A stretch of DNA of 64,000 nucleotides, taken from a virus. The stretch lies in IMG/VR virus record IMGVR_UViG_3300024346_000009; one strand, written 5' to 3'. Shown here one piece after another: positions 1 to 64,000 of the stretch (positions are counted from its first letter, which is position 1; the number at the start of each line of letters is the position of its first letter). The notes below the pieces were generated by a model. That model was not told where the DNA came from. It worked only from the letters and a program-made list of their open reading frames with translations, and made no database searches. Made by a program: the position numbers and the translations under genes.

Positions 1-102
1 ATGCAATGGATTCAGCATCTCAAAGAAGAGTTAATGGATGCTGTTGTATACATCCATCGTATTCAAAAAGAATTGAAAGAGAAACAAGATGACTTCAAAT
101 GA
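1..102 (+). CDS. 3' end of a small protein, possibly an all-alpha (MazG-like) NTP pyrophosphohydrolase
   Basis: Frame 1 reads MQWIQHLKEELMDAVVYIHRIQKELKEKQDDFK*; EExxD motif; probably truncated by the window edge; stop overlaps queC start. Confidence 0.45.
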   Translation: MQWIQHLKEELMDAVVYIHRIQKELKEKQDDFK

Positions 103-850
103 AGCGCTGGCATTACTGCCCGATGTACCAGGTTGTGTAGTTATTTTATCTGGTGGTATGGATAGTACCATTGCAATGAGATTGGCTGTACAGAAGTATG
201 GTAAAGAAAACGTTTCAGCTCTAACTTTCTATTACGGTCAGAAGCAAAAGCGTGAAATTGACATGGCTAGAATGTCTACCCAGATACTTGGTGTTAAGCA
301 TAGAGTTGTTGATGCATCGTTCCTTGGTGACATCAGTAAAGGCTTTTCAGCTAACGTCGATACCGACATGGCTATGCCTACGATTAAAGACGTGCTTGGT
401 GATCCTCGTCCTAAGACATATGTACCTAATCGCAATATGATCTTGATGTCGATTGCAGCAGCGTTTGCAGAGACACAAAACGTTGATACTGTTGTATGTG
501 GACTACAGGTACACGATGAGTACGGCTACCATGATACTACACAGCGTTGGGTTGATAAGGTAAATGACTTGCTATCTGAAAATCGTATTATTAAGATTAA
601 GCTTACTGCCCCCTTCAGTCAACTATCTAAGTACGATGAGCTACAGATCTTGCAAGAACTTGATGGTAACTTAGTGCTTACCTCATTTACTATGACCTGT
701 TACAATCCCGACGCACAACATCGATCTTGCGGTGAATGTCCTAGCTGTTCCGAACGTATTGCTAATTTTGCTAAGATAGGTTATAATGATCCAGTTGAGT
801 ATTCTAAAGTAATCCCCTGGCAGGACTTAATCGAAAGAATGAAGGTGTAA
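89..850 (+). CDS. queC: 7-cyano-7-deazaguanine synthase QueC
   Basis: SGGMDS PP-loop, YGQ, TYVPNRN, C-terminal CY...CGECPSC zinc site. Confidence 0.95.
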   Translation: MTSNEALALLPDVPGCVVILSGGMDSTIAMRLAVQKYGKENVSALTFYYGQKQKREIDMARMSTQILGVKHRVVDASFLGDISKGFSANVDTDMAMPTIKDVLGDPRPKTYVPNRNMILMSIAAAFAETQNVDTVVCGLQVHDEYGYHDTTQRWVDKVNDLLSENRIIKIKLTAPFSQLSKYDELQILQELDGNLVLTSFTMTCYNPDAQHRSCGECPSCSERIANFAKIGYNDPVEYSKVIPWQDLIERMKV

Positions 851-851
851 C

Positions 852-1469
852 ATGTGCGCTATTACTGCATCCTTTAATAAGGATAAGCTGTTAGAATTAT
901 ATCGTCTGAATGCATACCGGGGAGAGTTAAGTTACTCTCTTTCCGCTTTTGAGCATACCCCTGCAGGGGTAAAGCTTAATATTCTAATGCAAGATGAGGG
1001 TAAGCTTCCAGAGGTGCTGCTAACGGAAATGAATCATCTTGGTAATGCATTCTATATCGCTCACTCCCAAGCCCCTACAACCGAGTCAAAGAATATTCAC
1101 CCATCAGTATTTGGTGATTGCTTCTTGTGGCATAACGGTATTATTAAACAGAAGAACATTACAGCGGGCACATGGGATACACAATGGCTACAGGAGCAAA
1201 TTATAAACTATGGATGGAGTTCATTGTCCAGAGTAGATGGTACTTTTGCATGTATCATGTATAATAGTGGTGAGCTATTTGTTTTTAGAAATGAAATATC
1301 ACCTATGTTTTATGATGAGAATTTCAACTTCTCATCTACTAAATTTGACGGGGCAGAGTCTCTTGCCCCTAATAAGGTTTTTAAATTAAATTTAGCCTTT
1401 AAGCAATTAACCCCTATTGCCTATTTTCAGACAATGGAGAATCCATATTATATACCGGAGAATGCATGA
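852..1469 (+). CDS. Class II (Ntn) glutamine amidotransferase-like protein, QueC-associated
   Basis: N-terminal Cys2 (MCAI), HS..PT, HP, WHNGII, DT, GTFA motifs; adjacent to queC. Confidence 0.75.
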   Translation: MCAITASFNKDKLLELYRLNAYRGELSYSLSAFEHTPAGVKLNILMQDEGKLPEVLLTEMNHLGNAFYIAHSQAPTTESKNIHPSVFGDCFLWHNGIIKQKNITAGTWDTQWLQEQIINYGWSSLSRVDGTFACIMYNSGELFVFRNEISPMFYDENFNFSSTKFDGAESLAPNKVFKLNLAFKQLTPIAYFQTMENPYYIPENA

Positions 1470-1996
1470 CAGTTACATATAAATTATATTCAGAACCCTT
1501 TAGTATGAAGCACGTAATGGGTGAAAGTAGTAGGACTAAGCTAACCAATGTTGTTGATGGAGATATTCAACCTAATGCTGTAGATCTACGTTTAGGTAAG
1601 GTATTTCAAATTAACAATGAAGTGTTTGAGGTAAGTAATGATCACAAAAAGCATAGAGGCTCTACGGAACTCAATCCAGACGGAGAAGGTTATTTTACGT
1701 TATACCCGGGGAGTTATGAGATCGTTATGGAAAACGTCATCCATGTGGGCGAGGGGGAGGCTGGTTGGGTCATTACTCGTAGCACTCTTAACCGCAATGG
1801 TTGTTTTATTACTTCAGGTCTTTATGATTCTGGCTATCACGGTGTCATGGCCGGGGTACTTCATGTTACGACTGGTATCGCGCGCATTAAGCAAGGTACG
1901 AGGGTAGGGCAGTACTTATCGTTTGATGCAGAAGCACTTAAAATGTACGATGGTAGTTATGGCATTGGTAAAGAGCACGATAAAAAGTATACATAA
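1466..1996 (+). CDS. Trimeric dUTPase/dCTP deaminase-family protein
   Basis: QPNAVDLRL, RSTLNRNG, YDSGYHG, RVGQ motifs. Confidence 0.85.
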   Translation: MTVTYKLYSEPFSMKHVMGESSRTKLTNVVDGDIQPNAVDLRLGKVFQINNEVFEVSNDHKKHRGSTELNPDGEGYFTLYPGSYEIVMENVIHVGEGEAGWVITRSTLNRNGCFITSGLYDSGYHGVMAGVLHVTTGIARIKQGTRVGQYLSFDAEALKMYDGSYGIGKEHDKKYT

Positions 1997-2002
1997 TACA
2001 AT

Positions 2003-2064
2003 GCGGTCTTCGGCGTCATCCCGCTCTATAAACTCTGCTGTCTATGCTATTTAACATAGGAGAA
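2003..2064 (+). promoter_or_regulatory. Candidate preQ1-I-like riboswitch / structured leader
   Basis: GCGG-UCUUCGGCGUCAUC-CCGC stem-loop, AUAAA tail, possible loop-tail pseudoknot, and a hairpin overlapping the SD of queD. Confidence 0.5.
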
Positions 2065-2070
2065 ACAAGC

Positions 2071-2574
2071 ATGTCTTTACAACCAGTAGTTTACAAGTAT
2101 ACCAGTACCAAAGAGTATCACGATTCATTTCCCTGCGCATACCGTCAATGGAGAGCCGATAGTCATTGTAATTTAATTCATGGCTATTCATTCAGTATGA
2201 AGTTTTACTTTGGTACCGATAACTTAGATGTTCGCAATTGGGCGGCTGATTACGGGGGGCTAAAGGATTTAAAGCAAGTGTTAGAAAGTCAATTTGATCA
2301 TACGCTATTAGTAGCCGAAGATGATCCTGAACTAGAAACATATAAATTGCTACAAGCAAAAAACATGGCTAAACTAACTATCCTTCCGAAACTTGGATGT
2401 GAAGGTTTAGCAGATCAATTATATAATTTTGTTAACGGGGTATATATACCTGATTATTGGGGCCCCGGTGAAGCCGGCCGGCTTTGGTGCTATAGAGTTG
2501 AGGTGAGAGAGACTCAGTCTAATATGGCATTCAGAGAAGGTCATCGTGAGTGGGATGAAGATTTATTTAACTAG
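2071..2574 (+). CDS. queD: 6-carboxy-5,6,7,8-tetrahydropterin synthase QueD (PTPS family)
   Basis: CNLIHGY, FDH, E..A and VRET motifs; SD AGGAG supports the start at 2071. Confidence 0.9.
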   Translation: MSLQPVVYKYTSTKEYHDSFPCAYRQWRADSHCNLIHGYSFSMKFYFGTDNLDVRNWAADYGGLKDLKQVLESQFDHTLLVAEDDPELETYKLLQAKNMAKLTILPKLGCEGLADQLYNFVNGVYIPDYWGPGEAGRLWCYRVEVRETQSNMAFREGHREWDEDLFN

Positions 2575-2582
2575 GAAACATT

Positions 2583-3278
2583 ATGACAACAGCATTACAT
2601 GATCGTTACATCGAGAGACCGTTAATGTCAATCGATAATACTACTCTATATTGGATTATAGGGCTTGCAGCTACTTTAATTATGGCCATGACGATGGCTG
2701 ACTTTGCTGCAGCAAAGTTTTTAGACTTTGGCTGGGTAGTTACCCCTGCTGGGGCTCTCTTATTTGCTGTGGTGTTTGTGGTTCGGGATATGTTGCATAA
2801 GCTTGCCGGAGCTGCTGTGGTACAGCGAACTATTCTAATAGGGGTTGGATTAAATCTTTTTGTTGCAGCATTTATGTATGCTATGACTTTTATTCCTGCT
2901 CCAGAATTTAGACCCAGTGTTCATTTTGATGCTGTGTTTAAGATGAGCCTGGGTATTGTAATTGGATCAGAGATTGCCACCCTAGCATCACAATGGGTTA
3001 ATACTTGGATATATCAAAGGTTATGGGATCGGGACTGGGGTAGTTGGTCTAGAACCTTTGTCAGCAACTTAATGAGTCTTCCAGTAGATGCTATTATATT
3101 CGTTCTGTTTGCTTTTGTTTTTATTCCTCCTCTACTAGGCGGAGATCCTATGGATATTAATAAAGCTATTGCAAGAATTGTATCAGGTTCTACGTTATTT
3201 AAATTAGCTGTAATCCTAGCTCTTACCCCTCTGGTAAGTCTGGCTCCTTGGAGAGAAGAAGCAAGAGAACTAAAGTAA
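2583..3278 (+). CDS. yhhQ: Queuosine-precursor transporter (YhhQ/VUT family)
   Basis: Multi-TM protein with AAK, VVRDML, SQW.N, RTFVSN...VD patterns; sits in the que cluster. Confidence 0.8.
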   Translation: MTTALHDRYIERPLMSIDNTTLYWIIGLAATLIMAMTMADFAAAKFLDFGWVVTPAGALLFAVVFVVRDMLHKLAGAAVVQRTILIGVGLNLFVAAFMYAMTFIPAPEFRPSVHFDAVFKMSLGIVIGSEIATLASQWVNTWIYQRLWDRDWGSWSRTFVSNLMSLPVDAIIFVLFAFVFIPPLLGGDPMDINKAIARIVSGSTLFKLAVILALTPLVSLAPWREEARELK

Positions 3279-3282
3279 GCAA

Positions 3283-3474
3283 TTGAATAGTCTAGAGAAA
3301 ATTTGGGCGCGGGCAACCGGGCACCTGATGGGTAGTACCGATAGTGATAGACCTGATGTGCCTATCCTATCCCTTCGGGAGGCTCGTATTGCTTTATTCT
3401 TTAAAACCTTCTGGGTTATTATACATATAGTGACATGTTTTTTTATTATAGCTAACACCATAAGGCATTGGTAA
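3283..3474 (+). CDS. Small membrane protein, conserved phage hypothetical
   Basis: 63 aa, C-terminal TM ending IIANTIRHW; TTG start. Confidence 0.6.
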   Translation: MNSLEKIWARATGHLMGSTDSDRPDVPILSLREARIALFFKTFWVIIHIVTCFFIIANTIRHW

Positions 3475-4529
3475 TGACAAAATTATGCTTAGTTACAGAT
3501 ACCCACTTCGGTGCCCGCTCGGATAGTATCCCCTTTGATAATTTCTTTAGAAGATTTTATGAGGAAGTCTTCTTCCCTGAGATTGATAAAAGGGGTATAC
3601 GGCATATTGTGCACCTTGGTGATTGTTTCGATCGCCGTAAGTATATCAATTTTAATACCCTGTCTTCTTGTCGTAGTTACTTTTTTGACGAAATTAAGAA
3701 AAGGAATATCGAACTACATATGATTGTAGGTAATCACGATACCTTTTTTAAAAATACTAACGACGTTAACTCTCCCCGTCTATTGCTTAAGGACTATGAG
3801 TTCAATGTTATCGATACCCCCTCTGAATTAGAGTTCGATGATGGGTCTAAGATATTCATGATGCCATGGATATGTACAGATAATTATAATCAGAGTATGG
3901 AAGCTATTAAGACTACTAATGCCCAGGTATTGTTCGGGCATTTGGAGATTGCTGGCTTTCAGATGTATAAAGGACACGAGAATGGGGATGGGTTTGATCC
4001 TAGGATATTTGAGAAGTTTGATCTGGTTTGTTCTGGCCACTTTCACCACCGTAGTAGTAATGGGAACATTAACTATCTTGGAAATCCTTATGAGCTTACC
4101 TGGGCGGACTTCGAAGACCCTAGAGGCTTTCATATATTCGACACCAGTAAGAGATCGTTGGAATTTATTCAAAACCCGTTTACGATCTTTTCTAAAATAT
4201 ATTACGACGATACTAAAGAAATAAAATACAGTACTGAAGATTTTGAGAACAAGCATCTTAAACTCATAGTAGTTAACAAGACCGATTACTATGCATTTGA
4301 TAAGTTTGTTGAGGAGATTTACAAAGCTAATCCTCTTGAGTTAAAAATTATCGAAGATCTATCTGAGTTTGAATCTGATGCGATGGGTGACCAGGAGGTA
4401 GATCTAGAAGATACTATTACCTTATTGTCGCAATATGTTGATAGCCTAGACACAGAGGCAGATAAAGACCGTATTAAAACGTTAATGAAGACGTTGTATG
4501 TTGAAGCGCAGAACTACGAAGAAGCATGA
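3468..4529 (+). CDS. gp47: Recombination endonuclease subunit gp47 (Mre11-like)
   Basis: DTHFG, LGD, GNHD, GHFH metallophosphoesterase motifs; next to gp46. Confidence 0.95.
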   Translation: MVMTKLCLVTDTHFGARSDSIPFDNFFRRFYEEVFFPEIDKRGIRHIVHLGDCFDRRKYINFNTLSSCRSYFFDEIKKRNIELHMIVGNHDTFFKNTNDVNSPRLLLKDYEFNVIDTPSELEFDDGSKIFMMPWICTDNYNQSMEAIKTTNAQVLFGHLEIAGFQMYKGHENGDGFDPRIFEKFDLVCSGHFHHRSSNGNINYLGNPYELTWADFEDPRGFHIFDTSKRSLEFIQNPFTIFSKIYYDDTKEIKYSTEDFENKHLKLIVVNKTDYYAFDKFVEEIYKANPLELKIIEDLSEFESDAMGDQEVDLEDTITLLSQYVDSLDTEADKDRIKTLMKTLYVEAQNYEEA

Positions 4530-6259
4530 TAAAATTTAAGACTATAAGATGGCAGAACTTCCTATCAACCGGTGCACAACCTACAGAGGTTAGATTTGAT
4601 AAGTCACCTACTACTTTAATCATAGGTGATAACGGTGCTGGTAAGTCTACTGTTCTAGATGCATTGTGCTTTGCTCTATTCAATAAGCCATTTCGTAATA
4701 TCAATAAGCCCCAGCTAGTTAACTCCATCAACGGTAAGAATATGTTGGTAGAGGTTGAGTTTACTATTGGTAGTAAGGAATATAAGATATGCCGGGGCGG
4801 TAAGCCAACAGTATTTGAGATCTATCTCAATGGGGAATTACTAAATCAAGATGCAGCTGCAAGAGACTATCAGAAGTATCTTGAAGAGCATGTATTGAAG
4901 TTAAACTATAAATCGTTTACTCAGATTGTTATTCTGGGCTCTGCCTCCTTTACCCCGTTCATGCAATTACCTGCCGCCCACAGACGAGAGGTAATTGAGG
5001 ATTTGTTAGATATTAAAATCTTTACAGTCATGAACACTGTACTGAAAGATAAGGCTAATGATATTAAACTTAAGATTACAGATCTAGAAAATAAAATTGA
5101 CCTGGGTAAGTCTAAAGTAAAGATTCAACAAGACTATATTAAGACGCTTGAAGAGGATAAGCAAAAGAAAGTAGAAGATGTACAAAAACGAATATCTGAA
5201 TCGAATGCCGAAATTGCACATCTTCAATGTAGTGTCGAGGAAGAAAGCAGCGGGGCGAGTTTACTTCAATCCAGTATTGTGGACAACACGGAGAAGCGTA
5301 CTAAACGCACGGAACTGGATTCGCTCCTTAGAAAATTATCCGAGCGAATTAAGACACAAGAAAAACATGTATCCTTCTACGACGAACATGACGTATGTCC
5401 GACATGTGACCAAGCTCTGGAGACAAAAGTCAAAGAGAATGCAAAGGCGTCTCACCAGCATAAAATTAGTGAAATTGAAACCGCTGTTCAAACCCTTACA
5501 GAACAACTTGACACTATTGAGACACGACTTGATGAGATTACTCTTGTCGAAGAGAAAATCACTCAACATAAAAGCACTATCATTAGTCTCAACACCAGAA
5601 TCATTGCCAGTCAGAACTATATTCAGAAACTCAATCAAGACATCCCGGCAGCAGGGGCAGACGTATCTAAGCTTGTTGAAGAGCAATCCAAGCTCAAGGC
5701 TACTGCTAAAGAAGTGGTCGTTCATTCGGAAGCAAAGAGCGCATTGGTTGAAGACAAACACTATCTTGAGATTGCCTCTGTACTCCTTAAGGATACCGGG
5801 ATCAAGACGAAGATTATTAAACAATACCTCCCAGTCATTAATAAACTTGTCAACAAATACCTCCAGGCAATGGACTTCTTTATCTCATTTGAGATAGATG
5901 AGGCGTTTAATGAAAAGATAAAGTCAAGACACCGAGATGAGTTTAGCTATGCCTCGTTCTCGGAAGGTGAGAAGGCTAAGATTGATCTGGCTCTATTGTT
6001 TACCTGGCGTACAATTGCTAGGATGAAGAACTCAGCCTCTACCAATCTATTGATGTTAGATGAAGTATTCGATGGTTCGTTAGATATTAACGGTACAGAC
6101 TTTGTTATGACTATCCTAAATACTATAGGAGAAGATAATAATATCTTTATTATCAGTCATAAATCTGCTTTATTTGACAAATTTAGAAGTGTAATCGAAT
6201 TCGAAAAGCATCAGAACTTTTCGCGTATAAAAACAAGGAATATAAATGGCAATACCTAA
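4526..6259 (+). CDS. gp46: Recombination ATPase gp46 (Rad50/SbcC-like)
   Basis: Walker A GDNGAGKS, coiled coil, CPTC hook, FSEGE signature, LDEVFD. Confidence 0.97.
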   Translation: MIKFKTIRWQNFLSTGAQPTEVRFDKSPTTLIIGDNGAGKSTVLDALCFALFNKPFRNINKPQLVNSINGKNMLVEVEFTIGSKEYKICRGGKPTVFEIYLNGELLNQDAAARDYQKYLEEHVLKLNYKSFTQIVILGSASFTPFMQLPAAHRREVIEDLLDIKIFTVMNTVLKDKANDIKLKITDLENKIDLGKSKVKIQQDYIKTLEEDKQKKVEDVQKRISESNAEIAHLQCSVEEESSGASLLQSSIVDNTEKRTKRTELDSLLRKLSERIKTQEKHVSFYDEHDVCPTCDQALETKVKENAKASHQHKISEIETAVQTLTEQLDTIETRLDEITLVEEKITQHKSTIISLNTRIIASQNYIQKLNQDIPAAGADVSKLVEEQSKLKATAKEVVVHSEAKSALVEDKHYLEIASVLLKDTGIKTKIIKQYLPVINKLVNKYLQAMDFFISFEIDEAFNEKIKSRHRDEFSYASFSEGEKAKIDLALLFTWRTIARMKNSASTNLLMLDEVFDGSLDINGTDFVMTILNTIGEDNNIFIISHKSALFDKFRSVIEFEKHQNFSRIKTRNINGNT

Positions 6260-6515
6260 AGAGTATCTAGATAACTCGTGGGACTTTGGCTTTACTGCTG
6301 TAGACGAGGAGACGGTGGCAACACCGATGGTGACAGATGTTAGATCTAATGCTGATGATGTAACCAAGGCCAAGCTTCGTTCAGTAGAGCAACTCATTAT
6401 GCCTCTGTTAGTTAACTTAATGAAGAACCCTGAAAAAGACTATATTCATTGGCCCGGTCGCACAGCTATGATAGAGAAGCAAGTAGATAAAATCCTAGCT
6501 ATCACCAGGGGGTAG
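6246..6515 (+). CDS. Conserved T4-like phage hypothetical protein
   Basis: DFGFTAVDE and PLLxNLMKNPEKDYIHWP motifs; overlaps the gp46 stop. Confidence 0.75.
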   Translation: MAIPKEYLDNSWDFGFTAVDEETVATPMVTDVRSNADDVTKAKLRSVEQLIMPLLVNLMKNPEKDYIHWPGRTAMIEKQVDKILAITRG

Positions 6516-6520
6516 GAAAA

Positions 6521-6528
6521 TATAAATA
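6521..6528 (+). promoter_or_regulatory. T4-type late promoter TATAAATA
   Basis: Exact gp55 consensus upstream of ORF 6551. Confidence 0.75.
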
Positions 6529-6550
6529 ATAGGAATACACCGAGGATCCT

Positions 6551-6904
6551 ATGAAATCTTTTAAACAAATTAGAGAAGATGTAACCACCAGCAAAGAAGA
6601 GGTTGAGCAAGTCTTTGAGGCATCACCATTGGTTAAGTTGGTGCGTAAAATTCAGACTACCAAACGTCACATGGTTGCTAAGTCAAGAGCAAAAAACCTA
6701 CTTACCGTCTCTAAATCTGCAGGCGACGATAAAACAGCCGAAGCTGCAATGAATAAAAGTAAAAGATACAGTAATATTGCCAGGGGAATGGAAGAAGGTA
6801 TTGTAAATCCCGCTGCAAATGCAAAAGCTCGTATCTTTAGCTCTATTGATAGAAAAAAGAAAGAATTATATAAGAATGCTGTTAAAGAAGATTCAGATAC
6901 GTAA
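6551..6904 (+). CDS. Putative head-internal protein
   Basis: Late promoter; MKSFKQIRE N-terminus resembles the T4 capsid-targeting sequence. Confidence 0.6.
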   Translation: MKSFKQIREDVTTSKEEVEQVFEASPLVKLVRKIQTTKRHMVAKSRAKNLLTVSKSAGDDKTAEAAMNKSKRYSNIARGMEEGIVNPAANAKARIFSSIDRKKKELYKNAVKEDSDT

Positions 6905-6910
6905 CTAAAA

Positions 6911-6951
6911 GTAACGTAACGCTTGCACGTATCTGCCTTTTGGTCTATAAT
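6911..6951 (+). promoter_or_regulatory. Early sigma70-like promoter with GTAACGTAAC upstream motif
   Basis: GTAACGTAAC-gc-TTGCAC-17-TATAAT. Confidence 0.75.
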
Positions 6952-6974
6952 AGGGTATCAAAAGGAGAAAAGAA

Positions 6975-7295
6975 ATGCGTTACTTTTTTAACGATGCTGA
7001 AGTTACTGAATCAGAATACCTCGAGTTGATGTCAAGATCAATACCCGATGTTCCTGCGAAATTTGTTATGTCTGTACCTGCTGTAAGAGCTGTTACTAAA
7101 CCTATGCCTAAGAAAAGTGTTGCAAAACCTATTTTTTCTGGCTCATCTAAAATCGATAAAGCTATTGAGCTGTTCAAGAACAATCAAGGTCTATCCGATA
7201 CACAATTTATTACACTCTTCCAGTTAAAGCTGGGCGATATCTCTAAAGGAAACGCCTCTATTTACTTGAAGAAGGTGAAAGAGAGAACTAAATGA
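6975..7295 (+). CDS. Hypothetical early protein
   Basis: SD AAGGAG, own promoter. Confidence 0.7.
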   Translation: MRYFFNDAEVTESEYLELMSRSIPDVPAKFVMSVPAVRAVTKPMPKKSVAKPIFSGSSKIDKAIELFKNNQGLSDTQFITLFQLKLGDISKGNASIYLKKVKERTK

Positions 7296-7780
7296 GAACA
7301 ATATATCTAGATATGGATGGGGTTGTTGCAGACTTTGATACATATGTTTCCAATGTTCTTAATCGAAAGATTGGATGGGGGTCACAAGATCTAACTGATG
7401 AAGAATGGGAGAGGCTGGCCTCTATTGACCGCCTTTACTATCAGTTTCCTTTAATGCCTGATGCTACAAAATTAGTTGCATATGTTAAGAGCCTATCAAC
7501 AAGATTTCATGTTCAATTCTTGACGGCTGTTCCTCGACGCTCTACCATGCCTTCTGCCAAAGATGATAAGCAGGCATGGGTCAATAAGTATTTTCCTGGT
7601 ATGAGAATGGATATAGGGCCTTATAGTCATCATAAACAAAAATGGTGTAAGTCTGGTGATATCCTTATTGATGATCGCCCATCCAATATTGAACAATGGA
7701 CTGCAGTAGGAGGTATTGCCATTTATCACACAGGAGATGTGGATGATTCAATTAACCGACTTAACAAGGTAATTAACTAA
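7292..7780 (+). CDS. 5'(3')-deoxyribonucleotidase (HAD/NT5C)
   Basis: YLDMDGVVADF, LTA, K..W, LIDDR motifs. Confidence 0.88.
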   Translation: MRTIYLDMDGVVADFDTYVSNVLNRKIGWGSQDLTDEEWERLASIDRLYYQFPLMPDATKLVAYVKSLSTRFHVQFLTAVPRRSTMPSAKDDKQAWVNKYFPGMRMDIGPYSHHKQKWCKSGDILIDDRPSNIEQWTAVGGIAIYHTGDVDDSINRLNKVIN

Positions 7781-7800
7781 ATATAGTTACTTTCTAACCC

Positions 7801-7841
7801 GTAACGTAACAGTTGCGGGTTTTCTGTTTTTCGGTTATAAT
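7801..7841 (+). promoter_or_regulatory. Early promoter embedded in a terminator-like hairpin
   Basis: GTAACGTAAC-ag-TTGCGG-17-TATAAT; AACCCGTAAC/GTTGCGGGTT inverted repeat. Confidence 0.75.
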
Positions 7842-7866
7842 AGATACATCTAAAGGAGATAACGAA

Positions 7867-8094
7867 ATGCAAGATTATTACAACGCCAAGTTTACATACG
7901 ACTTCGATGATAAGCGTAATCGTTACGATGTGACTGAGTGGTCTGCTCCTATTAATGGAGTTCGTATCGGTAAGGTTGTATTTTTCTCTGACGTAATGGA
8001 AGAATGTATTGCAATGGCTGAAGAATTCAACTATAATTATAAAGCCGGTCAAGAGTGGGAATTGTTCAATAACCAAGAATGTGAGTTTGTATGA
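7867..8094 (+). CDS. Hypothetical early protein
   Basis: SD AAGGAG before ATG 7867. Confidence 0.7.
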   Translation: MQDYYNAKFTYDFDDKRNRYDVTEWSAPINGVRIGKVVFFSDVMEECIAMAEEFNYNYKAGQEWELFNNQECEFV

Positions 8095-8456
8095 AATTAT
8101 ATATCTTTACCCAGGATCAAGAGAACTATGGCGCCCATGATTGGGATGGCGAAGGCGAAGTTCCCCAGTATTGGAAAATGAAGGGTGGAACGGATTATAT
8201 CGTTGACGTCGAAGGCTTTCGCTGGAACGATTCGTTTGCCGATAAGAACCTTCGTATGATCGTAGATGAACTCCGCTTCATCATCGATGAGTCTAACGAT
8301 TTTTATCGTAGCAGTATTATCGGCTTCGATAAGGTTGAAGATGACTATCAGACCTGGTTGGAGAAGAGCCAGATGGAGTACGATGGCGAGATTAAATATC
8401 CTGCTATTCGCAAGACTTACAATGAGATGATGTTGGTTAACTTGGAGAATGTATAA
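8091..8456 (+). CDS. Conserved phage hypothetical protein
   Basis: ENYGAHDWDG..PQYWK.KGG motif; coupled start. Confidence 0.75.
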   Translation: MKLYIFTQDQENYGAHDWDGEGEVPQYWKMKGGTDYIVDVEGFRWNDSFADKNLRMIVDELRFIIDESNDFYRSSIIGFDKVEDDYQTWLEKSQMEYDGEIKYPAIRKTYNEMMLVNLENV

Positions 8457-8761
8457 TGTATGAAATGCATACTATAATGAATGTTATGAACGGGATGGTT
8501 GAAACTTTTATTGATGATAAATTTCAATTAGTAACCCCTAAAGAAATTGGACTAGATGATAGATCATCTTATCAACTCTTCATTAACGAAGACTACATTG
8601 CTGTAGGTAAAGGTAGTCGTCGAACCCTTGACTATTACGGTGGCTTTGAATATGTGGATGAAGAGCATGTAACGGTGCTTGGTAACTATGTATTCTATTC
8701 TTCCGATGACGAGCGGGTGCAGGGTCACCTGGATGAATTCTTTATGCAAAAAGAGGAATAA
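8456..8761 (+). CDS. Hypothetical protein
   Basis: Translationally coupled, SD GGAG. Confidence 0.7.
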   Translation: MYEMHTIMNVMNGMVETFIDDKFQLVTPKEIGLDDRSSYQLFINEDYIAVGKGSRRTLDYYGGFEYVDEEHVTVLGNYVFYSSDDERVQGHLDEFFMQKEE

Positions 8762-8947
8762 ATGATGGATGAAGTAAGAAAAAGAATGGGTGAGTTAGCC
8801 GAGCCCATCGAGACTCAAATCTTAATGTGTGACTCCAGGGAAGAACTTCTTATGATGGCATGTGTTATGCTTCAAAGAACTAAGGAGATATTTGATCAAG
8901 AGTTAACCGTTGAAGGCCGTAAAAAGATGTTTGAGGATTTTGTATGA
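8762..8947 (+). CDS. Hypothetical protein
   Basis: SD GAGG, operonic. Confidence 0.65.
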   Translation: MMDEVRKRMGELAEPIETQILMCDSREELLMMACVMLQRTKEIFDQELTVEGRKKMFEDFV

Positions 8948-9077
8948 TGATAACTAAACAAGCTGGTAAATGTCCGGTGTCTAAATGGGGCCGCTGGTCG
9001 CTTGTAGTTATATCGTTTTTGTTCCTTATCAAGGGACTAGTATGGTTGGGTATTATTTACACAGGGATAAAAATATT

Positions 9078-9263
9078 ATGATGAACGATAAAATTAAAGC
9101 TCTTGCTCTCGAAGCAGGATTCGTCTTCTGGGGAGACGAGGCATGGAGTCCAGAAGATAGTATATCCGGGATAGATTGGTCTTGTGACTATGATAGAGAG
9201 TTTATTCTTTTTTGTGAACTCTTAGTTAATAAGACCATTGAAAATCCTACTTGGCTTGATTAA
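9078..9263 (+). CDS. Hypothetical protein, MNxxIKxLAxxAG family
   Basis: N-terminus similar to ORFs 21434 and 21786. Confidence 0.6.
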   Translation: MMNDKIKALALEAGFVFWGDEAWSPEDSISGIDWSCDYDREFILFCELLVNKTIENPTWLD

Positions 9264-9282
9264 CAATAATTTAAAGGCAATA

Positions 9283-9459
9283 ATGTCAGATTTTGAAACT
9301 CACCCTATAGGTACTCAGAAAGAAATTGAGTTATCTAGAGAGCTTACAAAAGCAATTACTCAGTTAATTAGTCAATTTGGAGAAGGAATAATTCCCCATC
9401 AAATTTCAGTACCTTATAATAAGCTAAGAGATCATCGTGGTAACAATTCATTGACATGA
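9283..9459 (+). CDS. Hypothetical protein
   Basis: MSDFETHPIG start, operonic. Confidence 0.55.
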   Translation: MSDFETHPIGTQKEIELSRELTKAITQLISQFGEGIIPHQISVPYNKLRDHRGNNSLT

Positions 9460-9848
9460 CTAGAATTAATGCTGGCATAGATCCTTCGCAGTTACATAGA
9501 AGACATTTGGTGGCTGAGTTGAGGGAGATTGCCATGGTGCCGGGATCTCTTCGAAGAAGTCTTCGAACGTTAACACCTGATAATATTATTCTTAGAATTC
9601 CAAAGACCTTTACCCTTAATTCCGGGCACGTCTTATTCTTTTACAACAAAATGGAATATCTAAGGAAACGGTTCAAATCGTTATGTGATGAGATGGAGAA
9701 CCGCGGGTACTATGCCGATAGGTCGAGGGAGGTTGTATTTAACGGATTCGAAGATATATGGAATGGGGATTGGGTGTGTGATAATCCATCTATTGTACGG
9801 GAGAGGATTCAGCAAAGGATGGCAGACAAGCCACATCTATATGAGTGA
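9456..9848 (+). CDS. denV: Pyrimidine-dimer DNA glycosylase (endonuclease V)
   Basis: MTRIN...HLVAELREI, FTLNSGHVLFFY, EMENRG. Confidence 0.9.
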   Translation: MTRINAGIDPSQLHRRHLVAELREIAMVPGSLRRSLRTLTPDNIILRIPKTFTLNSGHVLFFYNKMEYLRKRFKSLCDEMENRGYYADRSREVVFNGFEDIWNGDWVCDNPSIVRERIQQRMADKPHLYE

Positions 9849-10014
9849 TACTTTTGAAACGTGGTTAACCGAGAGAGATCTTGAGAGACTCTGGATGATA
9901 ATAGAGGAGAAGCTACCTGATCAAGCGGCCTCGGTAGATGAAATTAAAGAATTCCAAAGACTTCTAACCCATTGTATAACTGACGAAACAGCAAGAAGAA
10001 AAAGAATGCATTAA
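9841..10014 (+). CDS. Hypothetical protein
   Basis: Coupled to denV. Confidence 0.55.
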   Translation: MSDTFETWLTERDLERLWMIIEEKLPDQAASVDEIKEFQRLLTHCITDETARRKRMH

Positions 10015-10016
10015 GT

Positions 10017-10565
10017 TTATTCTTTTCGCGCTCTTGCTCTTCTATGCTCCTCTATATAATAGAGACCTACTTCAATAGAATCATAATCTCTTCCCAATTG
10101 GAAGCCTGGGGGAAGTCTGTTTCTATCTCTTACCCTCGTCTCCTTATCCGCTCTAGGATTGTATGCCCAATAAGAGTCTTTTGTGTGTTGGTTACCTAAC
10201 TTCTTTTCAGCCATTATATCCTTGGTATCAGCGTTATGCCTCTTTCCCTGAAAGTTGGATCTTCCTTTTAAGCCAGCTGATATCTTCTGCCTTGTGGCCT
10301 CGTCTCTAGGCTTTCCCATCTTTGCTTCTGACATCTTACGCTTTGTCTCATCTGACATGGGTTTACGAACATACTGATACCATTCTATAAACTCATACTT
10401 GCCGTAATTACGTAACAGCCTGGTTCTTATAACGTTTACTGCAGAGGTATCTTTAATTGAGTTAAGTAACTCGTAACGATGGCCATACTTAATTCTCACC
10501 TTGTCAACAGGCTGATCTGAAATTAGAATTGTCTTTGTTACGTCGTAACAGTAGAAGTGAATCAT
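10017..10565 (-). CDS. NUMOD3-motif DNA-binding protein
   Basis: Repeated SDETKRKMSEAKMG / DEATRQKISAG / GKRHNADTK motifs; no nuclease motif seen. Confidence 0.7.
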   Translation of the reverse strand: MIHFYCYDVTKTILISDQPVDKVRIKYGHRYELLNSIKDTSAVNVIRTRLLRNYGKYEFIEWYQYVRKPMSDETKRKMSEAKMGKPRDEATRQKISAGLKGRSNFQGKRHNADTKDIMAEKKLGNQHTKDSYWAYNPRADKETRVRDRNRLPPGFQLGRDYDSIEVGLYYIEEHRRARARKE

Positions 10566-10607
10566 TAAGTAGTATATAATTGGTATATCAATATTTAGGA
10601 GTCAATT

Positions 10608-11021
10608 ATGTTTCCAGCTGGCAAGTACTATGTAGGTGATTTGTGCTATGTAATGCATGATGAGTGGGATGAGGTATGTGGCTTGTTCTTTAAAGGACGC
10701 GATGACCATGGATGTAATCAAGGTATGTTTGAGTTAAAAGATGGTCGTAAGTTTGCATCGTTTAATACCAAGTACGGTGATGGTGCCTACTTCGATCAGA
10801 ATGGTGAAGAGTACGGGGTTGATGCCGGCTTGATTGGCTGTATTGCATTGAATGATATTGACTTAAATGCTGATGGTAACTTTACCCGAGGTGGTCAGAT
10901 TATTCAATTTGATAGTGACTTTACAGTATCTGGGGGAGATCGGTATGAAGATCGCCGAGATTGGGATGGGGAGATTCGTATTGGTCATATTGTGATTAGG
11001 ACCGATGATTACGAGGATTAA
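10608..11021 (+). CDS. Conserved phage hypothetical protein
   Basis: YYVGDLCYV, TKYGDG, VDAGLIG motifs; SD AGGAG; promoter with TATAAT at 10575. Confidence 0.75.
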   Translation: MFPAGKYYVGDLCYVMHDEWDEVCGLFFKGRDDHGCNQGMFELKDGRKFASFNTKYGDGAYFDQNGEEYGVDAGLIGCIALNDIDLNADGNFTRGGQIIQFDSDFTVSGGDRYEDRRDWDGEIRIGHIVIRTDDYED

Positions 11022-11059
11022 AAAGGCCTAAATATTAGGAAATAATCCTTGGAGAAACA

Positions 11060-12652
11060 ATGAAAACATTTAAATCTATCAGAGAAAGTTACTCGGGAGA
11101 GCCTGGAGTGTCACAAATTGATAATGTACCAGAGGATCCGATGACGTATGTAGAGATTAAGCCTAAGAAAACTAAAGTGGTTAAAGAGGCAATGTCTGAC
11201 GGCGATAAGTCCTCGGTTGCTCTCCAGGCTATGGTTGCTAAAAAGAATCTTCAGCAAACAGCTGGAAAGAATAAATCCCAGGCATTCGTAGATAAAATGG
11301 TTTCAAAGGCTAATGCCGGTGACCGTCTTCCTAAAAGACCTAATGATGAGTACGATCGCAAGGTAACAACCTATCTTAAGAAGAAGTATAACGAAGAAGC
11401 TGAGCAGATGGATGAGTTGAATAAAGATACTGTATATTCTTATGCAGCAAAGGCTGAAAAAGATGCAGACAGAAAACATAAAGCCCTTACCTCTCAAATC
11501 AAATCCAATAACCCTTTATCTGCCAATAAGACAGCTGATAAGATTATCAAGCGTTATAGAGGTATGGATCGAGCTGAGAATCGGCTTAATAAAGAAGAGA
11601 CAGAACAAGTTAATGAGGGTGATCGCCAAGCCCTTGCAAAGAAGTTAACTAACAAAATGTATTCAATTGGGAAAGGCTTAGGTAAACTAGCCAAAAGTCA
11701 AAATAATACAAATATTGTAACTAATTTAAAAAATACTAAATCTGATATGCATAAAGCAGTTGGTATGGCTAATAATTCTACTGTTAAAAAAATGTTAAAC
11801 AAAGAAGAGACAGAACAAATGGACGAAAAAGTTACATCTAAAGATATTAAGATGGCCGTTGGTGTAGCCAAGGATAAGCGCTATGCTGGTGGTAACATGT
11901 CAGGAGCAGTTAAAACAATGGAAAAGATGAAACCTGGTCTCTCCAAGCACCCAAGAGTACAACAAGTACTTAAGTCAACCAATGAAGACTTTGATAAATT
12001 GTCCCCGCAACAAAAAGCACATCAATATAACCTAGATTCTGCACAAAGAGAAATTGATCGTCGCCATGGTGAAGGTGAGGATATGTCTGGTGCAAAAATT
12101 AACAAGAAAACTTATGAGATTAATAAACCTAAAAAACTAAGGGTATCGGAAGGTGTTGATTTCTTAAAGGTTTGGGACAGCATCAAACCTGTGTACGAAG
12201 ATGTTAAAACAACCCATGAAGATCCTTTGGTTGTTACTAAGGACGAAGAAGGTCATATTCATACTCATGCCAACCTATCTGTCGCCAATGCAATTCATGG
12301 TACAAATGTAAAGCACCAAGCTATTCATACCTATAAAAAAGTTCAGGATGGTAAATTTACATTCGAATTATCTAAGCACCATGAAGGTGCTTTAAAAGAA
12401 GATGCTCCCTTTGACCCAGTTGCTCATAAGAAAGAACACGATAGGTTAATTACCAAGCACATAATGGCTCATAAGGCTTTAATGGCTTCTCCTGGAGAAG
12501 AATTAAAAAACAAGCAGATGGAGCGTCTTAATGCTGTTAAGCGAGAGATTCGTAACCATAAAGATAAAGTTCCTGCAGGACCTGCCCCTAAACCCGGTAG
12601 TGCTGCTGAATACTATGCCAATAAGAAACCTGGTGAATATACTGGAGATTAA
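11060..12652 (+). CDS. Modular putative head-internal polyprotein
   Basis: MKTFKSIRE N-terminus; repeated EE.EQ.[DN]E linkers. Confidence 0.65.
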   Translation: MKTFKSIRESYSGEPGVSQIDNVPEDPMTYVEIKPKKTKVVKEAMSDGDKSSVALQAMVAKKNLQQTAGKNKSQAFVDKMVSKANAGDRLPKRPNDEYDRKVTTYLKKKYNEEAEQMDELNKDTVYSYAAKAEKDADRKHKALTSQIKSNNPLSANKTADKIIKRYRGMDRAENRLNKEETEQVNEGDRQALAKKLTNKMYSIGKGLGKLAKSQNNTNIVTNLKNTKSDMHKAVGMANNSTVKKMLNKEETEQMDEKVTSKDIKMAVGVAKDKRYAGGNMSGAVKTMEKMKPGLSKHPRVQQVLKSTNEDFDKLSPQQKAHQYNLDSAQREIDRRHGEGEDMSGAKINKKTYEINKPKKLRVSEGVDFLKVWDSIKPVYEDVKTTHEDPLVVTKDEEGHIHTHANLSVANAIHGTNVKHQAIHTYKKVQDGKFTFELSKHHEGALKEDAPFDPVAHKKEHDRLITKHIMAHKALMASPGEELKNKQMERLNAVKREIRNHKDKVPAGPAPKPGSAAEYYANKKPGEYTGD

Positions 12653-12657
12653 TAATT

Positions 12658-13071
12658 ATGAAAACCTTTGAACAGTTGTGTGAGACGGTTCGCGTTGGTA
12701 AGGCTCAGCAATTTGCCGCCAAAGCACACGACGTATGGCGTAAGGGCTTTGATCCATCTGGGACTAAAGAACGTATTAAAAAGAATTCTGACGGTACAGA
12801 AGGTAACATTAACGTTCCTTTTCATAAACTACACCCCGATTGGAAGAAAGAGAACCTAGCTGCCGGTCATGCCGCCTTAGCCGCTGTTAAGAAACATCCC
12901 CGTGATATAGAGAAAGCATCGGAACACGTACACAATGAGTGGATGAAACGTAATCCCAAAGCCGATCACAATGCCGCCCAACACGTTCCCTATCATGAGT
13001 TATCAGACTCAGAGAAAGAGAAAGATAGGGTGCATGTAAGGACTATGCAGAGTCTCCGACAGAAGCGATAG
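12658..13071 (+). CDS. RyR-repeat domain protein with capsid-targeting-like N-terminus
   Basis: Two repeats AHDVWRK...VPFHKL...KKEN and VHNEWMK...VPYHELSDSEKEKDR; MKTFEQLCE. Confidence 0.65.
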   Translation: MKTFEQLCETVRVGKAQQFAAKAHDVWRKGFDPSGTKERIKKNSDGTEGNINVPFHKLHPDWKKENLAAGHAALAAVKKHPRDIEKASEHVHNEWMKRNPKADHNAAQHVPYHELSDSEKEKDRVHVRTMQSLRQKR

Positions 13072-13084
13072 CTCCTAACAACCC

Positions 13085-13125
13085 GTAACGTAACAGTTGC
13101 GGGTTCTTTGTTTCTGGACTATAAT
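13085..13125 (+). promoter_or_regulatory. Early promoter embedded in a terminator-like hairpin
   Basis: Same architecture as 7801: GTAACGTAAC-ag-TTGCGG-17-TATAAT. Confidence 0.75.
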
Positions 13126-13148
13126 AGGGTATAGAAAAGGAAAACGAA

Positions 13149-13346
13149 ATGTCAAAGATTAAAGATATAATAATCGATGTAATAGAGAGACTGGAATCAG
13201 GTACGAAGCCTGATGAGATTGCCTATTATCTTTCTCATACATATGATATTCCTTATGAGTATGAAGTTATGGAAGTCATCGAGAAGATTCGTTCTACAAT
13301 GAATCTAACCAATGATATGGTTGAAGATGTTTGTCTGAGGTATTGA
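13149..13346 (+). CDS. Hypothetical early protein
   Basis: SD AAGGA, own promoter. Confidence 0.65.
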   Translation: MSKIKDIIIDVIERLESGTKPDEIAYYLSHTYDIPYEYEVMEVIEKIRSTMNLTNDMVEDVCLRY

Positions 13347-13525
13347 TATGTGGCGAATTAGAAAAACGGGTGAAGAAGGCGGATACATTGTCCGTAGTAA
13401 AGAGTTAGCCGAACAGCTTCTGGATCAATGGGCCCGGCAAGGTGCTATCTGGGAAATGGTAGAGATTACCGAGTACGAGCTCGGTGATCCGATGGAACAA
13501 TAATATGTGGCGAAAGAGAGAGATT

Positions 13526-13690
13526 ATGGAACTACAAGATAAAACTACTATAAGTACGTTGGTTGATATAGTACCTACCGATGTGTCGGGTAAATGGGTA
13601 AAGAAGGAAGATCTGTACCCCTTTGCAGCAGCTGTAGCCGCTTACGTTCTTACTAGAGTTGAGAAGAATATAAATGATTCCAACCTTTAA
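13526..13690 (+). CDS. Hypothetical protein
   Basis: Operonic small ORF. Confidence 0.5.
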   Translation: MELQDKTTISTLVDIVPTDVSGKWVKKEDLYPFAAAVAAYVLTRVEKNINDSNL

Positions 13691-13828
13691 GTTAACTGTA
13701 ACAGATGAATTTCATTCTGACTTCGTTTACGAGACAGACGATAAAGAAGAAGTCTTAGATAGGGTTGCCTTATGGTTATCACAACTAGATAATACTCCTA
13801 TATACAATCTGAACATAGAGGTGAACTA

Positions 13829-14035
13829 ATGTCAACGATCTTTACATGCGGTCACAAGGCCGAGGATGATGAGGACGGGTGGACAATATCCACCAAAGCG
13901 TATACGAGAGAGAACAAGAGGGCGGTTGATTACAGGACGGTCTGTAACAGATGTTATCATGTATATGAGACAGAGGGCCTGGTTCTTTATGGAGAAGCGG
14001 ATGTTAAAGAGTGGTTTGGAGGACCAAATGATTGA
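13829..14035 (+). CDS. Small zinc-binding hypothetical protein
   Basis: CGH...CNRC; SD GAGGT. Confidence 0.6.
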   Translation: MSTIFTCGHKAEDDEDGWTISTKAYTRENKRAVDYRTVCNRCYHVYETEGLVLYGEADVKEWFGGPND

Positions 14036-14243
14036 TGAAAATAAACCTGGTACAGAAGTTGTAGAAGATGCAAAGCCGTTGAGTGCAAAGGAGCAGCGGT
14101 TTCAAAACGATGAGATGATTGCCAAGCTTAGAAAGAAAAACCCTAATTTACGGGTTATTCAGAAGAAGGGTTCGTTCACGATATCTAACCCCAAGGCACC
14201 CAGTACTTTGTTAACTAATCTTTTAAAAAGAACCAAAGAATAA
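14028..14243 (+). CDS. Hypothetical protein
   Basis: SD GGAGG before ATG 14028. Confidence 0.6.
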   Translation: MIDENKPGTEVVEDAKPLSAKEQRFQNDEMIAKLRKKNPNLRVIQKKGSFTISNPKAPSTLLTNLLKRTKE

Positions 14244-14261
14244 AGACTTTTTAGCTTACTA

Positions 14262-14281
14262 CAGACTCCTTGCGGAGTCTG
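14262..14281. terminator. Intergenic hairpin CAGACTCC-TTGC-GGAGTCTG
   Basis: Perfect 8-bp stem; GCAA tetraloop on the minus strand. Confidence 0.55.
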
Positions 14282-14354
14282 AGAATAATTGAAAGTTGTT
14301 TATTTTTTACCCATGATATTCTCCTTTGTAAAGTATGTATATTTATAAAAGAAC

Positions 14355-14990
14355 ATGAATAATCTTGTTGACGATATTTGCTACGATGAAGTTGCATATC
14401 AAAAGTTTCCTCAATACCGACAATGGTTTAATAAACTGTATGTTGCTGATACATTCAGGTACATATGTGGGCCTGGAGGATTTCCAGTTCCCAAAGCAGA
14501 TACCTATGTTGTAAGACCAACATACAACCTGAGAGGGTTCAGTATCAATGCATCTAAAATGTATATTACCCCTGCAGATGTCCATCTGGTGCCCCCAGGC
14601 TATTTTTGGGTTGAGGTGTTTAAGGGAAACCATTATACTTTAGACTATACCAAGATAGACAATAAGTTTCAGCAAATAAACTGTTATGTTGGAGATAATG
14701 ATCCAGAGGATCTTTATAGATTCTATAGTTGGAAAAAAAGTAATTATCATTTTACTCTTCCCAGGCAATTAGAAGAATTAGATGTCAAATGGTTAAATAT
14801 TGAAATAATTGGTGATAAGATTGTAGAAGTACATTTAAGGCATGGAATGGATTCCTATATGGAGTACGAAGAGTTAATTCCTGTATGGGAAGGTGACAAA
14901 AAGGAAAAAGATGGTTACACTTTTATGGAAAAGGTATATGATGGTGAAGGTTGGTTTAAAATTAAAAGATTAGGATACTTAGTCAAGTAA
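14355..14990 (+). CDS. Conserved phage protein, possible ATP-grasp-like fold
   Basis: YVVRP.YNL.G, PGYFW.E.F.G.H, NIE...IVEVHLR. Confidence 0.6.
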   Translation: MNNLVDDICYDEVAYQKFPQYRQWFNKLYVADTFRYICGPGGFPVPKADTYVVRPTYNLRGFSINASKMYITPADVHLVPPGYFWVEVFKGNHYTLDYTKIDNKFQQINCYVGDNDPEDLYRFYSWKKSNYHFTLPRQLEELDVKWLNIEIIGDKIVEVHLRHGMDSYMEYEELIPVWEGDKKEKDGYTFMEKVYDGEGWFKIKRLGYLVK

Positions 14991-15085
14991 CGAATAATGA
15001 TAGATACAATTATTTTTATAGCAATCATGGTAACCTGTGTAGGGGTGGTGCTGTGGGATATTAATAGGAACGGATAATGTTGGAA

Positions 15086-15123
15086 CGTAACTGCTTGACG
15101 ATCGACCCAGAAGAGCATATAAT
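15086..15123 (+). promoter_or_regulatory. Early promoter
   Basis: CGTAAC-tgc-TTGACG-17-TATAAT. Confidence 0.75.
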
Positions 15124-15146
15124 TACGTATGTTAAGGAGAAATGAT

Positions 15147-15350
15147 ATGACTATTACAGTAAAAGAAATGATTGAGGCATTAAGCAAGTTGCCTTCAGAT
15201 GCCGAGCTCGTAGTAACGGAGAGCGGTTATTACAGTTATGGGGAATTTGCCAATATTATGTTGCCTGAGGTCTACACGGTGGGGGAGGACGAGGATATAC
15301 CAGTAGGTACGCAGGTGTACCGCATTGGCCATTCACATCAGAGTTATTGA
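15147..15350 (+). CDS. Hypothetical early protein (TVKE.IE.L...P.D family)
   Basis: SD AAGGAG; N-terminus resembles that of the C-free ORF at 17062. Confidence 0.7.
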   Translation: MTITVKEMIEALSKLPSDAELVVTESGYYSYGEFANIMLPEVYTVGEDEDIPVGTQVYRIGHSHQSY

Positions 15351-15351
15351 T

Positions 15352-15756
15352 ATGAGAGACAGTGACGTAAAAAAAGAGATCGAACGAATGATTGATAATC
15401 GTCAAGACCTGGTATACCGGCTTAGAAAGAGGGCGGAGATACGTAGACAGATACCGACAAGGAAATCGGTACAGGAGAACCAGTCCGATAGATTATCTGA
15501 CCTTTTAGATGAGTCTGCAAATGAAATAGAAAGATTGAGTAATATGAAACCTTTTGCCTGGTACGATCCCTCAAATAGGCATATTAGTCTAGATCAACAC
15601 GATCCTTCCTTCACCCCTCTCGGTCAACTCATCCCCCTCTATAGACAATCTAGCAATATAGATGCCGGAATAGATAGAAATACAGATAACAAAGAATATA
15701 GTATGGGCACCGAAGAAGGTTTAAGTGACTTTATCAAGTACAGGAACAGGCTATGA
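15352..15756 (+). CDS. Hypothetical protein
   Basis: DLVYRLRKRAEIRRQI...DLLDESANEIERL phage motif. Confidence 0.7.
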   Translation: MRDSDVKKEIERMIDNRQDLVYRLRKRAEIRRQIPTRKSVQENQSDRLSDLLDESANEIERLSNMKPFAWYDPSNRHISLDQHDPSFTPLGQLIPLYRQSSNIDAGIDRNTDNKEYSMGTEEGLSDFIKYRNRL

Positions 15757-15992
15757 TGATAGAAAATTGTACGATAAAGCCGGCTAAAGGTCAAAAGGGT
15801 TACCTGTTGTATACCATGAAAAAAGAGTATGTGTTCAGGGTGTACAGGGAAGATCGAAGCTTCACCGACTACGATATACACCATTGTGACCTTGAATTAA
15901 CAATTAACGATGATGATGCCACATTCTATGAGTTTGATGATGGGAGAAGTATCCTCGATCACAGTTATGAGATAGCTAAAGGTGAAAAGTAA
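15753..15992 (+). CDS. Hypothetical protein
   Basis: Coupled; FRVY..D..FTDYDI.H.DL motif. Confidence 0.65.
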   Translation: MMIENCTIKPAKGQKGYLLYTMKKEYVFRVYREDRSFTDYDIHHCDLELTINDDDATFYEFDDGRSILDHSYEIAKGEK

Positions 15993-16186
15993 TGAATATA
16001 TCCAGAATCAATCAACGTAATATCGAGATAGATAGGGCGGAAAAAGCAAACGTTCAGTATAAAAGAAACGAAGATTATAGGAAAGTAGTAGAGAAGAAGA
16101 ACGTAGAAAGAAGCATTGCCGATAGAATAGCAAGGAACATGAGACTGGATAGGGATAGGGGAAGAAATGTGGATGTGGAGGTATAA
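15992..16186 (+). CDS. Hypothetical protein
   Basis: Coupled, purine-rich, ends G.NVD.EV. Confidence 0.6.
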   Translation: MNISRINQRNIEIDRAEKANVQYKRNEDYRKVVEKKNVERSIADRIARNMRLDRDRGRNVDVEV

Positions 16187-16374
16187 TGACCGATAAAGAA
16201 GAACTAAAAGCACTACTAAAGTCGTATAAAGAATCACCTTCAAGGGGGATAAGGGATGAGATAGCAATTTCTAAGATAGAAGATATACTGGATAATAACG
16301 ATATAGTATTCAGGCCTGAAGAATTACCAGACGACTTTATCTTTGAGAATCCAGATAAACACGCATCTCATTGA
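16186..16374 (+). CDS. Hypothetical protein
   Basis: SD GGAGG, coupled. Confidence 0.6.
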   Translation: MTDKEELKALLKSYKESPSRGIRDEIAISKIEDILDNNDIVFRPEELPDDFIFENPDKHASH

Positions 16375-16666
16375 ACCTCCTCTGACCTATCTTATAGCCG
16401 TCTGGGGCATTGTGTCTACGATAAGTCTTATCCGAACGATTCACTATCCATCTTGCACCATCAATACGGTCATCGTGACCCCTCTCATGTCTTATCCTAT
16501 CCTTAGAATCAGTAGAATGTTTCTTTCCTGCATGGTTAGCCCTACCAGACATAGAAGAAGAAATCTTAGATCTAGTTTCAGCATCGTGATGGGTTCCGCG
16601 ATGGGCGGAGGCAATGGCGGCCTTGTGGGGGCCGGTCATTCGATATTCTCTTAAAGTCTTGTACAT
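16337..16666 (-). CDS. NUMOD3-motif DNA-binding protein
   Basis: HDAETRSKISSSMSG, GKKHSTDSK; late-like CATAAATA upstream at 16693-16700. Confidence 0.6.
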   Translation of the reverse strand: MYKTLREYRMTGPHKAAIASAHRGTHHDAETRSKISSSMSGRANHAGKKHSTDSKDRIRHERGHDDRIDGARWIVNRSDKTYRRHNAPDGYKIGQRRFNEMRVYLDSQR

Positions 16667-16703
16667 ATGGGGTAATGGGGTAATGATCGGATTATTTATG
16701 TTT

Positions 16704-16761
16704 TATTGACTTAAACTAATACATTAGGTATCGTTCTATTGACTTAAACTAATACATTAGG
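16704..16761 (+). repeat. Two perfect 25-bp direct repeats TATTGACTTAAACTAATACATTAGG (period 33)
   Basis: Copies at 16704-16728 and 16737-16761. Confidence 0.9.
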
Positions 16762-17010
16762 AGGGAGAGAGGGAAGAAGGGGATAGGATGGGGAGTTAGT
16801 AAGGTAGACTTACTATTATTTATTTTAAATTGGTATGTATTTATAGTTAGAAAAATAGGATTTTGCCGGCCTAATAAACGTTTTCACCAAAACACCCTCT
16901 CGTACACCTCTACATTAACAACCCCCCTACTTCTGTCCACATCTATATTAACCCCCACACCTATTCCTCCAAACTTAATTAGATCCCTATAACTCCATAA
17001 TAAACAAACA

Positions 17011-17036
17011 AAAAAAAGGACCTATTAGGTCCTATT
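17011..17036 (-). terminator. Rho-independent terminator of the C-free transcript
   Basis: AGGACCT-AAT-AGGTCCT hairpin followed by a U-run on the minus strand. Confidence 0.8.
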
Positions 17037-17061
17037 ATACTATAATCAACCCCATTATCAC

Positions 17062-17229
17062 TTAATCATAATAATCTTCTTCACCATTAATATAAACTCC
17101 ATCTTCATCATAACAAACTTCAATACTCTCTTTACTACCACTTAATCCCCTATTTCTCTCTATACTAATATTAATATCCAAATCACCATTAATATCTTTC
17201 AAAATATCCATTAACTCATTTACTTTCAT
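17062..17229 (-). CDS. 55-aa acidic protein encoded without any cytosine
   Basis: MKVNELMDILKDINGDLDINISIERNRGLSGSKESIEVCYDEDGVYINGEEDYYD*; SD AAAGGAG, TATAAT upstream, terminator downstream; below the ORF-track cut-off. Confidence 0.8.
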   Translation of the reverse strand: MKVNELMDILKDINGDLDINISIERNRGLSGSKESIEVCYDEDGVYINGEEDYYD

Positions 17230-17366
17230 ATTATCTCCTTTATATTATAAACCTAATAACTCTTTTTCATTATCATTTCTTCCTTACTACTTCCTCTATT
17301 ATAACTCCTTTCCCCTTTTCCCCCTAATTTAAATTAATAACCCTACTTTTTAGTATAGTACTATTC

Positions 17367-17415
17367 TAATATAAACTAATTACTCCCCACACCCCTTTTA
17401 ATATAAACTAATTAC
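17367..17415 (+). repeat. Two 17-bp direct repeats TAATATAAACTAATTAC (period 32)
   Basis: Copies at 17367-17383 and 17399-17415; share the TAAACTAAT core with the 16704 repeats. Confidence 0.85.
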
Positions 17416-17504
17416 CCCAAAATAAATTAAAAATATATTTTTTATATAAAGGGGCATATAAAATAATTACTTTTGCCGCGGCGAAAGACCGTCCTGGGAG
17501 GAAG

Positions 17505-17541
17505 GTTACTGCTTGACGACTGGACCGAAATGGACTATAAT
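17505..17541 (+). promoter_or_regulatory. Early promoter
   Basis: GTTAC-tgc-TTGACG-17-TATAAT. Confidence 0.8.
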
Positions 17542-17570
17542 AACGTATGAACAACGAAAAGGAAACTAAA

Positions 17571-17753
17571 ATGACTGCAGTCGAACTTACGGCCGAGCAA
17601 ATCGCAATGCTTCTTCAGATTCTCGACGAGAAACTCACTCTCGGCGAAATCGAAGGTTCAGAAAGACCTATAGCTTTCGGAGCTCTCGCTGCTTTAGAAG
17701 AAGCCGAAAACCTTCTCTGCGATATCGAAAATAGAACTAATTTAGGAATATAA
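17571..17753 (+). CDS. Hypothetical early protein
   Basis: SD AAGGA before ATG 17571. Confidence 0.65.
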   Translation: MTAVELTAEQIAMLLQILDEKLTLGEIEGSERPIAFGALAALEEAENLLCDIENRTNLGI

Positions 17754-17782
17754 GTAACCATCCGTAACGTAAGGTTACTAGG

Positions 17783-17811
17783 TTGACGATAGGACCAAAA
17801 GAGACTATAAT
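17783..17811 (+). promoter_or_regulatory. Early promoter
   Basis: TTGACG-17-TATAAT with GTAAC/GTTAC upstream. Confidence 0.8.
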
Positions 17812-17840
17812 AAATTATGAACAACGAAAAGGGAACTAAG

Positions 17841-18083
17841 ATGACAGATTACTCAGAAACTAAAATGTACGGCATGACCGTGCAAGCTATCCGTAGCCAG
17901 TACGTGCACTCTTTGACCGCAAAAATGTCTGGTCATGAGATGGTAGTGATGGGCATTTTGTCCGACTGCCAGGAAATGCTTTCAATGGGAGCTGGTCCTC
18001 GTGCTGTAGAGCATGTTCGCCAGCAGATGAATGTTGCAAAGTACATTCTTTGCGAAATGATGGATAACAAGGAGTCTGTATAA
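17841..18083 (+). CDS. Hypothetical early protein
   Basis: Leader duplicated from 17547; SD AAGGGA. Confidence 0.7.
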   Translation: MTDYSETKMYGMTVQAIRSQYVHSLTAKMSGHEMVVMGILSDCQEMLSMGAGPRAVEHVRQQMNVAKYILCEMMDNKESV

Positions 18084-18238
18084 TGTCTAAGATGTCGCAA
18101 TTGCATATGATCATCGTAGATGCCATTGAAGCTGGTATCTCTGAGGAACTCACCATCGAGTTGATGGTTGAAGAAGGCCTGCCACGCGAAGCCTGCCCCG
18201 AAATCTTGCGTGTTTTTAAACAAGTGGAGTCTGTATAA
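18083..18238 (+). CDS. Hypothetical 51-aa protein
   Basis: MSKMSQLHMIIVDAIEAG...; SD GGAG, TAATG coupling at both ends. Confidence 0.6.
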   Translation: MSKMSQLHMIIVDAIEAGISEELTIELMVEEGLPREACPEILRVFKQVESV

Positions 18239-18447
18239 TGAATTGGAAAACTCTTGATCAGTCTTTCGAGACTATGACCCAGGCCGAAGCCCTGGATATC
18301 GTTCAACAAGAAGCCGTGTCGATGGGCATGGGTCTTCTGGAAACTATGACCTGGATGTCTGATAACTACGACGAACTGGATTCAGTTCAGAGGAACGCCT
18401 TCAGAACCGCATTCCGCGGATTCCAACGCCTTCTGGCGCCTGCGTAA
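18238..18447 (+). CDS. Hypothetical protein
   Basis: Coupled, SD GGAG. Confidence 0.65.
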   Translation: MNWKTLDQSFETMTQAEALDIVQQEAVSMGMGLLETMTWMSDNYDELDSVQRNAFRTAFRGFQRLLAPA

Positions 18448-18474
18448 TAACCTTACGTAACGATCCGGTATTAC

Positions 18475-18503
18475 TTGACGGTTTGCCGGATCTAGACTAT
18501 AAT
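18475..18503 (+). promoter_or_regulatory. Early promoter
   Basis: TTGACG-17-TATAAT. Confidence 0.8.
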
Positions 18504-18523
18504 AGATACATCTTAACTAGGAA

Positions 18524-18868
18524 ATGAAAATGACGAAAATTACTAATCTCGAAACTGCCGTAGGCATCGTTCGCAACAATCCAACTAAGTTTGTTGCTTT
18601 GGCTGAAATTATGAACATCTTGGGCGTGAGCCGCTCTAATGCTTTTGTGTATCATACGAAGGCTTCTAAGATCTTGTTCTCTGCTAATAACTTAGATGAG
18701 ATCATGGGCAAGGTTTCGCCTCAGTATAAGAAGGTGACTGCATCTGTTCAGGGTACATCTGCTACGAAGAAGGCTGTGAAAGTGGCTGAGATCGATGCGG
18801 TGATTGCGAACTTGAGAAAGTCCGGAGCAACGGTGGCAAGCCCCTTCGCCGCCCTCGGTGCACGATAA
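18524..18868 (+). CDS. Hypothetical early protein, possible HTH
   Basis: LGVSRSNAFVY resembles the ISKGNASIY segment of ORF 6975. Confidence 0.6.
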   Translation: MKMTKITNLETAVGIVRNNPTKFVALAEIMNILGVSRSNAFVYHTKASKILFSANNLDEIMGKVSPQYKKVTASVQGTSATKKAVKVAEIDAVIANLRKSGATVASPFAALGAR

Positions 18869-19002
18869 GCCAAAAGGATCGAATCCTCAAGGCGCCAGTT
18901 GAAAAATTACTGGCAACTATTTTGTAACTAGTTTATATGCATTTCAAACCGCAAATTAACTAGTTACTTTTTTGAATAACCTTTTTTTCGGATGGTTACT
19001 GC

Positions 19003-19031
19003 TTGACGGCTGGACCAAAAGAGACTATAAT
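19003..19031 (+). promoter_or_regulatory. Early promoter
   Basis: TTGACG-17-TATAAT. Confidence 0.8.
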
Positions 19032-19056
19032 TAGACATCGTTTAAAGGGATATATT

Positions 19057-19947
19057 ATGAATACAGAGATCAAGTTTATCGACGGCAAGTTCGTCGGTTT
19101 GGTAAATGGTAAGGTTGTTGTTAAGTCTTCCTCCAAGTATTACGTTCAGCGCCAGTTGGACGGTCAGAAGTTGGCTTTCCGTGACGCGCCTGCCCCGGTG
19201 GTCTCTGAATTCGGTATTAATCAAAGATTTGGTTTTGTGGAACAGATGGTTGACATGATTGTTAACCGCACTTTGCCTTCTGCCGTTATTACCGGTGAAG
19301 GCGGTTTGGGCAAGACTTACACGGTTTTAAAGAGTTTAGAAAAGAACGGTTTTACTAATATTACCGACTTGGCTAACTTCGAAATTGGTTCTAAGATTAA
19401 TAAGTCTAAGTCCTATACCGTGGTTAAGGGTTATTCTACTGCCAAGGGTTTGTATAGAACGTTGTTTGAGAACAATGGTATGGTCATTGTGTTTGATGAC
19501 TGTGATAGTATTCTTAAAGACGATGTGGCAAAGAACATCCTCAAGGGTGCTCTGGACTCTTATTCTAAGCGTTATATCTCCTGGATGGCTGATATGCGTG
19601 ATGATGATCTGCCACGCTCCTTTGAGTTCACCGGCTCTATAGTGTTTGTATCTAACATGCCTATGGAACGTGTAGACCAGGCCATCAAGACACGTAGTCT
19701 GTGTGTGGATCTATCGATGTCTGAAGAGCAGAAGGTAGAGCGCATGGAGGTGATTGCTAAGAGTGATGAGTTCTTGCCTGAGTCCTCTGATATGGCCAAG
19801 AGCCAGGCGCTGGCCTTCTTAAAGGCTAATATCGGTCAGATCCCTAATATGTCTCTCCGTAGTCTGATTGCTGTAACGAAGATTGCTAATACTGGTAATC
19901 CTCAGTGGAAAGATCTTGCTAAGTACGTTTTAACTCAAGGAAACTAA
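19057..19947 (+). CDS. P-loop (AAA+-like) ATPase
   Basis: Walker A GEGGLGKT, Walker B VFDDCD, FVSN sensor. Confidence 0.8.
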   Translation: MNTEIKFIDGKFVGLVNGKVVVKSSSKYYVQRQLDGQKLAFRDAPAPVVSEFGINQRFGFVEQMVDMIVNRTLPSAVITGEGGLGKTYTVLKSLEKNGFTNITDLANFEIGSKINKSKSYTVVKGYSTAKGLYRTLFENNGMVIVFDDCDSILKDDVAKNILKGALDSYSKRYISWMADMRDDDLPRSFEFTGSIVFVSNMPMERVDQAIKTRSLCVDLSMSEEQKVERMEVIAKSDEFLPESSDMAKSQALAFLKANIGQIPNMSLRSLIAVTKIANTGNPQWKDLAKYVLTQGN

Positions 19948-20045
19948 GATGAAGTTATTACAAGAGATCGGAGAGGCTACAGTAATAGCATGCCTCTTCG
20001 GCGGACCTTTTTTCTATTACTTTCTTTTTATGATGAGGCCTTAAT

Positions 20046-20234
20046 ATGTTTATAGAGCAAATTGCCGATATGCTACGCCTGGGATATACAGAACATGAAA
20101 TTGTTCGTATTCTAGCTATCCCCCCACATCTGGCTGAAAGTATTATCCAGCAAGCCGAACAGTGGAACGATGAAGAGTTCGTACCCTGGACCGACGACAT
20201 TGTGGATGATATGGCCACCAAGTATGAAGAATAA
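20046..20234 (+). CDS. Hypothetical protein
   Basis: SD GAGG. Confidence 0.55.
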   Translation: MFIEQIADMLRLGYTEHEIVRILAIPPHLAESIIQQAEQWNDEEFVPWTDDIVDDMATKYEE

Positions 20235-20521
20235 CATAGAGAAAACACAGTGCCCAACTTTATAGAATTAAGTATAGTTACTCTACACAACAGTGTTTCA
20301 GGCACAGTTACTTATGTTTAAATGCAAAAATTTCTGCGCGCTTGAATTTAGCTCTAGAACTCCCTCCAGAAAAAATTTTTGCGCTAGAAAAACCGCGCTA
20401 GAAACTCCCCCATGAACCGGTACTCTTATTTCTTCTCCGTTATGGCAGTAAAGCTTGCCTTTGTCGCATTTATCTTATATAATGATCTATCGGCCTGGTG
20501 GCTTTTATTACTACTGATTAT

Positions 20522-20797
20522 ATGAAACAGAAACTACAACAATTAACCTGGACTATTAAAGAGACTGGGGAAACTACCACCCATACCGCCTACGAAGATC
20601 ATATTGATGTTTTGGTTGGGCGGTTAATGGATACGTATTGGGATCCTGAGGGGGGTTGGGCTATAGATTATACCATAAAGAATGTCAGAGTTAATTCACC
20701 TAAGAAGCCAAAACCCCCACTTCAGGATCCGGCTCAAACAGCCCTGGAGCATGCCCAGGCCCTTTCCTACTTTAATAAATTAAATAATGAAACCTAA
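20522..20797 (+). CDS. Hypothetical protein
   Basis: Operonic ORF. Confidence 0.55.
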   Translation: MKQKLQQLTWTIKETGETTTHTAYEDHIDVLVGRLMDTYWDPEGGWAIDYTIKNVRVNSPKKPKPPLQDPAQTALEHAQALSYFNKLNNET

Positions 20798-20958
20798 ATT
20801 TTTACCTGTATTAGAGATGTGTATTGAGAATGGGTTGACCTACGGTTATCGCCGTGCATTCAAGCATAATGATAATCCCACCGAAGAACAGATAACAGAC
20901 CAGATCAAGCAATCCATTATGCATGAACTGTACGAGTGGTTTGATATGGAAAATATCA

Positions 20959-21144
20959 ATGAGTGATGAACTTCGTATTAAATGCGATAGGTTAATTACT
21001 GCCATGGTTGGCAAGGAATGGGCTCCCATATGGTGGAGTGGACCTAATAAACACTTTGATGGTGAGATACCAGAAGATGTGTTCAAGCGTACCCCCAATG
21101 AGGTGTACGACTACCTGTTGACGTGTGCATATGGGGGATGGTAG
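20959..21144 (+). CDS. Hypothetical protein (Xre/MbcA C-terminal-like)
   Basis: WW..PN..FDG..P pattern. Confidence 0.55.
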   Translation: MSDELRIKCDRLITAMVGKEWAPIWWSGPNKHFDGEIPEDVFKRTPNEVYDYLLTCAYGGW

Positions 21145-21147
21145 AGT

Positions 21148-21450
21148 ATGAGTGAATATACGCCCGATTGCTGGGTAGTCATAGAGATTGCCATGGAAGG
21201 TACTACCGTACAGAGGATCCTATCTTCCTGGTACGGGGGGTGGGCGGGTTCTGATAGTTGGCGCCTATCCTCCGGCATCACCGAGGTGGAGGAGTTGGGG
21301 GGGCTGTACATCATTAAGAATCATTCAGGTTCCGTCTATACCTGTTATAAGAAAAGGTATGGGATGTCTTCTTATACTGCCGGCATCCTGGAAGACTTTA
21401 AAAAACAGGCACCTATTACAATGGTGAAGAAATATGAACAAACGAATTAA
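21148..21450 (+). CDS. Conserved T4-like hypothetical protein
   Basis: YTPD.WVV, WYGGW.GSDSWRLSSGI, SGSVY.C motifs. Confidence 0.75.
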   Translation: MSEYTPDCWVVIEIAMEGTTVQRILSSWYGGWAGSDSWRLSSGITEVEELGGLYIIKNHSGSVYTCYKKRYGMSSYTAGILEDFKKQAPITMVKKYEQTN

Positions 21451-21637
21451 AGAACTTGCCGAACAGGCTGGATACACAAAAGATATGTTTGGTGTTGGGC
21501 ACTGGGATATGCCAGAATGTCAAAAGTTCACCGAGTTGATTGTTCGGGAAATGTTAAAGACTTGTGAGGAACATCCTGCATGGTCTGGTCATTTCATTGG
21601 TGAACAGATTAAAGAACATTTCGGAGTTGAAGAATGA
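21434..21637 (+). CDS. Hypothetical protein, MNxxIKxLAxxAG family
   Basis: Ends IKEHFGVEE. Confidence 0.7.
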   Translation: MNKRIKELAEQAGYTKDMFGVGHWDMPECQKFTELIVREMLKTCEEHPAWSGHFIGEQIKEHFGVEE

Positions 21638-21785
21638 GCTGGATCCTCTACATCGTCCTGGGTACCAACATGCCCACCCTCCACCAAGTAAATCGCTATG
21701 CCAATGAAATTGGCTGCCGGGCGGCTATTACCGAATTGATGGGCCAGGGGGTGAGGGCGGTGTGTTTATTTAAACAGGAATCAAA

Positions 21786-22043
21786 ATGAATAAAAAGATT
21801 AAACAACTGGCTGTTGAAGCCGGACTCTATGTGGAGGTGAAGGGGGAGCCCTGGCCCAGGAACATGGCTGGGGAAGATGTTGAGGGTGCATACCAGAGGT
21901 TTGCCCACCTGGTTGTCCAGGAATGTATTAAACTCAATAAACAAGAACTCTCCTTCGTTGCATTCGATGTGCTGTTCAACAGGTACGAGGAACACTTTGG
22001 AGCCGAACCTGATTGGCAGCGCTATGAGTTCCAGGAGCTGTGA
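21786..22043 (+). CDS. Hypothetical protein, MNxxIKxLAxxAG family
   Basis: FA.LVVQEC...EHFG. Confidence 0.7.
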   Translation: MNKKIKQLAVEAGLYVEVKGEPWPRNMAGEDVEGAYQRFAHLVVQECIKLNKQELSFVAFDVLFNRYEEHFGAEPDWQRYEFQEL

Positions 22044-22330
22044 TGGCAGTCCGGTATAATACTAACTGGATGGGGCCCATAAACGTGGAGTGGATCAGGC
22101 AGAATGGGGAAGGTTGGTCCACCGGCCGTATCGATTGTAGTGGTACCGGGTGTGGGCCCTATGGCGATGAACTTAGTCTGTCTCCCATGAAGTCCGAAGA
22201 CTGGAGGAGGTTTGGTGATTGGCTCTGGGACTTTGAGACCAAGAAACTCTGGACTCTTGAGCAATTGGTGGAAGAATATGAAAAAACGAATCCTAAAATT
22301 ACATGGTTAAAAAATGAACTCTATAATTAA
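22040..22330 (+). CDS. Hypothetical protein
   Basis: Coupled, SD AGGAG. Confidence 0.6.
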   Translation: MMAVRYNTNWMGPINVEWIRQNGEGWSTGRIDCSGTGCGPYGDELSLSPMKSEDWRRFGDWLWDFETKKLWTLEQLVEEYEKTNPKITWLKNELYN

Positions 22331-22715
22331 GACAAGACGTGCCACCAGGCAAGAAAAAATCGTTACTCCCGGGGTTTACGAGGTACCGGTTGAGTCAACG
22401 GAAGTAAAGAAGTTTATCAAAGACGGGTGTGTTGCCGTCCTCTTCTCCCCCGACTTTGGTGCCGGCTGGTACTCGTGGCACGGTGTCAAGGAACTTTTGT
22501 TTGATCGCCAATTGGTTGGTATGGTTATGGAAGGTGTTACGTCTGAAACGATTGAACTGTATTGTAGAGAAGTTTACGGGGATCATTACTACGGTGGCGC
22601 CACTTTGGGCTTAGAAATTGCCTGGGTCCCTTCCGGTACCGAATTTATGGTTGAAGACTACGATGGTGCAGAAACCGTAACACTTAAAGATGAAGTAAAT
22701 TGGATAAAAGCTTGA
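22314..22715 (+). CDS. Conserved phage hypothetical protein
   Basis: VAVLFSPDFGAGWYSW...EDYDGAE. Confidence 0.7.
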   Translation: MNSIIKTRRATRQEKIVTPGVYEVPVESTEVKKFIKDGCVAVLFSPDFGAGWYSWHGVKELLFDRQLVGMVMEGVTSETIELYCREVYGDHYYGGATLGLEIAWVPSGTEFMVEDYDGAETVTLKDEVNWIKA

Positions 22716-22765
22716 CTTTCTCGCTCGATCGGTTATAATAAGATAACGAAAGAGGGATCTATATT

Positions 22766-23260
22766 ATGATTAGTGAAATTAAAAGTTCTGATAAGATGGT
22801 TAGTAAGGGTGTCTTTATGTCCCTGTCCGCCATCTATACCCATAGCAAAACCTCCAAGGTCATTGCACAAATGATTACGAGATCTCTTCCTGAGTTTCGT
22901 AAGCAATTAGATCTTCCCCGAGACGTTCAGTTTCGTGTAGCCCCGATTAAGGCTAAGAACACCAATGGTTATTATTCGGTAGAAGGTAAGTTGGCTGTAA
23001 TCGATTGCCGTCTTGGTTGGGCAAAGGCACTAGAGGTGATTGCTCATGAATTGGTGCATGCCGAACAATACCATACCGGTAAACTGAAGAAGAAGTACAA
23101 TCAACGTAAAGGCTGGTTACATCACTGGAACGGTACTCCCGGAAAGAAGGGGACTACCTATAAAGCCTATCGTGATCAGCCCTGGGAGCAGGAGGCGTGG
23201 AATCGTCAAATGTACCTGGCCGAAACTGTTTGCAGAATTTTAGAGGAAAAATATCCATGA
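22766..23260 (+). CDS. Zincin-like metallopeptidase
   Basis: AHELVHAEQY, PWEQEA; promoter TTGACT-16-TATAAT at 22712-22739. Confidence 0.7.
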   Translation: MISEIKSSDKMVSKGVFMSLSAIYTHSKTSKVIAQMITRSLPEFRKQLDLPRDVQFRVAPIKAKNTNGYYSVEGKLAVIDCRLGWAKALEVIAHELVHAEQYHTGKLKKKYNQRKGWLHHWNGTPGKKGTTYKAYRDQPWEQEAWNRQMYLAETVCRILEEKYP

Positions 23261-23517
23261 ACCGTAATGAAGAAATTTTAATTATACTCCAGGAGGAGTG
23301 TGCAGAGGTGATTCAAGCTATTTCTAAGGTTCGAAGATTTGGTTTAGCAGAAAATGAACAATCGCTTAAGCAAGAACTTGCCGATCTCCGGTGTATGCTT
23401 GATCTGGTTGAGGCTTATAAGGTAGTTACTTACAAGCCAGGTGAGTTAGGTAACATGATTATGGCAAAACAGAAGAAATTGGAAGTATATTCCAAGATTT
23501 TCGAACGTAACAGTTGA
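23257..23517 (+). CDS. MazG-like nucleotide pyrophosphohydrolase
   Basis: LQEECAEVIQAISK...ELADL. Confidence 0.75.
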   Translation: MNRNEEILIILQEECAEVIQAISKVRRFGLAENEQSLKQELADLRCMLDLVEAYKVVTYKPGELGNMIMAKQKKLEVYSKIFERNS

Positions 23518-23572
23518 TTTCCTCGCTCGAGCATATATAATTAACATATCAACAACTTAAAGGGACTATATT

Positions 23573-24547
23573 ATGTCACATGAACTTGAAATTGCAAAGA
23601 ACGGCGAAGCCAACATGGCATTCGTCGGTGAAACCCCCTGGCATGGCCTAGGAAAACGTGTTCCTAACGACGTTTCGCCTGAGCAGATGCTAAAAGCGGC
23701 AAATCTTGACTGGTCTGTCAGTAAAAAGCAGTTATTCTTCAATTCTGAAGGTGGTCTTGTACCTACTAAGGCCCAGGCCCTGGTACGCTCTACCGATAAC
23801 AAGGTATTGACCGTGGTTTCCGATAATTGGAACCCTGTTCAAAACCTGGAAGCGTTCGAATTCTTCAATGACTTCGTTCATGCAGGGGATATGGAGATGC
23901 ATACCGCTGGATCCCTCAAGGGTGGTAAGATGGTCTGGGCTATGGCACAGATTAAAGATTCATTTACGTTATTTGGAGGTGATAAGGTTGAAGGTTACTT
24001 ACTATTTTCTAATCCTCACGAGTTTGGCCGCTCTATTGATGTTCGTTTCACGCCTGTACGAGTTGTATGTAACAATACCTTGACTTTGGCGTTGGGAAGT
24101 ACTGCCAAGCATGCCGTAAAGATCAATCACCGTGCTGTATTTAATGGTGATCTTGTAAAAGAGACGTTGGGTGTTGCTAAAGATCAGTTATCTCATTATA
24201 AAGAGCAGGCCCAGTTCCTGGGTCAGAAGAAGTATAATAAGGAAACGATTGTTGAGTATTTTAATCGTGTATTCCCATCGTTGTCTAAGGATGAGCTGAA
24301 ACGTGCTAATACTGCATTCCCCATCAGCCGTCAGGCCGAGGAGGCAATGGCTGTTGTTCATACCCAGCCCGGTGCTAACTTTGCCGAAGGTAGTTGGTGG
24401 CAGGCATTTAACGCTGTAACGTATATGACTGATCATAAGATGGGTCGTTCACGTGATAGCCGTCTGACATCTGCCTGGTACGGTATGAATCGTGTTAAGA
24501 AAGAAAAAGCATTGGATCTGGCTGTAGAGTATGCAGCGGTAGCCTGA
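23573..24547 (+). CDS. DUF932-family phage/plasmid protein
   Basis: PWHGLG, TAGSL.GG, RVVCNNTL, AFNAVT; promoter at 23514-23541. Confidence 0.85.
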   Translation: MSHELEIAKNGEANMAFVGETPWHGLGKRVPNDVSPEQMLKAANLDWSVSKKQLFFNSEGGLVPTKAQALVRSTDNKVLTVVSDNWNPVQNLEAFEFFNDFVHAGDMEMHTAGSLKGGKMVWAMAQIKDSFTLFGGDKVEGYLLFSNPHEFGRSIDVRFTPVRVVCNNTLTLALGSTAKHAVKINHRAVFNGDLVKETLGVAKDQLSHYKEQAQFLGQKKYNKETIVEYFNRVFPSLSKDELKRANTAFPISRQAEEAMAVVHTQPGANFAEGSWWQAFNAVTYMTDHKMGRSRDSRLTSAWYGMNRVKKEKALDLAVEYAAVA

Positions 24548-24592
24548 AACTGTTGACTTAGTAGTAAGTAGCAGATATAATAATAAAATAGT

Positions 24593-24670
24593 GCACAGGT
24601 GGCAGAGCGGTCCAATGCAACGGATTGCAAATCCGTAAAACCGTCGGTTCAAATCCGACCCTGTGTTCCA
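24593..24670 (+). tRNA. tRNA-Cys(GCA)
   Basis: Cloverleaf, anticodon loop TTGCAAA, encoded CCA; promoter TTGACT-17-TATAAT at 24553-24581. Confidence 0.92.
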
Positions 24671-24681
24671 TTAGACTAAGA

Positions 24682-24756
24682 GGCTCGTTCGTATAGAGGT
24701 TATTACTGCGGATTGTCTATCCGCTTACGGGAGTTCGATTCTCCCACGAGTCGCCA
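24682..24756 (+). tRNA. tRNA-Asp(GTC)
   Basis: Cloverleaf, loop TTGTCTA, G73-CCA. Confidence 0.92.
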
Positions 24757-24764
24757 TATAAATT

Positions 24765-24849
24765 ACCCCCTTGGCGGAATTGGTAGACGCGCCAGATTTA
24801 GGTTCTGGTATCGAAAGGTGTAGGAGTTCGAGTCTCCTGGGGGGTACCA
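24765..24849 (+). tRNA. tRNA-Leu(TAG)
   Basis: Long variable arm, loop TTTAGGT, A73-CCA. Confidence 0.92.
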
Positions 24850-24873
24850 TTGATTTAACTTGCAAAGTATACT

Positions 24874-25329
24874 GTGTTACATTTAATTAAAACGTTAACC
24901 GATAGTTTTTTCAGTATGCTGGGCGAGGACCCAGTAAGACCTAATATACCTCATGTAGATAGGGTGGGAGATAATAAAGATATATTTGTTCTACGGGACG
25001 AAGAGAATAAAGTAAAAGCAATTACCTGTGTTAGTTATCAGAGTAAGATACCTACAATGGAGTGTGAGTTGTTTGAAGTATCTACAGTACCTGATACTGC
25101 TGTTTTTTATACGATATGGAGTTATGCTCCGGGTGCAGGACGTAAGCTTATTTTTGATGCTGTAAAGCATATAAATGAAAATAATACAAACATAACCCGG
25201 TTTGTAACTTTAAGTCCTAAAACGGAGCTTGCAAAACGGTTTCATTTAAAAAATGGCGCTATCGTTTTTAGAGATAATGAAGAGACAGTTAATTATGAAT
25301 ATGTAATGGAGCGTTCGTCTATCGGTTAG
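24874..25329 (+). CDS. Hypothetical protein, GNAT-like features
   Basis: FYTIWSY..GAGR.L, A.RFHLKNGA; 3' end overlaps tRNA-Glu. Confidence 0.65.
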   Translation: MLHLIKTLTDSFFSMLGEDPVRPNIPHVDRVGDNKDIFVLRDEENKVKAITCVSYQSKIPTMECELFEVSTVPDTAVFYTIWSYAPGAGRKLIFDAVKHINENNTNITRFVTLSPKTELAKRFHLKNGAIVFRDNEETVNYEYVMERSSIG

Positions 25330-25382
25330 GACATTAGGTTTTCATCCTAATAAGAGGAGTTCGATTCTCCTACGCTCTTCCA
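25308..25382 (+). tRNA. tRNA-Glu(TTC)
   Basis: Cloverleaf, loop TTTTCAT, CCA. Confidence 0.88.
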
Positions 25383-25391
25383 ATTTAAACT

Positions 25392-25465
25392 GCGGGGTTC
25401 GTATAGTGGCAATACCTGAGCCTTCCAAGCTCATGCGGAGAGTTCGATTCTCTTACCCCGCTCCA
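25392..25465 (+). tRNA. tRNA-Gly(TCC)
   Basis: Cloverleaf, loop CTTCCAA, T73-CCA. Confidence 0.92.
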
Positions 25466-25478
25466 CATATATATTCAT

Positions 25479-25550
25479 GCACTCTTGTCAGCACTGTGGG
25501 AAGCGCAGATAGACAATACTAGAACAAGGTTCGAATCCAAACAAGAGTGC
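25479..25550 (+). ncRNA. tRNA-like small RNA of unknown function
   Basis: 10-bp closing stem GCACTCTTGT/ACAAGAGTGC and GGTTCGAATCC T-loop; no canonical anticodon arm. Confidence 0.55.
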
Positions 25551-25565
25551 TTCTTTATGGTTTAT

Positions 25566-25641
25566 GCAGTTGTTAGTGTAAGGGTTAACACCACGGATTG
25601 TGATTCCGTTAATATGGGTTCGATTCCCATACTTCTGCCCA
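25566..25641 (+). tRNA. tRNA-His(GTG)
   Basis: G-1:C73, loop TTGTGAT, CCA; two U-U mismatches in the acceptor stem. Confidence 0.8.
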
Positions 25642-25670
25642 AGTCAAATCCAAGCAAAAGTGTTAATTTA

Positions 25671-25745
25671 CTGGCGATAGTTCAATGGACAGAACAGTAG
25701 CCTTCTAAGCTATCAATCCAGGTTCGATTCCTGGTCGCCGGACCA
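25671..25745 (+). tRNA. tRNA-Arg(TCT)
   Basis: Cloverleaf, loop CTTCTAA, CCA. Confidence 0.92.
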
Positions 25746-25746
25746 G

Positions 25747-26325
25747 TTATTCTACAGGAGGAGGCTCAAATATTAAATTACGTAGCCCGTACTCATAATC
25801 TTTAAGTATCTCTAACATAAGTGTACACACTTGCACTCTATGTTGAAAATTTATTAGTTCATTTTTTCTTTGTTGAATTTGATTAGCAATAAACCCTGTT
25901 AGTAGATTTTCACTATCAGTTTTTATCCGTAATTTACTTATTACTTTTTCAAGATTAATAATGTATCTTTCAGTAATCCCTATATCTTTATGAGCCAGGT
26001 CAAGCATGGTTCTGGTTTCTACTTCTGCAATTTGTATCAGATCGTCTTGCTCAACGTTAAAATTTGGAACGATATGTAAGAGTATTTGAACAATATTTGC
26101 TATTGCTTCATCCTTAGCATTGGTAGTGGTAGTCTCACCTGTAATGTCATATTGTTTTCTACGAACCGGGTCACTTAATATTTCATATGCAAGTTTAATG
26201 CATTTAAATAATTCCTCATTACCGCCTTTATCTGGGTGATGCATCTGCGCAAGGGTTCTATACCTTTGCCTAATAGTTTCTAACGAAGCATCAACTGGTA
26301 CATCTAATTCGGTATAAGGGTTCAT
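25747..26325 (-). CDS. J-domain (DnaJ-like) co-chaperone
   Basis: NPY..L, HHPDKGG, AYEILSDP..R.QYD. Confidence 0.88.
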   Translation of the reverse strand: MNPYTELDVPVDASLETIRQRYRTLAQMHHPDKGGNEELFKCIKLAYEILSDPVRRKQYDITGETTTTNAKDEAIANIVQILLHIVPNFNVEQDDLIQIAEVETRTMLDLAHKDIGITERYIINLEKVISKLRIKTDSENLLTGFIANQIQQRKNELINFQHRVQVCTLMLEILKDYEYGLRNLIFEPPPVE

Positions 26326-26415
26326 TTTAATAAAGTAGTTATCAAGTATTTATTGATAAATAACCTGTGGCAGTTTCATTTTGTTTATGATATAATTATG
26401 CAATAGGAGTGTGAT

Positions 26416-27081
26416 ATGAGGGTTGAGTTTAATTCGTTACATTGGAACAACGTTGATAAAGACATGCTGTCGGCGCATCAACGCGTTATGGATTATTTTG
26501 GTATTCCAATAAACTACCATAACCTAGATGGTTATAATCACGGTCATTGGATGCAAGGGGTAATTAATAACTCAACAAGTGATGTAATTGTATTCATGGA
26601 GCCCGATTGCATACCTCTTAATAAACGGTACTTAGAGTATATTAAGTATGTAAACAGAAACGAGACGTTTGTTGGTATTGCTCAAGTTTCAAATCATATT
26701 TCCCCCAAATCTCATATCTACGCCGCACCCGGCTTCTATGCAATCTCTAAGAAAGCATATGATAAGCTAGATCGCCCATCATTTACTGAAACACGTCGTT
26801 CAGATACCGCAGAAGAAATTAGTTACATGGCTGAAGAAAGAGGTATGAAGTATCGTGCATTGATGCCTACGTATTTTGAGAAGCCTTCTTCTGAAGGTAT
26901 CTGGCCTTTAAGCAATCTTGGTTACTATGGTATAGGTACTGTGTTTGATAATTCAATTTATCACCTGTATCAATCGCGAATGGCGGAGAACATTGAGATG
27001 TTTGTTAAGCGTTGCGATCAAGTTACAAGAGACGAATTTACAACTGAGTTCTTTACCCCTGCTACTACATTTACATTATGA
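26416..27081 (+). CDS. Putative GT-A-fold glycosyltransferase-like protein
   Basis: VIVFMEPDCIPL (DxD-like), DT.E, YHL; SD AGGAG. Confidence 0.55.
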   Translation: MRVEFNSLHWNNVDKDMLSAHQRVMDYFGIPINYHNLDGYNHGHWMQGVINNSTSDVIVFMEPDCIPLNKRYLEYIKYVNRNETFVGIAQVSNHISPKSHIYAAPGFYAISKKAYDKLDRPSFTETRRSDTAEEISYMAEERGMKYRALMPTYFEKPSSEGIWPLSNLGYYGIGTVFDNSIYHLYQSRMAENIEMFVKRCDQVTRDEFTTEFFTPATTFTL

Positions 27082-28028
27082 AAATATTATTTCACGCCAA
27101 TACATTAAACTTCCGCGGTACAACGGTTGCGGTAACCGACTATGCAAGATACAATCAAGAGATCCTTGGTAATGAGAGTATTATTGCATACAACGCCGGG
27201 TTAGGGAATGATAGAGATATGGGAACAGAATCGGCAGTGCTTGATAGTCTTAAGCAGCGATTTGATGTCATAGGATACAATGAAGGCGATCTACCAGGTA
27301 TAATTGAAAAAGAAAAAGCTGACTTTGCTTACTTTATTCGTGCCGGTGGTAAGGAGCCTGTCCCAACTAATGTTAAGACAGGTGTACATGCGGTATTTCA
27401 AAACTTTGAGCCTCATGGGGATAAGTATGTCTATATTTCTGAGTGGTTATCTAATAAGATGTCTGATGGTTCAGTTCCGTTTGTCCCACATATAGTTAAT
27501 TTACCGGCCCCTACCAGAGACTACAAAGAATCTTTAGGTATTAGAAGTGATCAAATCGTTTTTGGTCGTCTCGGTGGCTACTATACCTTTGATCTTAAAT
27601 TTGTTAGAGAATATATTATTAAGCTTGTTAAAGATAATGATAAATTTGTATTCATCTTTATGGGTACACAGCCTTTTATTACACACCCTAATATTAAGTT
27701 TATCAATGAGACGCACGATGTACAGAAGAAAGCTAATTTTATTAATACATGTGATGCTATGATACATGCCAGGACCCGGGGGGAGAGTTTTGGCCTTTCT
27801 ATCGCTGAATTCTTATCCCTCAATAAGCCTGTAATTGCCTGGAATGACGGTGAGGATCAAAATCATATGGACATGCTAAAAGATAGCGGGCTATTATATA
27901 ATGATGCAAATCATTTGAATTATCTACTTCACAACCTTTCTGAATTTGAAGAAGATTGGACTAAGAGAGTTGAACAGTACAAGCCAACCCCTGTAATGAA
28001 TAAGTTTAAAGACGTATTTTTATCATGA
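27078..28028 (+). CDS. GT-B glycosyltransferase (GT4-like)
   Basis: RGTT, GESFGLSIAE. Confidence 0.8.
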   Translation: MKILFHANTLNFRGTTVAVTDYARYNQEILGNESIIAYNAGLGNDRDMGTESAVLDSLKQRFDVIGYNEGDLPGIIEKEKADFAYFIRAGGKEPVPTNVKTGVHAVFQNFEPHGDKYVYISEWLSNKMSDGSVPFVPHIVNLPAPTRDYKESLGIRSDQIVFGRLGGYYTFDLKFVREYIIKLVKDNDKFVFIFMGTQPFITHPNIKFINETHDVQKKANFINTCDAMIHARTRGESFGLSIAEFLSLNKPVIAWNDGEDQNHMDMLKDSGLLYNDANHLNYLLHNLSEFEEDWTKRVEQYKPTPVMNKFKDVFLS

Positions 28029-28774
28029 AAATAGGAATGATTTTTGCTGGTATTTCCTTTGGTTATAAGAGAGATAGAGACTTTAGTCATTGCTTTCCTA
28101 ATATAAGCCGAAATTTAATTGAGCCCTTGCAATTACAGCACACCGTTAATACATATGTTGTGACATACGATAGTGATCGTATAGATGAGGTAGTTAAACT
28201 ACTCAATCCCAAGAAGATTGCAACTATTCCGTATGAGGGAAATAGTCAAAACTCGGTTCGGGCAGAAGCGATTAAGCTTGTTGAAGGTGAGGATATTGAC
28301 TTTTATATTATGTGTAGGTTCGATGTTCACTACAACAAGAGCTTTGAAGATTTTAATATTGATTGGAATAAATTTAATTTTACCTCACCTGAACCGCAAG
28401 AGTTTTGGGAGAGTGAGAGATATGTTAGCGATACATTTTACGCGTGGCCAAAGCAGTTACATATAGGGGTAGTTCAGGGGTTCCGGGTACTTGCTAATGT
28501 TAATACGTTCGCTCCGTTTAAGGTCGACCCACAGGAGGGTAGAATGAACTATCGGTACTTGCCTGAACACATGCATAATTTCTTTTCTATTCTTACCCCG
28601 TTAATTGGATTACCCAGTATTCATTTTATGAGTAAAGAACCTCAAGTAGCCGGGCATTTACTCTTGAGTACCTGTCATCGCGTTAATGTTGACTACTGGC
28701 TACCACGTGGTAATTTTATCAATCAAGAAGTAATTGACCGTTTTAAAAATACGGACGAAGATACACATGAATAA
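28025..28774 (+). CDS. Glycan-cluster hypothetical protein
   Basis: CRFDV motif, GT-A-like; located in the cluster. Confidence 0.55.
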   Translation: MKIGMIFAGISFGYKRDRDFSHCFPNISRNLIEPLQLQHTVNTYVVTYDSDRIDEVVKLLNPKKIATIPYEGNSQNSVRAEAIKLVEGEDIDFYIMCRFDVHYNKSFEDFNIDWNKFNFTSPEPQEFWESERYVSDTFYAWPKQLHIGVVQGFRVLANVNTFAPFKVDPQEGRMNYRYLPEHMHNFFSILTPLIGLPSIHFMSKEPQVAGHLLLSTCHRVNVDYWLPRGNFINQEVIDRFKNTDEDTHE

Positions 28775-30140
28775 GCTTGTAATATTTGATTTAGATGGTG
28801 TATTAATTGAGAGCAGAGAACTACACTATCAAAGTCTTAATGATGCGTTGAAAAGTATAAGTCAAAAGTACGTGATAGAAAGAGACGAGCACTTATCTAT
28901 TTACGACGGGCTTAATACTACAAAAAAATTAAAACTGCTTTCTGAGACCAAAGGTCTTCCTATTGAATATCATGATACTGTGTGGCAAAGAAAACAACTA
29001 GCTACTTTTGATCTAATTAGGAAATTTGAAATTGATACTAAATTAGTAGACATATGTATCAAGATTAAATCGGCAGGTTATATGATTGCCGTTGCTAGTA
29101 ACAGTATTCGAGAGTCCGTAAAACTCAGCTTACTTAAGATTGGTATCATGGAGTATGTTGACTACTATGTTAGTAATCAAGATGTGGTGCACCCCAAGCC
29201 ATATCCAGAGATGTACTGGCAATGTATGACAGCGTTAAAAGCTTTGCCGAGAGATACCCTAATTATAGAAGATAGCCATATCGGAAGACAGGCTGCTATG
29301 GATAGTGGCGCACTTTTACTAGCGGTTGAAAACTCTAACGATGTAACCTGGGATAAAATAAATTCAAGACTACAGCATATGAATTCAAAGTTAACCTCAA
29401 ATATTATACCTTGGAAAGACAGTAGATTGAATGTACTCGTCCCCATGGCAGGTGCAGGTAGTAGGTTTGCACAACAAGGCTATACATTCCCTAAACCGTT
29501 AATTGAAGTTAACGGGAAGCCAATGATACAGGTTGTAGTAGAAAACTTAAATATTGAAGCACATTACATCTTTATCGTTCAACGCGAGCATTATGATAAG
29601 TACAACCTTAAATACCTTCTTAACCTAATAGCCCCAGGTTGTGATATTGTAATGGTTGATGGTATAACAGAGGGAGCTGCGAGTAGTACCTTACTTGCAA
29701 AAGAGTTTATTAATAACGATGCACCTTTAGTTATGGCAAACAGCGACCAGTTTGTTGAGTGGAATAGTAATGAGTGTATGTACGCATTTACAGCAGATGA
29801 TATTGATGGAGGTATACTAACTTTTGAAGCAACACATCCAAAGTGGAGTTATGCTAAAGTTGGATCAAATGGCTTTGTGAGTGAAGTTGCAGAGAAGAAA
29901 GTAATTAGTAATGAGGCAACTGTTGGGGTTTATTATTGGAAACATGGTAGTGATTACGTTAAGTATGCTGAAGAGATGATTAATAAGAACATCAGGGTTA
30001 ATAATGAGTTTTATGTTTGCCCGGTCTTTAATCAGGCAATCGAAGATGGTAAAAAGATTAAAGTAAAACGTATTAATAAGATGTGGGGTATTGGTACACC
30101 CGAGGATTTAGAAATCTTCCTACAGTCATACAAAGCTTAA
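28767..30140 (+). CDS. HAD phosphatase fused to a sugar-nucleotidyltransferase
   Basis: FDLDGVL, KP.P, IEDS; then PMAGAGSRF...PKPLI, EFYV, GTPEDL. Confidence 0.88.
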   Translation: MNKLVIFDLDGVLIESRELHYQSLNDALKSISQKYVIERDEHLSIYDGLNTTKKLKLLSETKGLPIEYHDTVWQRKQLATFDLIRKFEIDTKLVDICIKIKSAGYMIAVASNSIRESVKLSLLKIGIMEYVDYYVSNQDVVHPKPYPEMYWQCMTALKALPRDTLIIEDSHIGRQAAMDSGALLLAVENSNDVTWDKINSRLQHMNSKLTSNIIPWKDSRLNVLVPMAGAGSRFAQQGYTFPKPLIEVNGKPMIQVVVENLNIEAHYIFIVQREHYDKYNLKYLLNLIAPGCDIVMVDGITEGAASSTLLAKEFINNDAPLVMANSDQFVEWNSNECMYAFTADDIDGGILTFEATHPKWSYAKVGSNGFVSEVAEKKVISNEATVGVYYWKHGSDYVKYAEEMINKNIRVNNEFYVCPVFNQAIEDGKKIKVKRINKMWGIGTPEDLEIFLQSYKA

Positions 30141-30144
30141 TAAC

Positions 30145-30618
30145 ATGAACGATAGTAGATTAAAACTTATAGCGCATCGCGGTAACACAACAGGTCCAGA
30201 TCCTAGTAGCGAGAATACCCTTGCCGTCATAGACCACTGTATTGATATGGGGTATGATGTTGAGATAGATCTTTGGTATCATGATGGGGATTTATATCTA
30301 GGGCATGATGAGCCTACAATTCCAATTACTATCGATTATCTACTTCCGCATAAAGATAAACTTTGGATTCATTGCAAAAATCTCCAGGCTTGTACAAGAT
30401 TACATAACCTACGTAATTTTAATTATTTCTTTAATGAAGAGGATAATTATGCTTTGACCTCTGAGCGGTTTGTTTGGACATACCCTAGGCCACAGAACGT
30501 ATATGCCTGGAATCAGGTAATGTTAGATTTTGGTTCAGATGTTGATTTTAAAAAATACGAACTGTTAGGGGTGTACGGCGTTTGCGCTGATTACTTACCT
30601 ATAATTAAAAGGAGCTAA
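30145..30618 (+). CDS. Glycerophosphodiester phosphodiesterase-like protein
   Basis: IAHRGN, EN, VEIDLW, LGHD, HCKN. Confidence 0.75.
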   Translation: MNDSRLKLIAHRGNTTGPDPSSENTLAVIDHCIDMGYDVEIDLWYHDGDLYLGHDEPTIPITIDYLLPHKDKLWIHCKNLQACTRLHNLRNFNYFFNEEDNYALTSERFVWTYPRPQNVYAWNQVMLDFGSDVDFKKYELLGVYGVCADYLPIIKRS

Positions 30619-30667
30619 TTATATGACAGGGCAGGCGCGGGTTAATTATATGACAGGAGCTAATTAC

Positions 30668-31576
30668 ATGGCGGTAGAAAAGAAAAAGATTTATATTGCA
30701 GGGTCGGGAGGTATGCTTGGTGATGCATTCTATAAAATTTTTAGTTCGGATTATGAATTGAAGTGTACTGATATAGATTTAAATGCAGAGTGGTTATCTT
30801 ATCTAGATTTCCGATATATAGATGCATATACAGCAGACGTTATGGCATTTAAACCTGACTATCTATTTCATGTAGGTGCGCATACTGATCTTGAGTATTG
30901 TGAAGATAATGTTGATGACACTTACATGACAAATACGTTATCGGTAGAAAATGCAGTATATATTTCTAATAAACTTAATATACCTCTTCTGTATATCTCT
31001 ACAGCAGGAATATTTGACGGTAAGAAAGAAGAATATGATGATTGGGATATACCTAACCCCCTAGGTCACTACGCCAGGAGTAAATATGCTGGTGAGCTGT
31101 TTGTAGAGAAGAACTCTAAAAGGTATTTAATTTGTAGAGCAGGGTGGATGATGGGAGCCGGTCCCAGTAAGGATAAAAAGTTTATTAATAAAATAATGGC
31201 TAAATTAAAGAGCGGTGAAAAAGAACTCTTTATTGAAAATAAGCTAGGTACGCCAACCTACACATACGACTTTGCGAAATGTGTGAAGGGTCTATTAGAA
31301 AAAGAATATTGGGGTCTGTACAATATGGTTTGTAGTGGGGCTACTGGTAGGTATGAGGTAGCACAAGAGCTAGTTAAAATACACGGGCTTGAAAACGACG
31401 TAAAGATTACACTTGTTGGTGCAGACTACTGGGCTAAAGAATACTTTGCAGCCAGACCAGATTGCGAGCGATTGGTGGATAAAAAGTTAAAATTAAGAGG
31501 CATGAATTTTATGAGACACTGGAAAGTGTGCTTAAAAGAATACATGCAAACACATTATGCAAACTACTTGGAATAA
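30668..31576 (+). CDS. rmlD: dTDP-4-dehydrorhamnose reductase-like SDR
   Basis: GSGGMLG, TD...CE, YIST, YARSK, GTPTY..D. Confidence 0.8.
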   Translation: MAVEKKKIYIAGSGGMLGDAFYKIFSSDYELKCTDIDLNAEWLSYLDFRYIDAYTADVMAFKPDYLFHVGAHTDLEYCEDNVDDTYMTNTLSVENAVYISNKLNIPLLYISTAGIFDGKKEEYDDWDIPNPLGHYARSKYAGELFVEKNSKRYLICRAGWMMGAGPSKDKKFINKIMAKLKSGEKELFIENKLGTPTYTYDFAKCVKGLLEKEYWGLYNMVCSGATGRYEVAQELVKIHGLENDVKITLVGADYWAKEYFAARPDCERLVDKKLKLRGMNFMRHWKVCLKEYMQTHYANYLE

Positions 31577-31578
31577 TT

Positions 31579-32331
31579 ATGCATTCAGAATATAAAATAT
31601 CAGTTGTGTGTCCCATCTATACAATAAGGGATCAATTAGGGTCAAGATTTCTTGTCGAATATCTTACTATGTTAACACATCAAACGTTTAAGAATTTTAA
31701 TGTCATTGTTTCTGATCAAAGTGACGATAATATTTTTGAAGATATATGTAAGTCTTTTTCTGACACCCTTAATATTAAGCATGTAAGAAATGCAGGTGCC
31801 AAGGGCATTTGTAATAATATTAATGTTGGTATGAGGCACGCAACAGGTGAGATTATAAAGATCTTGCACGTAGATGATTTCTTTTACAACAATGGTGCAC
31901 TCGGACAAATTGCGCATGCGTTCGATCACAACCCTGGTAAATGGTTAATTGGTGGATTTTGTACCAGTGATCAAGAAAGAAGTAAAGTATACAATGCGAG
32001 ATTACCCCGATATGATAATGCTGTTGTTAATGGAGATAATTCTACAGGTAATCAATCTAACTACGCTATACGAAGAGAGTTTGCAATAGAGATGGATGAA
32101 TCTCTTCTATTCTTATGTGATGGTGAGTTTTTCTATCGTTCATACTACCACTACGGTATGCCTATTATGATCAATGATATTTTAATATGTTTTAGAGAAC
32201 ATTATGCATCGACGTACTTAATGCTTTTAAAACAAGAGCCCGTAACCCAGCTTGAGGTCAAAGAACGGCAGTATTGTGTAGATAAATTTAATAAACCCGT
32301 GGAACATAAACTCGTATGCTACCTAAACTAA
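31579..32331 (+). CDS. Family 2 glycosyltransferase
   Basis: ISVVCP.Y, QTF, SDQSDD, ATGEII..LHVDD. Confidence 0.85.
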   Translation: MHSEYKISVVCPIYTIRDQLGSRFLVEYLTMLTHQTFKNFNVIVSDQSDDNIFEDICKSFSDTLNIKHVRNAGAKGICNNINVGMRHATGEIIKILHVDDFFYNNGALGQIAHAFDHNPGKWLIGGFCTSDQERSKVYNARLPRYDNAVVNGDNSTGNQSNYAIRREFAIEMDESLLFLCDGEFFYRSYYHYGMPIMINDILICFREHYASTYLMLLKQEPVTQLEVKERQYCVDKFNKPVEHKLVCYLN

Positions 32332-33053
32332 TTCATAAAAACTTTACAAAGAGTAATACTAATTTTTTATTCTTTAATGCTGATGATGGCCTGTCAAATG
32401 CTATGATCCGGGATGGGGGAGATTGGGAGGAGCATATTAAAGAAAAAAGTAGAGAGCTTCTTAAGGGGGTAGATCAACCTACAGTTCTTGACATAGGTGC
32501 AAATCTTGGTGCCTATTGTATACCCATTGCAAAAGAAATACAGAGTAAGGGCGGTACGGTGCATGTATTTGAACCTCAAAGAATTGTGTATTACCAGTTG
32601 TGTGCTAACATAGTCCTTAATAGATTAGATAATGTTTATGCTTTTAATCAAGCAGTGGGTGACTACGATGGTATGATTAACATTCCGGATATTAATTATG
32701 AACATAACCCAAATATAGGGGCTTTTTCTTTCGTTAAACAATATCGAGATGCCCATGGTCTTGGACCATCCATGTCTGTAAATAATACCCAGGTACCTAT
32801 CATTCAGCTTGATAGTTTGACGCTACCGACGCAGGTTGACCTCATTAAAATAGATGTTGAAGGGTTTGAGATAAATGTACTTCGTGGGTCTGCCGACTTC
32901 TTAATGCGTAACGGGTACCCCCCTATCCTATTTGAAGTATGGAACTTCGAATGGTTTAAGGAAGGTAAGCAAGAGATCTTTGATTGGTTAGTAAGTGCTG
33001 GGTATGAAATTACCTCGTTAAATGGTATTGATCATCTAGCGAAACACCCATAA
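32316..33053 (+). CDS. FkbM-family SAM methyltransferase
   Basis: LDIGANLG, FEPQ, IKIDVEGFE. Confidence 0.9.
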   Translation: MLPKLIHKNFTKSNTNFLFFNADDGLSNAMIRDGGDWEEHIKEKSRELLKGVDQPTVLDIGANLGAYCIPIAKEIQSKGGTVHVFEPQRIVYYQLCANIVLNRLDNVYAFNQAVGDYDGMINIPDINYEHNPNIGAFSFVKQYRDAHGLGPSMSVNNTQVPIIQLDSLTLPTQVDLIKIDVEGFEINVLRGSADFLMRNGYPPILFEVWNFEWFKEGKQEIFDWLVSAGYEITSLNGIDHLAKHP

Positions 33054-33106
33054 CTGTGGTACTACAGGAAGGATGAGCGTATAATATCTAATTATGAGAG
33101 GATTAT

Positions 33107-33778
33107 ATGAAATTTGGTAATGAAACTATTGCGCTACTAAAGAACTTTGCGTCTATTAATACGAACATCGTCTTTAAGCCTGGTGATAATGTGAGTACTA
33201 TATCTAATGCAAAGAATATCTTTGTAAAGGCTACCATTAAGGAAGCTATACCTAATGAGTTTGCGGTGTATGATTTAAACTCTATGCTAGCGATGCTCAC
33301 GCTAATGGATAACCAAGAGGTTGAGTTTAGTGATAAGTGTCTTGTAGTTACAAGCCCGATGGGTAAATTTGAATACTATTATTCTAATGCAGATATTGTA
33401 ACAGCGGCTCCTGCAGGGGAAATTGAACATACCGATGTTTATAAGTTTAAACTTACTGCTGAAGATGTTCAAATGATTATGAAAGCGGCTGCTATTACAG
33501 GAGCGCCTACTGTAACTGTATCCTGTAAGAATCAAGAAGTTACATTATCGGTTAGTGATCGTAAAAATGATACAGCTGCTAACTTTAAGAAGCAGATTGG
33601 AACCTCCTTTGAAAATTTTGATATCTTTATTGCAGTAGAGAACTTAAAAGTTATTCCTGATGCTTATGAGGTAACTGTAGCTAAGACTCCTAATGGTAAG
33701 GCAAAGTTCCTTCACTTTAAGCATGAATCAAAACAACTACAATACTGGATAGCCGCCGAACCTGGTTCAGTTGTTTAA
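33107..33778 (+). CDS. gp45: Sliding clamp gp45
   Basis: LKNFASIN, YDLN, YWIA.E; synteny. Confidence 0.92.
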   Translation: MKFGNETIALLKNFASINTNIVFKPGDNVSTISNAKNIFVKATIKEAIPNEFAVYDLNSMLAMLTLMDNQEVEFSDKCLVVTSPMGKFEYYYSNADIVTAAPAGEIEHTDVYKFKLTAEDVQMIMKAAAITGAPTVTVSCKNQEVTLSVSDRKNDTAANFKKQIGTSFENFDIFIAVENLKVIPDAYEVTVAKTPNGKAKFLHFKHESKQLQYWIAAEPGSVV

Positions 33779-33792
33779 CCTAGGATTACATT

Positions 33793-34725
33793 ATGAACGA
33801 ACACTTTCTCTTTGTTGAGAAGTATAGGCCGCGGACTATTAATGAGTGTATCTTACCTGAGGATCAAAAGCAGTTCTTTAATCAGCTAGTTGCAAAGGGT
33901 GAGATACAGAATATGCTTCTGTGTGGTACTGCTGGTACTGGTAAGACAACGGTAGCGAGAGCTTTATGTGAAGAGCTTAAGACTGATTATATTATCATCA
34001 ACGGATCGGAAGAGTCCGGTATCGATGTCCTTCGGACTAAGATTAAATCTTTTGCATCTACGGTATCCTTTACCGGCAACACCAAGGTTGTTATACTAGA
34101 TGAGGCTGACTACTTAAACCCTAATTCAACTCAACCTGCACTTCGTGGATTCATAGAAGAGTTTGCATCTAATTGCAGATTCATCTTAACGTGCAATTTT
34201 AAAAATCGTATCATACCGCCCTTGCATTCAAGGTGCGCTGTAATTGAGTTTAAGATTCCTAATGCTAGTAAGCCAACTATTGCTACAGATTTCTTTAGAC
34301 GAGTATGCAGTATATTGGATCAAGAACTTATACCTTTTGATCCGAAGGTAATTGCTAAAGTAGTACAAAAGCACTTCCCTGACTTCCGTAGAACTTTAAA
34401 TGAACTTCAGCGCTATTCTCAATCAGGATCTATTGATGAAGGTATTCTTGTTAGTGTAAGTGAAGCTAATATGAAAGACCTGGTCGATTCTATAAAAGAT
34501 AAAGACTGGAAGAAGATGAGGGGATGGGTTGTTAATAATTTAGATAATGACCCTGTATCTTTATTTCGTAAAATTTATGATACCTTTATTCCCCTAACTA
34601 ATCAGGTACCTCAGTTAGTACTTACAATTGCTGACTACCAATATAAATCTGCGTTTGTCTCTGACCAGGAAATTAACTTGGTAGCGTGTCTAACCGAAAT
34701 TATGGCAAGCGTGGAGATAAAATGA
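33793..34725 (+). CDS. gp44: Clamp loader large subunit gp44
   Basis: EKYRP, GTGKTT, LDEAD, SRC. Confidence 0.96.
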   Translation: MNEHFLFVEKYRPRTINECILPEDQKQFFNQLVAKGEIQNMLLCGTAGTGKTTVARALCEELKTDYIIINGSEESGIDVLRTKIKSFASTVSFTGNTKVVILDEADYLNPNSTQPALRGFIEEFASNCRFILTCNFKNRIIPPLHSRCAVIEFKIPNASKPTIATDFFRRVCSILDQELIPFDPKVIAKVVQKHFPDFRRTLNELQRYSQSGSIDEGILVSVSEANMKDLVDSIKDKDWKKMRGWVVNNLDNDPVSLFRKIYDTFIPLTNQVPQLVLTIADYQYKSAFVSDQEINLVACLTEIMASVEIK

Positions 34726-35012
34726 AGGATATATTACTAAATACATATGACTGGATATACGATGACTATTGCACTCATCCTCTTAGGTTCTGCATTGAGT
34801 TGCTTGCTTGGGCTATTAGTATTGGCTGTTCGATTACCATGGCTCTCACTGTCCCCAACCCGCCTTTACTTGCTTTGTACCCTGTTTGGATTGTCGGCTG
34901 CAGTCTCTATGCTTGGGCTGCTTATAGTAGGAAATCTTTTGGGATGCTGGCTAACTACCTGCTTCTGGTAACCATTGACTCGGTCGGCCTTACGAGGATG
35001 TTATGGACATAA
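34722..35012 (+). CDS. Small membrane protein inserted between gp44 and gp62
   Basis: About three TM helices; SD GGAG. Confidence 0.65.
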   Translation: MKDILLNTYDWIYDDYCTHPLRFCIELLAWAISIGCSITMALTVPNPPLLALYPVWIVGCSLYAWAAYSRKSFGMLANYLLLVTIDSVGLTRMLWT

Positions 35013-35473
35013 ATAAAGTTTTTGGTCAGGGAGTAGCGGAGGGTATCACTGAGGTGTATAAAGAGCCATCAATGTCTCCTTTTGATTTTATAAATGCAAT
35101 TACCTTTAATAAGAACGATTTAATCGTCGATGAATGGTCAGAAAAACAATACATTCCTTACATTATTAATAAGGGTCTATCGTATGGGGTCGATACAGTA
35201 ATTCCAGCTAATGAGATGAATGCGCGCCCACATATCGGTAAGAAACTCCAATTCCAATTTTTAATAAATAGTATTAGACCTAGAAAACGCTTTAACAAGT
35301 GGATAAAGGCTGAAAAGATTGAATCGATAGAAGTAATTAAGACATACTATGGCTATAGCACTGAGAAAGCCCGCCAGGTACTCCCCCTTCTTGATCAGTC
35401 AAAAATTGACTACTTAAAACAAAAATTAGAAAAAGGTGGGATTTATAATGTCAAACGAGTATTTCAAGATTGA
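35003..35473 (+). CDS. gp62: Clamp loader small subunit gp62
   Basis: PFDFINAI, NEMN, RPRKRF.KW, YYGYS.EKA. Confidence 0.92.
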   Translation: MDINKVFGQGVAEGITEVYKEPSMSPFDFINAITFNKNDLIVDEWSEKQYIPYIINKGLSYGVDTVIPANEMNARPHIGKKLQFQFLINSIRPRKRFNKWIKAEKIESIEVIKTYYGYSTEKARQVLPLLDQSKIDYLKQKLEKGGIYNVKRVFQD

Positions 35474-35879
35474 CCTACCAGGCTATACCCCCCTAGAAGT
35501 AACTCTTTCCCAACCTGATGACTTTCTTAAAGTGCGTGAGACACTTACCCGTATTGGTGTAGCATCTAGAAAAGATAAGATACTATATCAATCTTGCCAC
35601 ATATTGCATAAACAAGGGAAGTACTATATAGTACACTTCAAAGAATTGTTTGCACTTGATGGTAAGTCAACCGATCTTACAGAGAATGATATAGAACGTA
35701 GAAATACTATTACAAAATTATTATCTGATTGGGGTTTAGTAAAGGTGATCGATATAAATAATATGACGGAACAAGCACCTCTCTCGCAGATTAAAGTAAT
35801 TGCGTTTAAAGATAAAGGTGAATGGGACCTTCAGACAAAATATAATATTGGCAAGAAAAAGACCGAAAGTTCTTATTAA
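35448..35879 (+). CDS. regA: Translational repressor RegA
   Basis: DDFLKVRETLTRIG, QSCHILHKQG, HFKELF.LDG. Confidence 0.96.
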   Translation: MSNEYFKIDLPGYTPLEVTLSQPDDFLKVRETLTRIGVASRKDKILYQSCHILHKQGKYYIVHFKELFALDGKSTDLTENDIERRNTITKLLSDWGLVKVIDINNMTEQAPLSQIKVIAFKDKGEWDLQTKYNIGKKKTESSY

Positions 35880-36045
35880 GTTGCCTATATAAAACGTATC
35901 CCAGGGATGGGAACGTGAACGACTCCACTACCTTAGGGGCGTCTAAAGCCGGTATCACGTTAGGGTACCCCTGCAGTCGGTAAGCAGGATTTTATCGCTA
36001 TGCCTTCGGGGTAGCAAATTTTAACTCGCTTAATAGGAGAACTAT

Positions 36046-36267
36046 ATGTTTTACGCAAACATGGCTATCGATTCAATTCAAGACGCCAAAATCACCTTCC
36101 TCAAACAAACAGTCCAGGAAGACACCCTTCAAAAATCTTTAATTGCTTTCGTTGAGGCACAACGTGTCTTTACAAAACAAATTGCTAAATCTGCTAGCGA
36201 TGTAATGAGCATTGCTTCAGAAACATTTGCTAACGCAATTACAGGTACTACAAAAAAGGGAGCTTAA
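36046..36267 (+). CDS. Phasin-like small helical protein
   Basis: IDSIQ.AK..F...FVEAQ..FTKQ amphipathic pattern; SD AGGAG. Confidence 0.45.
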   Translation: MFYANMAIDSIQDAKITFLKQTVQEDTLQKSLIAFVEAQRVFTKQIAKSASDVMSIASETFANAITGTTKKGA

Positions 36268-36268
36268 T

Positions 36269-36778
36269 ATGACAATACTTACAACTTTTGGCCCTGATTT
36301 TAAAGACGTGGGTAAATTTTTTGTTGGCTTTGATGACCAGTTTAATCGTCTTGCTAAAATTCACGAGGATATGTCAAAAAATATTCCTAACTATCCCCCT
36401 TATAATATTAAAAAGACAGGCGATAATACTTACGTTATTGAAGTAGCTCTTGCTGGGTTTTCTAAACAAGATATTGAAATTGAACTCAATGACGGTAAAG
36501 TGTTAATTAAGGGTAACGTCCAGTCAGATGATGCCGAGGATAATTTCTTGTTCAAAGGAATTGCTAACCGTGCCTTTACTCGTTCTTTTGCACTCGATGA
36601 TCAAATCGAGATACAAAATGCCGAAATGTTCAATGGTATGCTAAAGGTATTTCTTGAGCGTATTATTCCTGAACATAAAAAGCCCAAGAAGATCGAAGTT
36701 AAAGATACTTCAGAAGCTAAACCTAAAAAAACTAAACCACAACTACTTACAGAAGATCCACAAGATCGCGACATGTAA
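36269..36778 (+). CDS. Small heat-shock protein Hsp20
   Basis: YPPYNI, ALAGF, GIANRAF.RSF, NGML. Confidence 0.95.
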   Translation: MTILTTFGPDFKDVGKFFVGFDDQFNRLAKIHEDMSKNIPNYPPYNIKKTGDNTYVIEVALAGFSKQDIEIELNDGKVLIKGNVQSDDAEDNFLFKGIANRAFTRSFALDDQIEIQNAEMFNGMLKVFLERIIPEHKKPKKIEVKDTSEAKPKKTKPQLLTEDPQDRDM

Positions 36779-36783
36779 GATCT

Positions 36784-36804
36784 AAGCCCCCTCGGGGGCT
36801 TTTT
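36784..36804 (+). terminator. Rho-independent terminator
   Basis: AAGCCCC-CTCG-GGGGCTT followed by T-run. Confidence 0.8.
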
Positions 36805-37103
36805 AATTTGTTCACAAGACAAGGAAAAACTATGTTAAGAAAATTAATAAATATCATGCACGAAGTTAGAAACGCATTACGAAAAGGTCGAGATAGATTA
36901 CCAAAAGGGTCATGATTATACTATCACTAATACCTGTTAGAAGAAAAAATTGGGTTATTAAAGCCAGTGTTTTTGATGATCAGATATTAGTGTTTTTTCA
37001 CAACCCGCTAACACTTGCATATTTCTTTAAAATATTTTATAATGAAGAGTGTGCTTTTAAATTTATAGAAGAAATTGTTGTAACATAATCTATGCGTAAA
37101 GAA

Positions 37104-37143
37104 GTAACGTAACAGTTGCATTTTTCTCGGCTGAGCATATAAT
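37104..37143 (+). promoter_or_regulatory. Early promoter
   Basis: GTAACGTAAC-ag-TTGCAT-16-TATAAT. Confidence 0.7.
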
Positions 37144-37167
37144 ATAAATATGAACAAAGGAGATAAT

Positions 37168-37500
37168 ATGAAAAAACTAATCGCAATTTCTATAGCGTTA
37201 CTGCTCTCAACTAGTGCTATTGCTCAGCATAACCATGGTGGTCATGGTAACTATAATCACGGCGGCCATAATCGTGGCGGTGGTAACTGGGCAGGTCCGT
37301 TGATTGGTGGTATAGTTCTGGGTACTATAATTTCTAATTCACAGAGGTCGGTAATTGTTGATCAGCAACCACATGTTGTTATTCAATCACAACCACCAAT
37401 ATACTCTCTACCTATGCAACAATACTATCAGTGTTTGGTTCAAATTAAAGATCCATTTACAGGTGTAATTCGGAATGAAGTCGCTACGTGCGTCAGATAA
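37168..37500 (+). CDS. Secreted Gly/His-rich hypothetical protein
   Basis: Signal peptide; SD AAGGAG. Confidence 0.7.
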   Translation: MKKLIAISIALLLSTSAIAQHNHGGHGNYNHGGHNRGGGNWAGPLIGGIVLGTIISNSQRSVIVDQQPHVVIQSQPPIYSLPMQQYYQCLVQIKDPFTGVIRNEVATCVR

Positions 37501-37504
37501 ACAT

Positions 37505-37581
37505 GGGCTGATAGCTTAGTGTCCTAAAGCAGCGGCCTCATAAGCCGTTGATCGTAGGTTAGAATCCTACTCGGTCTACCA
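37505..37581 (+). tRNA. tRNA with CAT anticodon (Ile2-like or elongator Met)
   Basis: Cloverleaf, loop CTCATAA, A73-CCA, T-loop TTAGAAT. Confidence 0.85.
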
Positions 37582-37586
37582 TTATT

Positions 37587-37796
37587 ATGAAAACTTATAC
37601 TGCTGAAATTTTAGACGCCGAAGATGGATCCGGAGACGGTGTCCTTCAATTACCAGAAGACTTCTGTAAAGAAGATGACTGGCGCGAGGGAGATCGTATC
37701 CATATGGAAGTAATCGGCGAGGCCCTTAAACTAACAAATTTAGATAGGAATAGACGTGAAGGTATATTTGAGCAAATACCGCTACCACTGGATTAG
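37587..37796 (+). CDS. AbrB/SpoVT-like small protein
   Basis: LQLPEDF....WREGD.I pattern. Confidence 0.6.
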   Translation: MKTYTAEILDAEDGSGDGVLQLPEDFCKEDDWREGDRIHMEVIGEALKLTNLDRNRREGIFEQIPLPLD

Positions 37797-38364
37797 TCCA
37801 TATACGGTACTGGAAAAAGTTTTTTTCTGGCGTGAAATTGATTACGATGAACCTATCATTGATAAATGGTCGGATCGTCTAACACCTATTTGTCAAGGTA
37901 TTCAAAAAGTTCTTGACTTTATTCACCCTAAGATTAATTACGTTAAAATTGATGGATGGGATACTTGGAGTATGGACTATACTCTTTCGCATGTTGTGGT
38001 ACCGATGCTTAAACAGCTTAAGGTAACAAAACACGGCGCACCTTTTGTAGATGATGAAGATGTACCTGAAGAACTAAAGAGTACATCTGCACCTCCAAAG
38101 GAAAATGATTATGATACAGATGAAAATCATTTTAAGCGATGGGACTGGGCTCTTAATGAAATGATCTGGGCGTTCGAACAAAACCTAGATACTAACAGTG
38201 AGGAGAAGTTCTTTGATCATGCTGAATGGGATGAAAAGGAAAAAGACTTCGCAAAAAACCTTCATAAAATTAAAATTGATCAACCTGGGCTTAAAGCTCA
38301 TCAAGATCGTAAGGCAAACGGGTTCCGTTTATTTGGTAAATATTATTCAGGGCTTTGGGATTAA
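37756..38364 (+). CDS. Conserved phage hypothetical protein
   Basis: WDTWSMD.TL, EMIWAF, GFRLFGKYY..LWD. Confidence 0.75.
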   Translation: MKVYLSKYRYHWISPYTVLEKVFFWREIDYDEPIIDKWSDRLTPICQGIQKVLDFIHPKINYVKIDGWDTWSMDYTLSHVVVPMLKQLKVTKHGAPFVDDEDVPEELKSTSAPPKENDYDTDENHFKRWDWALNEMIWAFEQNLDTNSEEKFFDHAEWDEKEKDFAKNLHKIKIDQPGLKAHQDRKANGFRLFGKYYSGLWD

Positions 38365-38366
38365 TT

Positions 38367-39110
38367 ATGAAAAGTGCTGTTGTTATTACTCCTACAACAG
38401 GGTCACCTGATGTGGTTGATGCTATTAATTCAGTTAAGTCACAAACATATAAGAATGTTGATCACTTAATTGTTGTAGACGGCAGTCAGTTTTCTCTCCG
38501 TACCGATCAAACATTCCGTGATGCAGGTATAATTTCTGCAAGGGATAAGCTGTACCGAACAGATCTTCCGTTTAATACCGGGGGTAGTGGGTATTACGGT
38601 CACCGGGTAATGGCCGCCTTCTCTCATCTAGTTAATTACGACTATGTTTTATTTCTCGACCAGGACAACTGGTATGATCCTAACCATGTAGAGTTATTAA
38701 TTGATGAGTGTGAAAAATATAATTTTGAGTGGTCATATAGTCTAAGAAAGATTTATGATAATAATAAGAATTATATTTGTGATGATAATTGCGAGTCTCT
38801 TGGTCGATGGCCAACATGGGTAAATGATAAAGGATTTCTTGTTGATTCAAGCTCATATTGCTTTACACAGAAGTTCATTCGTGTAGTAGGTCATGTATGG
38901 GATTATGGTTGGGGTGCTGATCGTAGGTTCTATACAATATTAAAAGATGAGGTTGGTCATAATAATTATGGTTGTACCGGTAGGCATACCCTTAACTATC
39001 GTCTTGGTGGTAATGAAGGTTCCGTGAACACAGAATTCTTTACTGAAGGTAATAAGAAAACTACTGAACAGTACCAGGGTTCATTTCCTTGGTCAACAAT
39101 TATAAAATGA
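38367..39110 (+). CDS. Family 2 glycosyltransferase
   Basis: VITPT, SV..QTY, VVDG, FLDQDNW. Confidence 0.82.
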   Translation: MKSAVVITPTTGSPDVVDAINSVKSQTYKNVDHLIVVDGSQFSLRTDQTFRDAGIISARDKLYRTDLPFNTGGSGYYGHRVMAAFSHLVNYDYVLFLDQDNWYDPNHVELLIDECEKYNFEWSYSLRKIYDNNKNYICDDNCESLGRWPTWVNDKGFLVDSSSYCFTQKFIRVVGHVWDYGWGADRRFYTILKDEVGHNNYGCTGRHTLNYRLGGNEGSVNTEFFTEGNKKTTEQYQGSFPWSTIIK

Positions 39111-39197
39111 TAAGAAGATTTAAAGTTAATACTTTTTTAACTGGTAGTAAACGTAAATTTATTCCAGAAATTTTACCTGGAACTAATACACCAATAA

Positions 39198-39269
39198 CGC
39201 GGGGTAGCTCAGTAGTAGAGCGCTGGACTCATAATCCAGATGTCGGAGGTGCGAACCCTTCCCCCGCAT
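39198..39269 (+). tRNA. Initiator-like tRNA-Met(CAT)
   Basis: CGCGGGG start with C1:A72 mismatch, loop CTCATAA. Confidence 0.82.
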
Positions 39270-39303
39270 CCCTTAATCCTAACATTGTACTCGGCTACAA
39301 TTA

Positions 39304-40005
39304 ATGCGATTCTTTTTTCTGGTACTCGCACTACTAACGAGCAATGCGTTTGCTTTTAGCATGACCGCTCAAAGTTGGTTAGAGACCGATGATCAGGGCA
39401 ACCTGATTGAAGGTTCTAATATTACCGAGGTTCGATCAATTGCAAGCATTACCAAGTTAATGACGGTGATTGCTGTCTTGGACCTTAAACAAGACATGCA
39501 GGAAAAAATTGGTAAGTTTACCAGAGGTCAATTAGTTCAACTTGCTTTGGTTAAATCTGATAATGATGCTGCAAAAGCATTATGTGATAATTTTCCAGGA
39601 GGTCGTTTTGAGTGTATTCGTTTTATGAACGAAAAAGCAAACTATCTTGGAATGTATAGGACAAAGTTTATTGAGCCTACCGGGCTTAGTCCCATGAATA
39701 TCAGTACTGCTTTAGATCTTTTAAAGTTGGTATTTGAGGCCAGCCATTACCCCGAAATTGTTAGAGCCAGTCAAACCCCAGTCTTAAATATTCAGATTGG
39801 AAATAAGGTATTATCATATCGTAATACCAATCCTGTTATAGGTAAACGATATAACTTTATTGTCAGTAAGACAGGTTCCACTAATGCCGCGGGGAGTTGT
39901 ATTGTTGTGATGTTTGATACGGATGTTGGCCGCCGTATTGTAATCTTACTGGGTGCTAAAGCTGGTAAGAGATTACCTGAAGCAGAGTATATTGTTTATA
40001 ATTAA
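39304..40005 (+). CDS. D-alanyl-D-alanine carboxypeptidase/endopeptidase (peptidase S11)
   Basis: Signal peptide, SITK (SxxK), SDN, KTG. Confidence 0.9.
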   Translation: MRFFFLVLALLTSNAFAFSMTAQSWLETDDQGNLIEGSNITEVRSIASITKLMTVIAVLDLKQDMQEKIGKFTRGQLVQLALVKSDNDAAKALCDNFPGGRFECIRFMNEKANYLGMYRTKFIEPTGLSPMNISTALDLLKLVFEASHYPEIVRASQTPVLNIQIGNKVLSYRNTNPVIGKRYNFIVSKTGSTNAAGSCIVVMFDTDVGRRIVILLGAKAGKRLPEAEYIVYN

Positions 40006-40712
40006 TTCCAGTACTTCGAAGAATCTAAATTATCCCAATACGCTTTATTGTTGCGGTTAATAAAATTATTGACTAAGTAAGTAGCCATACCAAAGTACCC
40101 CATCTTTTTAAACCTACGGGAATCTTGTCCGAAGTAGTGACTTACTATTCTAAACTTTCTAGGGCTGTACATTCGAGATAGAAAGTAGTCTTCAGACGTT
40201 ACAGTCTTTTCTGGAAACCCTCCAAACTCTTCAAACTTATCTCTACGAGTTAGCATGAAGGCACCAACAGCAAATGGTGAGAAGTATTTTAAAATGTGGT
40301 TGATGATATTAAAAAGAGTAAATCCAATGATAGCTCTCTTGTCATTATCATAGCATTTTATATTTAATCCAACAAGGTCTAAATTCTTAGATACTATTTC
40401 ATTAACAGCGTCTTTAATAACATTACCTTTAAAGAAACGAACATCAGCATCGATGAATAAGATATAGGGGGTTGTGACTAAGCGGGCACCATTATTTTTA
40501 GCAAAAGAAACAGGACCGCCTTCTATAACTTCTACATTTAAAGAATAACTATTTTCTTTTATAACTTGTCTAGTATTATCTGTAGAGCAGTCAGCAATTA
40601 TAATTCTTGTATCGCCTATGTCTTGAGAACGAAAAGAATTTAATAGATGAGAGATATAATCTTCTTCATTCTTGCAAGGTACAACGATAGTAATTTTATC
40701 CGATAGGCTCAT
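40002..40712 (-). CDS. Family 2 glycosyltransferase
   Basis: IVVPCKNEE, STDNT, FIDAD, GGF.E...ED. Confidence 0.85.
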   Translation of the reverse strand: MSLSDKITIVVPCKNEEDYISHLLNSFRSQDIGDTRIIIADCSTDNTRQVIKENSYSLNVEVIEGGPVSFAKNNGARLVTTPYILFIDADVRFFKGNVIKDAVNEIVSKNLDLVGLNIKCYDNDKRAIIGFTLFNIINHILKYFSPFAVGAFMLTRRDKFEEFGGFPEKTVTSEDYFLSRMYSPRKFRIVSHYFGQDSRRFKKMGYFGMATYLVNNFINRNNKAYWDNLDSSKYWN

Positions 40713-41463
40713 CTGTTTCCTTCGTCCACGTAACAATCTCCCAGCGCCCATCCCAGTGTTCTACTAATGCAGTACAGGACTCTACCCAGTCACCATCGTT
40801 CATATACATTACACCGTCAATATCTTTTATTTCAGCATGATGTATATGGCCACAAATCACCCCGTCATATCCTCGCTTCTTACAATACCCAGCTAAGTTT
40901 TTTTCAAAGTGGAAAATAAAGTCTACTGCTCTCTTTACTTTTGTTTTGAGATATTGACTAAGACTAAAATACCCAAAGCCAAAGCGATGACGTATCCAAT
41001 TGAACTTGTTATTGAGCGATAAAACCACATCATATGCACGATCTCCTAAAAATGCTAACCAAGGGGCAAGTCTAGTAATACCATCAAACATGTCACCGTG
41101 TGTGACGAGATAATGTTTACCATCTGCACCAATATGTTCTATTTGATTGTGAATCTCTACTAGACCGAAACTAAAACCGTAAGGTATCATTGGTCGTAAA
41201 AATTCATCATGATTACCAGCAATATATATTACTCTGGTACCGCGCTTGGCGTGCCCCAGTACCCGTCTTACGACATTTGTATGAGACTGCTTCCAACGCC
41301 ATTTGTTTTGTTGTATACGCCAGGCGTCAATTATATCCCCTACCAGGTATAAAGTATCACAGGTATTATTTTTTAAAAAATTATTTAGTTTACCGGCTTT
41401 GCAATCATTAGTACCTAGATGAACGTCACTGATAAAGATGCTACGATACTTCTTTGAGTTCAT
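40696..41463 (-). CDS. LpxH-like (UDP-2,3-diacylglucosamine hydrolase family) metallophosphoesterase
   Basis: SDVHLG, GDIID, GNHD, HGD, GHIH, GDWVES. Confidence 0.85.
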   Translation of the reverse strand: MNSKKYRSIFISDVHLGTNDCKAGKLNNFLKNNTCDTLYLVGDIIDAWRIQQNKWRWKQSHTNVVRRVLGHAKRGTRVIYIAGNHDEFLRPMIPYGFSFGLVEIHNQIEHIGADGKHYLVTHGDMFDGITRLAPWLAFLGDRAYDVVLSLNNKFNWIRHRFGFGYFSLSQYLKTKVKRAVDFIFHFEKNLAGYCKKRGYDGVICGHIHHAEIKDIDGVMYMNDGDWVESCTALVEHWDGRWEIVTWTKETDEPIG

Positions 41464-41475
41464 TAATTAATATCA

Positions 41476-41799
41476 TTAAACGCTAAAACTGCTACCACAT
41501 CCACAGGTATGTTTTGCGTTGGGGTTAGTAATTACAAATTCTTTCTTCATAAATTCATCTTTATAATCAATATTGGCATCTTGTAAATATTGCATACTCG
41601 CTGCATCAACTAAGACTCTGAATTCATCCAGAGGAAATTCAAAGTCATCTTCATTCATAACTTCATCCATGGTAAATCCGTAATTAAACCCGGAACAACC
41701 GCCGCCCACTACAAAAGTTCTTAAAGAAACTTTAGGGTTATTTTCTTCTCGCAATAAGTCTATGATCTTAGACTTTGCAGCATCTGTTATTGTAATCAT
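41476..41799 (-). CDS. erpA: A-type Fe-S carrier (IscA/ErpA/HesB)
   Basis: GGGCSGF.Y, NPNA..TCGCGSSF. Confidence 0.9.
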   Translation of the reverse strand: MITITDAAKSKIIDLLREENNPKVSLRTFVVGGGCSGFNYGFTMDEVMNEDDFEFPLDEFRVLVDAASMQYLQDANIDYKDEFMKKEFVITNPNAKHTCGCGSSFSV

Positions 41800-42151
41800 G
41801 GATAGCCGCCTTTATTGCATCTTCTGCAAGTATTGAACAATGTATTTTAACCGGTGGGAGGGCAAGTTCTTCAGCAATTCGTGAATTAGTAATCTTTCCC
41901 GCTTCGTTAAGCGTTTTTCCCTTGACCCATTCTGTAACGAGACTTGAGCTTGCAATTGCGGACCCACAACCGTATGTTTTGAATTTTGCATCTATTATAA
42001 TACCCTCTTCTACTTTAATTTGAAGCTTCATTACATCTCCGCAAGCAGGTGCACCAACCATACCAGTACCAATATCAGTATCATTCTTTTCGAAGGATCC
42101 GACATTCCTGGGATTTTCATAATGGTCAATTACCTGCGAACTGTAAGACAT
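41768..42151 (-). CDS. iscU: Fe-S scaffold IscU
   Basis: DHYENPRNVG, APACGDVM, GCGSAIASSS, LPPVKIHCS. Confidence 0.96.
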   Translation of the reverse strand: MSYSSQVIDHYENPRNVGSFEKNDTDIGTGMVGAPACGDVMKLQIKVEEGIIIDAKFKTYGCGSAIASSSLVTEWVKGKTLNEAGKITNSRIAEELALPPVKIHCSILAEDAIKAAIHDYNNRCCKV

Positions 42152-42153
42152 GA

Positions 42154-42483
42154 TTATTTTCCTTGTGCTCTTTGTAATTGCTTAATCTTTTCTTCGTGAA
42201 TAGCAATCATTTCCCTATTCAGTTGAATACTGTCACGATTCTTTTGAACTGCTTCAGTTAGATCTTGACGTAATCTTTCACGTGCCAACTCAGCACTGGT
42301 ATTTGATGCTTGCCTGTTATCGCTGGTTACAACTAAACTCATTTTACCTTGAAGTATAGTTACTTCGTGTGCTAGTGTACCTACAGCGCTTAGTAAGTAA
42401 CCTACACCTGCGATGATTAGCGGTAACAACGCAAATAGTAGTTTTTCAACAAATGCGCTTTTTTCGTTTGACTCTGTTGCCAT
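42154..42483 (-). CDS. Membrane-anchored coiled-coil protein
   Basis: N-terminal TM plus coiled coil; SD AGGAG. Confidence 0.65.
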   Translation of the reverse strand: MATESNEKSAFVEKLLFALLPLIIAGVGYLLSAVGTLAHEVTILQGKMSLVVTSDNRQASNTSAELARERLRQDLTEAVQKNRDSIQLNREMIAIHEEKIKQLQRAQGK

Positions 42484-42484
42484 T

Positions 42485-43210
42485 TTATTCTTCTCCTAAT
42501 TTTCCTAATTTTGCAATATAATTATCCATCATGTGATCGTAAGCACCAAGGAACTTTTGCCCTTTTGCATAAGCCCTTGCTCTACTACGAACCATGTCTT
42601 TTACCTGTTGCCAGGGTGTAAGGTTTCTAAATGCACCGTAGTAATTCATATATATGTGAGTCCCGTGATGAGCAAAACCCATTAACCTAAAGGGAACCTT
42701 TGTAACATCGTCACAGTTATTTTGTACTCTGTAGTGTTTAACTGTCAGGCTGTTAACAAATTCTTTATTACCCACTCTTGGTGAACCAAATGTTATTAGT
42801 GATATAACCTTTGACTGCATTCTACCTGAAGCAATAGTTGCCATTGCAGCGCCAAGACTATGGCCTGTGACATAAAGAGTTTCGATATTAGAAACAGCCT
42901 TTTCTATTGCAGGCCATAACTTGTTAATTTCACCTTTAAAGCCTACGTGGATTTTACCACCAATAGCTTCAATATTCTTACCAGCTTTTAAGTCAGCTAA
43001 TATATCTGACGGCTCAGTAACCTCTGTACCTCTAAAACTTAATACGTGTGTACCATCATTGTTTTTAAGAAGATATGCTTGTGCATTATCAATATCAAAA
43101 AATTCAACGATGGTGCATCCTATGGCTTTAAACTTAGTCATAGCTGTTTTTGGATTTTCGTAGGTAATTGCAGCTATGTTAGCAAATATCAATAATTGAG
43201 GTTTTTCCAT
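42485..43210 (-). CDS. Class 3 lipase
   Basis: SFRGTE, TGHSLG, TFGSPRVG, D.V..VP. Confidence 0.9.
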   Translation of the reverse strand: MEKPQLLIFANIAAITYENPKTAMTKFKAIGCTIVEFFDIDNAQAYLLKNNDGTHVLSFRGTEVTEPSDILADLKAGKNIEAIGGKIHVGFKGEINKLWPAIEKAVSNIETLYVTGHSLGAAMATIASGRMQSKVISLITFGSPRVGNKEFVNSLTVKHYRVQNNCDDVTKVPFRLMGFAHHGTHIYMNYYGAFRNLTPWQQVKDMVRSRARAYAKGQKFLGAYDHMMDNYIAKLGKLGEE

Positions 43211-43233
43211 TTATATTTCTTTCTTTTTATTTA

Positions 43234-43452
43234 TCACACATACATATCAATAGTATTAATCATTGAAACTTCCATGCGTATAATATTTTCATGAGCTTTC
43301 TTTACATAAATCTCGTAAAGGTAATCTTTTTGTTCTACATACTCTTTATGTTTTGCTATGTAAGTATCATAAAGTTCCTCATTTTTTCTAGTATGAGCAA
43401 CCGCAAGGATACTATCAACCGGGGCATAGTCAGGCCATGAGACGCCCCACAT
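43234..43452 (-). CDS. Hypothetical protein
   Basis: Operonic. Confidence 0.55.
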   Translation of the reverse strand: MWGVSWPDYAPVDSILAVAHTRKNEELYDTYIAKHKEYVEQKDYLYEIYVKKAHENIIRMEVSMINTIDMYV

Positions 43453-43746
43453 TTAATTTTTCTCTATATTTTTTGCATTAATATATAACTCGTAAGTTAG
43501 AACTCGTATCTCCCCGTCGTCAGATGTACCTAATAGATGGGCTAAGTTATTATATATTTTTGCAATGTCATCTTTACTACACACTGTACTGTGAGTTTTT
43601 ATCCATTTAATTATTTTTATCTTACGCTCATATGGGTCATGAGTAGTTAAAGCAACATACTTAAAATCACCGAGGTTACAAATTGATGATTGTGCAGTTG
43701 ATTTATTAAGTATAAAAGCCATTACAATGATTATTAGCCATTTCAT
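43453..43746 (-). CDS. Secreted hypothetical protein
   Basis: Signal peptide, two Cys. Confidence 0.6.
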   Translation of the reverse strand: MKWLIIIVMAFILNKSTAQSSICNLGDFKYVALTTHDPYERKIKIIKWIKTHSTVCSKDDIAKIYNNLAHLLGTSDDGEIRVLTYELYINAKNIEKN

Positions 43747-44516
43747 TGTGACATTTCAGAAGAGGCTAGGTTAATTCTTGTTTTAACCACATTTAAATCT
43801 GCAGGCTCCGTTTTAAATCCTACTGCAACATATCCATCGAAGTCACCAATTTCTGGAGGAATACCACCACGACAGATAAATGTAGCACCTTGCTTGGCTT
43901 CCCACTCTGAAGACTTGCTAGTGACATCTAGTTTATCGCAAATAACCTCACCGTTAAGCATACCAATAATTGCAGCATTACGACCAGGGTCTTTGTTAAA
44001 CAAACTAGAAATTAATCCATCTAATGTGTTATCTCTTCCCTTGGGACCGAAAGCCAACATTGTTGTTCTGGTGTTAACAACTAAACTTGCTTTGTGTACT
44101 ACTACAGATACAGCTTCCAAGTCTTTTTGTAGGCTTGCAGCAACCGGTATAAGGTGATTTACCTCTTTAAGATTGGTTATTTTACTCGAATGGGTAATTG
44201 CTTCTAAAATTACAGCCCTGCTATCCCATGCAAAGTAACCAAAGAAAAATACGCTTGCAAGTAAAATTACTTCAAATAATTTAAACGGTGAATCAACCCA
44301 TTTAATTAAATCGATAGCTTTATCCATCATAGAGGATGCAGACTTTGTGCTACTACTTACATCTATAACTATAGAGGAAGCAACTGCTTTTTTAACCGGT
44401 TTTTTGGTTGTTTGCTTAACTGGTGGTTTTTTAACCGGAGCGCTCTTAACAGGCGGTTTTTTAACCGGTGTACTTTTTACTGGCGGGCGCTTGACTGGAG
44501 GTTTCTTTGTAGCCAT
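43743..44516 (-). CDS. Single-TM protein, possibly a T4 gpT-like holin, with KKPPVK-repeat N-terminus
   Basis: Basic repeats, one TM, C-terminal soluble GAF-like pattern; first gene after a late promoter. Confidence 0.4.
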   Translation of the reverse strand: MATKKPPVKRPPVKSTPVKKPPVKSAPVKKPPVKQTTKKPVKKAVASSIVIDVSSSTKSASSMMDKAIDLIKWVDSPFKLFEVILLASVFFFGYFAWDSRAVILEAITHSSKITNLKEVNHLIPVAASLQKDLEAVSVVVHKASLVVNTRTTMLAFGPKGRDNTLDGLISSLFNKDPGRNAAIIGMLNGEVICDKLDVTSKSSEWEAKQGATFICRGGIPPEIGDFDGYVAVGFKTEPADLNVVKTRINLASSEMSQ

Positions 44517-44572
44517 ATGTATCCTTAATATTTGCATAATATATTGCATAATTAAGAACTAACACTGTTTTA

Positions 44573-44580
44573 TATTTATA
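44573..44580 (-). promoter_or_regulatory. T4-type late promoter TATAAATA
   Basis: TATTTATA on the plus strand; heads the minus-strand operon. Confidence 0.75.
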
Positions 44581-44626
44581 ACCGAAATAAGTTGATTAAG
44601 TTATAGATCTATCATATAATCAACAG

Positions 44627-47137
44627 ATGCTATTTTATACAAACGTTTATGCCCGGGGTGATTATATTTACTTCCGCGGATTCAAGGATGGTAAGCGGGT
44701 TCATCAGAAGGTGCCGTTTAAGCCAAGTTTCTATGTTCGATCTGGTACCGAGTCACAATATAAATCTTTATGGGGTGAAAATCTTGAGAAGAAGCAGTTT
44801 GGCTCTATTGCGGCTGCGAAGGAATTTGTAAAGAGGTACAGGGATGTAAGCAACTTCCCTATCTACGGTAACTATAATTACATATATCAATTCACCAGCA
44901 AACTCTTTCCCGATAAGATTGACGTCGATATCTCGTTAATGAGGATTGTGACGATTGATATCGAGACCACAACTGAGTATGGTTTCCCTGATGTCCGGAA
45001 TGCGCAAGAGCAGGTTATTCTTATTTCTATTCAAGACTTTAATACAAAGCAAATTACAACCTTTGGATGTAAGCCGTATACGAGTAAGAAAGAAAATGCT
45101 ACCTATATTCAATGCGTAGATGAATTTGATCTACTGCGTAAGTTTATTAACTACCTTAAAGATGATTATCCCGATGTAATAACTGGCTGGAACGTACAGC
45201 TGTTTGACATTGCATACCTGTCTTCTAGAATTGTTAAGGTATTAGGTGATAAAGCTTTAACGGAATGTTCTCCTTGGGGGTTCGTCTCAACCAATGAGGT
45301 ACCGTACGCAAGAGGTCGTACCCAACTAGCATATAACTGGAGTGGTATATCCATTCTTGACTTTATGGATCTGTATAAGAAGTTTTCTTATAAGATGGTT
45401 GAAAACTATAAGCTGGATACGGTTGCTAAGGAGGAGCTTAACAAGGAGAAGATTAAGTCACCATACAGCACCTTTAAAGAGTTTTATACGAATGATTGGG
45501 AACTCTTTGTTGACTATAATATTGTCGACGTAGAGTTGGTTGACCAGTTGGAAGATAAGATGAGAATTATTACTCTTATCCTGACTATGGCGTACGATGC
45601 TAAATGCAATTACACGGATATCTTTTCATCGGTACGTACATGGGATTGTATTTTATATAATAAGTTATTGAAGCAGAACATTATTGTTCATAACCCGCCC
45701 CCGGTTGATCTTAATTTAGATAGACAGATTATGGGTGCGTATGTCAAGGAGCCTAAGCCTAGTCAATACGATTGGGTTGTTTCTTTTGATGCAACCTCTC
45801 TGTACCCCTCTATTATTATGTCATGGAATATGTCTCCTGAGACACTTGTTAACGGGCAGAAGTACCTAGCAGACGATGAGAGAAGTATTCAGCAGTTATT
45901 AGACAGAACTGTACATACACAAAATATTCATGATGAGCAGTTGGCTATGACTGCTAACGGGCAATGCTTTAGAAAAGATAAGAAGGGTATCTTCCCTGAA
46001 TTAATTGAGTTCTACTTTGGTGAGCGACAGGTTGCTAAGAAGCTAATGCTAGAAGCGCAAATCATGTACGAGAAGACAAAAGATAAGAAGTACTTGAACG
46101 AAATATCCAGTCTTAACTCAAGGCAGATGTCTGCTAAGATTTTAATGAACTCTCTTTACGGTGCAATGGGTAATGTTCACTTTAGGTATTATGATATCCG
46201 AATAGCCGAGGGTATTACAATGACCGGGCAACTTATTATTCGAACGGTAGCTAATAAATTAAAAAGCTTTGTAAATAAGGAATGTGGAACTAAAGATATT
46301 GAATACTCTTTTTATTCCGATACCGATTCTACGTACATTACTCTTGGAGATTTAGTAAAACGCAATCTTAAAGGTAGAACTAACGAGGTGATCGTAGAGG
46401 TTTTAGATAAGTACTGTAGTACACAGATTGAACCTACTATTAACGAGGCGTGTGAGGATCTTGCAGACTACTTAAATATTTACCAGCGTAGGATTAAATT
46501 TAAGCGAGAGATTATTGCCGATAGAGGTATATGGATTGCTAAGAAGCGGTATGCGGTTAATGTATATAACTCGGAAGGTGTTACTTACGATCCCCCGAAG
46601 CTTAAAATTCTAGGGATGGAGATCGTTAGGTCCTCTACCCCTGCCCCGGTTCGTAAAGCACTCAAGGAGGCTGTCGGTATTGCTCTTACAAAAGATGAGG
46701 CAACGTTGAGGCAGTTTGTGGCTGACTTAGAGTCAACGTGGCATAGTCTTGACCCTGAAGATATTGCGTTCCCTAGAGGTATTAATGGGCTTAAAGAATA
46801 TAGTGATCCTAATTCCATCTTTAGAAAGGGTACCCCTATCCACGTAAGGGGAGCTCTCCTATATAATCATCTAATTACAAATAATGGGTTAGAGAAGAAG
46901 TATCAATTGATTCAAGAAGGGGATAAGATTAAGTTTGTGTATTTAAGAGAACCTAATCCCCTAGCTACCCACGTTATAACATTTGCAGGAGATATCCCTC
47001 CGGAGTTTAATTTACGTGAGTATATTGATTATGATAAAATGTTTGAGAAGTCTTTTCTTGAACCCCTTAACTCTTTACTCAGCTGTATTGGCTGGCAAGT
47101 TAAAGAAACCGCATCTCTAGAAGGATTATTCGGATGA
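44627..47137 (+). CDS. gp43: Family B DNA polymerase gp43
   Basis: DIET exonuclease, SFDATSLYPS, K...NSLYG, YSDTDS, KKRY. Confidence 0.98.
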   Translation: MLFYTNVYARGDYIYFRGFKDGKRVHQKVPFKPSFYVRSGTESQYKSLWGENLEKKQFGSIAAAKEFVKRYRDVSNFPIYGNYNYIYQFTSKLFPDKIDVDISLMRIVTIDIETTTEYGFPDVRNAQEQVILISIQDFNTKQITTFGCKPYTSKKENATYIQCVDEFDLLRKFINYLKDDYPDVITGWNVQLFDIAYLSSRIVKVLGDKALTECSPWGFVSTNEVPYARGRTQLAYNWSGISILDFMDLYKKFSYKMVENYKLDTVAKEELNKEKIKSPYSTFKEFYTNDWELFVDYNIVDVELVDQLEDKMRIITLILTMAYDAKCNYTDIFSSVRTWDCILYNKLLKQNIIVHNPPPVDLNLDRQIMGAYVKEPKPSQYDWVVSFDATSLYPSIIMSWNMSPETLVNGQKYLADDERSIQQLLDRTVHTQNIHDEQLAMTANGQCFRKDKKGIFPELIEFYFGERQVAKKLMLEAQIMYEKTKDKKYLNEISSLNSRQMSAKILMNSLYGAMGNVHFRYYDIRIAEGITMTGQLIIRTVANKLKSFVNKECGTKDIEYSFYSDTDSTYITLGDLVKRNLKGRTNEVIVEVLDKYCSTQIEPTINEACEDLADYLNIYQRRIKFKREIIADRGIWIAKKRYAVNVYNSEGVTYDPPKLKILGMEIVRSSTPAPVRKALKEAVGIALTKDEATLRQFVADLESTWHSLDPEDIAFPRGINGLKEYSDPNSIFRKGTPIHVRGALLYNHLITNNGLEKKYQLIQEGDKIKFVYLREPNPLATHVITFAGDIPPEFNLREYIDYDKMFEKSFLEPLNSLLSCIGWQVKETASLEGLFG

Positions 47138-47574
47138 AAAAATATATTGCAATTCTTTCATTACTGTTAGTTACCCAGGCATTTGCTCAAAAGATGCCCA
47201 AGAACTCAGCAACCTATGACACCCAGGTCTTACGTGTAAGTGATGGTGATACCATTGTCATTGCAGCACCATTCTTACCTGCGCCACTCAAACCAGAACT
47301 AGCAGTTCGTATCTTCGGTGTTGATACACCAGAAAAGGGACATAGAGCACAGTGTCCACAAGAGGATCAAAGAGCACAGTTAGCTAGTAAATGGACCTCT
47401 CAGTTGATTGCTCAGGGGGGTAGGATACAAGTTACCTTATATGCCTGGGATAAATTTGGTGGTAGGGTGCTTGGAGATATCTTAGTTAATGGTCAAAGTG
47501 TTCGAGCTGGGTTAATTGCTAATGGATTAGCACGTGAATATTACGGTGATGCCAAGCAAAGCTGGTGTCAGTAA
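47134..47574 (+). CDS. Secreted thermonuclease (SNase)
   Basis: Signal peptide, DGDT, RI.GVDTPE, DKFGGR.L. Confidence 0.9.
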   Translation: MKKYIAILSLLLVTQAFAQKMPKNSATYDTQVLRVSDGDTIVIAAPFLPAPLKPELAVRIFGVDTPEKGHRAQCPQEDQRAQLASKWTSQLIAQGGRIQVTLYAWDKFGGRVLGDILVNGQSVRAGLIANGLAREYYGDAKQSWCQ

Positions 47575-47632
47575 TAGATTGACCTTACGTCTGATTTATA
47601 TTATAATATGTGAACTATAAGGAACTTATACT

Positions 47633-48697
47633 ATGTCAATACTCGATAAGATTAAAAAGAACTCTACTATTAAGGATACGGCCCTCTTAGCCGAATCGAA
47701 ATTCTTTCAGAAGAAGGATATGATTCCTACTTCTATCCCTGCAATTAATATTGCTTTATCTGGTAGACTAGATGGAGGTCTTACTCCTGGTCTTACGATG
47801 TGGGCAGGTCCTTCGAAGCACTTTAAGACTGCTTTTTCTTTATTGATGGCAAAGTCGTATCTGGATAAGTATCCCGATGCGGCTTTACTCTTTTATGATT
47901 CAGAGTTCGGTACTCCTCAGTCGTACTTTGACTCTTTTGGCATTGATGCTAAACGTGTTATCCATACCCCACTAACTAATATTGAGCAATTGAAGTTCGA
48001 TATAATGACTCAGTTAGAAGGTATTGAAAGAAGTGATCATCTGATTATTATTATTGACTCTATTGGTAACCTTGCATCTAAGAAAGAAGTCGAAGATGCG
48101 TTAGAAGGTAAGTCGGTAGCAGATATGTCAAGAGCAAAGCAGATCAAGTCTCTGTTCCGTATGGTTACCCCTCATCTATCTCTTAAAGATATACCGATGG
48201 TAGTAGTTAATCATACCTATAAGACTATGGAGTTATATTCAAAAGACGTTGTAGGTGGTGGTACTGGTTCTTATTACTCCGCCGATAATATCTTTATCCT
48301 AGGTCGTCAGCAAGAAAAAGAAGGTACCGAGGTTGTAGGGTATAACTTTATTATTAACGTTGAGAAGTCGCGCTACGTCAGAGAGAAATCTAAGATCCCT
48401 GTTACTGTTCGTCACGATGGTGGTATCAGTCGTTGGTCTGGACTACTGGATATGGCTTTAGAATCTGGTCACGTTATTAAGCCTTCTAACGGTTGGTATT
48501 CTCGCGTTAATAAAGATACCGGTGAAGTAGAAGATCAGAAGTTTAGAGCAGCACAGTGTGATACTAAGGAGTTCTGGCTACCTATTTTACAAACATCTTC
48601 ATTCCAGGAATGGGTAAAGACTACCTATCAAGTTGCTAACGGTGCTATCTTGAGTGATGAAGATATTACTAAGGAGTTTGATGATGCTACGGAATGA
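47633..48697 (+). CDS. uvsX: RecA-like recombinase UvsX
   Basis: GPSKHFKT, YDSEFG, DSIGNLAS. Confidence 0.96.
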   Translation: MSILDKIKKNSTIKDTALLAESKFFQKKDMIPTSIPAINIALSGRLDGGLTPGLTMWAGPSKHFKTAFSLLMAKSYLDKYPDAALLFYDSEFGTPQSYFDSFGIDAKRVIHTPLTNIEQLKFDIMTQLEGIERSDHLIIIIDSIGNLASKKEVEDALEGKSVADMSRAKQIKSLFRMVTPHLSLKDIPMVVVNHTYKTMELYSKDVVGGGTGSYYSADNIFILGRQQEKEGTEVVGYNFIINVEKSRYVREKSKIPVTVRHDGGISRWSGLLDMALESGHVIKPSNGWYSRVNKDTGEVEDQKFRAAQCDTKEFWLPILQTSSFQEWVKTTYQVANGAILSDEDITKEFDDATE

Positions 48698-48986
48698 TTT
48701 ATTTAAACCATGGTTTGTAGGCGACGACTGGGGGTTTGAAATTATAGACGGTGAGTATAAAGGTGTATGTATTCAGATTGAAAAATTAGAGTTTGATGAA
48801 AAAACAGAAGGTGGTCTACTACTAGACTCCCATACTGTACATAAGCCGGATTCAATTACCGATGAAGAATTAAAAGAGCCAAAATTTCAAGCTGTTGTTG
48901 AAGTTATTATTAATGATATTTTACGAGAAGCAATAGATGACCTTAAGCAGACTAGAGATAACGATACTAAAGAATCTAGTACATGA
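48681..48986 (+). CDS. Acidic protein, gp40-like by position
   Basis: Lies between uvsX and gp41, as gene 40 does in T4. Confidence 0.5.
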   Translation: MMLRNDLFKPWFVGDDWGFEIIDGEYKGVCIQIEKLEFDEKTEGGLLLDSHTVHKPDSITDEELKEPKFQAVVEVIINDILREAIDDLKQTRDNDTKESST

Positions 48987-50328
48987 TGAAGTATACATGC
49001 GCAAGGTACTGCCTTTTATTAAGGAGCAGTACTTTACGGATGAGAGTGAAAGAACGGTTTATAAATTAATTCACGAGTTTGTAACTAAGTACAACAAGCC
49101 TCCTACGGTTGAGGCTATATCTATTTCATTACAGAATACCAATGTACCTGAAGGTCAATTTAAGGAGATAACCGATCTCTTTAAAGAGCTGGTCGTAACG
49201 GAGGTACCTAACCCTCAATGGTTATTAGATGAGACTGAAAAGTTCTGTAAGGATAAGGCTGTATATAACGCTATTCTTCAATCTATCGGGGTAATGGAGG
49301 GTAGGGATAAGCTTGTATCAAAAGATGGTATTCCTTCTTTACTTCAAGATGCATTAGGTGTTTGTTTTGATAACTCTGTTGGGCATGATTACTTTGATGA
49401 TGCAAGTAAGAGGTTTGAATACTATAACCGTGTCGAAGAGCGAATCCCATTTGACCTAGATCTCTTTAATAAGATCACACAGGGTGGGATGCCTAATAAA
49501 ACGCTTAATATTGCGCTTGCAGGTACCGGGGTTGGTAAGTCTTTATTCATGTGTCACGTAGCCGCCAGTTGTATTGGTCAAGGTAAAAATGTATTGTACA
49601 TTACTTTGGAGATGGCAGAGGAGCGAATTGCTGAGCGTATTGACGCAAATCTATTGAACGTGGAGATCGATCAATTAAAGTCTCTACCTAAACAAATGTT
49701 TGATAGCAGGATGGAAAAGCTGAATAACAAGATACATGGCAAGCTAATTATTAAGGAGTACCCTACGGCGTCTGCACACGTTGGCCACTTTAAAATGCTG
49801 TTAAATGAGTTGAGTTTAAAGAGATCCTTTAAACCTGATGTAATTTTTATCGATTACTTGAACATATGTGCATCCTCCAGATTTAAGCCTGGTGGAGGTG
49901 TCAATTCTTATACATATATAAAAGCCATTGCAGAAGAGTTACGTGGTCTAGCTGTAGAATTTAATGTACCTATTATGTCAGCTACTCAGACAACGCGTTC
50001 GGGTTTCTCGAATACGGATGTGGAGCTTACAGATACTTCCGAATCTTTCGGTCTACCAGCAACAGCAGATTTTATGTTTGCGTTGATTAGTACAGAAGAA
50101 CTCGAGCAACTCAATCAGTTAATGGTAAAGCAGCTGAAAAACCGGTATAATGACCCTACATTACACAAGCGGTTTATGATCGGTATTGATCGGGCGAAAA
50201 TGCGGCTGTATGACCTTGAGGATATTGCTCAAAGTAATCTACGGGATACCGGGCAGGAAGATGCACCTATTAATATTGGTATGAATAATCTATTCAAGAA
50301 AAAGGACTTCTCCGGAATTAAAGTATAA
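48937..50328 (+). CDS. gp41: Replicative helicase gp41
   Basis: AGTGVGKS, LEMAEE, IDYLN, SESFGLP, KNRY. Confidence 0.97.
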   Translation: MTLSRLEITILKNLVHDEVYMRKVLPFIKEQYFTDESERTVYKLIHEFVTKYNKPPTVEAISISLQNTNVPEGQFKEITDLFKELVVTEVPNPQWLLDETEKFCKDKAVYNAILQSIGVMEGRDKLVSKDGIPSLLQDALGVCFDNSVGHDYFDDASKRFEYYNRVEERIPFDLDLFNKITQGGMPNKTLNIALAGTGVGKSLFMCHVAASCIGQGKNVLYITLEMAEERIAERIDANLLNVEIDQLKSLPKQMFDSRMEKLNNKIHGKLIIKEYPTASAHVGHFKMLLNELSLKRSFKPDVIFIDYLNICASSRFKPGGGVNSYTYIKAIAEELRGLAVEFNVPIMSATQTTRSGFSNTDVELTDTSESFGLPATADFMFALISTEELEQLNQLMVKQLKNRYNDPTLHKRFMIGIDRAKMRLYDLEDIAQSNLRDTGQEDAPINIGMNNLFKKKDFSGIKV

Positions 50329-50348
50329 ATAATTCTAAAGGGGGCCCT

Positions 50349-50990
50349 ATGTATCTTGCACCAGTTATAGATGGAATTTTAGAGTCAAAGAAATCTAAAT
50401 TAGTAGGCCGCCAAACTTATTTTTATATTACCGGTATATTAAACCGGTCTTTTGCAAAGGTTGAACCCTTTACATTTCGGTATGAAACCTACAGTGATTA
50501 CAGCAGAGAAGACTTTTCAGTATCCGGTCTATACGATATGGATGCAAATAAGCGTTACATAGTTCTTAACTTCCCTAAAAATCACAAAACCTTTCCCATG
50601 GATGATGAGAAGTGGAGAGAATTTAAGTTTGCGGTATCACAGGTATGCCAGCATGAAGCTATCCATCAAAACCAATGGCAGCACCGAGACTATAAAGATG
50701 AAGGAGCGTTAAGTTTAGATTTTAGAAACATGGCAGGGGATTTGGATGAGGATAGAGAGTATCTTTCAGATATTGACGAAATTGATGCTTACGGTCATGA
50801 TATTGCAATGGAAATAAAATTTTGTTACCCTAAAAAGGATCCCTACGAGGTTTTGCGTACAATAGACAGAAGAAGAAAATTGTGGTCATACTCGTACTAT
50901 AAAAAAACTTTTAAAGGTGAGGAGTGGTCTGACATTAAGAAGCGGCTTTATAAGAAAATATACTTATGGATGCCATATGTTACTGTATAA
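50349..50990 (+). CDS. Late HExxH protein
   Basis: HEAIH, EIDAY; TATAAATA at 50324-50331. Confidence 0.65.
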   Translation: MYLAPVIDGILESKKSKLVGRQTYFYITGILNRSFAKVEPFTFRYETYSDYSREDFSVSGLYDMDANKRYIVLNFPKNHKTFPMDDEKWREFKFAVSQVCQHEAIHQNQWQHRDYKDEGALSLDFRNMAGDLDEDREYLSDIDEIDAYGHDIAMEIKFCYPKKDPYEVLRTIDRRRKLWSYSYYKKTFKGEEWSDIKKRLYKKIYLWMPYVTV

Positions 50991-51004
50991 TATAAAAGGA
51001 AGAA

Positions 51005-51178
51005 ATGGAAGAACCTATCTTCTCAATAATGGATTTACTTCAATTGGGGTTAATGATTTTAGCCTGTTACGCCTGTTACTGGAGGGGAAGAATTGTAGGA
51101 ATTGAACAAACGGTACAAACCTTGGCAGACCAGGGGTTAATTGACCTAGAAGAAGTTGAAGATGAAGAAGGCCTTTAG
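51005..51178 (+). CDS. Small membrane protein (57 aa)
   Basis: SD AAGGA, TM segment, terminator at about 51168-51190. Confidence 0.55.
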   Translation: MEEPIFSIMDLLQLGLMILACYACYWRGRIVGIEQTVQTLADQGLIDLEEVEDEEGL

Positions 51179-51258
51179 GGGCCTTTTTTTACGGCCGTAA
51201 ATTTGCCTTTTGGACGGAAATAGGTTATAATAGTATATCAACTAAATTAAAGGATTGT

Positions 51259-51519
51259 ATGCAAACTCAGACTAACTCTAGACCCCGTATTAAAAACGAT
51301 ACTGTGGGTACCGATGGTATGAAGTTGTTGTTTAAGGAATACGAAGGTTCGACGTTGGTGTCGTTTCGTAACACCTGTAGTTTACTGATTGAAGAATCCG
51401 CTGGTAAGAGAAGTACTAAGGATAAGTTTCTTGCAGAGATTGCACGAGCTACATCCAAGGATACGATGCTTACCAAGGTTACCAATTACATGATGGCCGG
51501 GCAGGGTCTTGGTGTGTAA
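51259..51519 (+). CDS. Hypothetical early protein
   Basis: Promoter TTGCCT-17-TATAAT at 51203-51231; SD AAGGA. Confidence 0.7.
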   Translation: MQTQTNSRPRIKNDTVGTDGMKLLFKEYEGSTLVSFRNTCSLLIEESAGKRSTKDKFLAEIARATSKDTMLTKVTNYMMAGQGLGV

Positions 51520-51579
51520 GCACCACAGTAGTTGGGTTTTGTGTGATAGGTAGTTAAATTTTATTATGAAAGGTCTATT

Positions 51580-51909
51580 ATGACTTTGTTTACTGTGGCA
51601 GGTGTTTCTAGACACAATGGTGAGATAAAGGTTCGTTTCTGTTCTGATTTTGTACTTCGAGTTAAGAACTTGCAGAAGCAGGGAGATACGGATATTCAGC
51701 TTATCGAACTTCCAAACCCTATGACTAAGCCCCAAGCTTGTTCGTTTCTTTTGGATCAGGAATCATTTAATGTTTATGCTTCTGAAATTATCGAGATTCT
51801 GGGCAAAAAGGAGTTGAAAGAAACTCCTAAACAGCCTATAATCAAGGCTGCGAAAGAGGAAAAAGTTGATCTAGAACTTGAGTCAATCAAAGAACTAGCT
51901 GAAGCTTAA
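51580..51909 (+). CDS. Conserved phage hypothetical protein
   Basis: FTVAGVS...KVRF...LIELP.PMTK. Confidence 0.7.
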   Translation: MTLFTVAGVSRHNGEIKVRFCSDFVLRVKNLQKQGDTDIQLIELPNPMTKPQACSFLLDQESFNVYASEIIEILGKKELKETPKQPIIKAAKEEKVDLELESIKELAEA

Positions 51910-51985
51910 TCCTCTGTTACGAGGGAAAGACCACCGCCCTCGTAACTTTTTCTATGGTGGGGCATTTCTATATTAAGGAAATATT

Positions 51986-52234
51986 ATGTCTTTGCAAAAC
52001 AGTGTACTGAAAACTTTGTCACATGGCCGTCAATTTACCGCCGGTCAAATGGCAGGTTTGTTTGGTACTACAGAAACCTCTGTAGCCGCTCGCATCTCCG
52101 AGTTGCGCTCACAAGGTTATTCCATCTATAGCAATACTGCTAAGAATGGAAAGACTGCATACCGTTTGGGTACGCCCTCACGCCGTATGATTGCCGCCGC
52201 TTACGCAGCCGTTGGCAGCTCAGTTTTTAACTGA
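51986..52234 (+). CDS. Winged-helix DNA-binding protein
   Basis: ARISELR.QGY.IY...YRLG.PSR. Confidence 0.7.
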   Translation: MSLQNSVLKTLSHGRQFTAGQMAGLFGTTETSVAARISELRSQGYSIYSNTAKNGKTAYRLGTPSRRMIAAAYAAVGSSVFN

Positions 52235-52305
52235 TGTGACTTGAACGGTCTCTCCTAAGGGACGCCGGAGATCGTAACCGGCATTAATTTTATTATGGAG
52301 TCGTT

Positions 52306-52608
52306 ATGCCTTTATTTGTTGTAGATGCTATTCAAATGTTTCGCACCAGATACGTTGTTGAATGTAGAGAAGCCGAGCATGCAGGGGATACCGTTACCAT
52401 GAACGAGGCCGAGCAGTTCAGCCAGATGGATTTAGGTGAACGTATTGTAACTACTAAAGAAATTACCTATGAACAGTTTCATAAGATGAATAAATCTTTA
52501 GAAGAAGGTCATGGTGATGGTAATCATTATCAAGCCGAATCTGGCTCACCCTGGATGGGTGAGAAAATAATTTACGTTGTTAATTATGATCAGGATACTA
52601 AAGAATGA
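52306..52608 (+). CDS. Hypothetical protein
   Basis: SD GGAG; FR.RYVV..., FSQ.DLGE. Confidence 0.7.
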   Translation: MPLFVVDAIQMFRTRYVVECREAEHAGDTVTMNEAEQFSQMDLGERIVTTKEITYEQFHKMNKSLEEGHGDGNHYQAESGSPWMGEKIIYVVNYDQDTKE

Positions 52609-52802
52609 ATGTACTAGCACAAGTCCAGCGGCAACGAGTTAGATTTAGCCCGGATGATAAAAAGCACATCAGTGCATATCGTCACTTTGTAGTTAAACGT
52701 AAATGGGAGAACCCTGGTTGCCCTTATGAATTAGAATGGCCTTATCTAAGTATTCCCGATATGATTAAAGATAAGATCATTAATCACTACTTAAAAATCT
52801 AG
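52605..52802 (+). CDS. Hypothetical protein
   Basis: Coupled; CP..LEWPY. Confidence 0.65.
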   Translation: MNVLAQVQRQRVRFSPDDKKHISAYRHFVVKRKWENPGCPYELEWPYLSIPDMIKDKIINHYLKI

Positions 52803-52868
52803 TTTTTAGCCTCCTATCTGGGGGTTTTTTATTGTATAAATATAATAAAACAACGCTAGGGTATTTAA

Positions 52869-53645
52869 ATGTCTACTTCTTCTGACTATGAAGATGCAGT
52901 TGCTGCAAATATACATAACGCCTCTAAAGGGGTAGTTGGTATACGTCATAAATCTGGTCTACAAAGCATGACATCTTACCCGGATGTCGAGGTTAAGTAT
53001 AAAGGTATATCTACATGGGTGGAGGTAAAGATGAATCATACTGATAACCTAATGAATCCTAGATTTAAGTATGTTGATGGTAAATGGGCAGTATCTGGTG
53101 TCGATTCTAAAGCTATTCAGGAGCTAACTCAATACTTCAACGTCAGTGAGGATGCAAAGAAGTGGGTAGATGCGTTAAGAAAGTTTGTAAAAGATCCAAA
53201 AAATAAGTACACAGGTGATCCAGCAAATATGACATTGCACTCACTGGTTGGAGATAGGGCTAGGGATAAAAATTCAGTACCGTTAATTACAATGAAAAGG
53301 TTTTTAGCGTCTCGTCCGAATAAAAATATATTCAAAGTCGATGGTGTTGATGTCGGGTCTTTGGTAACAGATCATTATACTAAAGGTAAGTCAGCTGCAG
53401 CATTGTATGTAAGTAGCGGAGATGATTTTTATAGATTTGGTAATAAGAATCCTTTTAAATTTACCCTAAAAGAAGCGCCTTTGTTTAAAGGAACTAATAG
53501 TATTACCTATCGTATTGGTGATCGATCAAGTAATTTTGAGATTATGGTAGAAGTAAAACTTAAAAATACAAACGCTATGGGTAGTAGTGACACTAGTGTC
53601 AAACCCGGATCATCTAAACCTAATCCTTTTTCAAATTTAAAATAA
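52869..53645 (+). CDS. Late protein with PD-(D/E)xK nuclease-like motif
   Basis: E...YPDVEV...WVEVKM; TATAAATA at 52835-52842. Confidence 0.55.
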   Translation: MSTSSDYEDAVAANIHNASKGVVGIRHKSGLQSMTSYPDVEVKYKGISTWVEVKMNHTDNLMNPRFKYVDGKWAVSGVDSKAIQELTQYFNVSEDAKKWVDALRKFVKDPKNKYTGDPANMTLHSLVGDRARDKNSVPLITMKRFLASRPNKNIFKVDGVDVGSLVTDHYTKGKSAAALYVSSGDDFYRFGNKNPFKFTLKEAPLFKGTNSITYRIGDRSSNFEIMVEVKLKNTNAMGSSDTSVKPGSSKPNPFSNLK

Positions 53646-54841
53646 TGATAACATTTCAATACTATTTAACAGAAGCAGCTTCTGAAGACAAACTCAAGCA
53701 TCTTGAGCATGCCGAAGACCATATCATTAACGCCGGGTTTGATGGCTTTGCCCACGCATACCACAACCTACAAGACGTGCATGATCAATTGAGCGGTAAA
53801 AAGAATAAGACCAAGATTACTACCAAGTACGATGGCTCACCTGCTATTGTATTCGGACATCACCCTGAGACAGGTCAGTTCTTTGTAGCATCTAAGTCAG
53901 CGTTTAATAAAGACCCTAAGATTAACTATACCGCTGAAGACATTGAAAAGAACCACGGTCATGCTCCTGGGCTGGTTCAGAAACTAAAACAAGCCCTTGA
54001 ACACCTACCCAAGATTGCTCCCAAGACCGGTGTATACCAAGGTGACATCATGCACTCAGGATTAAATACAAAAGATAATCCAAACGGTGATGTTACAAAA
54101 GAAGGGGGTAAGTACCACTTCCAGGCTAACCCAACCGGGGTTAAGTATTCCACAAAGGTAGGATCTGAAGAAGGTAAGAAGGCTGCCAGTTCAAAATTCG
54201 GCATTGCCGTTCATACTGCGTACCATGGTGATACCATTGAAGGTCTAAAAGCAGAATATGCACCTGACCTATCAGGCTTTAGCCACCATCCAGATGTACA
54301 TAATATTGATACTCAGGATGATGTTCAGCATGCTAAGATGACACCTGAACAGCATGAGTTGTACAATAAGCACATTAAGCATGCTACAGAAGAATTCAAG
54401 AATACACCTAAAAAAGCCTACAAAGCTTTAGAAGGTCATCAAGATTTGTTAAAGACTTATATTAACAGAACTGTCCGAGAAGGTACGACACCAACGGTTG
54501 CTGGCTACCGCTCTCATGCTAACGAATACCATGCTAAACTAATTGCTAAGGTAAAGACACCTAAAGCAATTGCTGCTAAGACTGAGACACTACATAACGA
54601 TCTATCTCATATTGATAAGCATACAGAGAACTTTCAACACTTACTTACCATGCACCATCATCTACAACAGGCTAAGGATCAGTTAACTACAGCGTTATCG
54701 GCTAAGCCTAAGTTCGAAACCTCGATGAGAGGTAAGCCAACTAAACCAGAAGGCTATGTAACCGTTAGAGAGAATAGACCAACTAAGTTTGTGGATAGAG
54801 GAGAGTTTAGCAGAATGCATCTAGGTGCAAGAACTGAGTAA
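53645..54841 (+). CDS. DUF6267-like protein (KxDG ligase/nucleotidyltransferase-like)
   Basis: HLEHAED, KYDGSPA, YQGD, EGYV, K.VDR.EFS; MITFQYYLTE N-terminus. Confidence 0.65.
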   Translation: MITFQYYLTEAASEDKLKHLEHAEDHIINAGFDGFAHAYHNLQDVHDQLSGKKNKTKITTKYDGSPAIVFGHHPETGQFFVASKSAFNKDPKINYTAEDIEKNHGHAPGLVQKLKQALEHLPKIAPKTGVYQGDIMHSGLNTKDNPNGDVTKEGGKYHFQANPTGVKYSTKVGSEEGKKAASSKFGIAVHTAYHGDTIEGLKAEYAPDLSGFSHHPDVHNIDTQDDVQHAKMTPEQHELYNKHIKHATEEFKNTPKKAYKALEGHQDLLKTYINRTVREGTTPTVAGYRSHANEYHAKLIAKVKTPKAIAAKTETLHNDLSHIDKHTENFQHLLTMHHHLQQAKDQLTTALSAKPKFETSMRGKPTKPEGYVTVRENRPTKFVDRGEFSRMHLGARTE

Positions 54842-54915
54842 ATCTTAAAAGCCCACTAATGGATTATGGCACCAAGGCAACTAAAAATCAATAACTATTT
54901 TGTATCAGGGACCAA

Positions 54916-55119
54916 ATGAAGATATTTAGAGATATTAGAGAGAACTTTAAAGACGGCCGTAACCCCGGCGACAAGGGCGACATGGCAAGACATGGTCTTA
55001 AAGGTAAATCTATTATACAATTGAAGAAGGTCAGATCCTCTGACTCTGCAACACCCAGAGAAAAGCAATTAGCCCACTGGAGAATCAATATGACACTAGG
55101 TAAAAAGAAAGATAAATAA
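54916..55119 (+). CDS. Small putative head-internal protein
   Basis: MKIFRDIRE N-terminus. Confidence 0.6.
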   Translation: MKIFRDIRENFKDGRNPGDKGDMARHGLKGKSIIQLKKVRSSDSATPREKQLAHWRINMTLGKKKDK

Positions 55120-55141
55120 ACGGTTAACTAATTAAATACAC

Positions 55142-56344
55142 ATGGACTTCATAGACTACTTAACAGAAGCACCGGAGAAACACGGCGTACTTACGTATGG
55201 TCGTATGAATCCACCCACATCTGGGCATGAGCAGGTCATTAATAAAGTTCATGAAGTTGCTAAAGCGCACAATGCTGTTCATAAAGTAGTTCTATCTCAT
55301 ACAAGCGGTACCAAGGATGGTAAGAACCCGTTACCGGCTGATGTTAAAGTAAAGCATGCGCAACACGCCTTCCCTGGCACACATATTGAAGCGGCTTCTA
55401 AAGAGCATCCTACCATTTTGCATCATGCAGCTGCAATGGCTAAACAAGGTGTCAAGCACTTACATGTAGTTGCAGGCTCTGATCGAGTAGAAGAATATCA
55501 TAAGTTACTTCATAAGTATAATGGAGTAAAGAGTGGCCACGGACACTACAATTTTAAATCTATTACTGTTCATTCCTCTGGTGAAAGAGACCCAGATGCA
55601 GAAGGTACATCTGGTGTTTCAGGTACTAAGATGCGAGAGCATGCAGCTGCAGGTAGAAAGAATAAATTCCATGCCGCTTTGCCTTCTAAAATGAAACCAG
55701 AGCACAAAGATGCCTTGTATCACGATGTAAGACATCACATGGGTATACAAGAAGCGGTAGCGCCTGGTTCACAAGGTGAAGTAAAGATTTCTAAATATGA
55801 ATGGGGTACCCCAGAAAGCACTAAAGAGATGAAGCGCATTACCCCTGGAGAGAGTAAGATTAAGACTGAAGAAAAAGAAGCAGACTATGGTGAAAAGTTT
55901 CAGTCAATGGTAAAGAGAGTTAAGGTAAGCGCCCAGCAAGGTATTAAAAAGACTGTCTGGGTCCCAGCAAAGTACGGTACAGGTGGCTCTTATAAGGTAG
56001 TACCAGTTAACAAAGTTAAAGAGTCTGTAGAGGTAGAACCCATGCAATCAGAGGCAACAAGATTACCCTTCTTATTAATGAATGCTGAACAAAAGCGAGC
56101 ATTAATTGAAGCCGAGGTTGACGAGTTAGAATTCGATGGTATTCAAACTAAGAACCTGGATATATGTCCTAGTGCTTATAAGGAATTTAAAAAGCTAATT
56201 GAAACTGTTAGAGCAGGTGAGAGCATTGGAGAGCCTATTGATCATAACCTACCTTCAAAAGCTGTTCAAGATATAGCGGCAGGTATTGCTTTGAAACCCG
56301 CTACACTTCGTAATATGCAGTTCAGACACTTTACAGGGTTATAA
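55142..56344 (+). CDS. Cytidyltransferase-like (HxGH nucleotidyltransferase) protein with C-terminal modules
   Basis: GRMNPPTSGH, KNPL, VAGSDR, SGTKMR. Confidence 0.8.
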   Translation: MDFIDYLTEAPEKHGVLTYGRMNPPTSGHEQVINKVHEVAKAHNAVHKVVLSHTSGTKDGKNPLPADVKVKHAQHAFPGTHIEAASKEHPTILHHAAAMAKQGVKHLHVVAGSDRVEEYHKLLHKYNGVKSGHGHYNFKSITVHSSGERDPDAEGTSGVSGTKMREHAAAGRKNKFHAALPSKMKPEHKDALYHDVRHHMGIQEAVAPGSQGEVKISKYEWGTPESTKEMKRITPGESKIKTEEKEADYGEKFQSMVKRVKVSAQQGIKKTVWVPAKYGTGGSYKVVPVNKVKESVEVEPMQSEATRLPFLLMNAEQKRALIEAEVDELEFDGIQTKNLDICPSAYKEFKKLIETVRAGESIGEPIDHNLPSKAVQDIAAGIALKPATLRNMQFRHFTGL

Positions 56345-56772
56345 TGTTAATAGATGAATTAAAAAAAGTGCATGCTGATGCATTTACATTTTACCTAAAA
56401 GCACATTTTTACCATTGGAATGTCGAGGGTTCTGATTTCCCTCAATACCATGACTTTCTTCAAAATCTCTATCAAGAGGTTTTTTCCTCTGTAGATACCC
56501 TTGCAGAATTAATTAGAACACTTGATTCTTATGCCCCAGGCACACTTACAAGATTAAAAGAGCTAACCTCTATAGAAGAAACAGATGACGTTCCAGATGC
56601 AAAAACTATGATGACAAGATTACTTCAGGAAAATAATATATTAAGAGCATCATTACTTACCGCATATACAACTGCAGAAACGACAGGTGAAGTAGGCGTT
56701 GCTAATTTCTTACAAGATAGAATTCAAGCGCACGAAAAACATGGATGGATGTTAAGGTCAATACTAAAATGA
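56344..56772 (+). CDS. dps: Dps/ferritin-like DNA-protection protein
   Basis: HFYHWNVEG..F...H, D.LAE, HEKH.WML. Confidence 0.92.
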   Translation: MLIDELKKVHADAFTFYLKAHFYHWNVEGSDFPQYHDFLQNLYQEVFSSVDTLAELIRTLDSYAPGTLTRLKELTSIEETDDVPDAKTMMTRLLQENNILRASLLTAYTTAETTGEVGVANFLQDRIQAHEKHGWMLRSILK

Positions 56773-57515
56773 GTCACGATTCAAATAACCAACACGAGTT
56801 GTTGAAGACAGCATTAGAAGCTACTGATGCGTACTTAGGTGTAGAAAAACAAGCTGTAGCTGCTAAAAAAGCTACGCCAGTTATGATACATGATTTTACC
56901 TATCATATGTCGCGAGCACATGATACTCTTAAATTATTAGGGGTATTAAAAGATCATGAAGAATATATGACATCTCATGTTACCACAATGAGTAATCTTT
57001 TTGGATATAGTTACTCTGATGTGCAAGAGGATGCAGTTGTATCGTTTGCAAGCTTTATTGCAGAAGAGAATGAAGAAGCAACTTTTACTGAGGCAGTTAT
57101 GGATGAGATAGTAGAAGGGACGACATGGGAAGATATCGTTGATCTATATTCTGAAGAAGAGTTGGTTGAAGAGGAGGAAGTTACTGAGGCCTTATCTGCT
57201 CAAGCACGACTTAAAAAGAAGCAATCCTTTTCAAGAAATAAGAGCAGAAGAAACGTAGCTCGCGGTCTTAAGTTACGCAGAGCATCTTCACCTGATACAC
57301 TTAAAAGACGCGCCATGGCAGCTGCCCGGCGTGCAATGTATAAGAGGCTGTTGAGCGGTAGGAACAAATCATCTCTTTCAGCATCAGAAAAAAATAGAGT
57401 TGAAATGCAAGTATCAAAAATGAAAAACATTCAGTCTTCTATAGTCAATAGAATGATGCCTAAGATACGATCTCTAGAACAATCAAGACTTGCACACTAC
57501 AGAAGTAAAAAATGA
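56769..57515 (+). CDS. Hypothetical protein with acidic and basic halves
   Basis: Internal SFASFIAEE; basic C-terminal module. Confidence 0.65.
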   Translation: MSHDSNNQHELLKTALEATDAYLGVEKQAVAAKKATPVMIHDFTYHMSRAHDTLKLLGVLKDHEEYMTSHVTTMSNLFGYSYSDVQEDAVVSFASFIAEENEEATFTEAVMDEIVEGTTWEDIVDLYSEEELVEEEEVTEALSAQARLKKKQSFSRNKSRRNVARGLKLRRASSPDTLKRRAMAAARRAMYKRLLSGRNKSSLSASEKNRVEMQVSKMKNIQSSIVNRMMPKIRSLEQSRLAHYRSKK

Positions 57516-57871
57516 AAAGGCTATTGATTATTGCCGTACTGTTTCTATCAGGCTGTTCGACGATAGATAAAATTAAAGAAGTATGGCCCCGTGCTCATGA
57601 CCCTGTCATGGTAAGTGCGTATATTGATTTAGATATATATCTTGATGAAATTAATTGCAAGTCACCTAATAGTATTGATTTTGCTAAAGAAAGAGCTATT
57701 TGGTTAAACAAGTATGCAGAATTTAGGGGTGATCCTCAAAGAGTGTCTACGAAAGCAATTGTGGACAATTTAGATAAAGCCCAAGCCGGTACTTTGACTG
57801 CATGTGACCGGTGGGTTAGTTTATCAAAAATAAGAATGAAGACTATTAAAGAAGCATGGAGTGATAGATGA
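57512..57871 (+). CDS. Lipoprotein
   Basis: Lipobox LSGC. Confidence 0.7.
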   Translation: MKRLLIIAVLFLSGCSTIDKIKEVWPRAHDPVMVSAYIDLDIYLDEINCKSPNSIDFAKERAIWLNKYAEFRGDPQRVSTKAIVDNLDKAQAGTLTACDRWVSLSKIRMKTIKEAWSDR

Positions 57872-58101
57872 CACTAGAAGAAATTGTAGAATATCAAGCA
57901 GAAGAATCTATTCGCGGTGAACTTGCTCGTGAGTTTGTTGGTATCTTAAGTGACTATCAAACAGGTGCTCTAACAATTGAAGATAAAAATTTAATGATTA
58001 CTGAAATATTAAACTCTTGCCAATCATCTGAATTAGCTCAAGATGAAGTAATAATGAGATGGGCGGTTTCTGCTGCCACCACAGCTGTTAATATTATTTA
58101 A
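57868..58101 (+). CDS. Hypothetical protein
   Basis: Coupled, SD GGAG. Confidence 0.65.
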   Translation: MTLEEIVEYQAEESIRGELAREFVGILSDYQTGALTIEDKNLMITEILNSCQSSELAQDEVIMRWAVSAATTAVNII

Positions 58102-58110
58102 AGTAAAAAA

Positions 58111-58686
58111 ATGAAAAGCTTTAAACAAATAAGAGAACAAGTTCAATCGGTTACAGAAGGTGAGCGTGGGTTGTGGGATAACATCCATGCCAAACGCAAA
58201 CGTATTAAATCCGGTTCTGGTGAGCGTATGCGTAAGCCAGGTAGTAAGGGTGCACCTACTAAACAAAACTTTAAAGATTCTATGTCTGAAGATGTAGAAC
58301 AACTATTCGATCTTATTGAAGATGTAATAGAAGATATTGCAAAAGATAATAACGTTGACTCTGAATTTATTTGGGAAGATCTTGAATCAATACCAGATGA
58401 AGAGTTACTAGAGATAGCAGCCTGGCAGCGTAAAGAAGGTAAGAACCCTGAAGGTGGTTTGAATGCTAAAGGTATTGCCGCTTACCGTAGAGAGAACCCA
58501 GGCTCTAAATTACAAATGGCTGTAACAACTAAACCATCTAAGTTAAAACCAGGTAGTAAAGCGGCTAATAGAAGAAAGTCTTTTTGTGCTCGCATGGGTG
58601 GTATGAAGAAAAGACTAACATCTGCAAAGACTGCAAGAGACCCAGATTCTAGGATTAATAAAGCTCTTAGAAAATGGAACTGCTAA
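58111..58686 (+). CDS. Modular putative head-internal protein
   Basis: MKSFKQIRE; modules GLWDNIHAKRKR and RRKSFCARM...LRKWNC. Confidence 0.7.
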   Translation: MKSFKQIREQVQSVTEGERGLWDNIHAKRKRIKSGSGERMRKPGSKGAPTKQNFKDSMSEDVEQLFDLIEDVIEDIAKDNNVDSEFIWEDLESIPDEELLEIAAWQRKEGKNPEGGLNAKGIAAYRRENPGSKLQMAVTTKPSKLKPGSKAANRRKSFCARMGGMKKRLTSAKTARDPDSRINKALRKWNC

Positions 58687-58721
58687 TTAACTTATAAGTA
58701 TACGAAACTAAAGGAAACAAA

Positions 58722-60224
58722 ATGGACATGAAATCTATTTCACAAAAATTACAAGATGACATTCGTGATATCATGGAGGGCAACATTAAACACCCTAATC
58801 AACAAAAGATTGATGTACATGAGCCAGAGAAAGATGAAATCACTGCCGATGATTTTAAAAAGCTTCGTGCAATGAAGAAGACGAAGACTGAAGAGCATGC
58901 TCCTGAATCTACCGAGCAGGTAGAGGAAGAAGAAAAGAAGAAGCCTGTTAGTCCTTTTGACTATAAAAATTATCAAAGTCAAATACCTAAAAAACCAGGT
59001 GAGACAGCTGGGTTTGACTCAAAGAAAATTTCTACTGGTACCGTTTATACTAGAAAGCCAGTTAAAGAAGAAAGCCATCAGTCTGCAACTACTATGAAGC
59101 ATATCCCTAATGCTTCCCCGGCACTTAAAAAAGCTGCTAAAGATATTAAACCTGGCGTTGCAGGCTATCGCGATCGTATTGATATGCTTAAAGCTGGCGG
59201 TGTTAAAGAAGAAACTCAGATTGATGAACTATCTAAATCAACTTTAGGTTCCTATTTGACGAAGAAAACATCTGAATACATGAAAGGTAAAACCCAACCT
59301 GGTACAAAAGAACATGCTAAAGATGTACAGAACATGGGTAAAGCTTACGATAAGTTAAAAGAGGAAGAAGCTGAACTTGATGAAGCATATCAAACAGCAA
59401 AGAGTGAGTTCGTAGCTCGTCAGGGAAGACTGACAGCTGCAGCTGCTGAGACTGAAAAAGATCCCGCGCGCCTGAAGAGGATGTCTAGCATACCAGGCTA
59501 TAGTGCTGCAATGGATTTAGCCAAAAAGACAACTCAGGGCGCAAAGCACACTAAAGAAGAAGTTGAGCAAATGGATGAGCTTTCAGTTGAAACAATGAAG
59601 TCGGCAAAAGAAAAATTAGCTAATAAAGCCTATGATGCCCACATGGATGACAACAAAATGGCAGCAAGAAACTTTGCTCACAGAGCTTTAAAAGTGGGTT
59701 CAAAAATTAAAAGTAAAGAGCGTTCCTCCTCTCAAATGACTAGAGAAGAAGTTGAGATGGTATATGAAGCGAATATTCAACCAACAGCGGCAAAGTCCAG
59801 GTCACATATAGGTAATATAAGTCATCCAACTACAAATCACGTTGCGCATCCTAGTTCAGGAAAAGAAATTGGTCTAATTACAAAGCAGCCAGACGGAAAA
59901 TACCACGCCCACCCATCATCCGTAAAATTGTCACACAGCCAAGGTGGTACATTTGATACCAAGGACCAAGCTCATCAGCATATCCGTGATGCTCATGCCA
60001 AAGCTATTAAAACCGGTACGTTGAGTGATAGATGGAAGAAACAAGAGAAGCTACCACAATTTGCTAAAGAAGAAGTTGAGCAAGAAGAATACACATTTGC
60101 TGATTACTTGAATGCTGCGCTTGAACATTACAATGATGAAGAAGCTGTTAATGTGGCTAATGAGGCTTACAATAAACAAGATATAAGTCTGTTTATCAAA
60201 GAATCCCAACAGCCCGAAGCCTAA
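58722..60224 (+). CDS. Modular putative head-internal polyprotein
   Basis: Many KEE.EQ.DE linkers. Confidence 0.65.
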   Translation: MDMKSISQKLQDDIRDIMEGNIKHPNQQKIDVHEPEKDEITADDFKKLRAMKKTKTEEHAPESTEQVEEEEKKKPVSPFDYKNYQSQIPKKPGETAGFDSKKISTGTVYTRKPVKEESHQSATTMKHIPNASPALKKAAKDIKPGVAGYRDRIDMLKAGGVKEETQIDELSKSTLGSYLTKKTSEYMKGKTQPGTKEHAKDVQNMGKAYDKLKEEEAELDEAYQTAKSEFVARQGRLTAAAAETEKDPARLKRMSSIPGYSAAMDLAKKTTQGAKHTKEEVEQMDELSVETMKSAKEKLANKAYDAHMDDNKMAARNFAHRALKVGSKIKSKERSSSQMTREEVEMVYEANIQPTAAKSRSHIGNISHPTTNHVAHPSSGKEIGLITKQPDGKYHAHPSSVKLSHSQGGTFDTKDQAHQHIRDAHAKAIKTGTLSDRWKKQEKLPQFAKEEVEQEEYTFADYLNAALEHYNDEEAVNVANEAYNKQDISLFIKESQQPEA

Positions 60225-60291
60225 ATATATTACGGGCGCCATCTATTTAAAATACGATGGTAATAAAGTTAAAAAGAATAAGGAGACATAA

Positions 60292-61083
60292 ATGTCCTCA
60301 TGGGGTAATACAGATAATACGTTGATTGCTGGTACTGTAACAGCATATGCAGCTAATACACGAGTAGTCGGATCAGGTACATACTTTTCTATTAACGTTA
60401 AAGCCGGGGACTATGTAACAATTGCTACCTCCGGTAAATACAAGGTAGAGACTGTTACATCCAATACCGTGCTGACACTATCAACGGTTGCAACTGCTGT
60501 GACTGGTCAAGCAGTATACTTGCAACAAGGTCCTAAATCAATTGAAGCTGCTACATCATTTGCTGCTGCAAGACGTGCTAACCTAGTTACAGCATCAACA
60601 GTGTTCGGTGTTGATTCGGCAGAGGCCGGTACAAGTAGAGTTGCAAGCGTTGCAGTTAATTCCGCTGGTACTGGTTATCAAAGAACAGCCAACGTACCTG
60701 CTGCTACAGCTAATACAACTGCTACATTCACCACAACTGGTGCAAGCCAGCCACAAGCAAATGCAACCGCTACCTTAACTTTTGCAAATAACGTCTTAAC
60801 GGCTATTACGGTAACAGCTGCAGGTAAGGGGTACACAGCCGCTGCAAGAGCCAACACAACACTAGTAATTGCTACCACCGGTGCCGCTCAACCACTGACC
60901 AATGCTACTGCAACGATTGCCTTCACCACCTCTGGTATTGCTAACGCATCACATACCGGTTGGGTAAACCAGGTAAACTATTCTACCAGCCAGGGTTCGA
61001 TAAGAAATAAATCCGAAGTACTTGTTGCTATGTCTAAGAACGGTATCACCGGCGACGACGAAGATACTAATTTCCCTGATTAA
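60292..61083 (+). CDS. Virion structural protein (Ala/Thr/Gly-rich)
   Basis: MSSWG, beta-rich GTGY repeats, HTGWV, SEVLVAM; SD AAGGAG. Confidence 0.65.
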   Translation: MSSWGNTDNTLIAGTVTAYAANTRVVGSGTYFSINVKAGDYVTIATSGKYKVETVTSNTVLTLSTVATAVTGQAVYLQQGPKSIEAATSFAAARRANLVTASTVFGVDSAEAGTSRVASVAVNSAGTGYQRTANVPAATANTTATFTTTGASQPQANATATLTFANNVLTAITVTAAGKGYTAAARANTTLVIATTGAAQPLTNATATIAFTTSGIANASHTGWVNQVNYSTSQGSIRNKSEVLVAMSKNGITGDDEDTNFPD

Positions 61084-61085
61084 TT

Positions 61086-61526
61086 ATGGCAGATAGTAAA
61101 GTAAGTGAGCTTGTATCAGCTACCTCCGTAGGGGGTAGCGATCAGCTGTATATTGTTCAATCTAGTACCAGTAAGAAGGTTACTGCAGCGGTGTTGTTCG
61201 CCAACGCAGCCAACGTCGTACTTAAGGGCAATATTAACCTGGACACAACCGTACAGCTATTAGCATCACCAGGTACTATTGACATTACCAAACAAATAAC
61301 CCACCTCAGTGCTGATGCATCAGGTGGTACTTTGATTTTACCAACTGGTACGGATAAGCAGATTAAGATATTAGCTATGACAGCTACAGCCGGTGGTACA
61401 TACACAGTTACTACTAATGTTGCTAACAGTGCAAACGTTGTGTTTAATAACGTTGGTGACACTGCTACTCTATTGTATACAAATAACAAATGGTTTGTTA
61501 TCGGGGGTACTGCCTCACTAACTTAA
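61086..61526 (+). CDS. Virion structural protein
   Basis: MADSKVSEL N-terminus; GDTATLLY...W. Confidence 0.6.
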   Translation: MADSKVSELVSATSVGGSDQLYIVQSSTSKKVTAAVLFANAANVVLKGNINLDTTVQLLASPGTIDITKQITHLSADASGGTLILPTGTDKQIKILAMTATAGGTYTVTTNVANSANVVFNNVGDTATLLYTNNKWFVIGGTASLT

Positions 61527-61529
61527 AAT

Positions 61530-61916
61530 ATGTTTGAATTGACTGAACAAACCTTTACACTATACGCTATTAAACATTATGATAACCCTGCTTGCAAAGG
61601 CATGGCAGAATTTCATGATGATTTAAAGAAATTTAGATACTTAAAAAGACTCTTTAGGAAATACACTACAGGTAGTGAGCTTAAGGAGAGATTAATAATA
61701 AACCATCTGGTTGTTTTATATAACCTTTTTGGACCTGAGGCGGCTACTAAGATGCTCTTCTTTAAGATTGAAGAAGAGTTTTGGCCACAGCTAAAAACAT
61801 TTCTGGTGTTCTTAAGCTACATGCCGATAGGTTCAATTGTACTTAACAGTATGAAGATAGAGGGATATGAAATTCCTCTTGACGAAGCTGTTGCAGAAGC
61901 TTTAGGAAAACTTTAA
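61530..61916 (+). CDS. Conserved T4-like hypothetical protein
   Basis: YDNP.C...EF.DDL...YLKRL, RLIINH. Confidence 0.8.
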   Translation: MFELTEQTFTLYAIKHYDNPACKGMAEFHDDLKKFRYLKRLFRKYTTGSELKERLIINHLVVLYNLFGPEAATKMLFFKIEEEFWPQLKTFLVFLSYMPIGSIVLNSMKIEGYEIPLDEAVAEALGKL

Positions 61917-62452
61917 TGGGTCGGTTTGTAGATTCTATCATTGCTTATCGTATTTTACGGATGCTTACAACGCCATTCGAAAATACTGATGCCTATCAAC
62001 TTGGTATCATTGATATTAAGGGTAAAGAGTTGAAGAAGATGAGTTCTTTAAACTCAGTAAATGAGCGTGACGCTTATTCTATTCTTCATCGAATGATTTT
62101 TCGTATTAAGAGAATAATTGAAAAGGTACCGGTCGATAATAAAAAACTTATTACCTTTGCCGCCGCCTTATCTCTAGTTAAAGAGCATGCGCATGTAACA
62201 AGTGAACCTATAGACCTAGAGTCACAGTTTATGGATAGATTGGACTTTGATCTTCAAAAAGAGATTCAAATTACAGAAGAGTTTTTAGGTAACACAAATA
62301 TGTTTACCTTTAAACAATTTGTAGAAGAAGCTCCTGCTAACAATGCAGCAGCAACCCCAGGTGTAGCCGGATTTACACCTGATACCCTAGGTGTGCCTAA
62401 AAGCACACGTCCCCCACTACTGAAGCGAAAGAAGGTAATTAAAAATGTTTAA
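61916..62452 (+). CDS. Conserved T4-like hypothetical protein
   Basis: YR.L..LTTPF..TDAY.LGIID; internal TFKQFVEE. Confidence 0.8.
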   Translation: MGRFVDSIIAYRILRMLTTPFENTDAYQLGIIDIKGKELKKMSSLNSVNERDAYSILHRMIFRIKRIIEKVPVDNKKLITFAAALSLVKEHAHVTSEPIDLESQFMDRLDFDLQKEIQITEEFLGNTNMFTFKQFVEEAPANNAAATPGVAGFTPDTLGVPKSTRPPLLKRKKVIKNV

Positions 62453-62822
62453 ATCAATTAAAGAATTTTTTGTAGGTAAACCAAAGGTTGAAGACCCCCC
62501 TGCTGAATGCCCCTACATGGCAGAGGTTATACCTGTTGGAACAGAGGCAACGATTGTAGCATCGTCTACAACAACTGCTGCTGTATCAGGTGAGCAAGCT
62601 CAACCTGCACCAATAACAATTACACCTGAGACCGTCGTTATTTCTATCTCTGATAATATGAATGTCAGTGTTGGGAGCCAATCAGATACTATTACACTAA
62701 CACCCCCGGTCGCTAATTCAGGCGCCTGGCCATTTCCCACCGCTGCACCATTGGAGTCTGTAGTTAAGAAAACAACTACACCTGCCATTAAAGCAACTAA
62801 AAAACCACGTAAGAAGAAGTAA
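62445..62822 (+). CDS. Low-complexity hypothetical protein
   Basis: Coupled; Pro/Thr-rich. Confidence 0.6.
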   Translation: MFKSIKEFFVGKPKVEDPPAECPYMAEVIPVGTEATIVASSTTTAAVSGEQAQPAPITITPETVVISISDNMNVSVGSQSDTITLTPPVANSGAWPFPTAAPLESVVKKTTTPAIKATKKPRKKK

Positions 62823-63179
62823 ATGGCGGAACCAATGTCAAAAGCAGATCTGGAAACAGAGACCAGAGTATCGGTACTTGAAACCCAGGTCGACACTATT
62901 GCAGGTAGCGTAATTAAATTAGAACAAAAAATTGATTCTAATTATGCAACGTTACATAGTCGAATTAGTGACTTGAGGGACGATCTACGTAATGACATTG
63001 ATGTTAAGCATGAGAAAATTATTGATAAGCTTGATGCACAAAACAAAGCCAGTACCGACCAACATAAGCTTATTTCAGATAAGATAAGCTCTATTGAAAA
63101 ATGGCGTTACATGATGGTTGGTGGTTCAATAGTAATGGGATATGTTCTGGCACACATTAAGTTAGATAAACTATTTTAA
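62823..63179 (+). CDS. Coiled-coil protein with C-terminal TM
   Basis: R.SVLE...IEKWRY..GG. Confidence 0.7.
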   Translation: MAEPMSKADLETETRVSVLETQVDTIAGSVIKLEQKIDSNYATLHSRISDLRDDLRNDIDVKHEKIIDKLDAQNKASTDQHKLISDKISSIEKWRYMMVGGSIVMGYVLAHIKLDKLF

Positions 63180-63237
63180 CTTGCCTTTTTAACAGTTCTA
63201 TATTATAATAAGGCCTCTCTAAGAGGCTTTTTTTATT

Positions 63238-64000
63238 ATGTCCGTATTCCTTGACCAAAAATACCTTATGCTTATAAGTAACCGTCTTCCTTTGTTCAAG
63301 AAGAAGAAGGATAATACGTATAACTGTAGGTGCGTGATATGTGGTGACTCACAAAAGAACAGACACAAAATGCGGGGGTACTTCTTCGCATATAAAACCG
63401 ATTTGCGGTACAAGTGTTACAATTGTGACTTATCGTTGAGTTTTGGTAACTTTCTTAAATCTCAAGACTCAATAATGTACTCACAGTATGCGTTAGAGAA
63501 GTATAGTGAAGGTCATACTAAATCTGCAAATGTAGTACCAGAGTTTAAATTTGAGGAACCAGTTTTTAAAAATAAAGACGAAAAACTACTTGATAAGATA
63601 TTAGATAGAGTAGATACACTGCCGGCAGACCATGAAGTAGTTTTGTTCTGTAACAGTAGAAAGATACCTAAAGAAAAGCAAAAACAACTCTATTTTATTA
63701 ATAACATTAAAGATATTGTACAATTAAATGACAAGTATAAAGAAAGTATTCAAGGCGAGGAACCCCGATTGGTGCTCCCTTTTTACGATAGCAACAATCA
63801 GTTATCTGGGGTTACCTGTAGAGCCTTACGCGGTGAAGCGCTTCGTTACATCACTATCAAAGTTAAAGACAACGTACCGCTCTTATTCGGTATAGACTCT
63901 GTAAACAAGAGTAAACCTATATACGTTGTAGAGGGACCTATTGATAGTCTGTTCTTAGATAATGCAATTGCCGTAAGTGGTACATCGTTTGGAAAGCTTA
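63238..64000 (+). CDS. gp61: DNA primase gp61, 5' part (runs off the window)
   Basis: MSVFLDQKY, CRCVICGDS...RGY...KCYNC zinc finger, VEGPIDSLF TOPRIM motif; promoter TTGCCT...TATAAT upstream. Confidence 0.93.
   Translation, partial: MSVFLDQKYLMLISNRLPLFKKKKDNTYNCRCVICGDSQKNRHKMRGYFFAYKTDLRYKCYNCDLSLSFGNFLKSQDSIMYSQYALEKYSEGHTKSANVVPEFKFEEPVFKNKDEKLLDKILDRVDTLPADHEVVLFCNSRKIPKEKQKQLYFINNIKDIVQLNDKYKESIQGEEPRLVLPFYDSNNQLSGVTCRALRGEALRYITIKVKDNVPLLFGIDSVNKSKPIYVVEGPIDSLFLDNAIAVSGTSFGKL

Follow-up and report, generated by a model that had tools for sequence, protein, structure and literature searches.

Phages that encode DpdA3 replace all the G of their DNA, which in the Flavobacterium phage immuto_2-6A is done with fdPreQ1 (PMC10516641). 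Bacterial Dag glycosylases are reported to excise 7-deazaguanines and nick the backbone and to cut fully modified DNA into small pieces, with homologues known from both Proteobacteria and Bacteroidota (bioRxiv 10.1101/2025.10.29.685425). The Alc protein of T4 is a terminator of transcription specific for DNA with unmodified dC (PMC2988021). Compositional extremes are known from GRINS, which are duplicated regions of more than 500 bp in large genes, with over 80% identity within a cluster and a correlated TA skew (PMC8256042). Here we analyzed a locus of IMGVR_UViG_3300024346_000009, the genome of an aquatic T4-like phage (159.7 kb), contained in a stretch of 64 kb that we call the window and to which all coordinates refer unless stated otherwise.

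A composition scan confirmed the claim of an earlier note on this DNA that G is missing from the plus strand between 17030 and 17352, so that the minus strand, which is the sense strand, is strictly free of C over 323 nt. A second run of the same kind (17359-17450, minus strand, 92 nt) lies upstream of the promoter and is separated from the first by two Gs of the plus strand. Elsewhere in the genome the longest G-free run of the plus strand measures 53 nt, with an expected maximum of about 44 nt, and the probability of a 323-nt run at one place is about 1e-33. The stretch shows zero differences to contigs of three sequencing runs, being identical in one contig of X1, possibly the source run, in a pair of adjoining X7 contigs and, over 16818-17314 with the deletion junction described below but with the flanks uncovered, in X13, which is an RNA library from another study whose contigs come without strand or ends and may derive from DNA, and hence are no proof of transcription. 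The suspicion that the tract could be an artefact of assembly or base calling is excluded, because tracts of the same type accompany 11 homologous proteins and occur at 19 further loci, with their reading frames intact, and are not limited to one assembly.

The C-poor element that had been placed at 17011-17352 is therefore real, but it is longer than claimed and extends from about 16893 to 17455. Comparison by blastn, and the junctions in five close relatives that miss the insert at the equivalent site (L001 and L003-L006), delimit an accessory insert of 563 nt on the minus strand (16893-17455) that holds the whole C-free unit and in which 13 C stand against 152 G. The main parts proposed for the gene were all found where they had been claimed, including a predicted promoter (17298-17327, minus) with a weak -35 box TTAGGG (17327), a spacer of 18 nt and a -10 box TATAAT (17303) that is invariant across five aligned loci, a Shine-Dalgarno sequence (17235-17241, minus), a gene of 55 codons (17062-17229, minus) for an acidic protein of net charge -10, and an intrinsic terminator (17009-17033, minus) whose four stem Cs stand at equivalent positions in relatives. 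Past the terminator follows a G-rich and C-poor non-coding flank (16893-17009, minus; 45 G, 3 C). Flanks poor in C characterize the clade of this phage (2 C in 98 nt upstream and 3 C in 117 nt downstream), and they lean towards a cause at the level of DNA, unless these flanks are transcribed.

The insert adjoins the first ordinary early promoter (TTGACG..TATAAT, 17513-17541, plus), which lies on the opposite strand, is divergent from the cassette and serves genes with ordinary C. Two operator-like repeats fall inside the C-free zone, within the run at 17359-17450, and in them the C of the palindromic core has been exchanged for T, whereas the outer copies keep it. The repeats at the insert border resemble operators, and they recur at 18924-18967, where the early promoter is an ordinary one. 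This repeated motif with its palindromic core (17383-17470 and 18924-18967), which lies upstream of early promoters and forms inverted pairs in relatives, is probably the binding site of a phage regulator. The surrounding region presents an array of near-consensus sigma-70 promoters (15095, 17513, 17783, 18475, 19003 and 24553), and early gene blocks are shuffled among relatives. Just beyond the insert, 16756-16865 is poor in C on the plus strand. Two related small genes on the minus strand (10017-10565 and 16337-16666) encode homing-endonuclease-like motifs (PHROG 314/655, a weak match for the second gene), and the gene at 16337-16666 is preceded by the late-type sequence TATAAATA. In L024, a G-free stretch immediately upstream of a C-free operon and on the same strand (L024:918-1091) forms its mirror image. 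The region had no match in Rfam at an E value of 0.1.

Examination of the 11 close homologues of the 55-aa protein showed that its gene is the terminal one in an operon whose content varies and which comprises at most six small genes. Seven cassette protein families occur in the clade of this phage. C-free stretches of the operon reach 1.5 kb, and distinct alleles that total 9,618 nt contain 3 C. Nearly all close relatives have the 55-aa gene at the end of their cassette, and it is absent from one (L180). In IMGVR_UViG_3300024346_000009 a deletion runs from the leader to the final 34 nt of a 68-codon gene, and only the last operon gene has been kept. The 55-aa gene is thus what remains of an accessory, modular and early C-free operon and does not form a unit of its own. 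Alignment with L011, L017 and L022 assigned 17245-17278 (minus) to the last 34 nt of the deleted C-free gene, and two elements that had been read as regulatory dissolve into this remnant: the short upstream reading frame MIMKKSY* consists of the tail of the 68-codon gene in a wrong frame, and the second TATAAT, taken as a promoter, is its last codon and stop. Both were rejected as regulatory parts. Among the relatives, a cassette gene of the 60-aa family (72% identical) lies outside the cassette behind an ordinary early promoter (L004:9440-9631) and has 9 C in 192 nt, being either a gene that is regaining C or one on its way in.

The proposal that an ordinary protein has been recoded under a ban on C gained support from a four-letter homologue of the 55-aa protein (P0022, in L025), which is 48% identical, has ordinary C and makes use of Thr, Gln, Ala and His. 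Two homologues of 46% identity lie within other C-free tracts, of 847 and 1,006 nt. As regards the likeness that had been noticed to the gene at 15147, it stands for the N-terminus (20 columns, probability 42%) but for nothing beyond this short motif, and paralogy was rejected. All nine cassette protein families (9/9) are net acidic. The model of the 115-aa cassette protein is confident (pLDDT 87, pTM 0.82), which implies that real globular proteins can be built under the ban, and it gave weak matches to structures of uncharacterised phage proteins (best Z 3.9, rmsd 3.7 over 76 aligned residues) that do not establish a new fold. The model of the 55-aa protein is of low confidence (pLDDT 65) and had no match in a structure search of the PDB; PHROGs, the ESM Atlas and the cultured-phage collection hold no family for this protein, and two other cassette families have no homologues in the cultured-phage collection. 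Long repetitive proteins among the protein-search matches were set aside as matches of composition.

Selection was examined on the proteins and on the ban itself. With sites counted on three letters, pN/pS was 0.23 (54 silent and 92 replacement differences; P = 5e-15 against neutrality), and for the 55-aa family with sites counted on four letters it was 0.40. Of the two-fold A/G sites 29 of 119 are variable, while C appears at only 1 of 149 two-fold T/C sites (P = 1e-10), these P values being approximate since the alleles counted are related and no tree was used. In a set of 28 homologues of the 115-aa protein, variant states that require C account for 4 of 179, against 24% of such residues in the proteins of the genome. 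Judged from these comparisons of sequences, selection maintains both the proteins and the ban on C. A strand-specific deamination of cytosine, enzymatic or arising from the single-stranded non-template strand, could also remove C or select for its absence, and transcription bubbles and R-loops do indeed expose the C-free strand. The cassette gene of L004 that lies outside the cassette has C again, and the successive genes of L178 grade from 3 to 6 to 26 C, as such a process might produce. We nevertheless consider it improbable, since the eight positions at which the four-letter homologue has Thr, Gln, Ala or His carry K, D, G, N or R in the C-free family and none (0/8) shows the product of a C-to-T change, A gains about as much as T (38.7% A in the cassette against 31.8% in the genes of the genome, and 36.3% against 28.6% for T), the Cs of the terminator and of the palindrome are stable, and the ban is limited to single genes amid ordinary neighbours.

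The distant homologues locate the ban more closely. In distant phages single homologues are found under ordinary promoters and among ordinary genes, the ban spanning the leader and the gene and the promoters keeping their C. In L179 there are 12 C in the 70 nt before the start and 4 in the 369 nt of the gene, whose silent positions have C at 0 of 64 against 24 of 77 in the neighbours; for the gene of L178 the count is 1 of 80. Neighbouring early genes have 37% silent C. The three successive genes of L178 (5811-6946), each with its own promoter, are those with 3, 6 and 26 C; of these only the third is retained in G017, a complete genome that is nearly identical. Because distant single homologues are poor in C among ordinary neighbours, the ban tracks the transcribed unit and the gene family and not the position in the genome, which argues against an origin of replication, a replication gradient or an effect of the promoter only.

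This bears directly on the suggestion of the earlier note that a G-rich RNA has been selected for R-loop priming, which we considered for an origin of replication. The G-rich non-coding flanks, the repeated motifs, the AT-rich stretch at the border and the mirror-image skew upstream in L024 would fit such a role. The ban, however, moves with the genes to other places and other phages, the insert is absent in five close relatives, the repeats also stand at ordinary early promoters, and amino acids have been altered to drop single Cs, which should hardly affect the stability of a hybrid. We therefore regard priming as very improbable, and to all other explanations taken together, beyond those discussed in this work, we grant a similarly slight probability. 

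Sequence alone does not distinguish between G in the template and C in the RNA, and the question of what is being avoided has to be approached through the remainder of the genome. The phage encodes QueE, FolE, a 293-aa DpdA3, a PurN-like DpdN, a kinase, QueF, QueC and QueD. The genes queE, folE, dpdA3, dpdN, kinase and queF lie just before the start of the window (genome coordinates 30574-35410), and queC is the part of the 7-deazaguanine cluster that falls within it (89-850, plus). The 293-aa protein is 52% identical to the DpdA3 of immuto_2-6A and 42% to that of CP220 over about 90% of its length, the DpdN-like protein is 41% identical to its counterpart in immuto_2-6A and occupies the same position, and the order dpdA3-dpdN-kinase-queF is common to both phages. 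Virion DNA of this phage thus probably has formyl-preQ1 at every G, and the letter missing from the template of the cassette is the letter that the phage is predicted to modify.

The same conjunction appears in immuto_2-6A, whose early gene immuto26A_128 (MW353175.1 68330-68686; L083:3831-4187) contains 5 C over its 357 nt (p = 5e-20), with silent C at 0 of 69 positions against 64 of 401; this phage was picked through its DpdA3 and is hence biased for the association. BLASTP detected no homology between immuto26A_128 and the 115-aa cassette protein. A third lineage (G014/G017), with C-poor genes and a mean protein identity of 46%, was reached by gene homology and not by DpdA, and its complete member G017 has QueD, QueE, FolE and a DpdA3-like protein of 24-28% identity, with a gene that is only moderately poor in C (25 C in 396 nt). 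The genes queE, folE, the distant DpdA3-like gene and a kinase lie together at 199462-207479 of G017; the search run gave no match to QueC or QueF in this genome, which suggests a replacement of the CDG/DG type as in phiST or CP220.

All three C-free lineages that could be linked to a genome (L024, L026 and L179 are outside this count) thus carry DpdA3-like genes, and six genomes with DpdA3 matches (CP220, phiST, BSP7, MA9V-3 and the complete relatives G001 and G002) are without a C-free gene, as are C-free tracts absent from four QueC phages without a DpdA3 match. The co-occurrence with que and dpdA genes that the earlier note had raised is hence seen from the side of the cassette but not from that of the modification, and with three lineages that have C-free genes, six DpdA3 genomes that lack them and 0 of 4 controls, in a sample of DpdA3 phages that is small and biased, the association is not significant. 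A rule by which phages with motif-specific DpdA would lack GA or GG on their early templates was rejected, as it was unseen in Greed, JenK1, Flasso and R10Z. Two other skewed elements came to light among these phages: 1.7 kb of the plus strand of Campylobacter phage CP220 without GA (FN667788.1 from 171467), probably a repeat region, and in phage JenK1 a C-free stretch of 75 nt with a G-free one of 76 nt behind it (KP719134.1 52676-52845), a small mirror-skew element.

The modification could act without any defence, if the RNA polymerase of the host reads formyl-preQ1 templates poorly and G-free genes are read first to supply adapting factors, the reverse of what Alc does in T4. This proposal shares the co-occurrence with DpdA3, and a 7-substituted 7-deazaguanine inhibits bacterial RNA polymerases in vitro (PMC4838386). 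The inhibition is exerted at initiation and not at elongation (PMC4838386), whereas the ban lies in the body of the gene, G001 and G002 have the same gene cluster and no cassette, and the 37% of silent C in neighbouring early genes speaks against it as well. We consider this proposal, too, to have little probability. Because inhibition concerns initiation in vitro and relatives live without the cassette, modification alone is unlikely to block reading. Of the suggestion that the G-free template is linked to the que cluster, the link itself is strengthened by DpdA3 and DpdN in this phage and by C-poor genes in two distant DpdA3 lineages, but the unreadability of the modified template is contradicted by the neighbouring early genes, which have ordinary template G, and by the five relatives without the cassette.

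The target may instead be the C of the RNA, through a defence RNase that cuts at C, the loading of Rho on CC or UC, or a shortage of CTP, with the products relieving the block. Several observations argue for such a target. In stand-alone homologues the ban runs from about the start of transcription to the stop codon, and of 12 sister promoters only that of immuto26A_128 lacks C both at its start site and in its leader. Folding of the transcript is weak, at -0.13 kcal/mol per nt against -0.22, and Rho of E. coli recognises CC and UC (PMC13323073). Against it, the ban in the clade of this phage reaches about 160 nt beyond the predicted start on the upstream side and includes the flank past the terminator, unless these are transcribed, and about 3 of 10 residual silent Cs stand in UC, near the approximately 28% that we estimated by hand, with no clear avoidance of UC. 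The effect described for Rho is a mild purine bias and the cassette genes are rich in U (36%), no paper on CTP depletion as a phage defence was found in the open-access literature, and the presence of DpdA3 genes in all three genome-linked lineages is left unexplained. We take an RNA target to be possible but doubtful. Of the earlier idea of a message that needs no CTP, an attack at the level of RNA stands as such a possibility, and the version involving viperin is unlikely, because the phage appears to use the host RNA polymerase.

The explanation that we prefer, and hold tentatively, is that a G-free template would be readable while the host excises modified G, and that the acidic products counter the enzymes of the host. 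The property under selection would be a template strand without G. In hosts whose Dag-type glycosylases excise 7-deazaguanines and nick the DNA, each template G would be a possible stop for RNA polymerase and the chance of completing a transcript would drop with their number, which implies a steady gain for every G removed and tolerance of a few Thr or Ala codons, in agreement with what is observed. Genes needed during the attack would shed their template Gs singly, despite the cost in Ala, Pro, Thr, Gln and His, and nicks in the G-rich non-template strand would not interrupt the template. The small acidic products would then be counter-defence proteins, for instance DNA mimics, that rescue the remaining genome, a role that we guess from their charge and position. 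The selection seen on the proteins and on C, and the movement of the ban with gene families into other phages, support a G-free template as refuge from excision, as do the match between the missing and the modified letter, the C-poor genes of immuto_2-6A and G014/G017, the absence of such tracts from the four QueC phages and the acidity of all nine families. A conflict that depends on the host would also suit the accessory nature and the changing content of the cassette. Against it weigh the six DpdA3 genomes without a C-free gene, the G-rich non-template strand of the promoter, which a glycosylase would damage, and the negative result of the comparison with structures of known DNA mimics. Extending this reading, it is conceivable, though we would not assume it, that base-modifying phages in general keep counter-defence genes with a template lacking the modified letter, transcribable during attack. 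If this were true, letter-free genes would point to proteins that inhibit modification-directed defences, and folded proteins would be seen to evolve on an alphabet of 15 amino acids because of escape from defence. Should the preferred explanation hold, inhibitors of modification-directed glycosylases could be listed by scanning genomes for composition.

Placing the locus among known systems, Ocr, Arn and Ugi are acidic proteins that mimic DNA, and T5 and T7 avoid motifs in the DNA that is injected first. The cassette resembles them in its small acidic early proteins and, under the preferred explanation, in counter-defence genes lying out of reach of the defence, although no match in sequence or fold to Ocr, Arn or Ugi was found for its proteins, and the avoidance in T5 and T7 concerns short motifs whereas here it concerns a whole letter. 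An R-loop origin of the T4 type would be conserved at the same site in close relatives, and the insert is absent from L001 and L003-L006. In the open-access literature, with few subscription papers covered, we found no published description of cytosine-free phage genes, and in the open-access literature searched none of natural three-letter genes with 15 amino acids under purifying selection. A keyword search of the study on immuto_2-6A (PMC10516641) found no mention of transcription.

With GRINS the cassette shares a local and intense GC skew at the expense of Pro, Thr, His and Gln (PMC8256042), its own GC skew being intense and its amino-acid use recoded, but it is single-copy and made of whole small genes, the tract being unique in the genome and the region without any long repeat. 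The purine bias that avoids Rho (PMC13323073) is likewise a selection on the sense strand that reaches codon and amino-acid use; it is genome-wide, mild and directed against both pyrimidines, whereas that of the cassette is absolute, directed against C only and confined to a few U-rich genes, with 36% U against 29% in the genes of the genome. Alc of T4 offers the likeness of a transcription that depends on the modification state of one DNA letter, but there a phage protein acts against host DNA and there are no letter-free genes. The Dag enzymes (bioRxiv 10.1101/2025.10.29.685425) would supply the selection, with a host activity on every modified G; the passages of that preprint examined here describe this activity on 7-deazaguanines, give the loss of DpdA as the escape of the phage, and contain neither activity on fdPreQ1 nor a phage inhibitor or G-free template. 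The nearest relative in gene content is immuto_2-6A, with the same gene set and order and with immuto26A_128 as an early gene also poor in C; full replacement of G has been measured there, whereas in IMGVR_UViG_3300024346_000009 the modification is deduced from the genes (PMC10516641). The pathway of G modification is hence of a kind already known, and the three-letter operon is distinct from GRINS, from the purine bias related to Rho and from Alc. Whatever its cause, the responsible agent must affect either almost all Cs in the message or all Gs in the template, and such an agent points to an unrecognised defence or to an unrecognised cost of DNA modification, for which gene 128 of immuto_2-6A provides a cultured test case with a measured full replacement of G.
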